This document shows, piece by piece, positions 1 to 64,000 of a DNA stretch of 64,000 nt. This stretch comes from an uncultured candidatus Porisulfidus sp. (GTDB lineage: Bacteria; Pseudomonadota; Gammaproteobacteria; Poriferisulfidales; Poriferisulfidaceae), in NCBI GenBank assembly GCA_965204575.1, contig OZ241993.1, forward strand, positions 512,001 to 576,000, read 5' to 3'. Position 1 is the first letter of the stretch. The number at the start of each line of letters is the position of its first letter. A model generated the notes under the pieces. It was given only the letters and a program-made list of their open reading frames with translations. It was not told where the DNA came from and ran no database searches. The position numbers and the translations under genes are program-made.

Positions 1-2512
1 GGACCTGCCCGGCCTCGTCGACGAAAAGGCAACCGAAGGCGCCCCGAAATTCCTCCCGTGAAAAGAGCCAGGCCGTTCCGCCGACGATACGGGCGGAGTG
101 GATCGCGGCAGCCTGATTGTCCTTCACGCAGGAAACGGCTTTCTCGTATCCCTGCGGGAGGTCGGTTCTGGCCGAAACCTTGTGGGCGATTTTTACATTG
201 CCAGTGCCTTCCTCGCGCAACGCATGGACGCATTCCATCAGAACGTTGCGAATCGCCTCGTGACTGTTCGAAGAGACCGCGACGCGCCGGCCGTCCCGGA
301 CCAGCGCGAGAATGGCGCGCGCCGTGACATAGGTCTTGCCGGTGCCAGGCGGCCCCTGGACCGGAAGGACGGACTGATCCAAAGCCCGCACCGCCGCGAT
401 CAGACCCTGAAGCGGTTCGGATTTTTCATCCAAGGGAAGCGGAGGCGGGCCGCGGAAGCGGGGAGGGTTGCGCGACAGGACGTCTTCGGCCGCCCGGTTG
501 CGGCGGGAGTTGCACTGGTCCATCACAACCTTTCGAATGGCCCCGGGAATCGAGCCCGGATTCAGGGCGAAGCCAGGGAGCAAATCCAACTGGTCGGGAA
601 GTGGCCATCTCGAAGAGGAATACAAGAGAATCTTCCGGCCGCCCCGATCAATACCAGAGATTTCGGCCGAGGCGAAAAAACCGTCCGGACTTGCGAACAG
701 GGCGGACTGTCCCGCTCGCAGTTTCGTCTCCTGCGGCGGATAGCGGTATTCGCGCCCGTGCGAGCCCGCCTTGCCGGATGCGACCAAACCGGCCAGACAT
801 TCCAGGTCGTCGCAAAGATCCTCGAACTCTTTCGCCTCGGCATCGAAGACAGCCCAGGCCTGAGGCTTTTTCTCGCGCCAGTGGAACACGCCAAGATCGA
901 AGAGCATGCTCCGGCGCTCTTCCGGCAAGCCGGATGCGGCAAGCAGGTCCGCGAGTCCCTTGTTCTCGTCCTGTTCCCTCGCCGCCCTCGGCGTCTCCCC
1001 CTCCCGGGCCCGAGGCCAAGACCCTTCCGGCCGAATACCGATCAGCCAGTCGCGCAGTTTTTCAAGCGAGAGGCAGTCGAGGCGGTTGTACTCCTCGAGT
1101 TCCGCGAGGATTCCATCCTCGCCCGTCTCGCGCCACTTCTCGTAGGCGACGATCGAGTCGCCGCCGGACGCGACTTCCCCGTCACGGGGCATGTCGTAGA
1201 AGGCCTCCATGTCCTTGAGCGAATAGGAGGGCTCGGAAGCGAACACGCCATTGCGCACGACGGCGTAGAGATCGACGAAGCGCTCTTCCCGCAACCAGCA
1301 GTCCAGCCGCGCTTCACCCAGGCCATGCCGCATGGCGAGCTTGCGCAGCTTGGTGATCTCGTAAGACGCGTAGTGATAGATGTGCGCGTCCGGGTGGTGC
1401 ACGAAATGTTCTTCGAACCGATTGAACAAGGATGCCAGTGCTTCCTTCTCCGCCGCATGATCGTGCGCCCATAAAGCGGTGAATTCCTGCCCGTCCCAGA
1501 CACCGTGGAGATATTCCAGGCCGTCCGACCCTGCCTCGGCGTAGTGCGGGTCCCCCTCGATGTCGTAGAACAGGTCACCGGGGTCGGGCCGCGGCATCAG
1601 GTCGAAACCCTTCCCGGGAACTGGGGGCCGCAGCTTGAACGAAGGCCCGCCGGTCTTGCGGGCGTGCTGGAGCCGGGCCTGCTCGCGCAGTTTCTCCGTG
1701 GTCTCGTCGGCAAGCCTGAGAACCTTGCCTTCGTGCTGGGCGAGCGCCTCCACCGTCCGGACCCCGGTCGCTTCCAGCTTGGCGACCTGGCTCTTCCGGA
1801 TCCCGGCGATCCGGTAGAGGCTATCCGTCTCCTTCCATTCTTCGGCGCAATGCTCCCGCCAGCGGCAAAGGTCGCAGAAATCACATGGAACCGGACGGGT
1901 AGGCGGGGGCGTCCGGACGAAATCCTCAAGTTGTTCGCGTGTGGCGCGCGCGTAGTCGGAGTGTTCGGCCAAGCGAACAGTGGCCCGCTCGCCCGAGCCG
2001 AGCTGGACATGGGCGCAGTCCGGCGCGAGGCCCTGAACCTCTGCGAGAAGGTCGGAGTAAAGCGCCAACTGGAACACGTGGTCCGGAGCAAGTTTGCGTT
2101 TCAGTTTGGTGTCCATGACCTCGTAGGAAAACGGCCCTAATTCGGATGGGGCCGACACGCGCTCCAAGAAGTCCGCGTAGCCGCCCCACATTCCGTCTAC
2201 AAGCGCGCCTTGGTAGATGATGTCTGGCCCGGCCTCTAAGGCTTCGCGCGTGGCACCCGCCGACTCCCCAAGAGAGAAACCCTCCGCCTCAATTCGCACG
2301 ACCGTCTTGCCTTCGGCCTCAAGCTGCGAAAGATATTCGGTCTCGTGCTGCTCGCCGCGCCTCTGCAGCAGGACGGTGTCTTCGCTGTCCCCGACCGGCG
2401 TGAGATCGTCTCCCTGAAGATAGGCGAGGTCGAGTTGCGTCGCGTGCGGGCAGGCAGTGAACCGCTTGAGGTCCGAGGCCGACAGCCGGATTCCTTCACC
2501 GTCCTTTCTCAT
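1..2512 (-). CDS. TM0106-family RecB-like nuclease fused to RNase H-like and SF1 (DNA2/NAM7-like) helicase domains; 3'-truncated by the window edge
   Basis: Absent from the ORF track because it runs off the edge; translated by hand from ATG 2512: MRKDGEGIRLSASDLKRFTACPHATQLDL; GYADFLER..YEVMDTKLK..HVFQLALYS (PD-(D/E)xK); CDFCDLCRWREH Cys cluster; DLFYDIEGD; Walker A QGPPGTGKT (~335-360); Walker B LFVDEAGQV (~1-30). Confidence 0.88.
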   Translation of the reverse strand, partial: MRKDGEGIRLSASDLKRFTACPHATQLDLAYLQGDDLTPVGDSEDTVLLQRRGEQHETEYLSQLEAEGKTVVRIEAEGFSLGESAGATREALEAGPDIIYQGALVDGMWGGYADFLERVSAPSELGPFSYEVMDTKLKRKLAPDHVFQLALYSDLLAEVQGLAPDCAHVQLGSGERATVRLAEHSDYARATREQLEDFVRTPPPTRPVPCDFCDLCRWREHCAEEWKETDSLYRIAGIRKSQVAKLEATGVRTVEALAQHEGKVLRLADETTEKLREQARLQHARKTGGPSFKLRPPVPGKGFDLMPRPDPGDLFYDIEGDPHYAEAGSDGLEYLHGVWDGQEFTALWAHDHAAEKEALASLFNRFEEHFVHHPDAHIYHYASYEITKLRKLAMRHGLGEARLDCWLREERFVDLYAVVRNGVFASEPSYSLKDMEAFYDMPRDGEVASGGDSIVAYEKWRETGEDGILAELEEYNRLDCLSLEKLRDWLIGIRPEGSWPRAREGETPRAAREQDENKGLADLLAASGLPEERRSMLFDLGVFHWREKKPQAWAVFDAEAKEFEDLCDDLECLAGLVASGKAGSHGREYRYPPQETKLRAGQSALFASPDGFFASAEISGIDRGGRKILLYSSSRWPLPDQLDLLPGFALNPGSIPGAIRKVVMDQCNSRRNRAAEDVLSRNPPRFRGPPPLPLDEKSEPLQGLIAAVRALDQSVLPVQGPPGTGKTYVTARAILALVRDGRRVAVSSNSHEAIRNVLMECVHALREEGTGNVKIAHKVSARTDLPQGYEKAVSCVKDNQAAAIHSARIVGGTAWLFSREEFRGAFGCLFVDEAGQV

Positions 2513-3279
2513 CGTGCCATCCCCGAAGCCCGGAACAACCGCACAAATTCTTCGCCCGACAATGACTCGGCTCTTCGTTGGGAATCAATACCCGTTTCGG
2601 TCCACGCTCGATCCGGAATTTCCGGCAGATTGTTGCGCAATGTCTTCCGTCGCGATGCAAATGCCCGGCGAACCAGACGCGTGAAATCCTTTCGCTCCTC
2701 CTCTTCAATCGGAAGGCTCTCCTTGGGCACCAATCGCACGACGGTGGAGACGACCTTGGGTGGCGGGTCGAAACATTCCGGCTCGACATCAAGCAGCATC
2801 TCCACCTGCATCAGCAGTTGAGCTACCACCGATAACTGCCCGCGCGATGGGTCGCCCGGGGGCGCGGCGAGCCGCTGCGCGACTTCGCGCTGCACCATTA
2901 CGGTCAGATCCGCCAGATGTGTCCGCAACTCCATCCAGCGTTGCAGGAGTGCGGTCGCGACGTTATACGGCAGATTGCCCGCCAGTCGCAAACCTCTCGG
3001 ATACACCGAAAGGTCCGCGCGCAGCGCATCCGCACAACGGATCGTGACTGCCGGGTTGTCAGCAAACTGCCGTTCCAGATGCGCAGCAAGATCCGAATCC
3101 TTTTCGATGGCGATCAGGCGCTTCGCCTGCCCCGCCAGTGAATGCGTCAGTGCACCGCGGCCAGGCCCAATCTCGACCAGAGTGTTGCTGGGACCGATTG
3201 CCGCGACAATTTCCTCGATCTTTGCCGGGTCGGTAAGAAAATGCTGCCCCAGGCGTTTTCGCGGCGGTGGCAGGGTCAT
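2509..3279 (-). CDS. rsmA: 16S rRNA adenine dimethyltransferase RsmA/KsgA
   Basis: KRLGQHFL, EIGPGRGALT, GNLPYNV, MVQREVAQRL, FDPPPKVVS motifs; position downstream of pdxA. Confidence 0.97.
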   Translation of the reverse strand: MTLPPPRKRLGQHFLTDPAKIEEIVAAIGPSNTLVEIGPGRGALTHSLAGQAKRLIAIEKDSDLAAHLERQFADNPAVTIRCADALRADLSVYPRGLRLAGNLPYNVATALLQRWMELRTHLADLTVMVQREVAQRLAAPPGDPSRGQLSVVAQLLMQVEMLLDVEPECFDPPPKVVSTVVRLVPKESLPIEEEERKDFTRLVRRAFASRRKTLRNNLPEIPDRAWTETGIDSQRRAESLSGEEFVRLFRASGMAR

Positions 3280-3281
3280 GG

Positions 3282-3683
3282 TCAGGCGTCGCGCTGCCAG
3301 ACCCGGTCAGCACCTGCGTAGATTTCCTTGATTTCCATCAGAACCGCGCCACGCCCGGGGTAGGAGTCGTCCAGCCAGCCGTGTTTCATCGCTTCGAATA
3401 CCGGTCCGTCCGAATGGTAGGACAACGGCCCTTTCAACTGGTAGGCGCGCCGGGGCTGGGCCAGAAAGACCAAGGCACCCGGACTGCCCGCATCAATATT
3501 GGTCCGGGTCTTGTCCATGGCATTGTCCGCCACAACTAACTGAGCTTCATTGGTTAAGTTCATGCAAAGCACCCAGATCACGTTTGGTGTGCCGTTCGCG
3601 CCAACCGTGGCCAGAGTGGCCAGCGGCTCTCGTTCTTCCCACGCCTGAAGGAACTCTGCCGGCAACGGGGGGACAGGATTCAC
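3282..3683 (-). CDS. Pyridoxamine 5'-phosphate oxidase-like FMN-binding split-barrel protein
   Basis: 133 aa; LATVGANGTPNV, DNAMDKTRTNI, AYQLKG pattern typical of the family; 4-nt overlap with the upstream gene. Confidence 0.75.
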   Translation of the reverse strand: MNPVPPLPAEFLQAWEEREPLATLATVGANGTPNVIWVLCMNLTNEAQLVVADNAMDKTRTNIDAGSPGALVFLAQPRRAYQLKGPLSYHSDGPVFEAMKHGWLDDSYPGRGAVLMEIKEIYAGADRVWQRDA

Positions 3684-3907
3684 GGGAGTCGGTGTTTGGG
3701 GATAGGTATTTTCTCTTTATCTTCCTGCACTGCTGCCATCCAAGCAGCAAAAGCATCGCGAGCCTCTGCGATTGCTTCCTCGACAGTGTCTCCATCTGCA
3801 ATGCATCCTGGCAAGTCGGGAAAGGTGACCACATAGCCTCCACCCTCATCTTCTGGAATGGGAGAGAGATTGAACAAGTAATCCTCGAATTCTTTTGCCT
3901 TATTCAT
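3680..3907 (-). CDS. hicB: HicB-family antitoxin (short form, no obvious DNA-binding domain), orphan
   Basis: 75 aa from ATG 3907; EDEGGGYVVTFPDLPGCIADGDTVEEAIAEARDA is the HicB signature; lower GC than neighbours. Confidence 0.88.
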   Translation of the reverse strand: MNKAKEFEDYLFNLSPIPEDEGGGYVVTFPDLPGCIADGDTVEEAIAEARDAFAAWMAAVQEDKEKIPIPKHRLP

Positions 3908-3948
3908 TGTGCCGCCACAATCAATTCCACTAAGTGTTTGGTATTCAT
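3904..3948 (-). pseudogene. 14-aa micro-ORF MNTKHLVELIVAAQ, probable internally deleted hicA remnant
   Basis: ATG overlaps the pdxA stop (ATGA) and its TGA overlaps the hicB ATG (ATGA); occupies the hicA position; MNTKH resembles HicA N-termini. Confidence 0.5.
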
Positions 3949-4931
3949 GCCGCTTCTGCCCAATGCCGAGCAGCGCGTATCTGCTCCGCTGCACAGTCAA
4001 CAGCCTCGAACAGGCTGCCGGGGTCTGCCTGCCCCGTTCCCGCAAGACCCAGAGCGGTGCCATGATCAACCGAAGTGCGCACGTACGGCAGCCCCAGGGT
4101 CACGTTCACGGCCTGTCCGAACCCGAGTGTCTTGAGCACCGGCAACCCTTGATCGTGGTACATGGCGAGAAACGCGTCGATCCCTTCCCGTTCGACGAAA
4201 GCGGTATCCGCCGAAACCGGACCTTCCACCTGATGGCCGCGTTCGCACAGTGCCTTGATGGCCGGAGCGATGACTTCCTGTTCTTCGCGACCGAAATATC
4301 CGCCTTCGCCGGCATGAGGGTTGAGCCCCAGCACGCGGATCTTTGGCTGGGCAAGGCCGAATCTCGACTGCAATCCGGAAACTAGGATTTCCAGGATGCC
4401 GACAAGGCGTTCCCGGGTCACCGCCTTCGGCACCTCGGCCAGCGGAAGATGCGTTGTTGCGAGCGCGACGCGCAGGGATTCCGCGGTCAACAGCATGACC
4501 GGTTCACTGTTCGCCTGCTCGGCCAGATACTCCGTGTGACCGCGAAACGGAAGGCCCGCAGCCAGCAAGGCGCTTTTTTGCACCGGCCCGGTCACCAGCG
4601 CATCGAATGTCCCGTCCAGGCAACCCTGCCCGGCTTCGGTGATGCTTTCCAGAACGTACGGGGCAAACCGCGCCTCGGCGACTCCCGGTCGGGCCTGGCC
4701 CTGCATCGGGATGGGGCGAACTTCCAGCGCATCCGGCGGTGGGGCAGCATCCGGGCGATACCCCACGATCTGAACCGCTTGCCCAAGTTCTTCGGCGCGC
4801 TGCCTGAGAAGATCCGGATCCGCGAATACGACGCAGCGCGCGGGGTTTTCTCTTTGCGCCAATGCCAGCAGCAGATCCGGTCCGATTCCACCGGGTTCGC
4901 CCGCGGTCACTGCCACGCGCAGTTCAGACAC
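3945..4931 (-). CDS. pdxA: 4-hydroxythreonine-4-phosphate dehydrogenase
   Basis: GEPGGIGPD, GHTEYLA, GLNPHAGE, AMYHDQGL, RTSVDHGTA. Confidence 0.97.
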   Translation of the reverse strand: MSELRVAVTAGEPGGIGPDLLLALAQRENPARCVVFADPDLLRQRAEELGQAVQIVGYRPDAAPPPDALEVRPIPMQGQARPGVAEARFAPYVLESITEAGQGCLDGTFDALVTGPVQKSALLAAGLPFRGHTEYLAEQANSEPVMLLTAESLRVALATTHLPLAEVPKAVTRERLVGILEILVSGLQSRFGLAQPKIRVLGLNPHAGEGGYFGREEQEVIAPAIKALCERGHQVEGPVSADTAFVEREGIDAFLAMYHDQGLPVLKTLGFGQAVNVTLGLPYVRTSVDHGTALGLAGTGQADPGSLFEAVDCAAEQIRAARHWAEAA

Positions 4932-6213
4932 CCTGTTCCTCGGTCATGTAGCGGACATAGGAATTGTTCAGCATCCGCCGCAACCAGATCTCGATCTCGT
5001 CGTTGACCCGCGAGCGGGCGAGATGGTTCAGCGCGCGTGTGCGCAGGGTCGATTCGGTCTCGTCCACCTTGCGGCGTTCCAGAACCTGAACGATATGCCA
5101 GCCGAATGAAGATTGGAACGGTTCGCTTATCTCATCGATTTCCAGCCGATTCATCTGTTCTTCGAAATAGGGGTCCAGCATTCCCGGCGAAGCCCACCCC
5201 AGGTTTCCTCCATCCGAAGCCGAAGCCGTATCGTCCGAATGTGAGCGGGCCAGGTCCTCAAAACGATCACCGCCATTGATTCGGTCCTTCAGCGTATTCA
5301 GCTGGGCAAGGGCCTCCCTATCATCAATGAGGGCATTGGGACGAATCAGGATGTGACGTGAGCGGGTCTGATTCACCATGACCTGTTCCCCGCCTTCCTT
5401 GTCCGCCAGATAGAACAAGTGAAAGCCACTGGGGCTTTGAAGCGGTTCCGTGACCCCTCCGATTTCCAGCTTGGTGATTGTGTCCGCGGCAAAACTAGGC
5501 AGTTCCGCTTCGACACGCCAGCCAATATCGCCCCCATTGAGGGCATTGCGGCCATCCGATTCGGTCAGGGCAAGACTGGCGAAGCTCTCCCCGCCGCGAA
5601 CCCGTTCGGCCAAGGCCTGTGCCTTAGCTCGGCGCCGATCTTTTTCCCTGGGAGCCATCTGCCCCTGCGTTGCGATCAGGATGTGATTCAGTTGGTACCG
5701 GTTGTCGGTCTGAAGACGGTCCGCATGCAACCGGAGAAAGTTGTCGATCTCGTCTTCAGTTACACGCACCAGGCGGCGAGACTCGATTTGCTGCAGATGC
5801 TGGGTTAGCAACTGCTCGTGAAGGTAATTGTAAAAGCTGATGAAGTGAATGCCTTCTTGCTCGATCTGGCGACGAAACTGTCGGGGGTCCATTCCGTTGC
5901 GTTCCGCCAGCGAACGGATTTCCTTCACTACCGCATCGGGGGGCAGGGAAATCCCGCGTTTCTCGGCAAACTGCATTTGCAGCCGGGCCATCACCATGTA
6001 TTCCAGAACCTGGGCGAAAAACTGCTCCTTCGGCGGCAGTGGCATCCCGCTTTGCAGGATCTGTTTCCCGATGATCGAAACGCGTTCTTCGAGCTCCGAC
6101 TGGGTGATGATGTCTTCCTCGACCACCGCCACGACCCGATCCAGAAGTTCAGCCGTCGCAACCCCGGACCCCAATGCCAGGATCAAAGCTGCACCGCGAA
6201 TCAACGTAACCAC
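4924..6213 (-). CDS. surA: Periplasmic chaperone/PPIase SurA
   Basis: Signal peptide, LDRVVAVVEEDII, two parvulin domains (HILI..GGDIGW; HILI..GGNLGW..SSFGWHIV); synteny. Confidence 0.95.
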   Translation of the reverse strand: MVTLIRGAALILALGSGVATAELLDRVVAVVEEDIITQSELEERVSIIGKQILQSGMPLPPKEQFFAQVLEYMVMARLQMQFAEKRGISLPPDAVVKEIRSLAERNGMDPRQFRRQIEQEGIHFISFYNYLHEQLLTQHLQQIESRRLVRVTEDEIDNFLRLHADRLQTDNRYQLNHILIATQGQMAPREKDRRRAKAQALAERVRGGESFASLALTESDGRNALNGGDIGWRVEAELPSFAADTITKLEIGGVTEPLQSPSGFHLFYLADKEGGEQVMVNQTRSRHILIRPNALIDDREALAQLNTLKDRINGGDRFEDLARSHSDDTASASDGGNLGWASPGMLDPYFEEQMNRLEIDEISEPFQSSFGWHIVQVLERRKVDETESTLRTRALNHLARSRVNDEIEIWLRRMLNNSYVRYMTEEQGV

Positions 6214-8477
6214 GCCGACTCCCCGTCCATTTCCCGATGCATGCGGGTTTCGACGTCTTCGCCAACTCCAGCCAAGCCATGGAAACGAACATGGAGCAGC
6301 ACGCGATCATCGTACTCCCCGCCCGGCAACCCCGATTCTCGCCGCACCTTCCATGCGCCAATCCCGACCGTCATGCAGCACCCGCGGTGTTCCAAGGCAG
6401 TCAGCAATTCCAGGCTGCGGTCTTCATGAAAGTCATAGCGGTAGCGAAAAGCCAAGTGCCAGTTGTCACCCAGTGGCAGCAGCGCCTGTGCGTCCGCCTG
6501 TTCCAGTTCCGGCTCGCCCGGTACCCCCAATGCCGGGTTCCCGACGTACTCCACGTTTCCGGCCCGGTGGATGTAGCGAACCTGAACGCGTTCGTCGTCA
6601 TTGCCGTCCCAGCCGAGCATGTGAGAGGCCCAGGTGATGTCGTTGCCGTCGCGGTTCGGATCGTAGCGGAACGCGGACCGGACCTGGAGTTGCGGCGTCG
6701 GCCGCCATTCCATCTGCGCCGCCCAGGCGGACTTCGAGTCATCACCCTCGCCCCCCTTGATCAGGCCGCCTGGCGAGCGGAAATACCAGACCCGTCCAAT
6801 CTGTGCCCGCAACTTGAGATAGCCGGAGATCGGGTCGATCACCCGCGTCGTAAGCCCGGTCGCCACAAGGTCGGCACCGCCGATCCGGTCGCGCCCGGCA
6901 GCCCGGGCACCCCGGAACAGGGCGTCGTAGTCAAGTTCAAATCGCCGGGAGTCAAAGTCCGGGATGTCCGAATGGTCGCGGCGCTGGCGGTTGAGGTAGA
7001 AAAGTTGCGGCTCCAGAGTCTGCAGGGCGCCACTCTCCAGTTGGCGCTCGAAGCGCATCCGGGCATCGACACTGAAGATCGGCAGGGTCCGGCTTGGAGT
7101 CCCTTCCAGCTCTTCTCCCAATAGTGCTGCCGCTTTTTTCGCCTCGCCGGAGAAATCAAGATCGTACTGTGTGTGGCGCCACTGCAGGCGAGGCGTCACC
7201 TGCCAGCCAGTCCCGGCGAAGCGGCGTGCGACCGTCAGCCCCGCATCGTAGCGCTCGCCCTCGACGTGCAACGTGTCCAGGTCGCCTCGGAATACGTCCA
7301 CCGCCAGCATCGGCGACAAAACCAGGCCGGTCGACGGCATCTTATAAGAGCCTGCAGCGCGCACCTGAGGCAGTTGGTCCCACTGTTCACTGTGGCCTTT
7401 GAGCGGGTCGCTTCCGGTCACCGCGGCACTGACGGTCCAGTTATCGGAGCGCCAGGCCACGCGGGCCTCCTGACGCAACCGGGTCGTTGACAGATCGTGA
7501 ATCCCTGCCTTGAAATCCTCCAGGTAGGTCCCGTCGGACACGTTCGTGTAATTCACCTGGTAGTCCCATCCGCTCGGGCGAACCGCACTGTGCCGCCAGT
7601 GCAGCAGGTAGCGATCATCGTTCGCCTTGTTGTCGCTCAGAAACTCCGCCTTGGCCGTGCCGGCCCCATGATGCGTCCGGTAGCGACCACTGGGTTTGAT
7701 CTGGAGCCCCCGCCGACCCAGATACCGTGCCGACAGCACCGCATCGTAATGCGGGGCAAGGTTGAAGTAGTACGGCAGTTCCAGCGAATAGCCCAGATCG
7801 TCGGATGTCCCGATTTCCGGTGTCAGCCAGCCGCTCATGCGCTCCTCGCCGACCGGAAAACCCACCCAGGGCAGGTACATCACCGGCATGGAACCGACTC
7901 GAAGGACGATGTTGCGCGCCTCGCCCTGCCCCACATCCGGATCGATGCGGACAGATTTCGCCCGCACGTTCCAAGCCGGGTTTTCCAGACCACAAGTGGA
8001 ATAGCTGGCCTCTTCCGCCTCCAGCTTGCCATTCGGAGTCCATGTCATCTGCCGCATCTCGCCGGCCCCGCCGCCACCTAAACGAAAGCGGGCTTCGGGG
8101 ACCTTCGCCCGGCTCTCCCCATATTCCAGCTCCACCTGTTCGGCCTCCAGCGCAATTCCCGGCCCACTCATCCGGACCCCGCCGCTGAAGGAAATGCGTT
8201 CCTGTTCTTCGTCGATTGCCGCGGAATCCGAACTGGCGCGCAACGCGCCGTGGCGCACCCGGACATCCGAGCTTAATTCAACCCGGCCGTTTTCGCGTAC
8301 TATTTGCCCCGCCTCTAGTTCGAGTTCTCCGTCTCCGCCGGCTTCCGCGCCGATTTCGATTGGTCCGCAATGCGCCGGTTGCAATGGTTCCGGTAGTGGT
8401 AGGGAATCCTGGGCTCCGGCTCCTGCTACCCAAGCCCCCAAGGCCAAAGAAAGCAGGATGCGGTGGAAAATCAGCAT
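6201..8477 (-). CDS. lptD: LPS assembly outer-membrane protein LptD
   Basis: Signal peptide, OstA-like N-terminus, YSTC, PYYFNLAPHYD, QTLEPQLFYL, C-terminal CC; lptD-surA-pdxA synteny. Confidence 0.95.
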   Translation of the reverse strand: MLIFHRILLSLALGAWVAGAGAQDSLPLPEPLQPAHCGPIEIGAEAGGDGELELEAGQIVRENGRVELSSDVRVRHGALRASSDSAAIDEEQERISFSGGVRMSGPGIALEAEQVELEYGESRAKVPEARFRLGGGGAGEMRQMTWTPNGKLEAEEASYSTCGLENPAWNVRAKSVRIDPDVGQGEARNIVLRVGSMPVMYLPWVGFPVGEERMSGWLTPEIGTSDDLGYSLELPYYFNLAPHYDAVLSARYLGRRGLQIKPSGRYRTHHGAGTAKAEFLSDNKANDDRYLLHWRHSAVRPSGWDYQVNYTNVSDGTYLEDFKAGIHDLSTTRLRQEARVAWRSDNWTVSAAVTGSDPLKGHSEQWDQLPQVRAAGSYKMPSTGLVLSPMLAVDVFRGDLDTLHVEGERYDAGLTVARRFAGTGWQVTPRLQWRHTQYDLDFSGEAKKAAALLGEELEGTPSRTLPIFSVDARMRFERQLESGALQTLEPQLFYLNRQRRDHSDIPDFDSRRFELDYDALFRGARAAGRDRIGGADLVATGLTTRVIDPISGYLKLRAQIGRVWYFRSPGGLIKGGEGDDSKSAWAAQMEWRPTPQLQVRSAFRYDPNRDGNDITWASHMLGWDGNDDERVQVRYIHRAGNVEYVGNPALGVPGEPELEQADAQALLPLGDNWHLAFRYRYDFHEDRSLELLTALEHRGCCMTVGIGAWKVRRESGLPGGEYDDRVLLHVRFHGLAGVGEDVETRMHREMDGESAWLR

Positions 8478-8499
8478 AGAAACAACCTCGCGGCCCGAC

Positions 8500-8660
8500 G
8501 CCGCAAGATAGTGTATTCTACTGTGGGAAAGATAAAGGAAAGTTGGCAGACAGGTCTCTACCTGATTTCCCTATTTCTTGACGCTTCACAGGCCGAGCAA
8601 CCCTCTCACGGGGTTGCCCGCCACCTCCACGTCCAGCCGCCCCATTCCCGAAGGCCAAGA
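8500..8660 (-). ncRNA. Putative TnpB omegaRNA overlapping the 3' end of tnpB (boundaries uncertain)
   Basis: Hairpins GGGCAACCC-N7-GGGTTGCTC (8595-8619) and CAGGT-AGAG-ACCTG (8551-8564) lie in the low-complexity tail after RuvC-III, where omegaRNAs are normally encoded. Confidence 0.6.
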
Positions 8661-9807
8661 TGTTCAATGCGGCGTTTACATCCGCATCGTCCGTGTGCCC
8701 GCAAACGGTGCACTTGAATTCTGACTGCGAAGGACGATTCTCCTTCGACACATGCCCACATTGATGGCACGTCTGGCTAGTGTACGCCGGACGCACCTTG
8801 CGCACCTCCATCTTGTAGCTCAGGCAGTTCTCCAACACGCCCCAGCAGGAAACTAGGATCTTTCGATTCAGCCTGGATTTCGCTTTAACATGTTTACCTT
8901 GTTTCTCCGTCGTGCCTTTGGCCGATTTCGTCATGTCTTTGATGTTCAGATTCTCAATATAAGCGAGGTCGTACCGCGAGGCGATGCCTTTACTGGTGTG
9001 GTGCGCCCAGTTCAGACGGGCGAAACGTTCCGCTTGGTATGCCTTCTGCAACCGCACTTTCGTAATCTTCCGCCGATTGCTTCCTTTCATCTGACGGGTT
9101 ATTTTGCGCTGGTATCGCTTCCTCCGGGCGATCTTCTTCTCAATATCCGGGCCTGGGTGTTTGGTTCCATCAGAAAGAACCGCCCAACGGCCATCCGACA
9201 CATTGCGGTCAATCCCAACCTCCCTTATAGCGTGAGGAAGACTACCCTGTATGCTTACTTCGTAAGTCAGGTAGGCGTACCAGTTCCCGCACTCATGCCG
9301 GATTCGCCCGGACTTGAACTCGCCATGCGGATACGGGTTAGCTCCTGCAAGTTTCATCCACCCGATCTTTTGCACATACAGGCTGTCGCCGGAGATTCTC
9401 GCAGAGACATAATTGATCGGAAACGAAGGTCTGGTGGTATGCTTGCCATGGAATCGTGGAGGTTTCCGGTTGAGTTTGCCTCCTGCCTTCACATCGGCAA
9501 AGAACGCTTTGTAGGCCATCTCAATGGGCTGAAGGGAATTCTTGACGATATAAGCCGAATAACCCTGCAACCACTTGTAACTGTGTTGTCTAAGTATTGT
9601 GAAAGTTTTCCCTAGTCCCGGTGTCGGAACGGTTTTCGTGGACATAAAGTAGAAGTTGCATGATCCCCAAGCTTCATGTTCATCCCTGAGCTTCCCAACC
9701 ATGTGGTTCCAGACGAACCGACAGGCTCCAGCAGTGCCATGCAACTGCCGATGCTTTCGGCTTGAGCCAGGATACAGGCGATAGCGTACGATGCGGTGGG
9801 TTTTCAT
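8518..9807 (-). CDS. tnpB: RNA-guided endonuclease TnpB (IS200/IS605 family, no tnpA nearby)
   Basis: YRLYP..GACRFVWN HTH; RuvC-I GIDRNV, RuvC-II IENL, zinc finger CHQC..CTVC, RuvC-III DADVNAALNIL, all catalytic acidic residues present; start placed at ATG 9807 (ORF track 9822). Confidence 0.95.
   Translation of the reverse strand: MKTHRIVRYRLYPGSSRKHRQLHGTAGACRFVWNHMVGKLRDEHEAWGSCNFYFMSTKTVPTPGLGKTFTILRQHSYKWLQGYSAYIVKNSLQPIEMAYKAFFADVKAGGKLNRKPPRFHGKHTTRPSFPINYVSARISGDSLYVQKIGWMKLAGANPYPHGEFKSGRIRHECGNWYAYLTYEVSIQGSLPHAIREVGIDRNVSDGRWAVLSDGTKHPGPDIEKKIARRKRYQRKITRQMKGSNRRKITKVRLQKAYQAERFARLNWAHHTSKGIASRYDLAYIENLNIKDMTKSAKGTTEKQGKHVKAKSRLNRKILVSCWGVLENCLSYKMEVRKVRPAYTSQTCHQCGHVSKENRPSQSEFKCTVCGHTDDADVNAALNILAFGNGAAGRGGGGQPRERVARPVKRQEIGKSGRDLSANFPLSFPQ
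8532..8553 (+). repeat. Inverted repeat, copy 1 (ATAAAGGAAAGTTGGCAGACAG)
   Basis: 20/22 identical to the reverse complement of 9832-9853. Confidence 0.9.
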
Positions 9808-9813
9808 CAGGCA

Positions 9814-9842
9814 ATTCTCCATCGGCGAAGACTGCCTGTCAA
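9814..9842 (-). promoter_or_regulatory. sigma70-like promoter of tnpB, predicted leaderless
   Basis: TTGACA (9842-9837), 17-nt spacer, GAGAAT (9819-9814), 6 nt, ATG 9807; overlaps an imperfect hairpin 9808-9838. Confidence 0.6.
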
Positions 9843-9853
9843 CTTTCCTTTAT
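9832..9853 (-). repeat. Inverted repeat, copy 2 (ATAAAGGAAAGTTGACAGGCAG on the minus strand)
   Basis: 20/22 identical to 8532-8553; contains the TTGACA -35 box. Confidence 0.9.
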
Positions 9854-9891
9854 AGTTTTCTCTAATATTTCTCTTTTAGACCGACCTTATC

Positions 9892-11115
9892 ATGCCTCCC
9901 CCCGCACCCTCCAACAACTCACACGGCAGGTTGCGCCGGTTTTTCCCATCGAGGCGGCAAGGGCTCTGGTCGATCGGCGTCCTCGGCCTGTTCGGCTTCG
10001 CGGCCTATGCTTTGGTTGCCACCGCGCCGCAGCCGGAAGCAGTCCTGACCGACCTGCCAAGTCTCACGGTAGAAACGTACACGGTGGTGCGGAAGGATAT
10101 CGCACCGCATGCCACCTTCACGGGCCGCCTGCAGCCGCGCCGCAGCGCGGCATTGCGCTTCGAGGTTTCCGGCCAGTTGCTGCATCGTGCGGCTGAACCC
10201 GGGATGACCGTTTCCGCCGGCGACACGCTACTGGTTCTCGACGACCGGGACTTCAAGGATCGGGTACGCACCGCCGAAGCGGAATTGCGCCTGGAGGAAA
10301 GCGGCATCGAGCGGGACCGGGTCCAGCTGGAACAGGCGACCCGGCATCGCGAACTGCAGCGCGAAGAAGTTGCGCGTCACACGCGGTTGGGCGAGCGTTC
10401 GCTGCTCTCGCAGTCTTCACTCAACGCCGCCGAGCAGAAACTCACCGAACTGGAATCGCGGGTGGCCGAACTGACGCATTCGGTCGAGACGGGCGAACAG
10501 CGCCTCGCGTTGAAACAGGCGAAATTCGACCAAGCCCGCCGGGATCTTGCCCGAACCCGGCTGACCGCACCCTTCGACGGACGCGTCAACACCGTGCTCG
10601 CCGAAGTCGGCGACCGCATCACCGGCGACCAGACGGTGGCTTCCGTGGTCGATGTGACGGAACTGGACTTCTACGTGGAAGTCGACGGCGCCACCGCCCT
10701 TGCGCTGGAACTCAACCAGGAAGTCACGGTGAAAACCGGAGAGGAAGAGCGCCCCGGCATTTTGGTCGCCCTGCAGACCGATCCGGACCCGCGCACTTTC
10801 ACGCATGCGGTTCGCATCCGGATCCCCGGCGACCGTGCCGCGCCGGGGCAGTTGGCCGTTGCCCGGCTGCCCCTGCCGATCATCAGGAACGCGCTGGTGG
10901 TGCCCGTGGAGGCCCTGCGAGTGGATGCGGCCGGCCAAGCCGTGTTCCGTATCGAGGGGCAGTCGCTGCAGCGCATCGCGGTCACGCCCGGACCCCGCGT
11001 CGGCCCCTGGCAGGTGATCGAGTCGGAATTGGAGGAAGGAGACCAGATCGTCGCCCGTGACGCCGCGGCCATGGATGTCCGTCGTCCCATCCGCGTGCGT
11101 GAACGGACGCCATGA
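9892..11115 (+). CDS. RND efflux periplasmic adaptor (MFP)
   Basis: N-terminal TM segment, lipoyl halves (FEVSGQL..; LTAPFDGRV), long alpha-hairpin, LVVPVEAL; start uncertain. Confidence 0.9.
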   Translation: MPPPAPSNNSHGRLRRFFPSRRQGLWSIGVLGLFGFAAYALVATAPQPEAVLTDLPSLTVETYTVVRKDIAPHATFTGRLQPRRSAALRFEVSGQLLHRAAEPGMTVSAGDTLLVLDDRDFKDRVRTAEAELRLEESGIERDRVQLEQATRHRELQREEVARHTRLGERSLLSQSSLNAAEQKLTELESRVAELTHSVETGEQRLALKQAKFDQARRDLARTRLTAPFDGRVNTVLAEVGDRITGDQTVASVVDVTELDFYVEVDGATALALELNQEVTVKTGEEERPGILVALQTDPDPRTFTHAVRIRIPGDRAAPGQLAVARLPLPIIRNALVVPVEALRVDAAGQAVFRIEGQSLQRIAVTPGPRVGPWQVIESELEEGDQIVARDAAAMDVRRPIRVRERTP

Positions 11116-14100
11116 TCCGTTTCTCGCTGCACAACCCGCTACTGGTCAACCTGGTGCTGGCGCTGGTGCTGGTGCTGGGCTTGCTGGCCTGGCATTCCAT
11201 GCCGCAGGAGGTGTTCCCCACCTTCGATCGCGACATCCTTCAGGTCCGCACCACCTTCGAGGGCGCCTCGCCGGAAGAGGTCGAGCGCCAGATCACCATC
11301 CCGATCGAGGAAGCGCTGGATTTTCTCGTCGACATCGATTCCGTCACTTCACGCTCGCAGGAAGGCCTGTCCACCATCCAGTACAAGCTGCTGGAAGGCG
11401 CCGACCCGGACGAATTGCTGCGCGAGATGCGCACCGAGATCGACTCCATCGAGGATTTTCCGGAAGATGCCGACACCCCGCAGGTCAGCCGGCTCAAGCA
11501 TCTGATCCCGGTGATCAGCATCGCCCTGCACGGCGAAGCGCCGATGTCGCTGATGTACGACGTGGCCGACGAACTGCGGCGGAACCTGCAACAGATTCCC
11601 GGGGTTTCCGGCGTCGGCGTGACCGGCAAGCGGGACTGGGAAATGTGGGTGGAACTGGATCCGCACGAACTGGCTGCGCGCGGGGTGACTTTGGATGAGA
11701 TCACCGCAGCGCTACGCGGCAACCTGCGCGATACGCCAAGCGGCATTATCCGCAGCACTGAAGGCGAGATCCTGTTGCGCGGCATGGGCGCGAAAAGCGT
11801 CGAGGCGATCGGGGAAGTCGTGGTGCGGCACAACGCGCAAGGCGGCCAGTTGCGGATTCGCGACCTGGGCCGGGTGTCCATGCAGCTGGAGGAACCGATC
11901 ACCATGGGCCGGTTCAACGGGATGCCGGCCGTCAACATGACCATTTCCAAGAGTGCCCACGCCTCCACCTACGAGGTCACCACCCGGGTCCGCGAGGAGA
12001 TTGCGCGGTTTGTGCCGCCCGAAGGCGTGCAAGCCAGCTTTTTCATGGACATGTCCCGGTTGATCGAAACCCGCGTCAACACCGTCCAGGCTTCCGGCAT
12101 GGTGGCGCTGGTGCTGCTGCTTTTCTCGCTGTATTTCCTCCTCAACTTCCGGATGGCCCTGATTACCGCGATGGGAATTCCCGTAGCCATGCTGACCGCC
12201 GTCATCGTGATGGCGCTGCTCGGGTACAGCATCAACATGGTCAGCATGTTCGCGTTCCTGGTCGTGCTCGGGCTGGTCGTGGACGACGCCATCATCATCT
12301 CTGAAAACACCCACCGTCACATGGAGGAGGGAATGGAAGCGCACGAGGCCGCCTATATTGGCGCGCGCGAGGTCATGTGGCCGGTGCTGGCTTCGATCTT
12401 CACCACCATTGCGGCGTTTCTTCCCCTGCTCGGCGTCTCCGGCATCCTGGGCAAGTTCATCGAGGTGATCCCGGTGGTGGTGGTCGCGGCGCTGGCCGGC
12501 TCCCTGCTGGAAGCTTTCCTGATCCTGCCCTCGCACGCCGCAGAAATCCTGAAATTGCGGCATACCGAGCACAACACGGAGCGTTGGCACGCCTTCCTGG
12601 ACCGCTACCGTTCCCTGCTCAAGTGGAGCATTCAGAACCGCTACCTGGTCGCCAGCGCCACGATCGGCGTACTTGTGGTCACGCTGGCCTTCATGTTCAC
12701 CCGGATGCCTTACACCCAGTTCGACGATGTGGAAAGCAACCGGTTCCTCGTCAATATCGAGGGCCCGAACACCTACGGCCTTGCCGACTCCGACGCGCTG
12801 GCCGAGCGCATCGAAAACGTCATCTACGAAGTGGTCGAGCCGCATGAACTGAAGAGTTTGCAAACCAATGTCGGGGTGAACATGATCGGCTTCGACCAGT
12901 ATGCGGTCAGCAGCCACTACGTGCAGATCAGCGTCAACCTGACCGCTCCAGCGCCCGATGGGTGGATCGAGGCCTACGTCTCCCCCCTGATCAACATGAA
13001 ATTCCGGAACCGGGGCGTGCGCGAACGCACGACCGAGGAGGTCCAGGCTGAAGTCCGGGCGGCACTGAAAACGGTTCCGGGAATCCAGCGCATTGCTTTC
13101 CAGGGCGATCAGGCTGGCCCCGCCGGCGCCGACATTGAGGTTGGCGTTATCGGACCGGATCTCGGCCTCCTCCAGCATCACGCCGAGCAAGTCCGGAACT
13201 ACCTGGCCCGCCTTCCCGGCGTCGAAGACGTCCGGCATGACTTGGAGCCCGGGAAAATCGAATACCAGTACGCCCTGAACTCGCGCGGGCGGGAACTCGG
13301 CATCACCCAGACCGAACTCGGCACTGCCGTCCGCATGGGATACCAGGGGACCAAGGTGATCTACATCAGCCAAGGCGACTTGCGCGTGCCGGTCCGGGTG
13401 CTGTACCCGCACATGACGCGATACGACTCCGCGGCCTTCGACCGCCTGCCCATCACCACGGACAGCGGCACGGTCTATCTCGACGAGGTGGCGGACATTA
13501 CCACGACCCGGGGCCTGTCCACGGTGCGGCGGCGCAATGCCGAGCGGATGGCGACCATCACGGCCGAAGTGGACCCGGCGATCACTTCGCCGGGCGCCGT
13601 CTTGACGCTCCTGAACAATGAATTCGCCCACCGCTTCCAGTCCTTGAGCGACTATCAGATGATCTACCTGGGCGAGAAACGCGAGACGGACATCGCGGTC
13701 GTCGACATGAAACGCGCCGCCGTTGCGGCGCTGGCGATCATCTTCTTCATCCTGGCCGCCCTGTTCCGGTCCCTGCTCGACCCGCTGGTGGTGATCGCCG
13801 CGATCCCGTTCGCACTGATCGGGGTGGTGATCGGCCATTCCCTCGCCGGGATCCATTTGCAGTTCCTGTCATTGATCGGCATGCTGGCGCTGGCGGGGGT
13901 CGTGGTCAACGACTCCCTGATCCTGATCAATTTCGTGAAGCAGCTTCGCCAGCGCGGCCATGAACGCATCGAAGCGGTGCTGCTCGGCAGCCGGGCGCGG
14001 TTCCGCGCCATCCTGTTGACCACCGTCACCACCTTCTTCGGCGTGTCGCCACTGATCTTCTTCGCGAGCGGGCAAACCCGGTTCCTGGCGCCGATGGCGA

Positions 14101-14234
14101 TCAGCCTGGGAGTCGGCCTGGTGTTCGCCACCGTGTTAATCTTGTTGGTCCTTCCCTGCTTCTACCTGATCATGGACGACTTCCGGCGATGGCTGGCCAG
14201 CCTGCGGGCTCGCCTTCAGAGGGTCCCCGCATGA
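11112..14234 (+). CDS. RND efflux permease (AcrB/AcrD/AcrF family)
   Basis: 1040 aa; GASPEEVERQITIPIEEAL, GLVVDDAIIISEN, RFRAILLTT. Confidence 0.95.
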   Translation: MIRFSLHNPLLVNLVLALVLVLGLLAWHSMPQEVFPTFDRDILQVRTTFEGASPEEVERQITIPIEEALDFLVDIDSVTSRSQEGLSTIQYKLLEGADPDELLREMRTEIDSIEDFPEDADTPQVSRLKHLIPVISIALHGEAPMSLMYDVADELRRNLQQIPGVSGVGVTGKRDWEMWVELDPHELAARGVTLDEITAALRGNLRDTPSGIIRSTEGEILLRGMGAKSVEAIGEVVVRHNAQGGQLRIRDLGRVSMQLEEPITMGRFNGMPAVNMTISKSAHASTYEVTTRVREEIARFVPPEGVQASFFMDMSRLIETRVNTVQASGMVALVLLLFSLYFLLNFRMALITAMGIPVAMLTAVIVMALLGYSINMVSMFAFLVVLGLVVDDAIIISENTHRHMEEGMEAHEAAYIGAREVMWPVLASIFTTIAAFLPLLGVSGILGKFIEVIPVVVVAALAGSLLEAFLILPSHAAEILKLRHTEHNTERWHAFLDRYRSLLKWSIQNRYLVASATIGVLVVTLAFMFTRMPYTQFDDVESNRFLVNIEGPNTYGLADSDALAERIENVIYEVVEPHELKSLQTNVGVNMIGFDQYAVSSHYVQISVNLTAPAPDGWIEAYVSPLINMKFRNRGVRERTTEEVQAEVRAALKTVPGIQRIAFQGDQAGPAGADIEVGVIGPDLGLLQHHAEQVRNYLARLPGVEDVRHDLEPGKIEYQYALNSRGRELGITQTELGTAVRMGYQGTKVIYISQGDLRVPVRVLYPHMTRYDSAAFDRLPITTDSGTVYLDEVADITTTRGLSTVRRRNAERMATITAEVDPAITSPGAVLTLLNNEFAHRFQSLSDYQMIYLGEKRETDIAVVDMKRAAVAALAIIFFILAALFRSLLDPLVVIAAIPFALIGVVIGHSLAGIHLQFLSLIGMLALAGVVVNDSLILINFVKQLRQRGHERIEAVLLGSRARFRAILLTTVTTFFGVSPLIFFASGQTRFLAPMAISLGVGLVFATVLILLVLPCFYLIMDDFRRWLASLRARLQRVPA

Positions 14235-14968
14235 ATTTCCGGATTGCCTTGACACTGGCGCTGATGGTGGCGGGCTCCGGCGCACCCGCGCAGGAGGAAG
14301 ATGCCGAATTCCCGTTGTCGCACGCGGCCGTACGCCTAATGCTGGAGCAGGCCGACGACGCCGCCCTGAAAGCGCAGGAACGCCATTTCCCGGAACATTA
14401 CGACACCTTGGTGTCTCAATTGGTCGAACTCCAGCGGGCCGATGATCCGGAGCAGGCCAGCCTGGCGCTGGCCCGGGCGTCGCGGCAGAACTGGGCCCGG
14501 TACAACGAACTGGTGCGCCAGGGCGACCCGGCCGACTGGCGCGAACTGGTGATCAAGCGGAGGGATTTGTTCGCATTGATCGGCAAGACCGATGGCGCCG
14601 AACGATGTCTTGCCTACGAATACCAGGGCACGCAAGCGCTGACCACCAGCGGCAACCCGGCCTATCGGAAGCCGGCGAGCGACTATATCGGACTGTTCAT
14701 CAACACGGCGGCGCGGGCGCGGAGTGCGCCCCGGCAATGGCGGGAGACCCAAGCCGCGGATTTGGACCTGCTGTATGCCACCCTCGAAGCGCAGGAACCC
14801 GATCCCGCACTGCTGGCCGCCTTGCGCCCCGAAGACGCCGTGCATCCGCGGTTCTGCGAAGCCATGGTCGCGGTCATGGATGCCGCCCTGACGCTGGAGG
14901 GCGAGCCGGGAGCCTTGGTTTGGCGGTTTCTCGTGACGACGGGAAACGTAGAGAAACCCGAGGACTAG
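14231..14968 (+). CDS. Hypothetical exported protein
   Basis: ATG 14231 overlaps the RND stop; Sec-type signal peptide ([20 protein letters not shown]); host-like codon usage. Confidence 0.75.
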
Positions 14969-14996
14969 GGGTCGTTCCGCGTTTTTCAGCGCACCT

Positions 14997-17009
14997 TCAC
15001 AGCAGCGGCGCAATCACCAGGCTGACGATCGCCATGACGTTGATCAGGATGTTCATGGACGGCCCGGACGTGTCCTTGAACGGATCGCCGACCGTGTCGC
15101 CGACCACGCAGGCATGGTGCGAATCGGAACCCTTGCCGCCATGATGACCCTTCTCCACATATTTCTTGGCGTTGTCCCAGGCTCCGCCCGCGTTCGCCAT
15201 CATCAGCGCCAGAAGCACGCAACCGAGCAACGCCCCGCCGAGCATCCCGCCTAGCGCCTGCGGGCCCAGTCCGAACCCGACGACCACCGGCGCAATGACA
15301 GCCAGCGCCCCGGGCGGGATCATCTTCCACAGCGCCGCCTTCGTCGCAATATCCACGCAACGGACCGTGTCCGGTTTCCCGGTGCCTTCCAGCAGGCCCG
15401 GAATCTCCTTGAACTGGCGGCGGATCTCCTGGATCATCTCGAACGCGGCGTCTCCCACCGCGGTCATGGTGAGCGCCGCGACAATGAACGGGAACGTCCC
15501 GCCGATAAACAGGCCGACCAGCACCAGCGGGTCGTTCAGCCGAAGCTCGATGGCGTCGCCCTGGCCGTGGGCGACTTCAGCCAGGAACGCCGTGATGATG
15601 GCCAGCGCCGCAAGCGCGGCGGCGCCAATCGCGAACCCTTTCCCAATCGCGGCCGTCGTGTTGCCGACTTCGTCGAGCGTATCGGTGATGTGCCGGGTTT
15701 CCTCGCCCAATTCAGCCATTTCCGCAATGCCGCCGGCGTTGTCCGCCACGGGCCCGTAAGCATCGATCGCCATGGTCATGCCGACCGTGGCCAGCATTCC
15801 GACCGCGGCGATGCCGACCCCGTAGAGGCCTGCCACCATATGCGCGAAATAAATGATGGCGGCGATGGACAGTACCGGCACGGCCACCGACTGCATGCCG
15901 GTTGCGAGGCCCCGGATCATGACCGTGGCGGGGCCGGTCTCCGACGCGTTGGCGATCCGCCGCACCGGCGAACCCGCCGTGAAATATTCCGTCACCAAGC
16001 CGATGATGATGCCGCCGACGGCGCCGGCCAGCACCGCGATCCAGATGCCGGAAGCCAGCTCGAAGTAGCCGATGATGAAGTGCGCCAGCACGATGAACAG
16101 CACGGCCGAACCGAAAGTGCCCAGGCGCAAGGCGGCATCAGGCCGGCTGTGCACCCGGCTGCGGACCAGCAGGATGCCGATCATGGAGCACGCGATCCCG
16201 GTCGATGCCAGCGCCAGCGGCAGGAACATCAGTACCTGCTGGGGACCCAAATCCGCCAACACCATCGCCGGCAGGGTGGACGCCAGGGCGATGGTCGCGA
16301 TGATCGACCCGCAGTACGACTCGAAGATGTCCGACCCCATGCCGGCGATATCGCCGACGTTGTCGCCGACGTTGTCGGCGATCACTCCCGGATTCCGGGG
16401 ATCGTCCTCCGGGATTCCCGCTTCGATCTTGCCGACCAGGTCCGCGCCCACGTCCGCGCTCTTGGTGTAGATGCCCCCGCCGACACGCGAGAACAGAGCC
16501 ACCGAAGAAGCGCCCATGCCGAAGCCGTGGATGATATGCGCGGTCGCCGGATCCTGTCCATAGATCAGGTAGAGCGAGCCCAGGCCCAGAAGGCCGACCG
16601 CGGCAATGGTCAGGCCCATGATCGAGCCACCGTAAAAAGCCAGGGACAGCGCGGTCGGGGCGCCCGCCATGTTGGCCGCCACGGCCGTGCGGACGTTGGC
16701 CCGGGTCGCCGTATACATGCCGATGAGGCCGGCGAGCGACGAACAGACCGCTCCCGTCAGGAAAGCGGCCATGGTGTGGACCCCCAGATCGGACAAGGCG
16801 ATCGCAACCGCCACGACCGCGGTGAACAGGTACATCACCAGATATTCGCGACGCATGAACGCCATGGCGCCCTGCTGGATTTCCCGGGCAATCTCGACAA
16901 CCCGTCCGTGGCCTTCAGGGTAGCGCAGGATGATGCGGTACAGAAGAAGGGCCGCCAATAGTCCGGCAACCCCCAGCACCAGCGGCATGTGATCAAGTGA
17001 AACGTTCAA
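14997..17009 (-). CDS. hppA: Membrane-bound cation-translocating pyrophosphatase, K+-dependent type
   Basis: [39 protein letters not shown] (Ala form), [14 protein letters not shown]; TTG start with AGGAAGGAG RBS. Confidence 0.96.
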
Positions 17010-17042
17010 GGTTCGGCTCCTTCCTATGGAGTTGGGGGTGGC

Positions 17043-17273
17043 TCAACCGCCCGTAACAGGAGGGAAAAAGGCGATTTCGTCACCGTCCTGGATTTTGGCG
17101 TCAAGCGCAGCATGCCGGGCATTGATCGCTGCCAACACCCTTGCATCCGGTTCCTGCTTGACCAAGGCTTTCCAGACGTCCTGCACGCAATCCAGGCCGT
17201 TCGCCTCGATTTCAACGCTTTCGCGACCGATCCGGTCACGGAGGCTGGCAAAAAATCGAACCGTGATGCTCAT
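17043..17273 (-). CDS. moaD: Molybdopterin synthase sulfur-carrier subunit (MoaD/ThiS family)
   Basis: 76 aa; ITVRFFASLRD...DGDEIAFFPPVTGG with C-terminal GG. Confidence 0.92.
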   Translation of the reverse strand: MSITVRFFASLRDRIGRESVEIEANGLDCVQDVWKALVKQEPDARVLAAINARHAALDAKIQDGDEIAFFPPVTGG

Positions 17274-17361
17274 GGGCAGGGGCTTTGTTACGGAGCATTT
17301 TACCCCTGCAAGCGTTTTGCGTCGGTGCCAAGACACGCAGGCATCATGCGATAATGAGCCG

Positions 17362-18873
17362 ATGGATCGTTGCCGCCCCACTATCCTGGTCATCCTGGAC
17401 GGGGTCGGCATCAACCCCGACCCCCAAAACAATGCCTTGGCCCAGGCGCAGACTCCGCGGCTGGACGCCCTGTTCTCCGAACATGCGTTCACCCAGTTGC
17501 AAGCCAGCGGTGCCGCAGTGGGCCTGCCGGACGGGCAGATGGGAAATTCCGAGGTCGGGCACATGATTATGGGGTGCGGGAGCATCGTCCTGCAGGATCT
17601 GGTCCGCATCGATCAAGACATTCGTGACGGCTCATTCTATGAAAACCCGGTTCTGCTGGAATCTGTCCGTGAAACGGCCGCGCGCGGCAGCCGGTTGCAC
17701 CTGCTTGGCCTGGTGTCCGACGGCGGGGTGCATTCCCACGTCCGTCATTTGCTCGCGTTGATCGAACTGGCGCGACGTGAGAGCGCCGTGCCACATGTCC
17801 ACATGTTTACCGACGGGCGGGACGTCCCCCCGCAAAGCGCCTTGGACTACCTGCCCGAACTGGAGGCAGCGCTCGAAGGCCTCGGCTCCGTCGACACCGT
17901 GTGCGGCCGGTATTACGCGATGGATCGTGACCGCCGTTGGCCGCGCACCCGGCGTGCTTTCGAGGCGATTGTCCATGGGCGGGGAGTTTCTGCGCCGGAT
18001 GCGGCCGCCGCCATCCGGCAGGCTTATTCAAAAGATCTCGGCGACGAATTCATTGAGCCCGCCGTCTGCGCGGGTGCCGCGCCACTGGCACCGGAGGACC
18101 TCATCGTGTTCTTCAATTTCCGAAACGACCGCCCGCGGCAATTGGCGGAGAGCCTGAGCCGACCGATTTTCAAGGAATTCGACCGCGGGAATTACACACC
18201 CGCGAAACTGGTGACGATGACTGAATTCGGCCTTGACCAGGGCGTGCCGGTTGCGTTCGAGGAGGCCCAGCCCGAGGTGACGCTGGCGGAAATCGTCAGC
18301 CGTCAGGGTATCCCGCAGCTGCATTGTGCGGAAACCGAAAAATACCCCCACGTTACGTTCTTCTTCAACGGCGGGCGCGAACCGCCGTGGCCGGGAGAAC
18401 AGCGCGTGATGCTGCCTTCGCCGAACGTCGAGACCTACGACCAATGCCCGGAGATGAGCGCAGAGGCAGTCGCGGATGCGGTGGTCGACGCCATCCGCAG
18501 CCAGCAGTACGGATTCATCCTGGTCAACTTCGCCAATGCCGACATGGTCGGCCACACGGCGCAGGCAGACGCGATCATCCGGGCGATCGAAGCGCTGGAT
18601 GCCCAGGTCGGGCGGATCGTCGACGCCGCGGAAGAACACGGCATGGCCCTGATGCTGACCGCCGACCACGGCAATTGCGACGAGATGATCGATGCGGACG
18701 GGCGCCCCCACACCCAGCACACCACGCATCCGGTTCCCTGTGTCGTCATGGACCAGTCCGGGCGCCACCTGCGCGACGGCGGGGGGCTTGGAAACGTCGC
18801 ACCGACCGTGCTGGACCTGATGGGCCTGGAGCGCCCGGCGGGAATGCCCATGGACAGCCTTCTGACTGCTTGA
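17362..18873 (+). CDS. gpmI: 2,3-bisphosphoglycerate-independent phosphoglycerate mutase
   Basis: LVILDG, GQMGNSEVGH, SDGGVHSH, AETEKYPHVTFFFNGG, DMVGHT, TADHGN. Confidence 0.97.
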   Translation: MDRCRPTILVILDGVGINPDPQNNALAQAQTPRLDALFSEHAFTQLQASGAAVGLPDGQMGNSEVGHMIMGCGSIVLQDLVRIDQDIRDGSFYENPVLLESVRETAARGSRLHLLGLVSDGGVHSHVRHLLALIELARRESAVPHVHMFTDGRDVPPQSALDYLPELEAALEGLGSVDTVCGRYYAMDRDRRWPRTRRAFEAIVHGRGVSAPDAAAAIRQAYSKDLGDEFIEPAVCAGAAPLAPEDLIVFFNFRNDRPRQLAESLSRPIFKEFDRGNYTPAKLVTMTEFGLDQGVPVAFEEAQPEVTLAEIVSRQGIPQLHCAETEKYPHVTFFFNGGREPPWPGEQRVMLPSPNVETYDQCPEMSAEAVADAVVDAIRSQQYGFILVNFANADMVGHTAQADAIIRAIEALDAQVGRIVDAAEEHGMALMLTADHGNCDEMIDADGRPHTQHTTHPVPCVVMDQSGRHLRDGGGLGNVAPTVLDLMGLERPAGMPMDSLLTA

Positions 18874-18904
18874 GCCTAGATCGCTGGAGGAACTTCCAGC
18901 CCGG

Positions 18905-19300
18905 TCAGCGGTTTGGCAGCACCTGGATTTCCGGACACCGCAAAAGCCGCGAGTCCGCGGTAACCAGCCTGAAATCAAAGACTTTGGCGGTCGCGACAAT
19001 GAATCGGTCGGCCGGGTCCTGATGGTCAAGGACAATGTTGCGGCTGGCTGCCGCGACATCGAAAGTGATCGGCGCTTCCATGACAGGGGACGCCTTCATG
19101 GCCTTGTCCAACCAACCCGAGGGGTCGCGGTCAAGCGTGATGCGGCCGCGCTCGGCAAGCATCAGGGTTTCCCACAGGCTGATCGGAGAAAGTCGCAACG
19201 CCGTCGTTTCCGTGGCGAGTGCCTGCTTGACCTGTTCGGTCAGCCGATGCGGCTCAAGCAGCCCCCACAACCAGATGTGCGTGTCGAGAAGGAGGGCCAT
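18905..19300 (-). CDS. vapC: PIN-domain VapC toxin
   Basis: LLLDTHIWLW, SPISLWE, HQDPADRFIVATA, LVTAD. Confidence 0.93.
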   Translation of the reverse strand: MALLLDTHIWLWGLLEPHRLTEQVKQALATETTALRLSPISLWETLMLAERGRITLDRDPSGWLDKAMKASPVMEAPITFDVAAASRNIVLDHQDPADRFIVATAKVFDFRLVTADSRLLRCPEIQVLPNR

Positions 19301-19303
19301 TTG

Positions 19304-19540
19304 TTATCCGAGCGCCTCCCAATCCGATGCTTCTGCTGCGGGAGCGATGAGATCGTCGTGAATCTCGCCGGAACCCTCCATGGCGCCGAGCCAGTCGCCG
19401 GCCGGGCCCGGCGGCAGTGGAAGAATTCGGGCAAGCGGCTTGCCAAGGCGGGTGACGAGAACCGGTTCTCCCGTCTTTGCGACCCGGTCGAGAACCGATA
19501 GGCAAGTGGCCTTAAATTTCGAGATTTGCATTTCAATCAT
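19304..19540 (-). CDS. Phd/YefM-family antitoxin
   Basis: ISKFKATCLSVLDRVAKTGEPVLVTRLGKPLARI; immediately upstream of vapC. Confidence 0.92.
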   Translation of the reverse strand: MIEMQISKFKATCLSVLDRVAKTGEPVLVTRLGKPLARILPLPPGPAGDWLGAMEGSGEIHDDLIAPAAEASDWEALG

Positions 19541-19546
19541 GTGTAT

Positions 19547-19575
19547 ATAATACCATAGTCAACGACTATGGTCAA
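19547..19575 (-). promoter_or_regulatory. TA promoter with palindromic operator
   Basis: TTGACC, 17 nt, TATTAT, 6 nt, ATG; perfect IR ACCATAGTC-AAC-GACTATGGT (19552-19572) fills the spacer. Confidence 0.85.
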
Positions 19576-19699
19576 TTCTATGGGTGCGGCGCCGACAGGC
19601 GGAAATCCTCAATATATTCGCATTGAAAAAAGCACCGGACTTGCCCGCCAGCATGTTTTCAGGCAAAATTATCGGCTGTTTCCCTCTTTATCTCCCTTC

Positions 19700-20449
19700 A
19701 TGCGACCGCGCCTTCTCCCCCTGTTACTGTGCTTCGGCCTGGTCGGCGGGTGCGGCATCGGCCTGGACGACCTCGACTTGTCGGCGATCGACATCGGACT
19801 CGGCGAGGATGCCGGCGACAACGTAATTGAGGCCGGCGCGAAGCATTTCGTTTCCTGCAATCTCGGCCAGGAATGCGATTACTTGTGGCAGCAGGCTCGG
19901 CTCTGGCTGGATCAGAACGCCCGTTTCTCCGTCGAACTGAAGAACGAGGTCACCCTGACTGCTTTCAGCCCGGCGCCTGACCGATACCGCGACGAGTTCC
20001 AGTACCGGGTTACGAAAATCGCGCACCAAGGCGGTGTTGCCACCCTCCAGGTGGAAGCATTTTGCTCGGATACAGAAGCTTGCGGGTTCGCACCGGTTGA
20101 ACAGGTCTACAAAATCAACGAATTCCTGCGCAACCACAAGCGCGCGCTGAATGAAGGCATGGTCGAACTGGAGAGATACGACGAACCGGAACTGCCCCGC
20201 GCCACGGCTCCGGCCGGCGAGGAAACCGATGGCGTGCTCTCCGACATCTCGCTGGAGAAGGAATATCGCCGCGGCCAGTTCCACAGCCAGGCCCAGGACG
20301 CGCTGGTCGGCGCGGGCTGCCTGAAACAAAGCAAAATGTCGCTACTTAAATCCGATGGCGGTGAAGATTTATATGAAGTCAGCTGCCTGACCGGAATCCG
20401 TCACGTCGTCTTTCGCTGCACCCGGGACGGGTGCTCGGTTCTCCAGTAA
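19700..20449 (+). CDS. Hypothetical lipoprotein
   Basis: MRPRLLPLLLCFGLVGGC lipobox-like signal; several Cys pairs; start moved to ATG 19700. Confidence 0.7.
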   Translation: MRPRLLPLLLCFGLVGGCGIGLDDLDLSAIDIGLGEDAGDNVIEAGAKHFVSCNLGQECDYLWQQARLWLDQNARFSVELKNEVTLTAFSPAPDRYRDEFQYRVTKIAHQGGVATLQVEAFCSDTEACGFAPVEQVYKINEFLRNHKRALNEGMVELERYDEPELPRATAPAGEETDGVLSDISLEKEYRRGQFHSQAQDALVGAGCLKQSKMSLLKSDGGEDLYEVSCLTGIRHVVFRCTRDGCSVLQ

Positions 20450-20475
20450 GTCCGCCTCCGGCAGGCCCGCCGGAC

Positions 20476-21240
20476 TTAGCTGAACTCCGCCACCACGGGA
20501 GTGTGGTCCGAAGGACGCTCCCAGCGACGCGGAGTTTTGTCGATATGGCAAGCCGTGCAAAGCGCCGCGGCAGCCGGGCTGGCGAGAATCAGGTCAATGC
20601 GCAGTCCGATGTTGCGGCGGAATGCTCCCTGCCGGTAGTCCCACCAGCTGAAACTGTCCGGTTCTTGTTCGAATCGCCTGAAACAGTCTTCGAAGCCTAT
20701 TTCCTTGATCGTTGCCAATGCTTCGCGTTCCGGCGTCGAGCACAGGATCCGTTCCCGCCAAAGATCCGGGTCGTGCACGTCTTCATCTGCGGGCGCGATA
20801 TTGAAATCGCCCAGGATCAGGTAACGCCCATGCTTCTGCAAATCTAGCGCAACGAACTCGGCCACTTTCGCCAGCCAGTGAAGTTTGTGATCGTACTTGG
20901 GGTCGCCGACATCCCTTCCATTGACGACATACAGGTTGAGAATTCGCCATCCGTCGGCCGTCACGCCCAGGATCCTGCGGTCCGGATCATCCAATCCCGG
21001 GATGTCGGTCGTGACCCCCGTGACCGGCTGTCTCGTCAACACGGCGACGCCGTTGTAGGTTTTCTGGCCGGTGAAAGTTGACTCATATCCGGCCTGCCCG
21101 ATCTCCTCGCACGGAAAATCCGCATCCACCACCTTGGTTTCCTGCAGGCACAAGACATCAATCGGATTGTCTTGCAACCAATCCAGCACGTGTGGCAAGC
21201 GTACCCGCAGCGAGTTGACGTTCCAGGTTGCGACCTTCAT
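20476..21240 (-). CDS. xth: Exodeoxyribonuclease III
   Basis: MKVATWNVNS, CLQETK, YNGVA, GDFNIA, FSWWDYR, GLRIDLIL, SDHTPV. Confidence 0.96.
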   Translation of the reverse strand: MKVATWNVNSLRVRLPHVLDWLQDNPIDVLCLQETKVVDADFPCEEIGQAGYESTFTGQKTYNGVAVLTRQPVTGVTTDIPGLDDPDRRILGVTADGWRILNLYVVNGRDVGDPKYDHKLHWLAKVAEFVALDLQKHGRYLILGDFNIAPADEDVHDPDLWRERILCSTPEREALATIKEIGFEDCFRRFEQEPDSFSWWDYRQGAFRRNIGLRIDLILASPAAAALCTACHIDKTPRRWERPSDHTPVVAEFS

Positions 21241-23276
21241 GCCGCCAAACCCATCTGCTTCAATAACGCGCTTGGGCTTGGCGGGCGCCCCCGGAATGCC
21301 TCGAACATCTCGGCTGCCGATCGCACGCCGCCCGCAGAGAGGACGCAGTCCGCAAAGCGTTTTGCGGTCGCCTTGTTGAACAGGCCTTCTTCCTGGAAGG
21401 CCGCGTAGGTGTCCCCGGAAAGCACTTCTGCCCACTTGTAACTGTAATAGCCTGCCGTATAGCCGCCGGAGAAAATGTGTTCGAAGCTGTGCGCGGTTCG
21501 GACGAATTCCGGCGTTTCCATTATGTCGATCTCACGGCGGACTTCAGCTAGCAGTTTCTCAACCTGCGCGCCATCTTCCGGCCGGTATTCCAGATGCAGC
21601 CGGAAATCGAACAGCGCGAATTCCAGTTGGCGCATCAGGTCTAGGCCCGCATTGAAAATCCGGCTGTCGCGCAGACGCTCCGCCATGTCTTCCGGCAACG
21701 GTTGCCCGGTTTGGTAATGCCGGGCAAAGCGATTCAGCACTTCGGGTTCCCAGCACCAGTTCTCCATCCATTGGCTGGGCCACTCAACCGCATCCCACTC
21801 TACTCCCTCGATTCCGGAAACTCCGGCGCAATCGACCCGGGTCAGCATGTGATGCAGGCCATGCCCGAATTCGTGGAACAGGGTGACGACGTCCGTGTGC
21901 CCGAACAGCGCCGGCGTATCGGCCGTTGGCGGCGAACCATTGCAAGTCAGGTAGGCTACGGCCGGCTGTGTGCCCGTCCCGCAACGGCGGCGGTGAGCGC
22001 AGGTTCCCATCCAGGCTCCCCCGTGCTTGTGCGGGCGAGCGTATGGATCCAGGTAGAACTGCCCCAGAAGCTCCCCGTGCACATCATGGATTTCGTAGAA
22101 CCTTACGTCCGGGTTCCAGACCTCCACGTCGTCGCGTTGGGAAATCTTCAATTGGAAAAGGTCTGCGGCAAGGTCCAGCATTCCTTGGATCGTCGCGTCC
22201 GCGACAAAAAACGGCTTGAGCTCCGCTTCCCGCAAGCCGTACCGGCTGATTCGGAGGCGTTCTCTAACCCAAGCCTGATCCCAACGCTGCATGTCCTCCA
22301 GCCCTAATTCATTTTGAGCAAACTCCCGGAGTTCCCCCCATTCATTTTTAGCCTGTTCTCGGGCGCGTCCCATTAAGTCATAGAGAAAATCCAGCACCTG
22401 CGAGGGGGTTTCAGCCATTCGCGTAGCCAAGGCGTGGTCTGAAATAGTGTCGAAATCAATTAATTGTGCCTGCTCATGGCGTAAACGGAGAATTTGCTCA
22501 ATCAAGTCGGTATTGTCGTACTTTCCGGCGTGGGGGCCCTGGTCCGATGCACGGGTCGTATATGCCACATAAACCTCGTAACGGAGGTCCCGATCATCCG
22601 CATAGGCAAGAATTGCCTGTACGCTAGGAGGCATAAGGCTGATCCGCCAGCCATCCAGGCCGTGTGCCTCGGCATCCGCACGCAGCATTTCCCGGTGAGG
22701 GGGCGGCACGCCCTCCAAACGCTCATCTTCCCCAAGCACCAGTGACCAGGCGCCAGTCGCATCGGTAACATTGTCTGTAAAGCGGGCGCAACAGGCTGCC
22801 AGTTCCTGCTCGATCTCCGCAAAACGCTTCTTTTTCTCTTCTGGCAGGTGAACACCCCCCAGCCGATAATCTCTCAGGGCGAGAATGACCTCCTTCTGGC
22901 GCGGCGCCGACAAATCCGACCAGGCATCACTTTCGCGAAGTTTCTTGAAATGCAAATATAATTCCTTATTATGCAATAATTCTGTGCTATATTCCGTTAT
23001 TTTCTGCAAACATGTATTATAGGACTCCCTCCATTCGGGGCTGTCGCAGACCGCGCGAAGGTGCTGGACCGGGGAAAACGCTTCTTCGAGCCGGCTTCCC
23101 ATCTCCTCCAGGGGAAGCAGCAACGAGACTTCGTCCGGAGAATCCGGATTCAGGTCTTTAATCCGAGCCCGGTTATCGGCAAGAATCGATTCGATCGCCG
23201 GGCATGCATGTTCCGGAAGAATCCGGCCGAACGCCGGCAGCGACCGCGCCTCCAGAAGGGGGTTGGCCGAGTCCAT
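21237..23276 (-). CDS. prlC: Oligopeptidase A (M3 family)
   Basis: NPLL N-terminus, KHGGAWM, TLFHEFGHGLHH, WDAVEWPSQ, AGYYSYKWAEVL. Confidence 0.95.
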   Translation of the reverse strand: MDSANPLLEARSLPAFGRILPEHACPAIESILADNRARIKDLNPDSPDEVSLLLPLEEMGSRLEEAFSPVQHLRAVCDSPEWRESYNTCLQKITEYSTELLHNKELYLHFKKLRESDAWSDLSAPRQKEVILALRDYRLGGVHLPEEKKKRFAEIEQELAACCARFTDNVTDATGAWSLVLGEDERLEGVPPPHREMLRADAEAHGLDGWRISLMPPSVQAILAYADDRDLRYEVYVAYTTRASDQGPHAGKYDNTDLIEQILRLRHEQAQLIDFDTISDHALATRMAETPSQVLDFLYDLMGRAREQAKNEWGELREFAQNELGLEDMQRWDQAWVRERLRISRYGLREAELKPFFVADATIQGMLDLAADLFQLKISQRDDVEVWNPDVRFYEIHDVHGELLGQFYLDPYARPHKHGGAWMGTCAHRRRCGTGTQPAVAYLTCNGSPPTADTPALFGHTDVVTLFHEFGHGLHHMLTRVDCAGVSGIEGVEWDAVEWPSQWMENWCWEPEVLNRFARHYQTGQPLPEDMAERLRDSRIFNAGLDLMRQLEFALFDFRLHLEYRPEDGAQVEKLLAEVRREIDIMETPEFVRTAHSFEHIFSGGYTAGYYSYKWAEVLSGDTYAAFQEEGLFNKATAKRFADCVLSAGGVRSAAEMFEAFRGRPPSPSALLKQMGLAA

Positions 23277-23281
23277 TCTCT

Positions 23282-26810
<3,529 letters not shown>

Positions 26811-26815
26811 GGAGT

Positions 26816-27973
26816 TCAGGCCTTCATCGGCATGATGATATGTTTGCTGCTTCCCTCCGCGGGGGTGATCAACATACTGCTGTTCCCGTCATTCACCGCC
26901 AGCACGGCGTTAGAGCCGCCCAAGGCTTGGAGTGAATCTATCAAGTATTTGATATTTATAGATATTTTTACTTCTTCTTCTGCGCCGTCATCCCGATCGA
27001 TCTTCATTTCAACTTGTTCTTCGCCGGTATCGCCCTTGTTGTTCCTAGCGCCGATTTCAAGGTTTTCGCTGTCCTTGAACGTGAGGATAACCGCTTGCGT
27101 CAATTCGTCCGTGACCGGAATGATTCGTTCTGCGGCTTTGATCAACGCTTCCCGGCTGATTTCGGCCCGCAATTTCCGTTCCGCCGGCACCACTCCCCGG
27201 TAATCAGGGTATTTTCCGTCCACCAGCATCGTGTGGAATGCGCATCGGTCCCCGGACAGCTCCAGCCTCAAGTGGTTTCCGGCCAGATGAAGGACCAGGT
27301 CCTGTTCCTGATCAGTCAGGATCTTGGTTAATTCTTCCACTCCCTTGCTGGGAATGATCGGCTGTACCGGCTCCTCCACCCCCGTCTGGATCGCGTGCTC
27401 GGCGACAGCCATGCGGTGCCCGTCCGTCGCGACCGCGGTCACCGAGTCGGGGCCGACATCAAGCAAAACCCCCAGCAGGTAATACCGCATATCATTCTGG
27501 GCCATCGCATATCGGACACTGGAAAGCAGCGAGCGGAGGATGTTCTCAGGCAGGGAAAGTTCGTACTCGTCGTCCTGGGAAGTAATCCCCGGGAACTCGT
27601 TCGCATCCACGACGACCAGTTTGTAGCGGCTGCGTCCATGCGAAACGTTCATGGCCTTGCCGTCTCTCTCGAGCTCAAAGCAAATCTTTGCATCGGCAGA
27701 GAATCGAGAACAGATGTGTAGAAGAGTCGAGGCCGGTACGGTGCAGGGCTTCAGGTCCTCGCCCTCGACCGGGATGTGGAATGCCAGGCGCAAGGTGTTG
27801 TCGGTCGCGGTGAACCGCACGCCGCCCTTCTCCGGCTCGATCAAGATGCTCGCCACTGCATTGACGGCATCGGTACCCGACACAGACGCATTTAGAGACG
27901 CTACGTCCGGCGCAGTGCTCGCCAGCTTCCGGAGCGGATCAACGAGTGCCTGCTGTTCAATAGTGAATTTCAT
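26816..27973 (-). CDS. dnaN: DNA polymerase III beta clamp
   Basis: MKFTI, RYYLLGV, VATDGHRMA, GKYPDY, IMPMK; synteny. Confidence 0.95.
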   Translation of the reverse strand: MKFTIEQQALVDPLRKLASTAPDVASLNASVSGTDAVNAVASILIEPEKGGVRFTATDNTLRLAFHIPVEGEDLKPCTVPASTLLHICSRFSADAKICFELERDGKAMNVSHGRSRYKLVVVDANEFPGITSQDDEYELSLPENILRSLLSSVRYAMAQNDMRYYLLGVLLDVGPDSVTAVATDGHRMAVAEHAIQTGVEEPVQPIIPSKGVEELTKILTDQEQDLVLHLAGNHLRLELSGDRCAFHTMLVDGKYPDYRGVVPAERKLRAEISREALIKAAERIIPVTDELTQAVILTFKDSENLEIGARNNKGDTGEEQVEMKIDRDDGAEEEVKISINIKYLIDSLQALGGSNAVLAVNDGNSSMLITPAEGSSKHIIMPMKA

Positions 27974-28171
27974 AATTTAAATTTACTGTTATTAGTGTTG
28001 GCCAAAGTCGTGGAAAACCCAGATAATTATAGACGAATCAACTAATTATACAATTCATGGCACGTGGAGAACAATGGTTAGGCTTGGGTTAAAGCAGGAG
28101 TTCAGGCTGATGGTTCACAATTGTCCGTGGTTTGTTCGCAGGTCATCCACAAAACTATATTCTAGCCCTGT
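27974..28171. promoter_or_regulatory. oriC: Putative replication origin (oriC) in the dnaA-dnaN spacer
   Basis: AT-rich 198-bp spacer; DnaA-box-like TCATCCACA (28143-28151), TTTTCCACG (minus, 28009-28017), TTCTCCACG (minus, 28063-28071); exact IHF consensus AATCAA-CTAA-TTA (28036-28048); NAN trio-like run next to GGCC; gene orientation largely flips across this region. Confidence 0.65.
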
Positions 28172-29515
28172 TCAGCTGAGTAGCTTCCGCTTGAGATTCC
28201 GATAGTCAGCCTGGGTCTGCTCATCGTTCTCGTCCAGCCGCTTTTGGATCTTCTGGCAGGCGTACAGGACGGTGGAATGATCTCGGCCCCCGAAGGACTC
28301 GCCGATGCTGGCCAGACTCATCTGCGTCAGTTCATGCAGCAGCTTCATGGCCATCTGCCGGGGCAAGGCGATCGCTTGAGGGCGGCGCTGGGAGTCGAGC
28401 TCCTCTTTTGTCACGTCGTAGTAGGTGGCCACGGCAGACTTGATTTGGTTCGCATTGAGGAGGCGGTCCCGCACGGGGACGATGTCGCGCAGACAGTGGC
28501 GGGCGAAATCCACGTCGATCTCCTGCCTTCCGACATTGGCCTGCATGATGACGCGGGACAGCGCGCTTTCCAGTTCGCGTACGCTGCCGACGGTCTTCTC
28601 CGCAATAAACCAGGCGACCTTGTTGGGAAGATCAATGCCGCGTTGCTCCGCCTTGCTGAGAAGGATCGCCGCGCGGGTTTCCGTGCTGGGCGGATCGATC
28701 GCGCAGTACATGCCGCCGCCGAGGCGCGACTTCAGCCGGTCTTCCATCCCCTCGATCTCCTTGGGGTAGCGGTCGCAGGTGACGACGATCTGGCGTTGCC
28801 GGCCGGTCAGCGCATTGAACGTGTGGAAGAACTCGTCTTGCGAGCGCTCCTTGCCGGCCAGAAACTGGATGTCATCGATCAGGAGCACATCGACGGAACG
28901 GTAATACGCCTTGAAAGAGTCAATCCGGTTGTGCTGGAGCGCGCTGATCAGGCTTTGCACGAACTGCTCGCAATGCAGGTAGACCACGCTGGTGCTCGGC
29001 TGGTTCTGCAGAATCGCATGGCCGATCGCCTGCATCAGGTGGGTCTTTCCGAGGCCAACCCCGCCATAGATCAGGTAGGGGTTGTAGTCATCGTTTCCGG
29101 CCTGCAGAGAGACCAGCTCGGCTGTCGCGTACGCTAGCTCGTTGGAGTGGCCGCGGACGAATTTGTCGAAGGTGAACTTCGGCAACAGGCGGTCCGAGTA
29201 ATTGAGGTCGATACCGAAATCGGGTGCGCGCGTCTCGGTCTTTTGGGGGAGAGAAGGGGGGCTCTCGGTTGAAACAGACTGGGTGCCCACGCGAAGGTCG
29301 ATGCTCAGGTCTTCACTGGCAAGCGCCCGGACGTAATTCTCGATCCGGTCCATGAAGCGGTTGCGGACCTGCTGGAGCAGCACCATGTTGGGTGCCAGGA
29401 GCAGGAGAGAGGTCGGAGATTCTTCGGCGTGCAGCGGGCGAACGAAAGTATTGATGTCCTGCTCAGTCAGTTCTGCTTCCAGGTGACGAAGGCAGCCTTG
29501 CCAGATTGCGGACAC
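28172..29515 (-). CDS. dnaA: Chromosomal replication initiator DnaA
   Basis: YNPYLIYGGVGLGKTHL, LLIDDIQF, RLKSR, FGGRDHSTVLYAC; GTG start. Confidence 0.98.
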   Translation of the reverse strand: MSAIWQGCLRHLEAELTEQDINTFVRPLHAEESPTSLLLLAPNMVLLQQVRNRFMDRIENYVRALASEDLSIDLRVGTQSVSTESPPSLPQKTETRAPDFGIDLNYSDRLLPKFTFDKFVRGHSNELAYATAELVSLQAGNDDYNPYLIYGGVGLGKTHLMQAIGHAILQNQPSTSVVYLHCEQFVQSLISALQHNRIDSFKAYYRSVDVLLIDDIQFLAGKERSQDEFFHTFNALTGRQRQIVVTCDRYPKEIEGMEDRLKSRLGGGMYCAIDPPSTETRAAILLSKAEQRGIDLPNKVAWFIAEKTVGSVRELESALSRVIMQANVGRQEIDVDFARHCLRDIVPVRDRLLNANQIKSAVATYYDVTKEELDSQRRPQAIALPRQMAMKLLHELTQMSLASIGESFGGRDHSTVLYACQKIQKRLDENDEQTQADYRNLKRKLLS

Positions 29516-29714
29516 GATATCCCCTCGATTGTTGTTGTCATAATTCCGGCTTCAGGTCCGAAAGAAGCCGGGGGGACAAGAGACTATACCGAACCGAAAA
29601 AGGCGGTTTCAGAAGTATTGGATATTCCAGCGAGATTAAAATTCACCGGCGAAAAGCCTGTCCGTATCTAGTTGATTTATATCGTAAAGATTTAGAATAT
29701 AGATAACCCTTTGA

Positions 29715-30200
29715 TTATGGCAGGATTTCGATTGGTGTGCCCAATTCCACCAGGTCCCAGACCTCCCGCATGTGGGGATTGCTGATCGCGATGCAGCCGT
29801 CGGTCCAGTTTGGCCCATCGAACATCAGCAGGTTCCGTTTCTCGAGAGTGGGCATGCCGTGGATCATGATGTCGCCGCCGGGGGGCTGTCCGGCCGCTTC
29901 TGCCGCGGCGCGGTCGGTTTCGTTGGGATAGGAGATGCGCAGGGCGCGGTAGAAACGACTCTGCCGCTTTCGCTCGTGCAGCACGTAGCGCCCCTCGGGG
30001 GTCCGCCTGTCTCCCTGGTGCCGCTTGTGGCCAACCGGATTGCCGCCCAGGTAAATGGGGAACTGGCGAACCACTCGCGTCCCGACCATCAGTTGCAAGA
30101 GCCCGTCGGACTTCCGCACGACAACCCGGTCGACCGGGCTGGCTGCATGCGCCGCGGCAATTCCGAAAGCCAGGATCGCCGCGAGCAGGCCCGGTTTCAT
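29715..30200 (-). CDS. L,D-transpeptidase/carboxypeptidase (YkuD) family protein
   Basis: Signal peptide; GDRRTPEGRY, ISYPN, IMIHG..WTDGCIA (His/Cys motif). Confidence 0.9.
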   Translation of the reverse strand: MKPGLLAAILAFGIAAAHAASPVDRVVVRKSDGLLQLMVGTRVVRQFPIYLGGNPVGHKRHQGDRRTPEGRYVLHERKRQSRFYRALRISYPNETDRAAAEAAGQPPGGDIMIHGMPTLEKRNLLMFDGPNWTDGCIAISNPHMREVWDLVELGTPIEILP

Positions 30201-31048
30201 CGGGCGCCCCCTTCGTCTGGAGGGGAAGGCATGGGCCCGACCAGAAGAGCCGGGTCGACCCGGACGTCGAACCAGTTCATCCGCCAGTCCAGATGCGGGC
30301 CGGTGGAGCGCCCGCTGGATCCGACCCGGCCGATTTGCTCGCCGGCCGCGACGGTTTGGCCGACGACGACATCAATGTCCTGAAGGTGCAGAAAAGTTGA
30401 AGACACGCCGAGGCCATGATCCAGAATAAGAGTTGCGCCAGTGTAATACATGTCCGGATGCGCGAGCGTGACTTGTCCGGAAGCGGGCGCGAGCACAGGG
30501 GTGCCGGCCGGCGCCGCGATGTCGATCCCGTAGTGCGGGTTGCGCGGTTCGCCATTGAGGACCCGGCGGCTTCCATAGACACCGGTAATGATGCCGGCGA
30601 CAGGCCAGCGGAAAGGCTCCAAGAAGCCCCGGAACGCACTGTGCACGGAGCGGGCCCCCCTGACCTCAGCCTGGTCGCGCTTGATTCGCGCCAAGTCTTC
30701 CGGATTCGGTGTCACCATTTTTTTGGGAAGGCCCTTGATGTGCTGGGTCTGGTACTCACGCGCCTTGATGGCGAGAGTCCGCTCGAAGACGGAGGAGGAA
30801 CCGCTTATCCGCAGGACGGCCTGCGGGGAGTGTTCTCGCCCGAAGCCGATAACAAAACGTCCGTCTTCGGTTGTTGCCACCGCCTTGCCGTCCAGTGTTA
30901 CCGTTTGGCCGGGCTCGATCTGCCCGCGAACGAGCCCGCCCTGGATTAACGAGCCATCAAGAACGACATCCATGGCGTTTACGGCTGTGATGCATAAGGG
31001 CAGCAGTCCGGCAACTGAGAAGCATACGGCAAGAAATCGCGGCCTCAT
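30197..31048 (-). CDS. M23-family metallopeptidase
   Basis: HYGIDIAAPAGTPV, HLQ, GRSTGPHLDW; start uncertain (ATG 31048 or TTG 31054). Confidence 0.9.
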   Translation of the reverse strand: MRPRFLAVCFSVAGLLPLCITAVNAMDVVLDGSLIQGGLVRGQIEPGQTVTLDGKAVATTEDGRFVIGFGREHSPQAVLRISGSSSVFERTLAIKAREYQTQHIKGLPKKMVTPNPEDLARIKRDQAEVRGARSVHSAFRGFLEPFRWPVAGIITGVYGSRRVLNGEPRNPHYGIDIAAPAGTPVLAPASGQVTLAHPDMYYTGATLILDHGLGVSSTFLHLQDIDVVVGQTVAAGEQIGRVGSSGRSTGPHLDWRMNWFDVRVDPALLVGPMPSPPDEGGAR

Positions 31049-31114
31049 ATCCAAAGTAAAGTATAGGGGAGGCTCAATTTTACTCCGGCCACGGATTACA
31101 CATGCTCGGTTCCG

Positions 31115-31915
31115 ATGCTTGATTTGTCACCCAGCCTGGAAGTGACCGGCGATGACCTTCGCCAAGAAGGCGAGAGCCTTGCGCGGTTGCCGGGAACATG
31201 GGACGTCTTCGTTGCGCATTTGGGCGATCAGACCGCGGAAAGTTTCGTGCAGGACTGCGTGCGCGTGCGGCAGTTCGGCCACCGGCCGGTTCCGCACCTG
31301 ACGGCGCGGCGCTACCGGAATCCCGAGCGGTTGGCGGAAACGCTCCAGTTCCTGAGAGACGGGGCGGCGGCGCGGGAAGCGTTGATTTTGGCTGGCGACG
31401 CGGAACCCGCCGGCTCGCTGAAAGACAGCCTCGATGTGGTGAATTCCGGGGTGCTTGAGCAGAGTGGATTTGAGCGAGTATGGTTCTCCGGCTATCCCGA
31501 AGGACACCCGAAAATCAGCGGAGACCACTTGGCAGGCGCGTGGAAGAAAAAACGTGAATGGTCGGAGTCCTGCCAGATTCCGATTGGCGTGGTCACGCAG
31601 TTCGCGAAAGACCCTGAAACTTCGGTGGAGTGGTGCCGGAGGCAGGGATTTGCCGATCAGGGGGTCGGGGTGCGAATCAGCCGGTTTCTGTTTGCGCGCC
31701 CGGAAATCCTGGCGGATCTCGCGAGGCTGGCAGGGATGCCGGCGTTTCTGCAGATGGTCCGGGAGTCGGGTGGCGCCCCCTATGTCCGCGGCCCGGGCGC
31801 AACGGGAGGAAAAGAGCCGGCACTGCCGCTTTGCGCGCCCCATTACATGGCCCTGGGCGCCTTGGGCCAGACCATTGCGGAATTGATCGAACTTTTCGGG
31901 GGAGGGGGGGACTAA
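31115..31915 (+). CDS. Methylenetetrahydrofolate reductase-like protein (divergent)
   Basis: SLEVT, PHLTARR, LAGD, GYPEGHP, VTQF motifs of the MTHFR fold; C-terminal third atypical. Confidence 0.7.
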   Translation: MLDLSPSLEVTGDDLRQEGESLARLPGTWDVFVAHLGDQTAESFVQDCVRVRQFGHRPVPHLTARRYRNPERLAETLQFLRDGAAAREALILAGDAEPAGSLKDSLDVVNSGVLEQSGFERVWFSGYPEGHPKISGDHLAGAWKKKREWSESCQIPIGVVTQFAKDPETSVEWCRRQGFADQGVGVRISRFLFARPEILADLARLAGMPAFLQMVRESGGAPYVRGPGATGGKEPALPLCAPHYMALGALGQTIAELIELFGGGGD

Positions 31916-31969
31916 CTTTAAGTAGAATGGCAGCAATGCTGGCCGTCGCAGAACACCAAGGAGGCTGTA

Positions 31970-32515
31970 ATGGGACAACCATTCAAAACAGACCTGGAAA
32001 CCATCCGGACCCGCGCCCGGGAGAAAATGACCGACGGCGCCGTGACGGGCGCGTACAAGGCCGACCTGCAGCAAGTCATCGCCGTGCTGAACGAGGTGTT
32101 GGCGACCGAGCTCGTCTGCATCTTGCGCTACAAGAACCACTACTACATGGCGGCCGGGATCAACGCCCCGACCGTGGCGGCGGAATTTCTGGAGCACGCC
32201 AACGAGGAGCAGATGCACGCGGACTGGATTGCGCAACGCATCACCCAGCTCGGCGGAGTGCCGAACTTCGACCCGAAAGGCCTGGCCACTCGCGCACACG
32301 CGGAATACGTCGAAGGCGAATCCCTGTCCGACATGATTCGGGAAGACCTGGTCGCGGAACGGATCGCAATCGAGACTTATTCCGAGATCATTCGCTGGCT
32401 CAAGGACAACGACCCCACGACCCGGCGGATCATGGAAGACATCCTGAAGATGGAGGAAGAGCACGCGGACGACTTGGCCAGCCTGCTGGAAATGGTCGAA
32501 GGCGCGCCGGACTGA
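31970..32515 (+). CDS. Ferritin-superfamily protein (Dps-like/bacterioferritin-like)
   Basis: LATELVCILRY, EEQMHAD, EDLVAERIAI, EEEHADD di-iron motifs; strong AAGGAGG RBS. Confidence 0.92.
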   Translation: MGQPFKTDLETIRTRAREKMTDGAVTGAYKADLQQVIAVLNEVLATELVCILRYKNHYYMAAGINAPTVAAEFLEHANEEQMHADWIAQRITQLGGVPNFDPKGLATRAHAEYVEGESLSDMIREDLVAERIAIETYSEIIRWLKDNDPTTRRIMEDILKMEEEHADDLASLLEMVEGAPD

Positions 32516-32575
32516 ACCGGCCCGCACGCATTCCCGCCGGCGTGGTAGTATTGGAGGGCCTGCCGGAGACTCCGT

Positions 32576-32652
<77 letters not shown>

Positions 32653-32795
32653 GAATCTTGTTCCAGACAATCCCAGCCCGCCCTAAGTGAACATTCCGTA
32701 AAAATAATTGTCTGACATGGCTGCCCCCCCAAAGCGGCGCGAGACTTGTCCTCTTTTCGTGATGGCGGCAGGGCTCAAACTTTAACGGTACGAGC

Positions 32796-34058
32796 ATGAA
32801 TGCTAAGGCTTTTGTCGTCAGCATGCTGGCCCTCATCGGATATCTCTCTGCCGGGCCGGCGTTCTCATCCAACGCATCCTCTTCCCCGGATGTGCAATTC
32901 CAACCCTCTGGCGAGGGGGTGCCGTTCAACCCTGGCCAGTACCAGGATTTCGGCGACTATATCCGCCAAACGCGTGAACGGCTCTTGCGACACAAGGTGT
33001 ACATGGATCCGAATCAGAAGCAGCTGGAGTTGGCCGCCTCCATACCCTTTGAGCGCGTGCCCGCTGGCGCCTGTGAATCGACGGGCGGGACGCACCGGAG
33101 CCGGGGAATTGTGCTGTTGCATGGGCTGGCCGATATGCCTGTGGCCATGACGGACCTGGCCGAGGCCTTCGCGGCGCGGTGCTTTCTGGTGCGGGTGCTT
33201 TTGCTGCCCGGGCATGGCACGCGGGCGGGTGATCTGCTTGATGTGACCCGCAGCGACTGGCTGGCCGCGACACGATTCGGACTGGAGACACTGAAAATGG
33301 ATGTTGATGAGGTGTACGTCGGCGGTTTTTCGCTGGGAGGGCTGCTCGCCGTCCATGCCCTGCTGTCCGATGCCTCGCTCAAGGGCGCCTTCATCTTCTC
33401 TCCCGCACTCTCGCTGGACAGCGCGGGGTGGGTACGTCAGGCGGTCTGGCTGCGACATCTTTTCGAATGGGCGGACCGAGACCCCCAGGACGATTACGCG
33501 CGCTACGAGGCGATGCCGATGAATGCCTTGGCGGAGACCTTCCTCCTGACCAGGGAGTTGGCGCGATTGCTGGAGCAAGATGAGGTTGCCGTGCCCGTTT
33601 TCGTTGCGCACAGTGCGGATGATCCCGTAGTCGACGTGACCGCCAACCGCGACTACTTCCGCAAGCGATTCATTCATCGGGGAAGCCGCCTGGTCGAGTA
33701 TCGCCGCCATTTTCGGGAAGAGGCCGACCCCAGCGATCCGCGAATCCGTTACGTCAACAGTTTTCTGCCCGAGCAGCGGATCGCCAGTTTTTCACACCTG
33801 TCGATTCATATAGCACCAACCCACACGCATTACGGCATGGCGGGCGACTATCGAAACTGTGGCCAGAACTCGGATGACCGCGACCTTGATGCGATCACAC
33901 GTTGTCTGCAGGCTTTGCACCCGTGGCGCGGAGAAACATTCGGGGAGGCCCCGACGGCGGTTCCCAACCGCGAGACGATGGCGCGCCTGACGTTCAATCC
34001 ACGGTTCGAGGAACTGTTTGATCAAGTCGATGACTTCATCATGACAAACGGATTTTGA
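32796..34058 (+). CDS. Exported alpha/beta hydrolase (esterase/lysophospholipase-like)
   Basis: Signal peptide; LLHGL, LPGHG, GFSLGG nucleophile elbow, DPVVD, FSH. Confidence 0.85.
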   Translation: MNAKAFVVSMLALIGYLSAGPAFSSNASSSPDVQFQPSGEGVPFNPGQYQDFGDYIRQTRERLLRHKVYMDPNQKQLELAASIPFERVPAGACESTGGTHRSRGIVLLHGLADMPVAMTDLAEAFAARCFLVRVLLLPGHGTRAGDLLDVTRSDWLAATRFGLETLKMDVDEVYVGGFSLGGLLAVHALLSDASLKGAFIFSPALSLDSAGWVRQAVWLRHLFEWADRDPQDDYARYEAMPMNALAETFLLTRELARLLEQDEVAVPVFVAHSADDPVVDVTANRDYFRKRFIHRGSRLVEYRRHFREEADPSDPRIRYVNSFLPEQRIASFSHLSIHIAPTHTHYGMAGDYRNCGQNSDDRDLDAITRCLQALHPWRGETFGEAPTAVPNRETMARLTFNPRFEELFDQVDDFIMTNGF

Positions 34059-34117
34059 GAACCGGCTGAATCGCCGGAACCCACCCGGATTCAGGGCTTT
34101 GGGCCACCAATTCTTTT

Positions 34118-34279
34118 CTAACTGGAGCCTTTCTGCACGCGCTTCGCGTGCCGGGCCCGTTTCTCGCGTTCGCGCTCGCGCTTTTTGCACCTCGGGCATC
34201 GCGCCGTGGAAGAGGGCACCGGGCACTCGACGCAAATGTTCATCGCGCGCCGCCGCGCACGCTCGGCTTTACGGGGCAT
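34118..34279 (-). CDS. Small basic CxxC...CxxC protein (53 aa)
   Basis: MPRKAERARRRAMNICVECPVPSSTARCPRCKKRERE...; purine-rich RBS upstream. Confidence 0.45.
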   Translation of the reverse strand: MPRKAERARRRAMNICVECPVPSSTARCPRCKKREREREKRARHAKRVQKGSS

Positions 34280-34677
34280 CAGCCTTCCCTCGCGGGAACG
34301 GAGGCAGCCCGTTTGACGGCGGTTTCCAACCGCGACTCGTCCAGCATGTTGCACCTCGCTTGGGTCTCGGTGGGCTGCCGGTGCCGATGTCGTGGTCAGA
34401 TCACGCGGCCACCCGCCGTGAATCCCCCCATTTGTTTGACATATGTCGGCGCCCAAGTTTCCTGGGGAGGGGGGGAGGAAGCGAGGCGAAAAGCCGCGCC
34501 GCGCGAGGTGCGGCGGGTTTCTTGTTCAGGGGCGGGGGTCTATAATTTCCTTTTGGATTTCGCGGGAATCATATTTCCAGAGGCCGCGATGGAATCGCCG
34601 TTACTCGGTTTTGCAAAATCTTGTGTTTCGGGGTGTTTTCGCGGAACCAGCTGCAGGCATGAACCGGGAGAAATTTA

Positions 34678-35034
34678 ATGCTTGACGAGTATCTGGCCGT
34701 GCTGTTGTTCCTTCTGGTGGGTGCAGGCATCGGTGTGGCCGTATTGCTGCTGGGACACCTGATGTCGAAGCGGGACCCGGACCCGGACAAATTGCGCCCC
34801 TACGAATGCGGGTTCGAGGCCTTTGACGATGCGCGCATGAAATTCGATGTGCGCTACTACCTGGTGGTGATCCTGTTCGTGTTGTTCGACCTGGAGGTCG
34901 CGTTCCTGTTTCCGTGGGCGGTGGCGCTGGAGGAAATCGGGGTGTACGGGCTGATTTCGATGGCGGTGTTTCTGCTGATTCTGGCCGTGGGCTTTGCATT
35001 CGAATGGCGGCGAGGGGCGTTGGAATGGGATTGA
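34678..35034 (+). CDS. nuoA: NADH-quinone oxidoreductase subunit A
   Basis: [23 protein letters not shown]. Confidence 0.97.
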
Positions 35035-35525
35035 TGGAACAGTTGCGCCCGCAAGAGGCGGAGCAATTACAGCGCGGTTTCATGGTGACCAGCGCCGACC
35101 TGTTGGTCAACTGGGCGCGCTCGGGTTCGCTCTGGCCGATGACCTTCGGGCTTGCTTGCTGCGCGGTGGAAATGATGCACGCCGGCGCGTCGCGTTACGA
35201 CCTGGACCGGTTTGGCGCGCTGTTCCGGCCGAGCCCGCGGCAGTCGGACGTGATGATCGTGGCGGGGACCCTGGTCAACAAGATGGCCCCGGCCCTGCGC
35301 CGCGTGTACGACCAGATGCCGGACCCGAAATGGGTCATCTCGATGGGGTCGTGCGCGAATGGCGGAGGCTACTATCACTATTCCTATTCCGTGGTGCGCG
35401 GTTGCGACCGCATCGTGCCGGTCGACATCTACGTTCCGGGCTGCCCGCCGACAGCGGAAGCGTTGCTGTACGGGATCCTGCAACTGCAGAACAAGATCCG
35501 CCGCACCCATACGCTGGCCCGCTGA
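35025..35525 (+). CDS. nuoB: NADH-quinone oxidoreductase subunit B
   Basis: [25 protein letters not shown]. Confidence 0.97.
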
Positions 35526-36206
35526 ATGACCGCTTCGGATTCCTGGATCTCCGCACAGGCGGACTGGCTGGGCGACCGGGCTGAAATCCGCGCCGACCGG
35601 GATTGCCCGCGCCTGATGACCTCGGCCGAGCATGTGGCCGACATCCTGCGCCACCTTCGAGACACGCCGGAATGCCGGTTCGAACAGCTCATCGATCTGG
35701 CGGGCCTCGACTATGCCGAATACGGGCAGGATGAATGGCAGACCGAAGAGGCGAGCGCCGCCGGATTTTCGCGGGCGCCGGCGGCGGCCACCTCCGCCCG
35801 CTACTCTTTCGCGAACCCGCACCCGCCGGTGACGCGGGACGGACGATTCGCCGTCGCCTACCAGCTGCTTTCGCTGTCCCATAATCGGCGGATCCGGGTC
35901 GTGGCAAGCTGCGCGAGCGGCGCGTGGCCGACCCTGCCGTCGGTACGGGAGCTCTGGCAATGCGCGGACTGGTACGAACGGGAAGCCTTCGACCTGTTCG
36001 GCATCGTGTTCGAGGGCCACCCGGACTTGCGCCGCATCCTGACCGATTACGGCTTCATCGGACACCCGCTGCGCAAGGACTTCCCCCTGAGCGGGCACAT
36101 GGAAGTCCGTTACGACCCCGGCCTTCGGCGGGTTATCTACCAGCCGGTGACCATCGAGCCGCGGGTCACCGTGCCGAAAGTCCGGCGAGGGCAAGGCCAT
36201 GGCTGA
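35526..36206 (+). CDS. nuoC: NADH-quinone oxidoreductase subunit C (not fused to D)
   Basis: [29 protein letters not shown]. Confidence 0.96.
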
Positions 36207-37452
36207 GATTCACAACTACACCATGAATTTCGGGCCGCAGCACCCGGCGTCCCACGGCGTCCTGCGGCTGGTGCTGGAACTGGACGGCGAAGTCGTGGAA
36301 CGCATCGACCCGCACATTGGCCTGTTGCATCGGGGCACCGAGAAATTGGCCGAAAGCAAGCCCTACAACCACAGCATCGGCTATATGGACCGGCTGGATT
36401 ACGTGTCCATGATGTGCAACGAGCATGCCTACGTGCGCGCGATCGAGCAGTTGCTCGAGATTGAGCCTCCGCCGCGCGCGCAATACCTCCGGGTCATGTT
36501 CGACGAAGTCACCCGCATCCTCAATCACCTGCTCTGGCTGGGCGCGCACGCGCTTGATATCGGCGCCATGACCGTGTTCCTGTATGCCTTCCGCGAGCGG
36601 GAAGACCTGATGGACTGCTACGAAGCGACCACCGGCGCACGCATGCACGCGACCTATTACCGGCCCGGCGGCGTGTACCGCGACCTGCCGGAGTCGATGC
36701 CGCGCCACCAGCCGTCGCGTTTCTGCTCGAAACGCAAGGCGCGCCTGCGAAACCGCGACCGCGAGGGCAGCCTGCTGGATTTCATGGACGCGTTCACCGG
36801 CCGCTTTCCCGGCTGCGTCGACGAATACGAAACGCTGCTGACCGACAACCGCATCTGGAAGCAGCGGACGGTGGATATCGGCGTGGTCGGTCCCGAGCGC
36901 GCGCTGCAGCTGGGATTCACCGGCCCCATGTTGCGCGGTTCCGGCATCTCTTGGGACTTGCGCCGCCGGCAGCCGTACGCGGTGTACGACGCGATGCGGT
37001 TCGACGTGCCGGTCGGCACCAACGGCGACTGTTACGACCGTTACCTGGTGCGGATCGAGGAAATGCGCCAATCGAACCGGATCATCCGCCAGTGCGTGGA
37101 ATGGCTGCGCGAGAACCCGGGACCGGTCATCGTTGCCGACCACAAGATCGCGCCGCCGCCGCGCGAAGAGATGAAGCACGACATGGAGGCGATGATCCAC
37201 CACTTCAAGCTGTTTACGGAAGGGTTCTGCCTGCCGGAAGGAGAGACCTATGCCGCGGTCGAACACCCGAAGGGCGAATTCGGCGTATACCTGGTCTCGG
37301 ACGGGGCGAACAAGCCGTACCGGCTGAAGATCCGCGCGCCGGGCTTTCCCCACCTGGCGGCGCTCGATGAATTGGCGCGCGGGCATATGCTGGCGGACGT
37401 GGTCGCCCTGATCGGCACCCTGGACCTGGTGTTTGGCGAGGTCGACCGGTGA
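36199..37452 (+). CDS. nuoD: NADH-quinone oxidoreductase subunit D
   Basis: [32 protein letters not shown]. Confidence 0.98.
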
Positions 37453-37931
37453 ACGACATCCTGAACCCGGACCTGCGCGGCCGCATCGATACCTGGCTGG
37501 AGCGCTTTCCCGCGGAACATCGGCGTTCCGCAGTGCTGGGGGCCCTGCGAGAAGTGCAGAAAGAATACGGGCACCTGACCCCGGAACGCATGGATGCCGT
37601 GGCCGACTACCTGGGTCTTTCGGCGGTCCAGGTGTACGAGGTCGGATCGTTCTACACGGGATTCGAGCACCAGCCGGTCGGGCGGCACACGGTGGCGGTT
37701 TGCACCAACGTTTCCTGCTGGCTGCGCGGCGGCGAGGAGATTCTGGCCCACATTGAAAGAAGCCTGGGCATTCGTGCCGGCGAGTCGACCCGGGATGGCC
37801 AAATCTACCTGAAATGCGAGGAGGAGTGCTTGGCGGGATGCTGCGGGGCGCCGATGATGCAGGTCGATCATGTCTACCACGAGAACCTGACTCTGGAGAA
37901 GGTCGACGAGATCCTGGGGGCGCTGTCGTGA
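37449..37931 (+). CDS. nuoE: NADH-quinone oxidoreductase subunit E
   Basis: [17 protein letters not shown] 2Fe-2S ligands. Confidence 0.95.
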
Positions 37932-39202
37932 TCAAGCACCACAATGAAATGTGCTTCGCCACGCTCGAGCACCCGGAGCCCTGGTCGCTGAAGGCGTACG
38001 AATCGGTCGGCGGCTACCGCGTATGGAAACAGATTCTCGCCAAGCCCCCGCCCCGGCGCGACCTGGTCGAACAGATCAAGAGCTCGGGGCTGCGCGGGCG
38101 CGGCGGCGCGGGGTTCCCGACCGGGGTGAAGTGGGGGTTCATGCCGGATTGCGACGAAAGTTATCTCGTATGCAATGCCGACGAGTCGGAGCCGGGCACC
38201 TGCAAGGACCGGGACATCCTGCGCTTCAACCCGCATGCCTTGATCGAGGGCATGGCCATTGCCTGCTACGCGATCGGTGCCAAGGCCGGGTATGCCTACC
38301 TGCGCGAGGAATTCGGCGACGAGCCGTACCGCCGGTTCCAGAAGGCATTGCGCGAGGCGTACGGAAGCGGAATGCTGGGCCCCAACCTCGAGGGCAACGG
38401 CGTCACGGTCTACCTTCACGACACGTTGGGCGCGGGGGCGTATATCTGTGGCGAGGAAACCGCGTTGCTGGAATCTCTGGAGGGCAAGAAAGGGTTTCCG
38501 CGCTTCAAACCGCCGTTCCCGGCCAATTACGGCCTGTGGGGCTGCCCGACTACGGTCAACAACGTGGAAACCCTGGCGCTGGTGCCGGGAATCCTGCGCC
38601 AGGACGACGGCTGGCAGGTCGGGACGGAGAAAAGCCCCGGCACCAAGTGTTTTTCGGTGTCCGGCCACGTCTCCCGGCCCGGCAACCACGAGCTCCCGCT
38701 CGGCGTCCCGTTCGCGGACCTGCTCGAGATGTGCGGCGGAGTCTGGAAGAACCGTGAACTCAAGGCGGTCATCCCGGGCGGTTCCTCGGTTCCGGTGCTT
38801 CCCGCCGGGATCATGATGGAGACCAACATGGATTTCGAGAGCGTGGCGGAGGCGGGCTCGCTGCTCGGTTCCGGCGCGGTGATCGTGATGGACGAAACCA
38901 CCGACATGGTGCGGATGCTGCAGCGCATCTCGCGCTTCTATTTCATGGAATCCTGCGGGCAGTGCACGCCCTGCCGGGAAGGCACGGGCTGGCTGTACCG
39001 CGTGCTGACCCGCATCGTCGAGGGGCAGGGCGAGGAGCAGGACCTGGAGATCCTGGAGAAGGTGCCCGGGCGCATCGAGGGCCACACCATCTGCGCGCTC
39101 GGGGATGCCGCGGCCTGGCCGGTGCAGAGTTTCCTGCGGCACTTCCGCGACGAGTTCGAGCACTACATCCGCCATGGCAAGAGCCCGGTGAGCCCGGCAT
39201 GA
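37928..39202 (+). CDS. nuoF: NADH-quinone oxidoreductase subunit F
   Basis: GLRGRGGAGFP, NADESEPG, YICGEETAL, ESCGQCTPCREG. Confidence 0.97.
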   Translation: MIKHHNEMCFATLEHPEPWSLKAYESVGGYRVWKQILAKPPPRRDLVEQIKSSGLRGRGGAGFPTGVKWGFMPDCDESYLVCNADESEPGTCKDRDILRFNPHALIEGMAIACYAIGAKAGYAYLREEFGDEPYRRFQKALREAYGSGMLGPNLEGNGVTVYLHDTLGAGAYICGEETALLESLEGKKGFPRFKPPFPANYGLWGCPTTVNNVETLALVPGILRQDDGWQVGTEKSPGTKCFSVSGHVSRPGNHELPLGVPFADLLEMCGGVWKNRELKAVIPGGSSVPVLPAGIMMETNMDFESVAEAGSLLGSGAVIVMDETTDMVRMLQRISRFYFMESCGQCTPCREGTGWLYRVLTRIVEGQGEEQDLEILEKVPGRIEGHTICALGDAAAWPVQSFLRHFRDEFEHYIRHGKSPVSPA

Positions 39203-41499
39203 GCGACCCGATCACGATTACCTTGGACGGGCGCGCGGTCGAGGCGACCGCCGGCGAGATGCTGATCGCGGTGGCGGACCGCGAGGGCATCCCGATCCCG
39301 CGCTTCTGCTATCACCCGAAACTCTCGGTGGCGGCCAACTGCCGCATGTGCCTGGTCGAGGTGGCGGGCGCGCGCGGCCCGGTCCCGGCCTGCGCGACCC
39401 CGGTGATGGACGGCATGGAAGTGAAGACCCATTCCGAACCGGCCCGCGCAGCGCAGCGCGCCACCATGGAATTCCTTCTGATCAACCATCCGCTCGATTG
39501 CCCGATTTGCGACCAGGGCGGCGAATGCGAATTGCAGGACCTGGCCCTCGAGTATGGCAGTGACATCTCCCGCTACTCGGAAGCACGGCGGGTGGTGCCG
39601 GACCCGGACCTGGGCTCGCTGGTGTCGACCGACATGACGCGCTGCATCCACTGCACCCGCTGCGTGCGGTTCACCGAGGAGATTGCCGGCGATCAGGAAC
39701 TGGGCGCGTTCGGGCGCGGTGAATTCATGAAGATCGGCACCTACGTCGAGCGGGCGATGAACTCCGAACTTTCAGGGTGCGTGATCGACCTGTGCCCGGT
39801 CGGCGCGCTCAACGCCCGGCCTTCGCGGATGAGCGCCCGGGCCTGGGAACTGAATGATCATCCGGGGCTCGGCGAGCACGACGGGGTCGGATCGCACCTG
39901 TCCCGGCATATCTTGCGCGGGCGGCAGATCCGTTGCGTGCCGCGCACCGAAGAGACGATCAATGAAAGCTGGCTGTCGGACCGGGACCGGTTCAGCTACC
40001 AGGCGGCCAGCCACCCGGACCGCTTGTGCTGGCCGTTGGTCCGCCACCGCGACCGCTGGGTTCGGGTCAGTTGGGAGGAAGGCCTGGAGCTGGCGGCGGA
40101 AGCCCTGGCGAGAACCGGCACCAAGGCTGGCCTGATTCACCCGTCCAGCACGGTGGAGGAATGCTTCCGGTTCCAGCAGTTGCTGCGCCGGTGCGGGGCG
40201 GAAACGGTCGAGCATCGGACCCGCATGTCGGATTTCCGCGGGGGCGGACAATATCCGCGCCAGCCGACGCTCGGCTGCGACCTGGACCGAATTGCCGAAA
40301 ACGACGTGGTCGTCCTGCTCGGCAGCCTGCTGCGGCACGACCAGCCGATCCTCAACCACCGCCTACGCCAGGCGATGCGCTCGGGCACGGAAGTCTGGGT
40401 CATCAACCCCGCCCCGTTCGACTGGAACTTCGCACCGACCGAGGAAGCCATCCTGTCACCCCGGCAGTGGCTGACCCTGCTGCAGTCGGTGAAGCGCGCG
40501 CATGCCTTGCAGATGAAAGAAGCCTATGCGCGTTTTTCCGACCGGCTTGCACGGCGCCTGGGGGAGGCGGACAACGCCCTGTTCTGGCTGGGCCCGCTTG
40601 CGCTCAACCATCCGGACGCCGACCTGATTTACGCTTCCGCGCGCAACCTGTGCGAGCAGACCGGGGCCCGCCTGGGCACCCTGCAGGAAGGCGCCAACGC
40701 GGCCGGGGCCTGGCTGACGGGATGCGTCGCGCACCGCGGCCCCGGCGGCGAGGTTGTGGAGGGCGTGGATCTGCCGTCGCGGCTCCAGGAGCCACCGGAT
40801 CTCTGGGTGTTCTACGGAACGGACCCGGCCTGCGACGTCGCCGACCCGGCGCAGATGCGCCAGGCGATGGCGGAGGCGAGAACGACCATTGGCTTCCAGT
40901 CGTTTGTCCCGGATCCGCAGCACCTGCCGTACGACCTGTTGCTGCCGGTCCCTACGGTCGGGGAGCGCGGAGGCCATCTGATTAACCTGGAAGGGCGTTG
41001 GCAATCGATGACCCCGGCCGTCCCTCCACCGGGCGAGGTGAGAGATGGCGTGGAAGCGCTGGTGGAGTTGCTGCGCATGACCGGCCACGACCCGGGCTTT
41101 GCCGGGGTTTCCCTGGTTGCGCACTGCCGCGGCCTGGAAGCGCGCGCGGTTGTGCCCGACAAGATACCCAAGTCTGCGAGGCGGTTGCCGGAAAAGGGCC
41201 TTTTGCGGATAGGCTCTCCATCGATTTACCAGCAGGACCCGGCGACCCGCCACGCCCATGCCCTGCAACAGACCGAACTGGCGCAGGACCTGGTGTTGCG
41301 CCTGCACCCGGAAACCCTGAACGAACGGGGCCTGAAGGACGCGACACATGCGCGCCTGTCCCAGAACGGCTCGTCTCTCAAGCTTCCCCTGGTCGTGGAT
41401 GCGCAAATCCCGCGCGACTGCGTCTACCTGCCGACCGGGGATGTCCGCCTGGGACTGCTCGGTGCCGCATTCAGCGTGGTGGACCTGTGCGATGCCTGA
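39199..41499 (+). CDS. nuoG: NADH-quinone oxidoreductase subunit G
   Basis: [43 protein letters not shown]. Confidence 0.96.
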
Positions 41500-42526
41500 T
41501 TGGATGACCGACCTGTCGGTGTGGCTCCGGGTCGGAGAAATCCTGCTCGGCGCCATGTTGATCCTGCTGCCGTTGCTGGCGGTGGTGGCGTACTACACGT
41601 ACGCCGAGCGCAAGGTGGTCGGGTTCATGCAGATGCGGCTGGGGCCGAGCCGGGTCGGGCCGCGTGGCCTGTTCCAGCCGATCGCCGATGTGCTGAAGCT
41701 TCTGACCAAGGAGGTCGTTCTCCCGGCCCAGGCCAACCGGGGCCTGTTCCTGGTGGCGCCGCTCGCGGCCCTGGTTCCGGCGCTTGGCGCCTGGGCGGTG
41801 ATACCGTTTGACGACGGCCTCTGGCTTGCGAACATCGATGCGGGCCTGCTGTACGTTCTGGCGCTGACTTCGCTCGGCGCGTACGGCATCATCATCGCCG
41901 GCTGGGCGTCCAACTCGAAGTACGCCCTGCTCGGGGCGATGCGCCAGGCGGCGCAGGTGGTGTCCTACGAAATCGCGATGGGCTTCGCACTGGTCGGCGT
42001 GCTGATGCTGGGCGGAAGCCTCAACCTCGCCGCCATCGTCCAGGCGCAGTCCGGCGGCATCCTGGACTGGTTCTTCCTGCCCCTGCTGCCCTTGCTCCTG
42101 GTGTACCTGGTGTCGGGCGTGGCCGAGACCAACCGCCTGCCGTTCGACGTGGTCGAGGGGGAGTCGGAACTGGTGGCGGGCTTCCACGTGGAGTATTCCG
42201 GTTCGGCGTTCGCGGTGTTCTTCCTGGCGGAATACTCCGCCATGATCCTGATCTCGGCGCTGACCGCGATCCTGTTCTTCGGCGGCTGGCTGTCGCCGCT
42301 CGAGGGCACGCAGCTCGCGCAGGCGGTCCCGGTTCTGGATTCCGGCATCCACTGGTGGCTGCTCAAGACCGCGTTCTTCATGTTCTGCTTCCTGTGGTTC
42401 CGGGCGACCTTCCCGCGCTACCGCTACGACCAGATCATGCGCCTGGGCTGGAAGGTGTTCATCCCGGTGACGCTGATCTGGATCTTCGTGCTGGGCGCCG
42501 CGCGCTATACCGGGTTTACGGGGTGA
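41492..42526 (+). CDS. nuoH: NADH-quinone oxidoreductase subunit H
   Basis: [28 protein letters not shown]. Confidence 0.97.
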
Positions 42527-42530
42527 CGTC

Positions 42531-43028
42531 GTGCGCTGGCTGAATTCCCTGCTGTACCTGTTGCGCAGCCTGAGCCTGTGGGACCTGTTGCGGGGCCTGA
42601 GGCTGACCGCCCGGCGCCTGTTTTCGCGCAAGATCACCCTGCGTTACCCGGACGAGAAGACCCCGAAATCCCCGCGCTTCCGCGGTCTGCACGCGTTGCG
42701 CCGCTACCCCAACGGCGAAGAGCGCTGCATCGCCTGCAAACTGTGCGAGGCGGTCTGCCCGGCGCTGGCCATCACCATCGAATCCGAGGAGCGCGCCGAC
42801 GGCAGCCGGCGGACCACCCGGTACGACATCGACCTCTTCAAGTGCGTGTACTGCGGCTTCTGCGAGGAGGCCTGCCCGACCGACGCGGTGGTCGAGACCG
42901 ACATCCTGGAGTTTCATTTCGAACGTCGCGGCGACCAGATCATGACCAAGGAGGACTTGCTGGCGGTCGGCGACCAGTACGAGGAGCAGATCGCCGAACA
43001 CCGCAAGACCGATGCCCGATTCCGCTGA
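42531..43028 (+). CDS. nuoI: NADH-quinone oxidoreductase subunit I
   Basis: [12 protein letters not shown] and [12 protein letters not shown]. Confidence 0.97.
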
Positions 43029-43624
43029 TGGCCTTCCAGACGCTGCTGTTCTACCTGTTCGGGACCGTGCTGCTGGCGGCCGCCACGGCCGCCGTGACCT
43101 TGAGGAACATGGTGCATGCGGCCTTGTCCCTGATCCTGTCGTTTTTCACCGCCGCCATGCTCTGGATGCTGCTGGAGGCGGAATTCCTGTCGATTCTCTT
43201 GGTGCTGGTCTACATCGGCGCGGTCCTGGTGCTGTTTTTGTTCGTGGTGATGATGGTCGAGCGGCATACGCCGACGATCCACCGTCGCCGCAACTACCGG
43301 ATCGTCGCCTCGGCGGTGGCCGCGGTGATGGTTGCCGAACTCGGCATGGCCCTTCTCGCGCCGGATTTCTCCCCGACCGCCCAGCCCATGCCGGCGCCGC
43401 TGGAATACAGCAACACGAAGGCGCTGGGGTCCGTGCTGTATACCGATTACGCCTTGGCGTTCGAGGCCGCCGCGGTCGCGCTGCTGGTCGCCATCGTCGG
43501 CGCGATTGCGCTGACGTTGCGCGTGCGACCGGATCACCACCGGCAGAACCCGGCGCGGCAGAGCCGGGTGCGCAAGCAAGACCGCCTGCGGTTGACCGAC
43601 GGGCGCTCGGAGCCGCCATGCTGA
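43028..43624 (+). CDS. nuoJ: NADH-quinone oxidoreductase subunit J
   Basis: LEAEFL..LVYIGAVLVLFLFVVMM; operon position. Confidence 0.95.
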   Translation: MAFQTLLFYLFGTVLLAAATAAVTLRNMVHAALSLILSFFTAAMLWMLLEAEFLSILLVLVYIGAVLVLFLFVVMMVERHTPTIHRRRNYRIVASAVAAVMVAELGMALLAPDFSPTAQPMPAPLEYSNTKALGSVLYTDYALAFEAAAVALLVAIVGAIALTLRVRPDHHRQNPARQSRVRKQDRLRLTDGRSEPPC

Positions 43625-43923
43625 GCCTGACTCATTTCATGCTCCTGTCCGGCGCGCTGTTCGCGATCGGCGTCGCCGGCGTGTTCGTCAACCGCCGGCA
43701 TGCGCTGGTGTTGCTGATGTCGCTGGAGTTGATCCTGCTGGCGGTCAACACCAACCTCATCGCGGCATCCCACTACCTGCAGGATCTCGCGGGGCAGGCG
43801 TTCGCGCTGTTCGTGCTGACCATCGCCGCCGCCGAGATCGCGATCGGCCTGGCCATCGTCGTGGTGGTGTTCCGCAGCCGCGAGACCATTGATGCCGAAG
43901 ACCTGAGCGAGGTGCGCGGCTGA
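43618..43923 (+). CDS. nuoK: NADH-quinone oxidoreductase subunit K
   Basis: LMSLELILLAVN, AAAEIAIGLAI. Confidence 0.95.
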   Translation: MLSLTHFMLLSGALFAIGVAGVFVNRRHALVLLMSLELILLAVNTNLIAASHYLQDLAGQAFALFVLTIAAAEIAIGLAIVVVVFRSRETIDAEDLSEVRG

Positions 43924-45854
43924 TGGATCTTCAGGTCCTTGCCCTGATCGTCGTGGGTGCGGTCGGCGCGGGCGCGGTTGGCGCGGGACTGGGCGTGCGC
44001 GTCCTGAGCCCGAAAGCCGCCACGCAACTCACCCTCGCGGGCGTCGGCGCGGCATTTCTGGCCAGCGTCGCCTTGGCGGTGGGTTATGCGCAGAACCCGG
44101 AACCGCAGGCTTTCACCCTCTACCACTGGGGCCCGGGCGATTTCGGGATGAAGATTGGTTTTCTGATCGACTCCCTGAGCGTGGTGATGATGATCGTGGT
44201 CACGCTCATCTCGCTGCTGGTGCATGTCTACAGCATCGGCTACATGCGCGAGGATCCCGGGTACGTCCGGTTCTTCGCCTACCTGTCGCTGTTTACGCTC
44301 GCCATGTTGCTGCTGGTCATGGCGGACAACTTCCTGCTGCTGTTCATCGGCTGGGAAGGGGTCGGCCTGGTGTCGTACCTGCTGATCGGGTTCTGGCACA
44401 CCCGGGAGCGGGCGCCGAGCGCGGGACTCAAGGCTTTCCTGGTCAACCGCTTGGGCGACTTCGGGTTCCTGCTTGGCATGGGGGCACTGCTGGCCGCCGC
44501 CGGCAGCCTGGACTATTCCACCGTGTTCGCGCAGAGCGAGGCGCTGGCGCAGCAGCCGTCGCCGTTCCCCGGCCTGAGCGCGCTGAGCCTGATCTGCCTG
44601 TTCCTGTTCGTCGGCGCCATGGGCAAGTCGGCGCAGGTGCCGCTGCATGTCTGGCTGCCTGATTCGATGGAGGGCCCAACCCCGATCTCGGCAATGATCC
44701 ACGCCGCCACGATGGTGACGGCGGGCATTTTCATGGTGGCGCGGCTGTCCCCGCTGTTCGAGGGCAGCGAGGCGGCGCTCAACCTGATTCTGCTGGTCGG
44801 CGGCGTCACCGCCCTCTCGATGGGCCTGCTTGGATTGGTGGCCAACGACATCAAGCAGGTCATTGCCTATTCGACCCTGTCCCAGCTCGGCTACATGACC
44901 CTGGCGCTCGGCGCCTCGGCCTACGCCGCGAGCATTTTCCATCTCTTCACGCACGCCTTCTTCAAGGCGTTGCTGTTCCTGGCCGCGGGATCGGTGATCC
45001 TGGCGATGCACCACGGGCAGGACATCCGGCATATGGGCGGGCTGGCGCGGCGCATGCCGATCACCGCCGCCACATTCGCCGTCGGCTCGCTGGCGCTGAT
45101 CGGCATGCCGGGCTTTGCCGGCTTCTTCTCCAAGGAATCCATCATCGAGGCGCTGGCGCATTCCGACCTGCTGCTGGCCAAGCCGGCGCATTTCCTGGCG
45201 CTTGCCGGAGTGGCGGTGACCGCGCTGTATTCGTTGCGCCTGTGGTGGTACGTGTTCCAGGGAACCCCGCGCTCGACGGAAGCGGAACAGGCGCGGGAGC
45301 GAGACCCGACCGTGGTCCTCCCGCTGGTCCTGCTGGCGATGCTGACGCTGGTGGCGGGCTTCGGGGTCGAGGCGTTCCTCTACGGCGGGTTGCTGGGGGA
45401 TGCCCTGGTCGTTCATGCTGCGCACGACACGCTGGCGCGGATGGCGGAAAACTGGAATGGCCTGGGCGGCGCAATCCTGCACGGATTCGCGACACCCGCG
45501 GTCTGGTTGCTGGCATTGAGTCTTGTGGGCGGATATTTCCTGTACGCGAAAGGCTACGCCGACACACTGACCCCGAACGTTTCCCGGTTGCGTTCGATCC
45601 TTGTCCAGAAATACGGTTTCGACGTGTTCTACGAGAACTGGGCCGTGCGGGCCGCGCGTGCCGTGGCGGACGCCTGCGCCCGAATCGGCGACCAACGCAC
45701 GATCGACGGGCTGATGGTGAACGGAACGGCGCGGATGGCCCGCCGCGCTGCCGCCACGCTTCGCCTGGTGCAAAGCGGCGTGCTCGGCCACTACGCCCTG
45801 GCCATGCTGCTAGGCCTGATTGCCGCGCTCGGCTACCTGTTCTTGAGGGGGTAA
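43923..45854 (+). CDS. nuoL: NADH-quinone oxidoreductase subunit L
   Basis: GWEGVG, GKSAQVPLHVWLPDSMEGPTP, THAFFKALLF. Confidence 0.97.
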   Translation: MDLQVLALIVVGAVGAGAVGAGLGVRVLSPKAATQLTLAGVGAAFLASVALAVGYAQNPEPQAFTLYHWGPGDFGMKIGFLIDSLSVVMMIVVTLISLLVHVYSIGYMREDPGYVRFFAYLSLFTLAMLLLVMADNFLLLFIGWEGVGLVSYLLIGFWHTRERAPSAGLKAFLVNRLGDFGFLLGMGALLAAAGSLDYSTVFAQSEALAQQPSPFPGLSALSLICLFLFVGAMGKSAQVPLHVWLPDSMEGPTPISAMIHAATMVTAGIFMVARLSPLFEGSEAALNLILLVGGVTALSMGLLGLVANDIKQVIAYSTLSQLGYMTLALGASAYAASIFHLFTHAFFKALLFLAAGSVILAMHHGQDIRHMGGLARRMPITAATFAVGSLALIGMPGFAGFFSKESIIEALAHSDLLLAKPAHFLALAGVAVTALYSLRLWWYVFQGTPRSTEAEQARERDPTVVLPLVLLAMLTLVAGFGVEAFLYGGLLGDALVVHAAHDTLARMAENWNGLGGAILHGFATPAVWLLALSLVGGYFLYAKGYADTLTPNVSRLRSILVQKYGFDVFYENWAVRAARAVADACARIGDQRTIDGLMVNGTARMARRAAATLRLVQSGVLGHYALAMLLGLIAALGYLFLRG

Positions 45855-45858
45855 CGCG

Positions 45859-47349
45859 GTGTCCCTGCTCGGCCTGATGATCTGGACGCCGATCGCGGCA
45901 GGGTTCGCGGCCCTGCTGCTGCGGGACCCGGCCGTGGTGCGTCGCTGGTCGCTGGCGATCAGCCTGTTCGTGTTCGTGTTGGCGGTGGTGGCGGCCTTGG
46001 GCTTCGATCCGGCGGGCGGCTACCAGTGGCAGTACCGGACCCCGTGGATCCCGGCCTTCAACATTGACTACCACTTGGGCGTCGACGGTCTGTCGCTGCC
46101 GCTGGTGGTTCTCACTGCCTTCATCGGCATGCTCGCCATCCTGACCGGCTGGGAGACCGCCACGCGGCATATCGGCCAATTCTTCGCCGCGTTCCTGATG
46201 CTCGAAGGCCTGTTGATCGGGGTGTTCTGCGCGATGGATGCCGCGTTGTTCTACGTTTTCTTCGAGGCGATGCTGATCCCGATGTTCCTGATCATCGGGA
46301 TCTGGGGCTCCGACAACCGGATTTACGCGGCCGTCAAGTTCTTCCTGTACACCTTCCTGGGATCGGTGCTGATGCTGGTGGCGTTCGTTTACCTGGCGAT
46401 TCAGTCCGAAAGCTTCCGGATTACGGACTGGCATGCGTTTTCATTGTCGCCACTGGAGCAGACCTGGCTGTTCCTCGCGCTGTTGCTTGGGTTTGCGGTC
46501 AAGGTGCCGATGTGGCCAGTGCACACCTGGTTGCCGGATGCCCATGTCGAAGCTCCGGCCGCGGGATCGGTGGTGCTGGCGGCGGTGTTGCTGAAGATCG
46601 GCGGTTACGGCCTGCTTCGTTTCTGTCTTCCGATTGCGCCGGATGCTTCGCTGGCGCTCGACGGGCTGGTGATCGGGCTGTCCCTGATCGCCGTGGTCTA
46701 TATCGGATTTACCGCGCTGGCGCAGACCGACATGAAGAAGCTGATCGCGTATTCGTCCATCGCGCACATGGGGTTTGTCACCCTGGGGTTGTTCATCCTG
46801 TACCGGCTGGCGACGGAGACGGCCATGCTGAGCGTCAGCGGCGCGATCATGCAGATGATCTCGCACGGCCTCGTGTCGGCCGCGCTGTTCGTTTGCGTGG
46901 GCGTGTTGTACGACCGTCGGCACAGCCGCGACATCCAGGATTATGGCGGCGTGCTTGAGACGATGCCGGTATTCGGCGCGCTGTTCGTGTTCTTCGCGCT
47001 GGCGAATGCCGGGCTGCCGGGCACTTCCGGTTTCGTGGGCGAGGTCATGGTCATCCTGGCCACGTTCCAGGCCGGGTGGTGGCTGGCCGCGCTGGCGGCG
47101 ATGGTGGTGGTGCTGGGGGCCGCCTACTCGCTGTGGATGGTGCGGCGAGTGGTTTTCGGTCCGGCCGAACATGCGGAGGTCAAGGCATTCCAGGACTTGT
47201 CGGGGCGCGAGATGTTGATCTTGCTGGCGCTGGCCGTCCCGGTGCTGGCGGTGGGGCTGTGGCCGGTGCCGTTGCTGGACCTGATTGAGCCGTCCGTGGC
47301 GCAGTTGATCGACCAGGCGCAGGCATTCAAGGCGGGAGGCGCCCCATGA
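45859..47349 (+). CDS. nuoM: NADH-quinone oxidoreductase subunit M
   Basis: FFEAMLIP, HTWLPDAHVEAP, GLPGTSGFVGE. Confidence 0.97.
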   Translation: MSLLGLMIWTPIAAGFAALLLRDPAVVRRWSLAISLFVFVLAVVAALGFDPAGGYQWQYRTPWIPAFNIDYHLGVDGLSLPLVVLTAFIGMLAILTGWETATRHIGQFFAAFLMLEGLLIGVFCAMDAALFYVFFEAMLIPMFLIIGIWGSDNRIYAAVKFFLYTFLGSVLMLVAFVYLAIQSESFRITDWHAFSLSPLEQTWLFLALLLGFAVKVPMWPVHTWLPDAHVEAPAAGSVVLAAVLLKIGGYGLLRFCLPIAPDASLALDGLVIGLSLIAVVYIGFTALAQTDMKKLIAYSSIAHMGFVTLGLFILYRLATETAMLSVSGAIMQMISHGLVSAALFVCVGVLYDRRHSRDIQDYGGVLETMPVFGALFVFFALANAGLPGTSGFVGEVMVILATFQAGWWLAALAAMVVVLGAAYSLWMVRRVVFGPAEHAEVKAFQDLSGREMLILLALAVPVLAVGLWPVPLLDLIEPSVAQLIDQAQAFKAGGAP

Positions 47350-48773
47350 GCGTGGGTCAGGAAATGATCCTGATGCTGCCGGAGATCGTGCTGGTCGTCG
47401 GCGCCTGCTTTGTTCTGTTGTGCCCGCGTTTTCTGGCCTGGCCGCTGACGATGCTGGTGTTGGCCGGGACGGTGGGCGCCATTGCCGCGACGGCACCGGA
47501 ATCTCCGACCATGCTGATGACCGGCATGTTCGAGCGTTCCTCCGAAATCGACTTTTTACGAATCCTGATCTGCGTGCTGACCGTGCTGATCTTGCGCTAT
47601 GCCCGCGGGCACCCGATCTCTCCGGATCGCCTCCAATCCAACGAGTTCTACACGCTGGCGATATTCGGGTGCGTCGGCATGTTCCTGATCAGCGGCGCGG
47701 AACACCTGGTTACGCTGTACCTGGGGCTGGAAATCCTCGCCCTGTCGCTGTATCCGATGATCGCGATGATGCGCGACGACGGCCGCGCCGGCGAAGTGGC
47801 GCTCAAGTATTTCGTGCTCGGGGCGCTGGCTTCGGGTTTTCTCCTGTACGGGATGTCGCTGATGTACGCAGCGACCGGAACCCTGTATATCGGAGAACTG
47901 GCGAGCCAGCTGGAGCAACTGGAAATGAATCGGGTGCTGCTGCTCGGCATGGTGTTCATGCTGGCCGGCCTGGCGTTCAAACTGGGCGCCACGCCGTTTC
48001 ACATGTGGCTTCCGGATGTCTACGACGGCGCCTCCCTCCCGGCCGTAACGTACCTGTCGGCCGCCCCGAAGATCGCCGGGCTGCTGTTGCTGCTGCGCCT
48101 GTTCGGCGACGGCCTGATGGTTCTGGCCGTCGACTGGACGACCCTGATGATGGTTCTGGCCGTCCTGTCGCTCCTGCTCGGCAACCTCGTCGCGATCGCG
48201 CAGACCCGGATCCGCAGGATGCTGGCCTATTCGGCCATTGCCCATACCGGTTTCGTGTTCCTGGCGCTGGGCGTGGGTACCCCGCACGGGATGAGCTCAG
48301 CGGTTTTCTACACCTTTGTCTACGCGCTGATGGCTGCCGGGAGCTTCGGGATGCTGTTGCTGCTCAACGCCCGGGTCGCGGCTGAGGACATTCAAGACTT
48401 CAAGGGCCTGAACCACAGCCATCCCTGGCTGGCGATCATGGTGCTGATCCTGATGTTTTCGATGGCGGGCGTGCCGCTGACCGCCGGGTTCTACGCCAAG
48501 CTGTACGTGCTGCAGGCGGTGGTTGGTGCCGGGCTATGGCCGCTTGCGGTCGTGGCGGTGCTGCTGACGGTGGTGGGGGCCTACTACTACCTCCGCATTG
48601 TTTGGTACATGTACTTCGAGGAGGCGGACCGGCCCGCCGAGCCCGGGGAGGATTCGGTCCATGTTTTGCTAGTCAGCGCAAACGCGCTGGTGCTGGTATT
48701 GATCTTCGCGGTGCCGCAGCCCTGGCTGGAGATGAGCCGCGATGCGGCGAAAGTGTTTGTGGGGGGACAGTGA
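47346..48773 (+). CDS. nuoN: NADH-quinone oxidoreductase subunit N
   Basis: ALKYF, PFHMWLPDVY, RMLAYSAIAH, YYYLRIV. Confidence 0.97.
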   Translation: MSVGQEMILMLPEIVLVVGACFVLLCPRFLAWPLTMLVLAGTVGAIAATAPESPTMLMTGMFERSSEIDFLRILICVLTVLILRYARGHPISPDRLQSNEFYTLAIFGCVGMFLISGAEHLVTLYLGLEILALSLYPMIAMMRDDGRAGEVALKYFVLGALASGFLLYGMSLMYAATGTLYIGELASQLEQLEMNRVLLLGMVFMLAGLAFKLGATPFHMWLPDVYDGASLPAVTYLSAAPKIAGLLLLLRLFGDGLMVLAVDWTTLMMVLAVLSLLLGNLVAIAQTRIRRMLAYSAIAHTGFVFLALGVGTPHGMSSAVFYTFVYALMAAGSFGMLLLLNARVAAEDIQDFKGLNHSHPWLAIMVLILMFSMAGVPLTAGFYAKLYVLQAVVGAGLWPLAVVAVLLTVVGAYYYLRIVWYMYFEEADRPAEPGEDSVHVLLVSANALVLVLIFAVPQPWLEMSRDAAKVFVGGQ

Positions 48774-48791
48774 GGCTGGCGTGGCGGCCCC

Positions 48792-49541
48792 TCAGTCGAA
48801 TGCATCGCCGAGAGCTCTGATGTTCTGATACGTCCGTAGCAGCCCCCCGCCGTCCGAGTACCCGTCGTTTTTCGCTTGCTCGGTTGCTTCCTCAAGCCGG
48901 GCTAGGGCGTCACCCTGCCTCGCAGCCGAGTCTTCATAGTCCAGATCGAGTTTTTCCAGTTCTTCCTCGATTTCTCCGATCTTCGTCCATGCGTCATTCC
49001 GGTCTTCGAAAGAGGTTTCATCCGATTCAAACTTTACGCGTTGCGCCCCCAGTTCTTCTTCCAACCCGTCAATTTTTTCTCTCAGCTTTCTCCTTTCCAG
49101 TTTGATGTCCCACACTTCCATCTCTATTCCACGTACTTCTTTCCCCCTGCGGAATCCTGCTAGAAATGACACTTCCATCGAATCAGGGCAGATCCCGGTG
49201 TAGGAGTCGCCATCGCGGCCAACCGTGTAGCCATTGAATCGGGTGCAGTAACGCCGCAAAAAATCCTGCCGCCCGCTCCGGTAGCCTTTCATGTAGGCAT
49301 CTCGGTTTGGCGTTACCCCATATTCCGCACATGCTTCCTGATGTTCTGCAAGATAGGAAGGGGGCCTCCTATCGAATCCGTCTTCATGCCCAATGATCCA
49401 CCAGTCTGCCGCCAAACATTCATCCTCCGACATGGAGGCGCAACCTTGGAGCAACAAAACCAGGCTTGCGAGCAATACGACTGTTGCCAGGCCTTTCTTG
49501 GGCCAAGCTTGTTGAGGGGGCGAGCAAGAAGCGGAAAGCAT
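48792..49541 (-). CDS. DUF2799-like lipoprotein with coiled-coil extension (copy 2)
   Basis: LQGC lipobox; MSEDECLAADWWIIGHEDG..C..Y..G..YC pattern; start uncertain. Confidence 0.75.
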   Translation of the reverse strand: MLSASCSPPQQAWPKKGLATVVLLASLVLLLQGCASMSEDECLAADWWIIGHEDGFDRRPPSYLAEHQEACAEYGVTPNRDAYMKGYRSGRQDFLRRYCTRFNGYTVGRDGDSYTGICPDSMEVSFLAGFRRGKEVRGIEMEVWDIKLERRKLREKIDGLEEELGAQRVKFESDETSFEDRNDAWTKIGEIEEELEKLDLDYEDSAARQGDALARLEEATEQAKNDGYSDGGGLLRTYQNIRALGDAFD

Positions 49542-49619
49542 CAGGGGCGTACTCTCGCGTTCGGGGTGTGGGCAGGACTGTATTGCAGGCGCAAACCTTT
49601 CAATCAACGAGAGTTGGTA

Positions 49620-50360
49620 TCAGTCCAGCGCGTCCCCCAAGGATCGGATGATCCGCCGCGTTCCGCCGAGCAGTTCGCCGTCGTCGGCGTAGCCGTCGTC
49701 CCGCGCCTGTTCGACCGCTTCGTCGAACCGCGCCATGGCATCGGCCTGCGTCTTGGCCGAGTCTTCGTATTCCTGCTTCAGCACCTCCAACTCCCGGCCA
49801 AGTTCCACGATCTTCTCCGCCATGCTTTCCCGGTCCTGGGGGATGCTTTCGTCCGCCGCGAGCTTCTCCTGCAGCGTCTTCCGCTCATGTTCCAGCCGCC
49901 CGATCTTATCCCCTAGGCTTCCCCGTTTCTGCTTGATGTCCCAGGCTTCCGTCTCCAGCGTGTGCACCATCCGCCCCCTGCGAAGCCCGGGTTCGAACGC
50001 TTCCGCCAGCTCGCCGTCGCAGATTCCATGGTAGGGCCGGCCGCTTCGGCCGACCTTGTAGCCGGTGAACCGGGTGCAGTAGACCGCCAGCCCGCTGCGG
50101 TGGCCTTTGGCATAGGCCTCGCGGCCGGGCGTCACCCCATGCTCCGCGCAGGATTCCTGGTGTTCCTCAAGGTGGGCAAGAGGCAGGCCTTCGGATCCGT
50201 CTTCCTGGCCGATGAGCCACCAGTCCGCCGTCTCGCATTCATTCTCCGACAAGGTGGCGCAACCTTGGAGCAACAAAGTCAGGCTTGTGAGCAATATGGC
50301 TGCTGCCAAGCCTTTCTTGTGCAGGATCTGTGGGGTGGGCGGGCAAGAGATGGGGGGCAT
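49620..50360 (-). CDS. DUF2799-like lipoprotein with coiled-coil extension (copy 1)
   Basis: LQGC lipobox; LSENECETADWWLIGQEDG; clear paralog of the adjacent gene; start uncertain. Confidence 0.75.
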   Translation of the reverse strand: MPPISCPPTPQILHKKGLAAAILLTSLTLLLQGCATLSENECETADWWLIGQEDGSEGLPLAHLEEHQESCAEHGVTPGREAYAKGHRSGLAVYCTRFTGYKVGRSGRPYHGICDGELAEAFEPGLRRGRMVHTLETEAWDIKQKRGSLGDKIGRLEHERKTLQEKLAADESIPQDRESMAEKIVELGRELEVLKQEYEDSAKTQADAMARFDEAVEQARDDGYADDGELLGGTRRIIRSLGDALD

Positions 50361-50565
50361 CCGGAATCTGCCGAGTTGCGTTCGCAATGTGGGGAGCAGT
50401 TTACTGCAAAGTGCGGAGTGACTACCGGCCGCCAGGGATTATGTCGCCAAAGATTGACTGGGTGGTGGTGGGGCAAGATATAATGAAATCAAGCTAGAAC
50501 AACCCGTCGGCGGATGGGATTCTCCGACAGGTTTCGGGAAGCGGCAGGGTTCCGCTGTCAACCAA

Positions 50566-51003
50566 ATGGCTGCGATGGGCATGGGAATCAACACAAACTT
50601 TGTCAGGCGCTGTCTGACTACGCTGGAAGCCGCGTTGAAGGAACTGAAAGGCGTCGAGCCGGAAAGCATCGCTTACGATATCTATCGGGCGGCCTGCGTC
50701 AAGGAGTTTGAGCTCGTTCTGGAACTGAGCGCAAAATTGCTGAAAAGGCGGCTGGCCGACTTCTTCGCGAACCGCCGCCAACTGGATGAGTTAGCGTTCA
50801 AGGACCTTTTCCGCCATGCCGTCAAGCATGGCATCATTGAGGCGGATGCATGCGAGCGTTGGCTTGGATACCGAGACAACCGCAACGATACCGCGCATGA
50901 CTATGCTGAAGGATTCGCTGAAACGACGCTGAAGCTCCTGCCTAATTTCATTGAGGACGCCAAGGCGTTGGCGGAGGCCGTCGGAGAGGCAGGAGATGGC
51001 TGA
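50566..51003 (+). CDS. HEPN-domain nucleotidyltransferase substrate-binding protein (HI0074-like), putative RNase toxin
   Basis: KEFELVLE..K, RNDTAHDY = R-X4-H-X-Y; start may be 50581. Confidence 0.88.
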   Translation: MAAMGMGINTNFVRRCLTTLEAALKELKGVEPESIAYDIYRAACVKEFELVLELSAKLLKRRLADFFANRRQLDELAFKDLFRHAVKHGIIEADACERWLGYRDNRNDTAHDYAEGFAETTLKLLPNFIEDAKALAEAVGEAGDG

Positions 51004-51304
51004 TCGCCTGCACCTCTTGCCCCGGCATCGCGCCATGCTCGCGATGCTGTTACGGGAATATCTGCCGGGAGTCGAGGCTTGGGCCTACGGCAGCCGCGTG
51101 AATGGCCAAAGCCATGACGGCAGCGACTTGGACGTGGTTCTCCGAAGCCCGGAACTTGCGGAGACTGACGCGCGACAACTGGCTGGTTTTGTCGAGGCGC
51201 TACGGAATTCCAACATTCCTTTCCTGGTGGATGTGCACGACTGGGCGCGTTTACCGAAGGAGTTCCATCGCGAGATAGAACGTGAACATGTGATCCTCCA
51301 GTAG
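50996..51304 (+). CDS. Minimal nucleotidyltransferase (MNT), putative antitoxin
   Basis: YGSRVNGQSHDGSDLD = GS-X10-DXD; AGGAG RBS; 8-nt overlap with the HEPN gene. Confidence 0.9.
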   Translation: MADRLHLLPRHRAMLAMLLREYLPGVEAWAYGSRVNGQSHDGSDLDVVLRSPELAETDARQLAGFVEALRNSNIPFLVDVHDWARLPKEFHREIEREHVILQ

Positions 51305-51364
51305 CGAAAGGGCGGGTAGCCCGAGATGGATCGATGCGACAGACTTTACGTATCTGGAAAAGGG

Positions 51365-51413
51365 TTGATTTACTCAAATAAATGAGTAAAATTACTCAAT
51401 ATAATGAGTAATT
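51365..51413 (+). promoter_or_regulatory. Promoter with two tandem palindromic operators
   Basis: TTACTCA-N6-TGAGTAA twice at a 22-bp period (51370-51389, 51392-51411); TTGATT, 16 nt, TAAAAT. Confidence 0.75.
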
Positions 51414-52615
51414 TGCCAGATTACGTCCGTCCTCAGGCTGAAGATCTTATCCAGCGCCTGACAGAGCCCCGCGGTTTCATCCAAGTCCTTTCAGGCGCGC
51501 GGCAGGTTGGAAAAACGACCTTAGCTAAGCAGGTAGCTGACCGGTCGGGTCTGCCCATGCATTATGCCAGTGCTGACCATCCGGTCCTTCGTGACATCTC
51601 ATGGATTGGGCAGCAGTGGGAGGCCGCCCGCCTGCTTGCCGATGAGGCAGACCAGAATGGTGCGCTTCTCATTCTTGACGAAGTACAGAAAATCACGGAT
51701 TGGTCCGAGGCGGTAAAAGCATACTGGGATGCCGACACGCATGTGGGCAGATCTCTGAAAGTTGTCCTGCTCGGCTCGGCCCCGCTTCTCGTCCAGCGTG
51801 GTTTGGGTGAAAGCTTGGCCGGTCGGTTTGAAGTTTCACATCTGCCGCACTGGAGTTTCGCGGAGATGCGCGAAGTGTTCGGATGGTCTTTGGAACAGTA
51901 CGTTTTCTACGGGGCTTACCCTGGCGCGGCGCGGCTGATAAAACAGCCAGCTCGGTGGGCTCGTTACATTCGCGAGTCGTTGATCGAGCCAACGATTTCA
52001 CGCGACGTCCTGCTGCTGTCACGAGTGAACAAGCCCGCGTTGCTCCGCAGGGTGCTTGAATTGGGTTGTGCCTATTCAGGACAAATTCTCTCGTACAACA
52101 AGATGCTGGGCCAGTTGCAGGATGCCGGCAACACGACCACGCTGGCCTATTACCTTAATCTGCTGGCGGGCGCCGGGCTTGTGACGGGGCTGACCAAGTA
52201 CGCAGGGACCAGGATCCGACAAAGGACGTCAAGCCCGAAGCTTCAGGTCTTCAACACCGCGCTGATCACAGCGCAAAAGAACCTATCCTTTTCCCAGGCT
52301 CGCGAGGACTCGGAATTCTGGGGACACCTGGTCGAATCGGTGGTCGGAGCCCACTTGATCAATGCGGCTTTCTCCGGCGATTGCTCGGTCCACTATTGGC
52401 GCGAAAAGGGCCGGGAGGTCGATTTCATCGTCGAATCAGGCAACCATCTGGTTGCCATTGAAGTGAAAAGCGGTCGCCCACGCGCCCACCCGCCCGGTAT
52501 GGCGGCTTTCTCCAAGCTTTTCCATCCAACCCGCACATTGCTAGTTGGGGGCGACGGCATCGACCTTGAGGCGTTTTTGTTGCGGCCCGTGGCCGATTGG
52601 TTCAGGCGATCGTGA
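51404..52615 (+). CDS. AAA+ ATPase with C-terminal DUF4143/PD-(D/E)xK-like domain
   Basis: GARQVGKTT, LILDEVQK, LLGS, ESLAGR, YWR..EVDFIV..AIEVKSG. Confidence 0.9.
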   Translation: MSNLPDYVRPQAEDLIQRLTEPRGFIQVLSGARQVGKTTLAKQVADRSGLPMHYASADHPVLRDISWIGQQWEAARLLADEADQNGALLILDEVQKITDWSEAVKAYWDADTHVGRSLKVVLLGSAPLLVQRGLGESLAGRFEVSHLPHWSFAEMREVFGWSLEQYVFYGAYPGAARLIKQPARWARYIRESLIEPTISRDVLLLSRVNKPALLRRVLELGCAYSGQILSYNKMLGQLQDAGNTTTLAYYLNLLAGAGLVTGLTKYAGTRIRQRTSSPKLQVFNTALITAQKNLSFSQAREDSEFWGHLVESVVGAHLINAAFSGDCSVHYWREKGREVDFIVESGNHLVAIEVKSGRPRAHPPGMAAFSKLFHPTRTLLVGGDGIDLEAFLLRPVADWFRRS

Positions 52616-52678
52616 TAGAGCTAGGCTCAACTGAAACGGATATAGTTAAGAAAGATATTTAAAAACATCAAGATTATC

Positions 52679-52707
52679 TTGACATATCTGTACGCAGGCC
52701 TTATACT
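52679..52707 (+). promoter_or_regulatory. Near-consensus sigma70 promoter
   Basis: TTGACA, 17 nt, TATACT with an A/T-rich upstream region. Confidence 0.75.
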
Positions 52708-52738
52708 TCCGCCAGTCTTAATCAAACAGGGCCGACCA

Positions 52739-53119
52739 ATGGATGAAATAACGATCAACCGGGTACGTCAGCGACGCAAGGAATTGAATAACGAAATTGC
52801 GAAGATGCAAGAAGAGCTAGGTCGGCTCAATGCATACCTATCGGTTCACGAAGAGTTCAGTCGGCCTCCATCTAGGGCAGTGTCTGGCAAGGAAATCGAC
52901 GCGCTGTGTCAGATGGTGCTGCGCTATGCCCCTGAGCCCATGACACCCGCGCAGTTAGTAGATGCGCTCAAGGATCGGTTTGGAGCAGTGATCGATGCTG
53001 CGAACCCAGCGAGGTTGGTTTCCACGCGCATGTCGATGCTTGCCTCAGTTGAGAGCACGGAAGATGGCTGGCAGTTGGTGCCAGGCCGTATCGAACTTGA
53101 ATCGGAGGCGTACGAATGA
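52739..53119 (+). CDS. Hypothetical protein: N-terminal coiled coil plus probable winged HTH
   Basis: Heptad-rich N-terminus; VLRYAPEPMTPAQLVDAL..VSTRMS..GWQL resembles winged-helix domains; start placed downstream of the promoter. Confidence 0.6.
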   Translation: MDEITINRVRQRRKELNNEIAKMQEELGRLNAYLSVHEEFSRPPSRAVSGKEIDALCQMVLRYAPEPMTPAQLVDALKDRFGAVIDAANPARLVSTRMSMLASVESTEDGWQLVPGRIELESEAYE

Positions 53120-54003
53120 CCGAAAAGATTACCTACAAGAAGCCGCTCTACATCCGGGTCTGGTTGGAAACAGCACTGAAGAAGGAATGGCTGAAATTCG
53201 CGGCGACACCCGTGATGCCGGACATGGCACCGGGATATGAGGAAGCCCAGGCGTGGGGATACGTTGTCGCGGGATACTTCCTGATCGAACAGGGCCTCAA
53301 GGCGGTTCTACACATGCGGGGCATCCAATCGGCAAAGACACATGCGTTGTCCGTCCTGTTCTTTGAACTTCCGGCAGAAGATCAGGACATGCTGCGCATC
53401 TACTATGATGACTTTCGCCATACCTTTCCCGGCATGAGTTTGTTTCCGTTTTCGACACTTGACGAATTTCTGGTTAATCTGGATGGCACCCGGAACAGCC
53501 GGGGCCAGCGTGCTGGATCCTTCGATTGGCGGTACTTCCTGACGGAGGAGGGCAGCGGCGCATCGATGCCGCTTGTCAGTATTAATGTAATGCATGAGAT
53601 CGTATACGGGTGCGTGCAGCTGGTCAGTTCGACCGACAAGGGGGATCAAAAGGCAGACAGAGCTACCTATAGTTGGCGCCTCCGATGGGAAAGATCAAGG
53701 CTTCAGCAGGACTGGTTGACGGTTCGTATGAATTCTCCGGAATGGGGAAAGGAAGGTGACCGGCTCGAGATCTTGTCGGGACCGGCGTATGGCGACCGGT
53801 ATGACTATCTGGTGTTCAAGGATGGTCAGATTCGGTCTTTCTTCGCACCGCTTCCTAGAACGGAAGAAGCCGGACTTACGGTCTTGGACAAGCGAGTTGA
53901 AATGGAATCGTTCGACCCAAAGGAAGGGTTCCGTAGCATCGGTGTCACTGTAAGTAAGCCGACGAAGCGTCGGGAACCTACGTCCCATCACGTGATGTTC
54001 TAG
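53116..54003 (+). CDS. Hypothetical protein with HEPN-like N-terminal domain
   Basis: IEQGLKAVL..KTHALSVLF and WRY..E resemble the ExxLK/xHxL/RY HEPN class; ATGA overlap with the upstream gene. Confidence 0.6.
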   Translation: MTEKITYKKPLYIRVWLETALKKEWLKFAATPVMPDMAPGYEEAQAWGYVVAGYFLIEQGLKAVLHMRGIQSAKTHALSVLFFELPAEDQDMLRIYYDDFRHTFPGMSLFPFSTLDEFLVNLDGTRNSRGQRAGSFDWRYFLTEEGSGASMPLVSINVMHEIVYGCVQLVSSTDKGDQKADRATYSWRLRWERSRLQQDWLTVRMNSPEWGKEGDRLEILSGPAYGDRYDYLVFKDGQIRSFFAPLPRTEEAGLTVLDKRVEMESFDPKEGFRSIGVTVSKPTKRREPTSHHVMF

Positions 54004-54218
54004 GAGGCAACGCCACCATGCGAATTTGCCCCCAAACCAACGTCCCCAGATGCCATCGCAACCCACCTGCCGCTGGTCTCGCTGTGTGCAGTTTTCTGGA
54101 ATCATCAACATTCTTGACGCCCTGGGCGGAATAGAGGACTATAAATAGCGTGCCGAAGCGTCTTTTTGCAAATCATGAAGATTGAACACAGACGACCCTC
54201 TCCCGCGAGCCACATCTC

Positions 54219-55934
54219 ATGAAACGCTACGATGTTGTCACCGAAGAAAAGGCTGGTGGAGCAGTTTACACACCGAAATCATTGGCTGATTTCGTGTCGC
54301 AACAAATTACGAACATGGCTGGCGAGATGACCACTGGAAATTCGCTTTGTATCCTAGACCCTGCCGTTGGCGATGGAGAACTTCTTGTCAGTCTTCTTGA
54401 GCGCTTGCCATGCCGACCAAATCCCCATATTCAAGTTTGTGGTTTCGAAACAGACCCCGAAGCTCTGGATACCGCTAGAAAACGGATTGAACGGCAGTTC
54501 CCTGACATTCCCCTCTCTTTCAAGCTAGGCAACTTTCTCGAATTCATTCTCGAATATTTCGCGCTTAACGGCAATGAAAATCTATTCCATTCTGCTGTTC
54601 CCAAAGTTTACGACCTTGTCATTGCAAATCCCCCCTATGTGCGCACGCAGATCATGGGGGCACAACGGGCGCAGCAACTTTCAGAGCAATTTGGCCTCTC
54701 TGGCCGTGTCGACCTCTATCATGCATTCATCATCGGTATCTCCCAAGTGCTCAAGCCACAGGGTACGGCCGGGATTATCGTGTCCAACCGCTTCATGACC
54801 ACCAAGTCTGGCGCGGCCGTGCGGCGAGCTCTCTTTGACCGATTCAATGTCCGCCATGCTTGGGATTTGGGCGACACGAAACTTTTCGAAGCTGCGGTCC
54901 TGCCAGCGGTCTTGCTTGTTCAAGGAAAGCATGACCACCAGCGGGAGTCACCCGCATTTACATCCATCTACCAAACATCTGAACCTGCGAGCAAAACGGC
55001 CACTGACCCCATTTCTGCGCTCCGCACAGAAGGAATCGTGAGAGTCAGCGACGGACGGAACTTTCAAGTCCAGCATGGAAAGATAGACACGGGCGGCAAA
55101 CCCGATGGTGTCTGGCGCGTCGCAACAGAGGCAAGCGACAATTGGCTGAATGCCGTGGCGGCACGTAGTTGGGGCACTTTCCGCGATATTGGGAAAATAC
55201 GTGTTGGGGTTAAGACTTGCGCAGATAAAATTTTCATTCGTAATGATTGGTATGACATTGCGGAGACTGATCGACCAGAACTTCTTAAGCCGCTTACGAC
55301 CCATCATGTTGCCCGGCGCTTCAAGTCTCTTTCATCCGACCAACCAACTCAAATCCTCTATCCACACGAGATAGCAGAAGGCCGTCGCCGCGCCGTTGAC
55401 CTAGATCGGTACCCTCGTAGCCAGGCCTATCTCGCAGCGCATCGACCGATCTTGGAGAGCCGAAAGTACGTCATCGAGGCAGGCCGACAGTGGTATGAAA
55501 TCTGGGTTCCGCAAGATCCGGGTGCTTGGGACCAACCGAAACTCGTATTCCGGGACATTGCGGATCAGCCGACATTCTGGATCGATTTGGATGGTTCCGT
55601 TGTCAACGGAGATTGTTATTGGCTTGCTGTTGAGAACTCCGCTGACTTGGACCTTCTCTGGCTCGCGGTCGCTGTTGCAAACTCGACATTTATCGAACAA
55701 TTCTACGATCTCCGGTTTCACAACAAACTTTATGCGGGCCGCCGGCGATTTATGACGCAGTATGTTGAAAATTTTCCTCTTCCCGACCCACGTAATTCTT
55801 TGGGCAAGTCCATCATCGCCAAAGCGAAGCGGATACACCGAGTTATGCCCTCCCCGTCCAGCGAGACACTTCAGCAGGAACTGAACGCGATGGTCTGGAA
55901 AGCGTTTTCCAGCAGCGCTCTCGCCTATGGCTAG
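54219..55934 (+). CDS. Type II N6-adenine DNA methyltransferase (gamma class, TaqI/BseCI-like)
   Basis: GAVYTP, LDPAVGDGEL (motif I), IANPPY (motif IV), DLYHAFI, C-terminal TRD; lower GC. Confidence 0.92.
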   Translation: MKRYDVVTEEKAGGAVYTPKSLADFVSQQITNMAGEMTTGNSLCILDPAVGDGELLVSLLERLPCRPNPHIQVCGFETDPEALDTARKRIERQFPDIPLSFKLGNFLEFILEYFALNGNENLFHSAVPKVYDLVIANPPYVRTQIMGAQRAQQLSEQFGLSGRVDLYHAFIIGISQVLKPQGTAGIIVSNRFMTTKSGAAVRRALFDRFNVRHAWDLGDTKLFEAAVLPAVLLVQGKHDHQRESPAFTSIYQTSEPASKTATDPISALRTEGIVRVSDGRNFQVQHGKIDTGGKPDGVWRVATEASDNWLNAVAARSWGTFRDIGKIRVGVKTCADKIFIRNDWYDIAETDRPELLKPLTTHHVARRFKSLSSDQPTQILYPHEIAEGRRRAVDLDRYPRSQAYLAAHRPILESRKYVIEAGRQWYEIWVPQDPGAWDQPKLVFRDIADQPTFWIDLDGSVVNGDCYWLAVENSADLDLLWLAVAVANSTFIEQFYDLRFHNKLYAGRRRFMTQYVENFPLPDPRNSLGKSIIAKAKRIHRVMPSPSSETLQQELNAMVWKAFSSSALAYG

Positions 55935-55946
55935 CAACTCTTTTTT

Positions 55947-56996
55947 TCAGTCAAAAAAATCCAACGGCAATGGTATTTGGAGTTTCTTATTCAGCACTTT
56001 GCCCTGAAACTGCGGAAATCGAGTAAAAAAGTTCTCACCGGTGCTCAGAAACAAATGCGTCAATGTCACCATTTCCCCGTCTGTTTCAGCGTAGAACAGA
56101 GCATAGCGGACATCGCAATGCCGGATTTGCCTGCCACTGATCTTCGGTATATCAAATGTTTCCTCACTGTTTGGGCACACCAAGCCCAGATCAATAGTCG
56201 GTGACGTTTGGAGCTTTACTTCCAACAGTTGATGCCGGACATCAGGAAATTGACCATCGTCGCGATATTCGGCATATCCTAAGTACTGACATACAAGTCT
56301 ATGCAATAGTGCACCCCGATTGCGTTCCTGATCATGCCCAGCGTCGACAAATGATACGCCGACAAGAGACCGAAGCCGATTGAACATCTCCTGGATCGGT
56401 AATAGTTCTTTCGCGCTTGGATCGTCCGCCGGACTTTTCGCGGCCGATAGATCAACGCCTGCCCGCACAATGGCGTCAAGTGTTTCTGTATCCTTCTCGC
56501 CGACTAGTTCGGCCTTTGTGCTACCGGGAATCAGCCTTGCTTGATACTTCTGAGTCAGGGTCCCCGTTGTATCCAGTAACGCTAGTGTGTTGCCTGCGAC
56601 CACTTTAATCTTGGTGATCACGTCCTCCGGTCCTACTCGAATAATCACGTAACGCCGTGTGGGCGCCAGTTCTTCATTCCAGATCTGAAGGTTGTTTGAT
56701 TTCTGCGTGTAAACATCAAAGAGTTGACCCGGGAAGCGGGGTTGCACTTTTTTGAAACTAGGCGGTACCGGGTATCCAAGCGAGAGACACACATGTTCCT
56801 TAACAACCTTTGAGCGGGTCCGTAGCGAGAGTCCGGCAAGTGAAATGCCAGACATGGCCATGTTGAGCAATTCCTCCAGTCTCGGCGTTGGGATCCAAAG
56901 ATCTGGGTCACCGATCTCGATATGGTCGTAGATTGACAACCCGCTTCGGCGGATTGCTTCAACGTATCGCTTTGCCCCAATACCGTTAGATGCCAT
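55947..56996 (-). CDS. Putative type II restriction endonuclease, convergent with the MTase
   Basis: QFPDVRHQLLEVKLQ PD-(D/E)xK motif; adjacent to the MTase; start placed at ATG 56996 because the longer ORF overlaps the RND gene. Confidence 0.8.
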   Translation of the reverse strand: MASNGIGAKRYVEAIRRSGLSIYDHIEIGDPDLWIPTPRLEELLNMAMSGISLAGLSLRTRSKVVKEHVCLSLGYPVPPSFKKVQPRFPGQLFDVYTQKSNNLQIWNEELAPTRRYVIIRVGPEDVITKIKVVAGNTLALLDTTGTLTQKYQARLIPGSTKAELVGEKDTETLDAIVRAGVDLSAAKSPADDPSAKELLPIQEMFNRLRSLVGVSFVDAGHDQERNRGALLHRLVCQYLGYAEYRDDGQFPDVRHQLLEVKLQTSPTIDLGLVCPNSEETFDIPKISGRQIRHCDVRYALFYAETDGEMVTLTHLFLSTGENFFTRFPQFQGKVLNKKLQIPLPLDFFD

Positions 56997-57025
56997 TGCC
57001 AAACATTTTCTATAGAAGTCCTGCG

Positions 57026-60000
57026 CTAGACCGGTTGATCCACAGGTCCTTTCGCCTTGCCCAACTGCAAGAGGCAGGGCAGCAGAATCAGCGTGAAGGC
57101 GGTGCTGACGGCCATTCCGCCGATGATAACACTCGCGAATCCCTTGTAGATCTCGGACCCGGGTCCCGGTAGGAGCAGCAGGGGCATCATCCCGAAAATT
57201 CCGGTGAGGGTACTCATGAGAATAGGCCGCAGGCGGATGTGCACGGACTCCCACACGGCGTCGTGCCTTGATCTTCCCTCGCGTTCGGCGGCGCGCGCCT
57301 GATGCACGAGCAGGATCGCATTGTTCACGACCAGGCCCAAAACAACAATAAAGCCGAGCATGGTCAAGAGATCCGCGGGAAGGCCCAGGAAGCGCAGCAT
57401 GAACACGCCTCCCACCGTTGCGAGCGGCAGCACCAGGATGACCCAGATTCCGTCGATGAATGATCGGAACAAGGCGCTGACCAGCAAGTAAAGAATGATG
57501 ATCGCCAAGACGAAACTGCTGGCGAAACTCTGGATTGCCGTCTTCAGGTTGTCCGCGGAACCGCTGAGCCGGATTTCCCCGTCCTCGGGCAATTCCCGTT
57601 CCATCACCGGCACGACCTCCTGGTTTATTTTCTCGATCACCTCTTCCAGCGGCATGCCGTCGGGCGGGCGCAGTTCCAGCGTCACCGTGCGCCGCCGGTC
57701 CAGGCGACGGATCTGGTTCGGACCGGCCGTGCGCTGGATGTCGACCAGTTCGCTGACCGGCAAGACGCCCCCGTCTGTTGTGTACAGGGGGATGGCCGCC
57801 AATTCCTCCGGGGTCTTCCAGGGCTCCACCCTGGCGATCACGTCCAGTTTCTTCTCGCCGTCAAAACGCTCGCCCACGAACAGGCCCTGGCCGAGGAACC
57901 GGGCAATCTTCGCCATCACGAGCCGGCTCCAGCCGATTTCGGCCAGGCGTTCATCCTTGGGTTCCATCCGCAGTTCGGGTTCGGCCAGTTCCAGGCCGGG
58001 ACGCGGACGGGCGCGGGCGCCGTTGAAGACTTCCGGGATCTTGGCAAACCCGACCCTCGCGGCCTGCAGCAGATCGTCGATGTTGCTCCCCTGGACATTG
58101 ATGTCGATTTCGGCGCGTCCGCCGATGCCGCTGAACAGGGAAGCCTTCTGCGCGATGGCGAAACTGTCCGGGAAACCCGACACGACCTCGTTCACCACGC
58201 CGACCAGCTGGTTGATTTCTTCCTTGTCGGGGTTTTCGGCCCGCGCCCCCAGGAAGATGGAGCCCTCCGCGGCGACGAAGAAGAAGCGTTTGACCTTCGG
58301 CGTTTTTTCGCCTTCCAGGTAGGGTTGCAGGCGCTCGACGATCACCTCGCCCATTTCCTTCTCGATGTGGTCGATATTGACGCCCGGGGGCGGGATGATG
58401 ATGCCGATCACCAGGTTGCGGTTGCCCGTGGGCATGTAGTCGGTCTTGGGGAACGCCAGGTACGTAAGGGTCACCGCCGCCCCGATCAGCCCGGCGATCC
58501 ACAATGCGCGCAGGGTGGCCGTGCCGGTCAGGCCCATGATGACCGAGGTCGCGCGGTTCCACCAGTCCTCGTGCAGGCTCGTCAGTTCTTCCCCGGCCAG
58601 GAGCTTGTGCTTTGCGACGGGGATGACGACGCTTGCGACCAGCAGCGAGGTCGCGATGGCGACCGAGATCACGATGGCGAGGTCCGCGAACAGCTGGCCG
58701 CTCTGGTCCTTCATGAAGATGATGGGCAGGAATATCGCGACCGTCGTCACGGTGGACGCGAACAGGGCCGGCCAGACCTGGCGCACCCCTTCGAGCGAGG
58801 CTTCCCGCGAGGCCATGCCCCGCTCGCGCATGCGCACGATGTTCTCCAGCACGATGATGGCGGCATCCATGACCATCCCCACGGCGAAAGCCATGCCCGC
58901 CAGGGAAATGATGTTGATGGTGCGGCCCGTCATGTTCATCACGACGAGCGTCACGAACAGGCACAACGGGATGGTCAGGGCGACGGTCAGCGTGGCCCGC
59001 AGTTTCCGGAGGAACCACCACAGGATTGCCACAGCGAACAGGATGCCCAGGCTCAGGCTGTTGCGCAGCAGCCGGATGGCGCTGTCGATGTAGACGGTCT
59101 CGTCGTAGACCTGTTCGAGGACGAGATTGGCGCGCTTGATGGGGCCGCGTTGCATCTCCTCGACCGCGGCACGGATATCGTCCATGGTTTCGAGCACGTT
59201 GACGCCCGTCTGGCGGTAGGCGTTGACCGCGATGGAATGGCCTTCCCTGGTGACCACGAAATTGCTGCGGTCCGCGGGCAGGCGTTCAACGCGGGCGATA
59301 TCCCCCAGGGTGACCGGCTCGCCTTCGCGCCACGCCAGGATCAGTTCCTTGAGTTGCCGGGCGTTCAACGCGCCGGCATAGCGCAGCGTGTAGCGGCGTT
59401 TCCCGACGTCCGCCGTGCCGCCGGAGATGTCTTCGTTTCCGGAAGCGAGCCCGATCGCCTGGGTCAGGTCCACCCCCAGCCCGGCCGCCTTGTACGGGTC
59501 GACCGTGATGCGGACCTCGTTCTCGTTGCCGCCGTACACCTGGGAGAGGGCGACCCCGGGAACCCGCTCCAGGCGCGGTTGGACGGATTCTTCGATGAAG
59601 TCCTGGTAGGCGCTGATCGGTCTTGGGTTGCCTTCGGCCGGCCGGATGACGAACCAGGCAATGGGGCGGCCCCGGCCTCCCGATGTGCTGAGTATGGGCT
59701 CGTCCGCATCTTCGGGATAGCTGGGGACGCGGTTCAGGCGGTTGATGACTTCGACCAGGGCGCGGTCCAGTTCCTGGTCCACTTGGAAGGTGATCGTGAT
59801 CTTTCCGGTGCCCATGTTGGCTTCGGAGAGCAGTTCCTTCGCACCGGGCAGCCCGCGGAGCTGCTTCTCCTGGGGCTCGATGATCTCGGCCTCGACCTCC
59901 TCCGGCGCGGCGGCCCGCCAGGTGGTCGTGATGACGATTTCGGGCTGCTCCACCTCGGGGACAAGCTGGATCGGCAGGTGGGTCAGGGTCACCGACCCGA

Positions 60001-60070
60001 ACAGGATGGCAAGCAGGCACCCGGCCAGCGTTGCCACGGGGTTCCCTAGGGCAAGCCGGATGAGACCCAT
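57026..60070 (-). CDS. RND efflux permease
   Basis: 1014 aa; APEEVEAEII, GMVMDAAIIVLEN, RLRPILMST. Confidence 0.94.
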   Translation of the reverse strand: MGLIRLALGNPVATLAGCLLAILFGSVTLTHLPIQLVPEVEQPEIVITTTWRAAAPEEVEAEIIEPQEKQLRGLPGAKELLSEANMGTGKITITFQVDQELDRALVEVINRLNRVPSYPEDADEPILSTSGGRGRPIAWFVIRPAEGNPRPISAYQDFIEESVQPRLERVPGVALSQVYGGNENEVRITVDPYKAAGLGVDLTQAIGLASGNEDISGGTADVGKRRYTLRYAGALNARQLKELILAWREGEPVTLGDIARVERLPADRSNFVVTREGHSIAVNAYRQTGVNVLETMDDIRAAVEEMQRGPIKRANLVLEQVYDETVYIDSAIRLLRNSLSLGILFAVAILWWFLRKLRATLTVALTIPLCLFVTLVVMNMTGRTINIISLAGMAFAVGMVMDAAIIVLENIVRMRERGMASREASLEGVRQVWPALFASTVTTVAIFLPIIFMKDQSGQLFADLAIVISVAIATSLLVASVVIPVAKHKLLAGEELTSLHEDWWNRATSVIMGLTGTATLRALWIAGLIGAAVTLTYLAFPKTDYMPTGNRNLVIGIIIPPPGVNIDHIEKEMGEVIVERLQPYLEGEKTPKVKRFFFVAAEGSIFLGARAENPDKEEINQLVGVVNEVVSGFPDSFAIAQKASLFSGIGGRAEIDINVQGSNIDDLLQAARVGFAKIPEVFNGARARPRPGLELAEPELRMEPKDERLAEIGWSRLVMAKIARFLGQGLFVGERFDGEKKLDVIARVEPWKTPEELAAIPLYTTDGGVLPVSELVDIQRTAGPNQIRRLDRRRTVTLELRPPDGMPLEEVIEKINQEVVPVMERELPEDGEIRLSGSADNLKTAIQSFASSFVLAIIILYLLVSALFRSFIDGIWVILVLPLATVGGVFMLRFLGLPADLLTMLGFIVVLGLVVNNAILLVHQARAAEREGRSRHDAVWESVHIRLRPILMSTLTGIFGMMPLLLLPGPGSEIYKGFASVIIGGMAVSTAFTLILLPCLLQLGKAKGPVDQPV

Positions 60071-60080
60071 AGATCGCTTT

Positions 60081-61130
60081 CTACAGGGGCTTCACTTGGA
60101 CCGGCATGCCGGGGCGCAGGTTTTCGCCGCCGCGGATCACCACCCGGTCATGTTCCCGGATTCCGCCGACCACCTCGATGCGATCAGGCGTGGCGATCCC
60201 GGTCTGCACCGCCACCCTCTCGGCGATGGACTCCTGGTTCACCCGGTACACGTAAATTCCTTCACGGCGCAAAATCAAGGCGTCACGGGGCACCAGCACG
60301 GCCTCGCGCGGGAGCGCGGTCGGCACGGCCACGCGCAGCAGGTTGCCGGCGCTCAGGGAGGGATCCGTCACGGAGAGCCTCAGTTCGTACAGCCGGGACA
60401 CGTCCCCGCCGATCGGCACGATCGTGCGCACCGTGCCGGTTCCGGAGACCTTCCCGTCGGTGTAGGTCAGCGAGGTGCCGACCGTTGCAAGCTTCAGGGA
60501 ACTGGCCGGAATGTGGGTCTCGACCTCCAGGTTGTCGGCGCTGACTAGGCGCACGATGGCGTCCCCGTTGTCGGCCCACTCCCCGGCCTGCAGCCATCGT
60601 TCCGACACGACGCCGTCGAAAGGCGCGAGGATGCTGGTGCGTTTGAGGCGTTCTTTCGCCTGCGACAGGCGGGCCTGGGCGGACAGGATATTGTTGTGCG
60701 CGACGGAGCGGTCCATTCTTTCCTGATCGACCTGGCTGCGCGCAATGTTGTTTTCCTGCAGCAGCTTCTCCAGGCGTTCCACCTGCCGGGTGTGGAAATC
60801 GAACTTGGCCTGTTCCCGCTGGATGATGGACTGCTCCTCGATGACCTGCTGGCGGAAGAAGGTGTCGTCCAGCTTGGCGACGGTTTCCCCCTTGAGGAAG
60901 CGATCGCCGACTTCCGCGACCCACGTCAGGCGACCGGCGATTTCCCCGGCCAGCTTCGCGTCGTCCCGGCTGATGACCGTGGCGCTGTACAGCGCGGTGG
61001 GAGACACGAACTGCTTGACCGCGTGATCGACCACGACGAGTGCGGCGGGCGGCCCCTTCTGGTCTTCCGCCAGCGTCGCAGAGGCGGGCAGGACCAAGGC
61101 CAAGGCGACGGCGGCAAGTACGGGTCTCAT
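60081..61130 (-). CDS. RND efflux periplasmic adaptor (MFP)
   Basis: Signal peptide from ATG 61130; [22 protein letters not shown]. Confidence 0.9.
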
Positions 61131-63088
61131 GGGGAAGCCCGGTTCATCCGGTTCTCGATCAGGTCGTCGACCACGGCCGGGTCGGCCAGCGTCGAGGTGT
61201 CGCCCAGTTCCGCGTAGTCGTCGGCCGCAATCTTGCGCAGGATCCGGCGCATGATCTTCCCGGAGCGGGTCTTCGGCAGCCCCGGCGCCCACTGGATGAG
61301 GTCCGGTCGTGCGATCGGCCCGATCTGCTCGCGCACCCAGGCGCCCAGAGCCCCCCGCAATTCCTCGTCCGGGTCCTGCCCGGCCATCAGCGTGACATAG
61401 GCATAGATGCCTTGGCCCTTGATCTCGTGAGGGAACCCCACGACGGCCGCTTCCGCCACCTGCGGATGCGCGACCAGCGCCGACTCCACTTCGGCGGTGC
61501 CCATGCGGTGCCCCGAGACGTTGATCACGTCGTCGACCCGACCGGTGATCCAGTAATCGCCGTCTTCGTCGCGGCGGGCGCCGTCGCCGGTGAAGTAACG
61601 CCCGGGGTATTGGGTGAAATACGTGTCGATGAATCGCTGGTGGTTGCCGTAGACCGTGCGCATCTGCCCGGGCCAGCTGTCCGCGATGCACAGGTTGCCT
61701 TCACCGGCGCCTTCAATTTCATTTCCCTGGGCATCCACAAGGACCGGCTGAATTCCGAAGAACGGACGGGTCGCGGAGCCCGGCTTCAGGTCCATGGCGC
61801 CGGGCAGCGGGGCGATCATGATTCCGCCCGTCTCGGTCTGCCACCAGGTGTCCGCCACCGGGCAGCGGCCGTCGCCGATGACTTGGTGATAGAACAACCA
61901 GGCTTCCGGGTTGATGGGCTCGCCGACCGTGCCGAGCACGCGGAGCGTCTTCCGGGAAGTCCTGCGCACCGGTTCCATGCCCTCGCGCATCAGTGCGCGG
62001 ATGGCCGTCGGCGCGGTGTAGAACAGGGAGACCTGGTGCTTGTCGCAGACTTGCCAGAATCGTGACGCATCCGGGTAGTTTGGCACGCCTTCGAACATCA
62101 GGGTGGTGGCACCGTTGGCCAGCGGGCCGTAAACGATGTAGCTGTGCCCGGTGACCCAGCCGACGTCGGCCGTGCACCAGTAGATCTCGCTCTCGTGATA
62201 GTCGAACACGTACTGGTGGGTCATCGAGGCGTAAACCAGGTAGCCACCGGTGGTGTGCAGCACGCCTTTCGGCTTGCCGGTCGAGCCCGAGGTGTAGAGG
62301 ATGAACAGCGGATCCTCTGCAGCCATCTCTTCCGGCGGGCAGTCGTCATCGACCTGTGCGTCCAGGTCGTGCGCCCAAAGGTCGCGGCCTTCGTTCCATG
62401 CGATTTCTGCGCCGGTATGCCGCACGACAACCACATGTTCGACCGAGGGACAAGTCTCGACTGCCCGGTCGGTGTTTGCCTTGAGCGGGATCCGCTTGCC
62501 GCCGCGCACGCCCTCGTCGGCCGTGATGACCATGTTGCTGTCGGCATCGCGGATGCGTCCCGCCATCGCTTCAGGCGAGAAACCGCCGAACACCACGGAG
62601 TGGATGGCGCCGATCCGTGTGCATGCCAGCATGGCGACGGCCGCTTCCGGGATCATCGGCATGTAGATGGTGATCCGGTCGCCTTTTCTGGCGCCGGCTG
62701 CCTTGAGACCGTTGGCGAACCGGCAGACCTGCCGGTGCAGTTCCCGGTAGGTGATGGCCTTGTCCTGATCCGGCTCATCGCCCTCCCACAGGATGGCGAC
62801 CTGATTCCCACGCGATTCGAGATGGCGGTCGACGCAGTTGTAGCAGGCGTTCAGGGTGCCGTCGTAGAACCAGCGGATATGCAGATCGGACGCATCGTAG
62901 GAGACGTCCCGGATGTGCGTGTAGGGCCGGATCCAATCGATTCTACGGCCGTGCTCCAGCCAGAACCCCTCCGGGTCCTCGATCGAGCGGCGATAGTTTT
63001 CAAGATATCCGGCCCGGTCGACCCACGCCGTTTTCGCCAGGGCGTCAGGGACCGGGAAAAGCTGGCCGGAAAGCGAAGCGTCGGCCAT
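61127..63088 (-). CDS. acs: Acetyl-CoA synthetase
   Basis: [45 protein letters not shown]. Confidence 0.97.
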
Positions 63089-63102
63089 GGGATCGTTGCG
63101 GC

Positions 63103-63921
63103 TCACAGGTGCCGGATCAGGGCGAGCGCCAGTTCGGTCTCCCGCATGTCCAGCCGGAACACATTGGAGATGTCCGAGAAATACTGGCCCCAGCGGTGCT
63201 TTTCGTATTGAGTGTGACGGAGTTCGCCGCGTAGCGCGAAGTCCGTGCCGAGAGGGACTTCCATCCCGCCGCCGAAAGACCAGCCGGTCTGGTAGAAATC
63301 CCAGTGCGGGTCGCCGTCGATGTACTGGTCGTCGGTGCAACCGTCGCCGCGCGTACAGCCGCGGGAGCGGTAGCCGAAACTATTGTGCACGCGGCGCACG
63401 CCGGCCAGCAGGTACAGGCTGGAGTCGGCGCCGGCGAGCGTACGCAGGAAGGCCGGATTGCCGCCGAGCCGCAGCGTCAGGCCGAAACTGCGATCCTTCT
63501 CGAAGCGCCAGCGGTAGGGCCAGCTCTCGCCGGCCTGGTCGCGGCCGGGGGAGACGCCGACACCGGGCAACCGGCCGCGGGCAGTGCCGCCATGCACGGC
63601 AGCATCGAGCTCCGCTTCCAGGAACAGGCCGTCGGCGAAGGTTCGGCGATAGCCAAGCAGCAGGCCGACGCCGGCCAGAACCTCGCTGTCCTCGTCGCGG
63701 TCGCTCAGAACCCGGCCCAGGCCGGCGGGCACGGCTTGGGCGTGGTTGTGGAAAGTGCGCCCGAATTCCGGTTCCGCATCCGCGGCGGTCGCTTGGATGC
63801 CGATATGGAAGCGCCCGTCGCTCGCGGCGGCGGTTTGGGCTGCGAGCAGGCCGATGGCGAGCAGTGCCGCACCGCGCCCGATTCCGAGAACTGTCTGGGT
63901 TGGGTTGCGGAAGATGGACAT
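63103..63921 (-). CDS. Outer-membrane beta-barrel protein (small, 8-strand/Omp31-like)
   Basis: Signal peptide (AQTAAA-SD); alternating strands GLLLGY, GLTLRLG, YLLAG, GWSFGGG, LRGELRH; start uncertain (63921 or 63963). Confidence 0.75.
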
Positions 63922-64000
63922 GGCGATTTTTCCGGGGGCGGGCCAGAAGGCCAGGGCGAACATGGCGGCTTTCCATTATTCTAGAGCATGACAGTCGCGG

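Follow-up and report, generated by a model that had tools for sequence, protein, structure and literature searches.

The stretch of DNA analysed here (the window, 64,000 nt in length) carries a tnpB element inserted in the 78-bp lptD-MFP intergenic region. tnpB is the only gene between the boundaries of this element (8525-9860), and no transposase gene lies inside it. The element and its parts are:

8518..9807, minus strand: tnpB, 429 aa plus stop, with the stop codon in the flanking duplication
8525..9860, minus strand: whole mobile element of 1336 bp, consisting of terminal inverted repeat (TIR), promoter, tnpB, conserved 3' RNA-like region and TIR
8525..8553, plus strand: TIR at the 3' (omegaRNA) end of tnpB, GGGAAAGATAAAGGAAAGTTGGCAGACAG when read inward, including the arm 8532-8553
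9832..9860, minus strand: TIR at the 5' (promoter) end of tnpB, GAAAACTATAAAGGAAAGTTGACAGGCAG when read inward, including the arm 9832-9853
9842 to 9814, minus strand: promoter-like sequence TTGACA-17-GAGAAT, with the -35 box inside the TIR

The identity of the gene was confirmed by the Pfam families HTH_OrfB_IS605 (PF12323), OrfB_IS605 (PF01385) and Cas12f1-like_TNB (PF07282), all above their cut-offs; the NCBIfam model guided_TnpB (NF040570) scored 203 bits against a cut-off of 100. The domain architecture is complete, with HTH, RuvC (OrfB_IS605) and zinc ribbon. The RuvC acidic residues, already described as intact in the original prediction, are D200 (GIDRN), E285 (IENLN) and D376 (DADVNAA). 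They are invariant in five paralogs and align with the motifs of the best PDB match, 9yyg_A, an AI-designed RNA-guided nuclease; the ISDra2 TnpB structures 8bf8, 8exa and 8h1j appeared in the PDB search with E = 8e-26. The dN/dS ratio of tnpB amounts to about 0.10-0.15 relative to five relatives. TnpB is under purifying selection and probably an active RNA-guided nuclease.

Translation likely starts at 9807 (MKTH...), as in all paralogs; an ATG at 9822 falls within the -10 box. The TTGACA-17-GAGAAT promoter, first noticed by inspection, was also found by the scanner (10/12), but a single site compared with a shuffle mean of 1.0 is not significant on its own, so that its support is the conservation of the same layout in the paralogs. 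Since the start codon is only 6 nt past the -10 box, the tnpB mRNA is probably leaderless or nearly so. The TTGACA hexamer belongs to the promoter-side TIR, the other TIR copy having TTGGCA. A -35 box within the left inverted repeat is the usual arrangement in IS elements, and the IS1595 transposase copy of the same genome has TTGATG-17-TAAGAT at the same place (read by eye).

The observation from which this analysis started, an inverted match between 8532-8553 and 9832-9853, was reproduced by repeat search with a length of 22 nt and 20/22 identical positions (91% complementary). The terms "upstream" and "downstream" originally given to the two copies hold in the sense of the transcript: with tnpB encoded on the minus strand, the copy that lies on the promoter side is 9832-9853. 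At up to 3 mismatches the 22-mer occurs within the window at these two sites only, whereas two matches were obtained in 0 of 100 dinucleotide shuffles, and the same two sites are the only ones in the whole 1.82-Mb genome. The arms turned out to be the inner part of 29-nt TIRs that extend outward (8525-8553 and 9832-9860). The outer TIRs of this copy deviate from the consensus of their type, and on the promoter side (9832-9860) the outer GGG has decayed to GAA. The GC content of the element is 52.4%, versus 63-66% in the adjoining genes.

Target-site duplications had been described as not visible. Comparison with empty sites brought out a decayed 8-bp duplication that directly flanks the TIRs:

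8517..8524, no strand: first copy of the target-site duplication, TCTACTGT, with no difference from the sequence that occurs once at the empty sites of genomes G011, G003 and G005
9861..9868, no strand: target-site duplication copy 2, decayed, TCTAATAT, 6/8 identical; the sequence beyond is homologous to that following TCTACTGT at the empty sites

The search for empty sites that had been suggested was successful: the lptD-MFP site is empty in genomes of the same genus, and in G011, G003 and G005 one flank directly adjoins the other, TCTACTGT being present once. Alignment to these three sites sets the boundary at 8524/8525; the low-flank alignment stops exactly at 8524 in three of the four empty sites aligned, and at 8520 in the more diverged G012. 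For 22 elements both ends could be located. Perfect 8-bp duplications, with element termini GG.../...CC, are present in 8/22, and duplications of at least 6/8 in 20/22, the latter figure being inflated by the 256 offsets that the script tried per element. In contigs from three DNA runs of one study, covering 7900-10500, we found no joint spanning the element and no inverted form. The repeated 3' region (8617-8723) interrupts these contigs, and their sole joint connects 9339 to 9556 (side 21), inside tnpB.

Related cassettes have the same architecture. TIRs were found at homologous places in 6 of the 7 tnpB copies of the same genome, copy o2 having a right TIR only, and likewise in 15 of 18 full-length tnpB loci from other MAGs; the exceptions are L031, which is partial, and L030 and L033, for which the best pair is spurious. 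A clade with about 51% identity from another bacterial family also has TIR pairs (L074, L082, L085 and L087; in L079 the left TIR only). The tnpB cassette family exists in several TIR types; copies whose TIRs are perfect include L028 and L024. The 3'-end TIR of the window (8525-8553) is of the same type as the TIRs of L023, and this type is nearest to, and resembles, the IS1595 ends of L054 and of an element in the same genome (G000:C1:1081545-1084092). The proposed check for co-variation gave a divided answer: the two ends do change together between copies, but they match by TIR type and not by element. Left-by-right TIR scores form blocks according to type, and the own partner is best or tied in 6/23 elements only. 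In genome G009, six near-identical tnpB copies share a common right TIR, with only one left-end match at up to 3 mismatches; its one IS1595 transposase locus had no TIR of the kind of its tnpB copies at up to 7 mismatches.

Matches to the TIR profile also flank transposase genes, at loci L044, L053, L054, L069, L070 and L072. In intact IS1595 elements the repeats are bordered by perfect 8-bp duplications, as read by eye in all four cases: AAAACAAT in L053, TTTTGTAT in L069, TTTGAGTT in L072 and GGCCATTT in L044. Their transposases contain the Pfam domains PF12762 and PF12760 (L044, L053, L054, L070 and L072) and match NCBIfam NF033547 with 189-201 bits (L044, L053 and L054; cut-off 75); L069 is, by equal score, a further copy of L053. 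The TIR of L044 matches those of type-C tnpB cassettes. Passenger genes are found inside the IS1595 TIRs of L044 (MTase-HNH) and L054 (MTase-T5orf172). An IS1595 match was present in 13 of 15 other genomes of the genus. By tblastn, no IS1595 transposase was detected within the available flanks of 44 tnpB loci; mobilisation would therefore have to take place in trans. In the genome of the window, IS1595 is represented by two fragment matches at one locus, which is frameshifted, and no intact IS1595 transposase was found there.

The same TIRs, again with perfect duplications, enclose cassettes without tnpB (G000:C1:16577-17143, AAAATCGC, and 585384-587352, TCGAATTT). None of the six cargo ORFs inside tnpB-less cassettes matched a Pfam family. 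A first impression of hicAB-like and restriction-modification-like cargo was abandoned, as it had no profile support. An ISL3 transposase located beside a solo TIR at G000:C1:395872 was also considered as mobiliser and rejected, its own ends being unlike the TIR family by eye.

We consider it very likely that the matching ends are the TIRs of a non-autonomous IS1595-type DDE transposon, in which tnpB takes the place of the transposase gene and which is moved in trans. Use of the repeats by a trans-acting DDE transposase was among the models put forward in the original prediction, and it is upheld by the finding that the TIR types also bound intact IS1595 transposases and tnpB-less cargo and by the existence of an empty site. 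We class the element as a non-autonomous derivative and not as an IS, because no transposase of the family is found inside it or beside the 44 tnpB loci. The element (8525-9860) inserted into the lptD-MFP region, duplicating 8 bp of the target; according to this proposal, an IS1595-family transposase supplied in trans would cut and paste such cassettes, recognising their TIRs as double-stranded DNA. The proposal is weakened by a duplication that in the window matches at 6/8 positions only, with outer TIRs off consensus, by the lack of an intact IS1595 transposase in the own genome, and by G009, where the tnpB copies and the IS1595 transposase locus yielded no cognate TIR pairing. The window's copy is probably immobile now, given the decay of its outer TIRs and a frameshift in the only IS1595 transposase of the genome.

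With the inverted match explained as TIRs, RNA-guided self-regulation is not needed to account for it. The 3' part of the element nevertheless has the appearance of an RNA, for which two features were delimited:

8525..8688, minus strand: candidate omegaRNA scaffold, 164 nt, with strong nucleotide conservation in an alignment of 24 copies
8529..8579, minus strand: predicted terminal hairpin enclosing most of the right-end TIR (RNAfold -16.3 kcal/mol, z = -2.7)

The 164-nt region covers the final 57 codons of the tnpB reading frame and reaches the end of the element; an Rfam scan of 8300-10000 with E values up to 1 yielded no hit. Analogous terminal hairpins were predicted in most relatives, whereas the left end lacks a consistent hairpin. 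At least 10 of 17 TIR positions are paired to upstream sequence in 18/23 right ends, as compared with 8/23 left-end controls, these elements being related and thus not independent; for the ends of five autonomous IS elements the same measure ranged from 0 to 15. The hairpin arm pairs with its own TIR at a mean of -12.1 kcal/mol and with TIRs of other types at -9.1 kcal/mol, values that depend on an imprecise extraction of boundaries. As a weak test of covariation, the own TIR surpassed every TIR of another type in hairpin-arm pairing in only 6/26. In the omegaRNAs of IS200/IS605 TnpBs, a drop in conservation marks the boundary between scaffold and guide. Determining where conservation stops, as had been recommended, showed that within one TIR type it persists as far as the outermost TIR nucleotides and declines only beyond them, in the flank. 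The RNA scaffold probably runs through the right TIR, folded into the predicted terminal hairpin. With the right TIR folded within the scaffold, a variable guide, if any, would begin beyond it, in the duplicated target and flank, by analogy with what has been proposed for DDE-associated TnpBs.

The main proposal made originally was that the 3' end of the omegaRNA, i.e. the right TIR, guides TnpB to the promoter-side TIR, two mismatches allowing repression of its own -35 box without cutting. It draws on a real 20/22 match that overlaps the -35 box, on a TnpB that is intact and under purifying selection, and on the position of the right TIR at the 3' end of a conserved RNA-like region. The nearest precedent would be TldR, reportedly TnpB-derived, RNA-guided transcription repressors (Wiegand and colleagues, 2024) that are nuclease-dead, lie outside transposons and are guided by their own RNA to a promoter. 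In the TnpB studied here, unlike in these known repressors, the complete RuvC triad is retained, and the "target" would be the other TIR of the same element. The match is fully accounted for without a guide, the repeats being TIRs that are found around transposase genes and around cargo without tnpB as well, and the layout with the -35 box in the TIR recurs in the IS1595 transposase copy of the own genome. For the majority of copies, folding predicts that a local hairpin takes up the right TIR, and conservation continues to the end of this TIR. A TAM-like context at the proposed promoter target, which had been suggested for inspection, was not conserved in the paralog alignment (by eye), the TIR types having different sequences on the 5' side of the would-be protospacer. 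A TAM search 5' of the duplication in 20 elements likewise gave no motif, with a purine preference at -1 (18/20) and -3 (16/20). We therefore disfavour repression of the own promoter and regard it as very improbable.

An ordinary tnpB element that landed inside a palindrome already present at the site, for example a REP or an operator, would leave repeats that are host sequence. The site is a divergent promoter region, and IS elements targeting palindromic repeats are reportedly known. Yet the 22-mer occurs nowhere else in the genome, and the empty sites of G011, G003, G005 and G012 have no TIR-like sequence, their flanks joining directly at TCTACTGT, so that this explanation was rejected as next to impossible. 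An IS200/IS605-type mechanism, in which the ends pair in ssDNA or RNA, or a Y1 TnpA acts on end hairpins, would agree with ends that change together between copies and with a subterminal hairpin predicted at the right end, a feature shared with the right ends of IS200/IS605 elements. It is contradicted by left-right matching that follows TIR type instead of element, by the missing consistent hairpin at the left end, and by IS1595 transposase genes bounded by the same TIRs. It also conflicts with the 8-bp duplications, IS200/IS605 and IS607 elements being described as having neither TIRs nor duplications (PMC13565253). The idea of pairing ends, also part of the original prediction, is thus extremely improbable.

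A further scenario goes beyond the transposon with trans-acting transposase that we prefer. The omegaRNA of this clade might have no variable guide, its 3' segment being the outer TIR, so that TnpB would be permanently aimed at the ends of its own family. It could then serve either as a copy-number brake sitting on the promoter embedded in the TIR, along the lines of the original prediction, or as a nuclease that cuts TIR-flank junctions and thereby assists the excision or re-copying of the cassette by the IS1595 transposase. We judge this to be very improbable; if true, a TIR-aimed TnpB would mean that an RNA-guided nuclease and a DDE transposon divide their tasks in a new way.

The ordinary cause of the promoter-to-guide match removes a tempting false lead. 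At the same time, this genus of sponge-associated Gammaproteobacteria offers a useful natural system, with many tnpB cassettes in several TIR types and with matching IS1595 transposases and empty sites at hand for comparison. Section 6.2 of a recent review (PMC13565253) asks what benefit TnpB, which normally re-cuts scarless excision sites, could bring to cut-and-paste transposons that leave duplications. This question appears testable here, because the cassettes are compact, tnpB is under purifying selection and the RNA region is fused to the TIR.

The element shares with the IS1595 family the TIRs starting GGGAATTAT..., the 8-bp duplication and the -35 box in the left repeat, and differs in having tnpB in place of a transposase gene. 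IS1595-family ISs, some of them with passenger genes, were reportedly treated by Siguier, Gagnevin and Chandler in 2009 (Res Microbiol). From the ends "ggnnatTAT", as in the ISfinder table, we presume an assignment to the ISNwi1 subgroup. For the IS1016 group of the same family, an 8-bp duplication is documented (PMC10045372). With the IS1341 group of IS200/IS605 elements, the common features are a TnpB of the ISDra2 kind as the only gene and a conserved RNA-like 3' region overlapping the gene end. Members of that group have asymmetric hairpin ends, no TIRs and a fixed 5' target motif, and the single-strand transposition of the IS200/IS605 type makes no target duplications (PMC13565253); the window's element, having TIRs and 8-bp duplications, falls outside this definition. 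Closer in organisation are the restriction-modification units in inverted repeats with 8-bp duplications reported by Furuta, Abe and Kobayashi (NAR 2010, PMC2853133): transposase-less cargo, imperfect inverted repeats and an 8-bp duplication shown by an empty site are common to both, whereas the cargo consists of restriction-modification genes there and of tnpB here. The authors consider mobilisation in trans, the mobilising family being unnamed in that discussion; IS1595 is mentioned once in the paper.

Judged by titles and the beginnings of abstracts, our literature search found no paper on TnpB joined to IS1595, and nothing relevant on ISNwi1 for TnpB cassettes. A search joining TnpB, IS1031, IS630 and Cas12 returned only the 2026 review PMC13565253, which lists ISL2, IS630 and IS1031 as DDE families with TnpB. 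The kind of element is already published, as DDE-associated and solo TnpBs (Altae-Tran et al. 2023, PNAS, PMC10691335). In that work, tnpB is located inside inverted terminal repeats, with the 3' end of TnpB no more than 250 bp from the transposon end, and solo tnpB elements have almost the same ends as elements with a transposase, implying that they are mobilised in trans. Its main text names IS630 only (branch DDE-6, of six); the term IS1595 is absent from the main text. A transposase in cis, as in the DDE-associated branches, accompanies 0/44 tnpB loci in our set. The cassettes described here have inverted terminal repeats, a distance of about 110 nt from the last conserved TnpB residue to the element end in the window's copy (compared with the limit of 250 bp in PMC10691335), and solo copies whose ends are those of elements with a transposase, and thus agree with the DDE-associated and solo TnpBs in all three respects.

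The inverted match that had been noticed at the tnpB ends could be confirmed: its 22-nt arms, 8532-8553 and 9832-9853, are identical at 20/22 positions. At up to 3 mismatches the 22-mer has only these two sites in the window, and two matches occurred in 0/100 dinucleotide-preserving shuffles; the same two sites were the only ones genome-wide (1,816,663 bp, single contig). The gene between the arms, on the minus strand, is tnpB, with the Pfam families HTH_OrfB_IS605, OrfB_IS605 and Cas12f1-like_TNB and 203 bits against the NCBIfam model guided_TnpB (cut-off 100); the best named PDB relative of its product is ISDra2 TnpB (E = 8e-26). As originally noted, the RuvC acidic residues are intact (D200, E285 and D376), and TnpB evolves under purifying selection, with dN/dS values of 0.10-0.15 between the window copy and five others, at a dS near saturation (1.5-2.0). 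A promoter scanner found TTGACA-17-GAGAAT (9842->9814, minus strand) as the sole promoter-like site in 8400-10000, a count of 1 that alone is not significant against a shuffle mean of 1.0.

A search with window 7700-10700 showed the flanks of the tnpB cassette to be adjacent in several of 15 other genomes of the genus. In three of these (G011, G003 and G005) the empty site reads ...GTATTCTACTGT, directly followed by the homologue of the sequence past 9868; aligned locally, the low flank stops exactly at 8524 in all three, and at 8520 in the more diverged genome G012. The element therefore spans 8525-9860 (1336 bp), with 52.4% GC versus 63-66% in the neighbouring genes.

The tnpB element and its surroundings (window coordinates)
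6201-8477, minus strand: lptD, neighbour of the element
8517-8524: target duplication, copy 1, TCTACTGT
8525-8553: terminal inverted repeat (TIR), 29 nt, GGGAAAGATAAAGGAAAGTTGGCAGACAG
9832-9860: TIR, 29 nt, reverse complement GAAAACTATAAAGGAAAGTTGACAGGCAG
9861-9868: target duplication, copy 2, TCTAATAT (8-bp duplication, decayed)
9892-11115, plus strand: HlyD-type membrane-fusion protein (MFP), neighbour of the element

The outer TIR parts differ from those of a better-kept relative, L023 (GGGAACTATAAAGG...), and the window copy looks like an old insertion. Insertion into a host palindrome was rejected, as the empty sites hold nothing TIR-like. By inserting, the element split the 78-bp spacer that separates lptD from the divergently oriented MFP gene (remnants 8478-8524 and 9869-9891). 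This placed tnpB 47 bp upstream of lptD and co-directional with it, and lptD may therefore be expressed from the tnpB promoter. Between the two genes there is a terminator-like hairpin (8485-8509, minus strand), the sequence of which is largely common to the empty sites. Public assemblies of three DNA runs (one study) show contig breaks at the conserved tnpB 3' region (window 8596-8769), where summed contig depth reaches up to 632 versus 16-36 nearby, as expected for a multi-copy repeat.

The source genome harbours six more full-length or nearly full-length tnpB copies at a nucleotide identity of 71-73%; the reading frame is intact in the window tnpB and in four of these six, and broken in the other two. 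When both ends were aligned in tnpB sense, inverted repeats appeared at homologous places, one ~35 nt upstream of the ATG and the other closing the conserved region past tnpB. Both repeats are present in 6/7 copies, and one copy (o2) has the right repeat only. These repeats share a conserved outer end, GGG(G)AATTATGTA..., whereas their inner part falls into a few types. Among 24 related loci from metagenome-assembled genomes of sponge-associated Gammaproteobacteria, 18 are full-length, and in 15 of these the best inverted pair occupies homologous positions; the exceptions are the partial L031, and L030 and L033, for which the best pair is spurious, yet the right TIR is present in both. Genome G017, from another family, has ~51%-identical tnpB copies in which, by eye, GGGAATTATATAC... 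ends and perfect duplications are likewise present (L074, L085 and L087); two homologues at 31-32% identity (in G260 and G042) show no ends of this kind. Perfect 8-bp duplications at GG.../...CC termini were seen in 8/22 elements with both ends located, and duplications of at least 6/8 in 20/22, the latter figure being inflated since the best of 256 offsets was picked per element.

A second, more distant tnpB subfamily (G000:C1:226638-226968 and 266719-267049; L008 and L009) also finishes TIR-like at its 3' end, ...TTGCGGATTATTGTATATGAGCCCC, with an 8-bp stem ATATACAA/TTGTATAT that comes as close as 7 nt to the terminus. In another genome, six near-identical tnpB copies (G009:C1, L100-L105) share the right TIR GGGGCTTATATACCTGACTTGACAAG and differ in their flanks, a sequence pattern that suggests recent activity; at up to 3 mismatches, that genome yielded a single match to the left end.

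A search with end profiles revealed sites in the source genome that bear these ends and lack tnpB. One is a 559-bp cassette (G000:C1:16577-17143; L015 1078-1644) with two small ORFs and the perfect 8-bp flanking duplication AAAATCGC, another a 1.97-kb cassette (G000:C1:585384-587352, L106) with two ORFs and the perfect 8-bp duplication TCGAATTT; a further cassette of the same TIR family lies at ~17990-18771 of G000:C1 (L015 ~2490-3272), and all three lack a transposase as well as tnpB. Pfam matches were found for 0/6 cargo ORFs inside the cassettes. Between two of the tnpB-less cassettes there is an AbiEi-like ORF. Since they also bound such cassettes, the repeats mark the termini of a transposable cassette family and are nothing special to tnpB.

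TIRs starting GGGAATTAT together with 8-bp duplications are reminiscent of the IS1595 family. The source genome encodes one IS1595-family transposase, frameshifted into frames of 218 aa (with the Pfam match) and 106 aa. This element (G000:C1:1081545-1084092, L018) carries a DNA methyltransferase passenger after the transposase, plus a 220-aa ORF; its ends, GTGAATTATAAAGAAAGGTTGATGA... and GGGAATCAAGGAAGGTTGACGGGCAC, resemble the window TIR type, TTGATG-17-TAAGAT reads into the transposase gene (by eye), and no target duplication was seen there. IS1595 matches occur in 13/15 other genomes of the genus, and the TIR profile finds same-family ends around IS1595 transposases of the genus, identified by Pfam PF12762 and PF12760 and by NCBIfam NF033547 (189-201 bits, cut-off 75).

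IS1595 transposase loci with matching ends
L053 and L069: TIR GGGAATTATGTATTTAACTTGACAGAGG; duplications AAAACAAT and TTTTGTAT
L072: duplication TTTGAGTT
L044: TIR GGGAATTATGTAGCAAAATCTGCAAGC; duplication GGCCATTT; MTase-HNH passenger
L054: TIR GGGAATTATAAAGAATAGTTGACAAA; MTase passenger

Many tnpB cassettes carry, as their type-C TIR, the one found at L044, and the TIR of L054 is close to the window type. PMC10045372 gives an 8-bp duplication for the IS1016 group of the IS1595 family. As tblastn detected no IS1595 transposase within the examined flanks of 44 tnpB loci, the tnpB cassettes are transposase-less and their movement would have to be in trans. A solo type-C TIR (G000:C1:395872-398330, L016) adjoins two small ORFs and a transposase that by eye is ISL3-like; the ends of this transposase (GGGTTTGCGGGATAATACC... 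and GGGTCTTCACGGAATTGTG...) are unlike the TIR family.

Across 24 copies, nucleotide conservation is strong in the 164 nt from the last conserved TnpB residues to the element end; within one TIR type conservation reaches the last base of the TIR and then stops. No Rfam match was obtained for the tnpB region. RNAfold predicts that the right TIR is folded into a hairpin in most copies, with ~4-12 nt at the terminus free; the 5' arm begins at a conserved AAAUGG and then tracks the TIR type (window hairpin 8529-8579: -16.3 kcal/mol, z = -2.7). Left and right ends differ recurrently (TTGACA versus TTGGCA, ATCTGCAA versus ATCCGCAA), and each right-end variant adds one G-C pair to the predicted hairpin, with which these differences are consistent. 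At least 10/17 TIR positions pair upstream in 18/23 right ends versus 8/23 left-end controls, although these elements are relatives and so no independent samples; by the same measure, five autonomous IS1595 elements gave values of 0 to 15 at their ends. A duplex-energy test of arm against TIR type gave a weak signal, with -12.1 kcal/mol for the own TIR versus -9.1 and the own TIR best in 6/26. Overall, support for the predicted right-end hairpin is moderate. The TIR would then be part of the RNA scaffold, and any variable guide would begin outside it, in the duplication and flanking sequence; a like arrangement has been suggested for DDE-associated TnpBs (Altae-Tran et al. 2023, PMC10691335). 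The only preference seen 5' of the duplication was for purines, at -1 (18/20) and -3 (16/20), and no conserved TAM-like motif was found there. RNAalifold (24 copies) pairs a conserved GGGAAU within tnpB (8639-8644, codons FGNG) with the TIR-terminal AUUCCC (8525-8530, minus strand), which could represent a long-range or pseudoknot contact just ahead of a flank-derived guide; both motifs are invariant and offer no covariation signal.

Three readings of the inverted match had been put forward. The one in which the repeats are TIRs used by a trans-acting DDE transposase is supported by these data, and the transposase can be named as one of the IS1595 family. A guide aimed at the -35 box of tnpB itself, the headline reading, is not supported; it is unnecessary, and we regard it as very improbable. 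The IS1595 transposase copy of the source genome likewise has a -35 box within its left repeat, genes other than tnpB are flanked by these repeats too, the sequence 5' of the would-be protospacer varies with TIR type (by eye), and pairing is predicted for the right repeat. That a guide starts beyond ~8522 and that 8532-8553 lies in a scaffold stem are both predictions, which is why this reading keeps a slight residual chance. As to whether the two copies co-vary, they do so by TIR type, but not by element: in a matrix of all left against all right ends, the scores grouped into blocks by TIR type (A, B, C, that of the window element and others), and the own right end was the best or tied-best partner of the left end in 6/23 elements only. 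Such blocks are expected for TIR sub-families read by related transposases, not for ends obliged to pair. The duplications and this matching by type contradict both the pairing of the ends in ssDNA or RNA and an IS200/IS605-type mechanism. Structurally, the inverted match is nothing unusual for a transposon, and transposons of this kind have been published.

Altae-Tran et al. 2023 (PMC10691335) described six TnpB branches linked to DDE transposases, all with inverted terminal repeats, as well as solo TnpBs with nearly identical ends, for which mobilisation in trans was inferred. A 2026 review (PMC13565253) lists ISL2, IS630 and IS1031, and calls the association of OMEGA systems with DDE transposons rare and unexplained. 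Literature searches on TnpB with IS1595, judged by title and abstract start, and on ISNwi1 returned nothing on topic. Furuta et al. 2010 (PMC2853133) describe restriction-modification units that are bounded by inverted repeats and have 8-bp duplications, and they consider mobilisation in trans. Of interest are the role of a TnpB inside a duplication-making DDE transposon and the apparent fusion of the tnpB RNA scaffold with a TIR. The main text of Altae-Tran et al. 2023 names IS630 only and never IS1595; a tnpB element of this kind may already be known, if an IS1595-linked branch is among their families.
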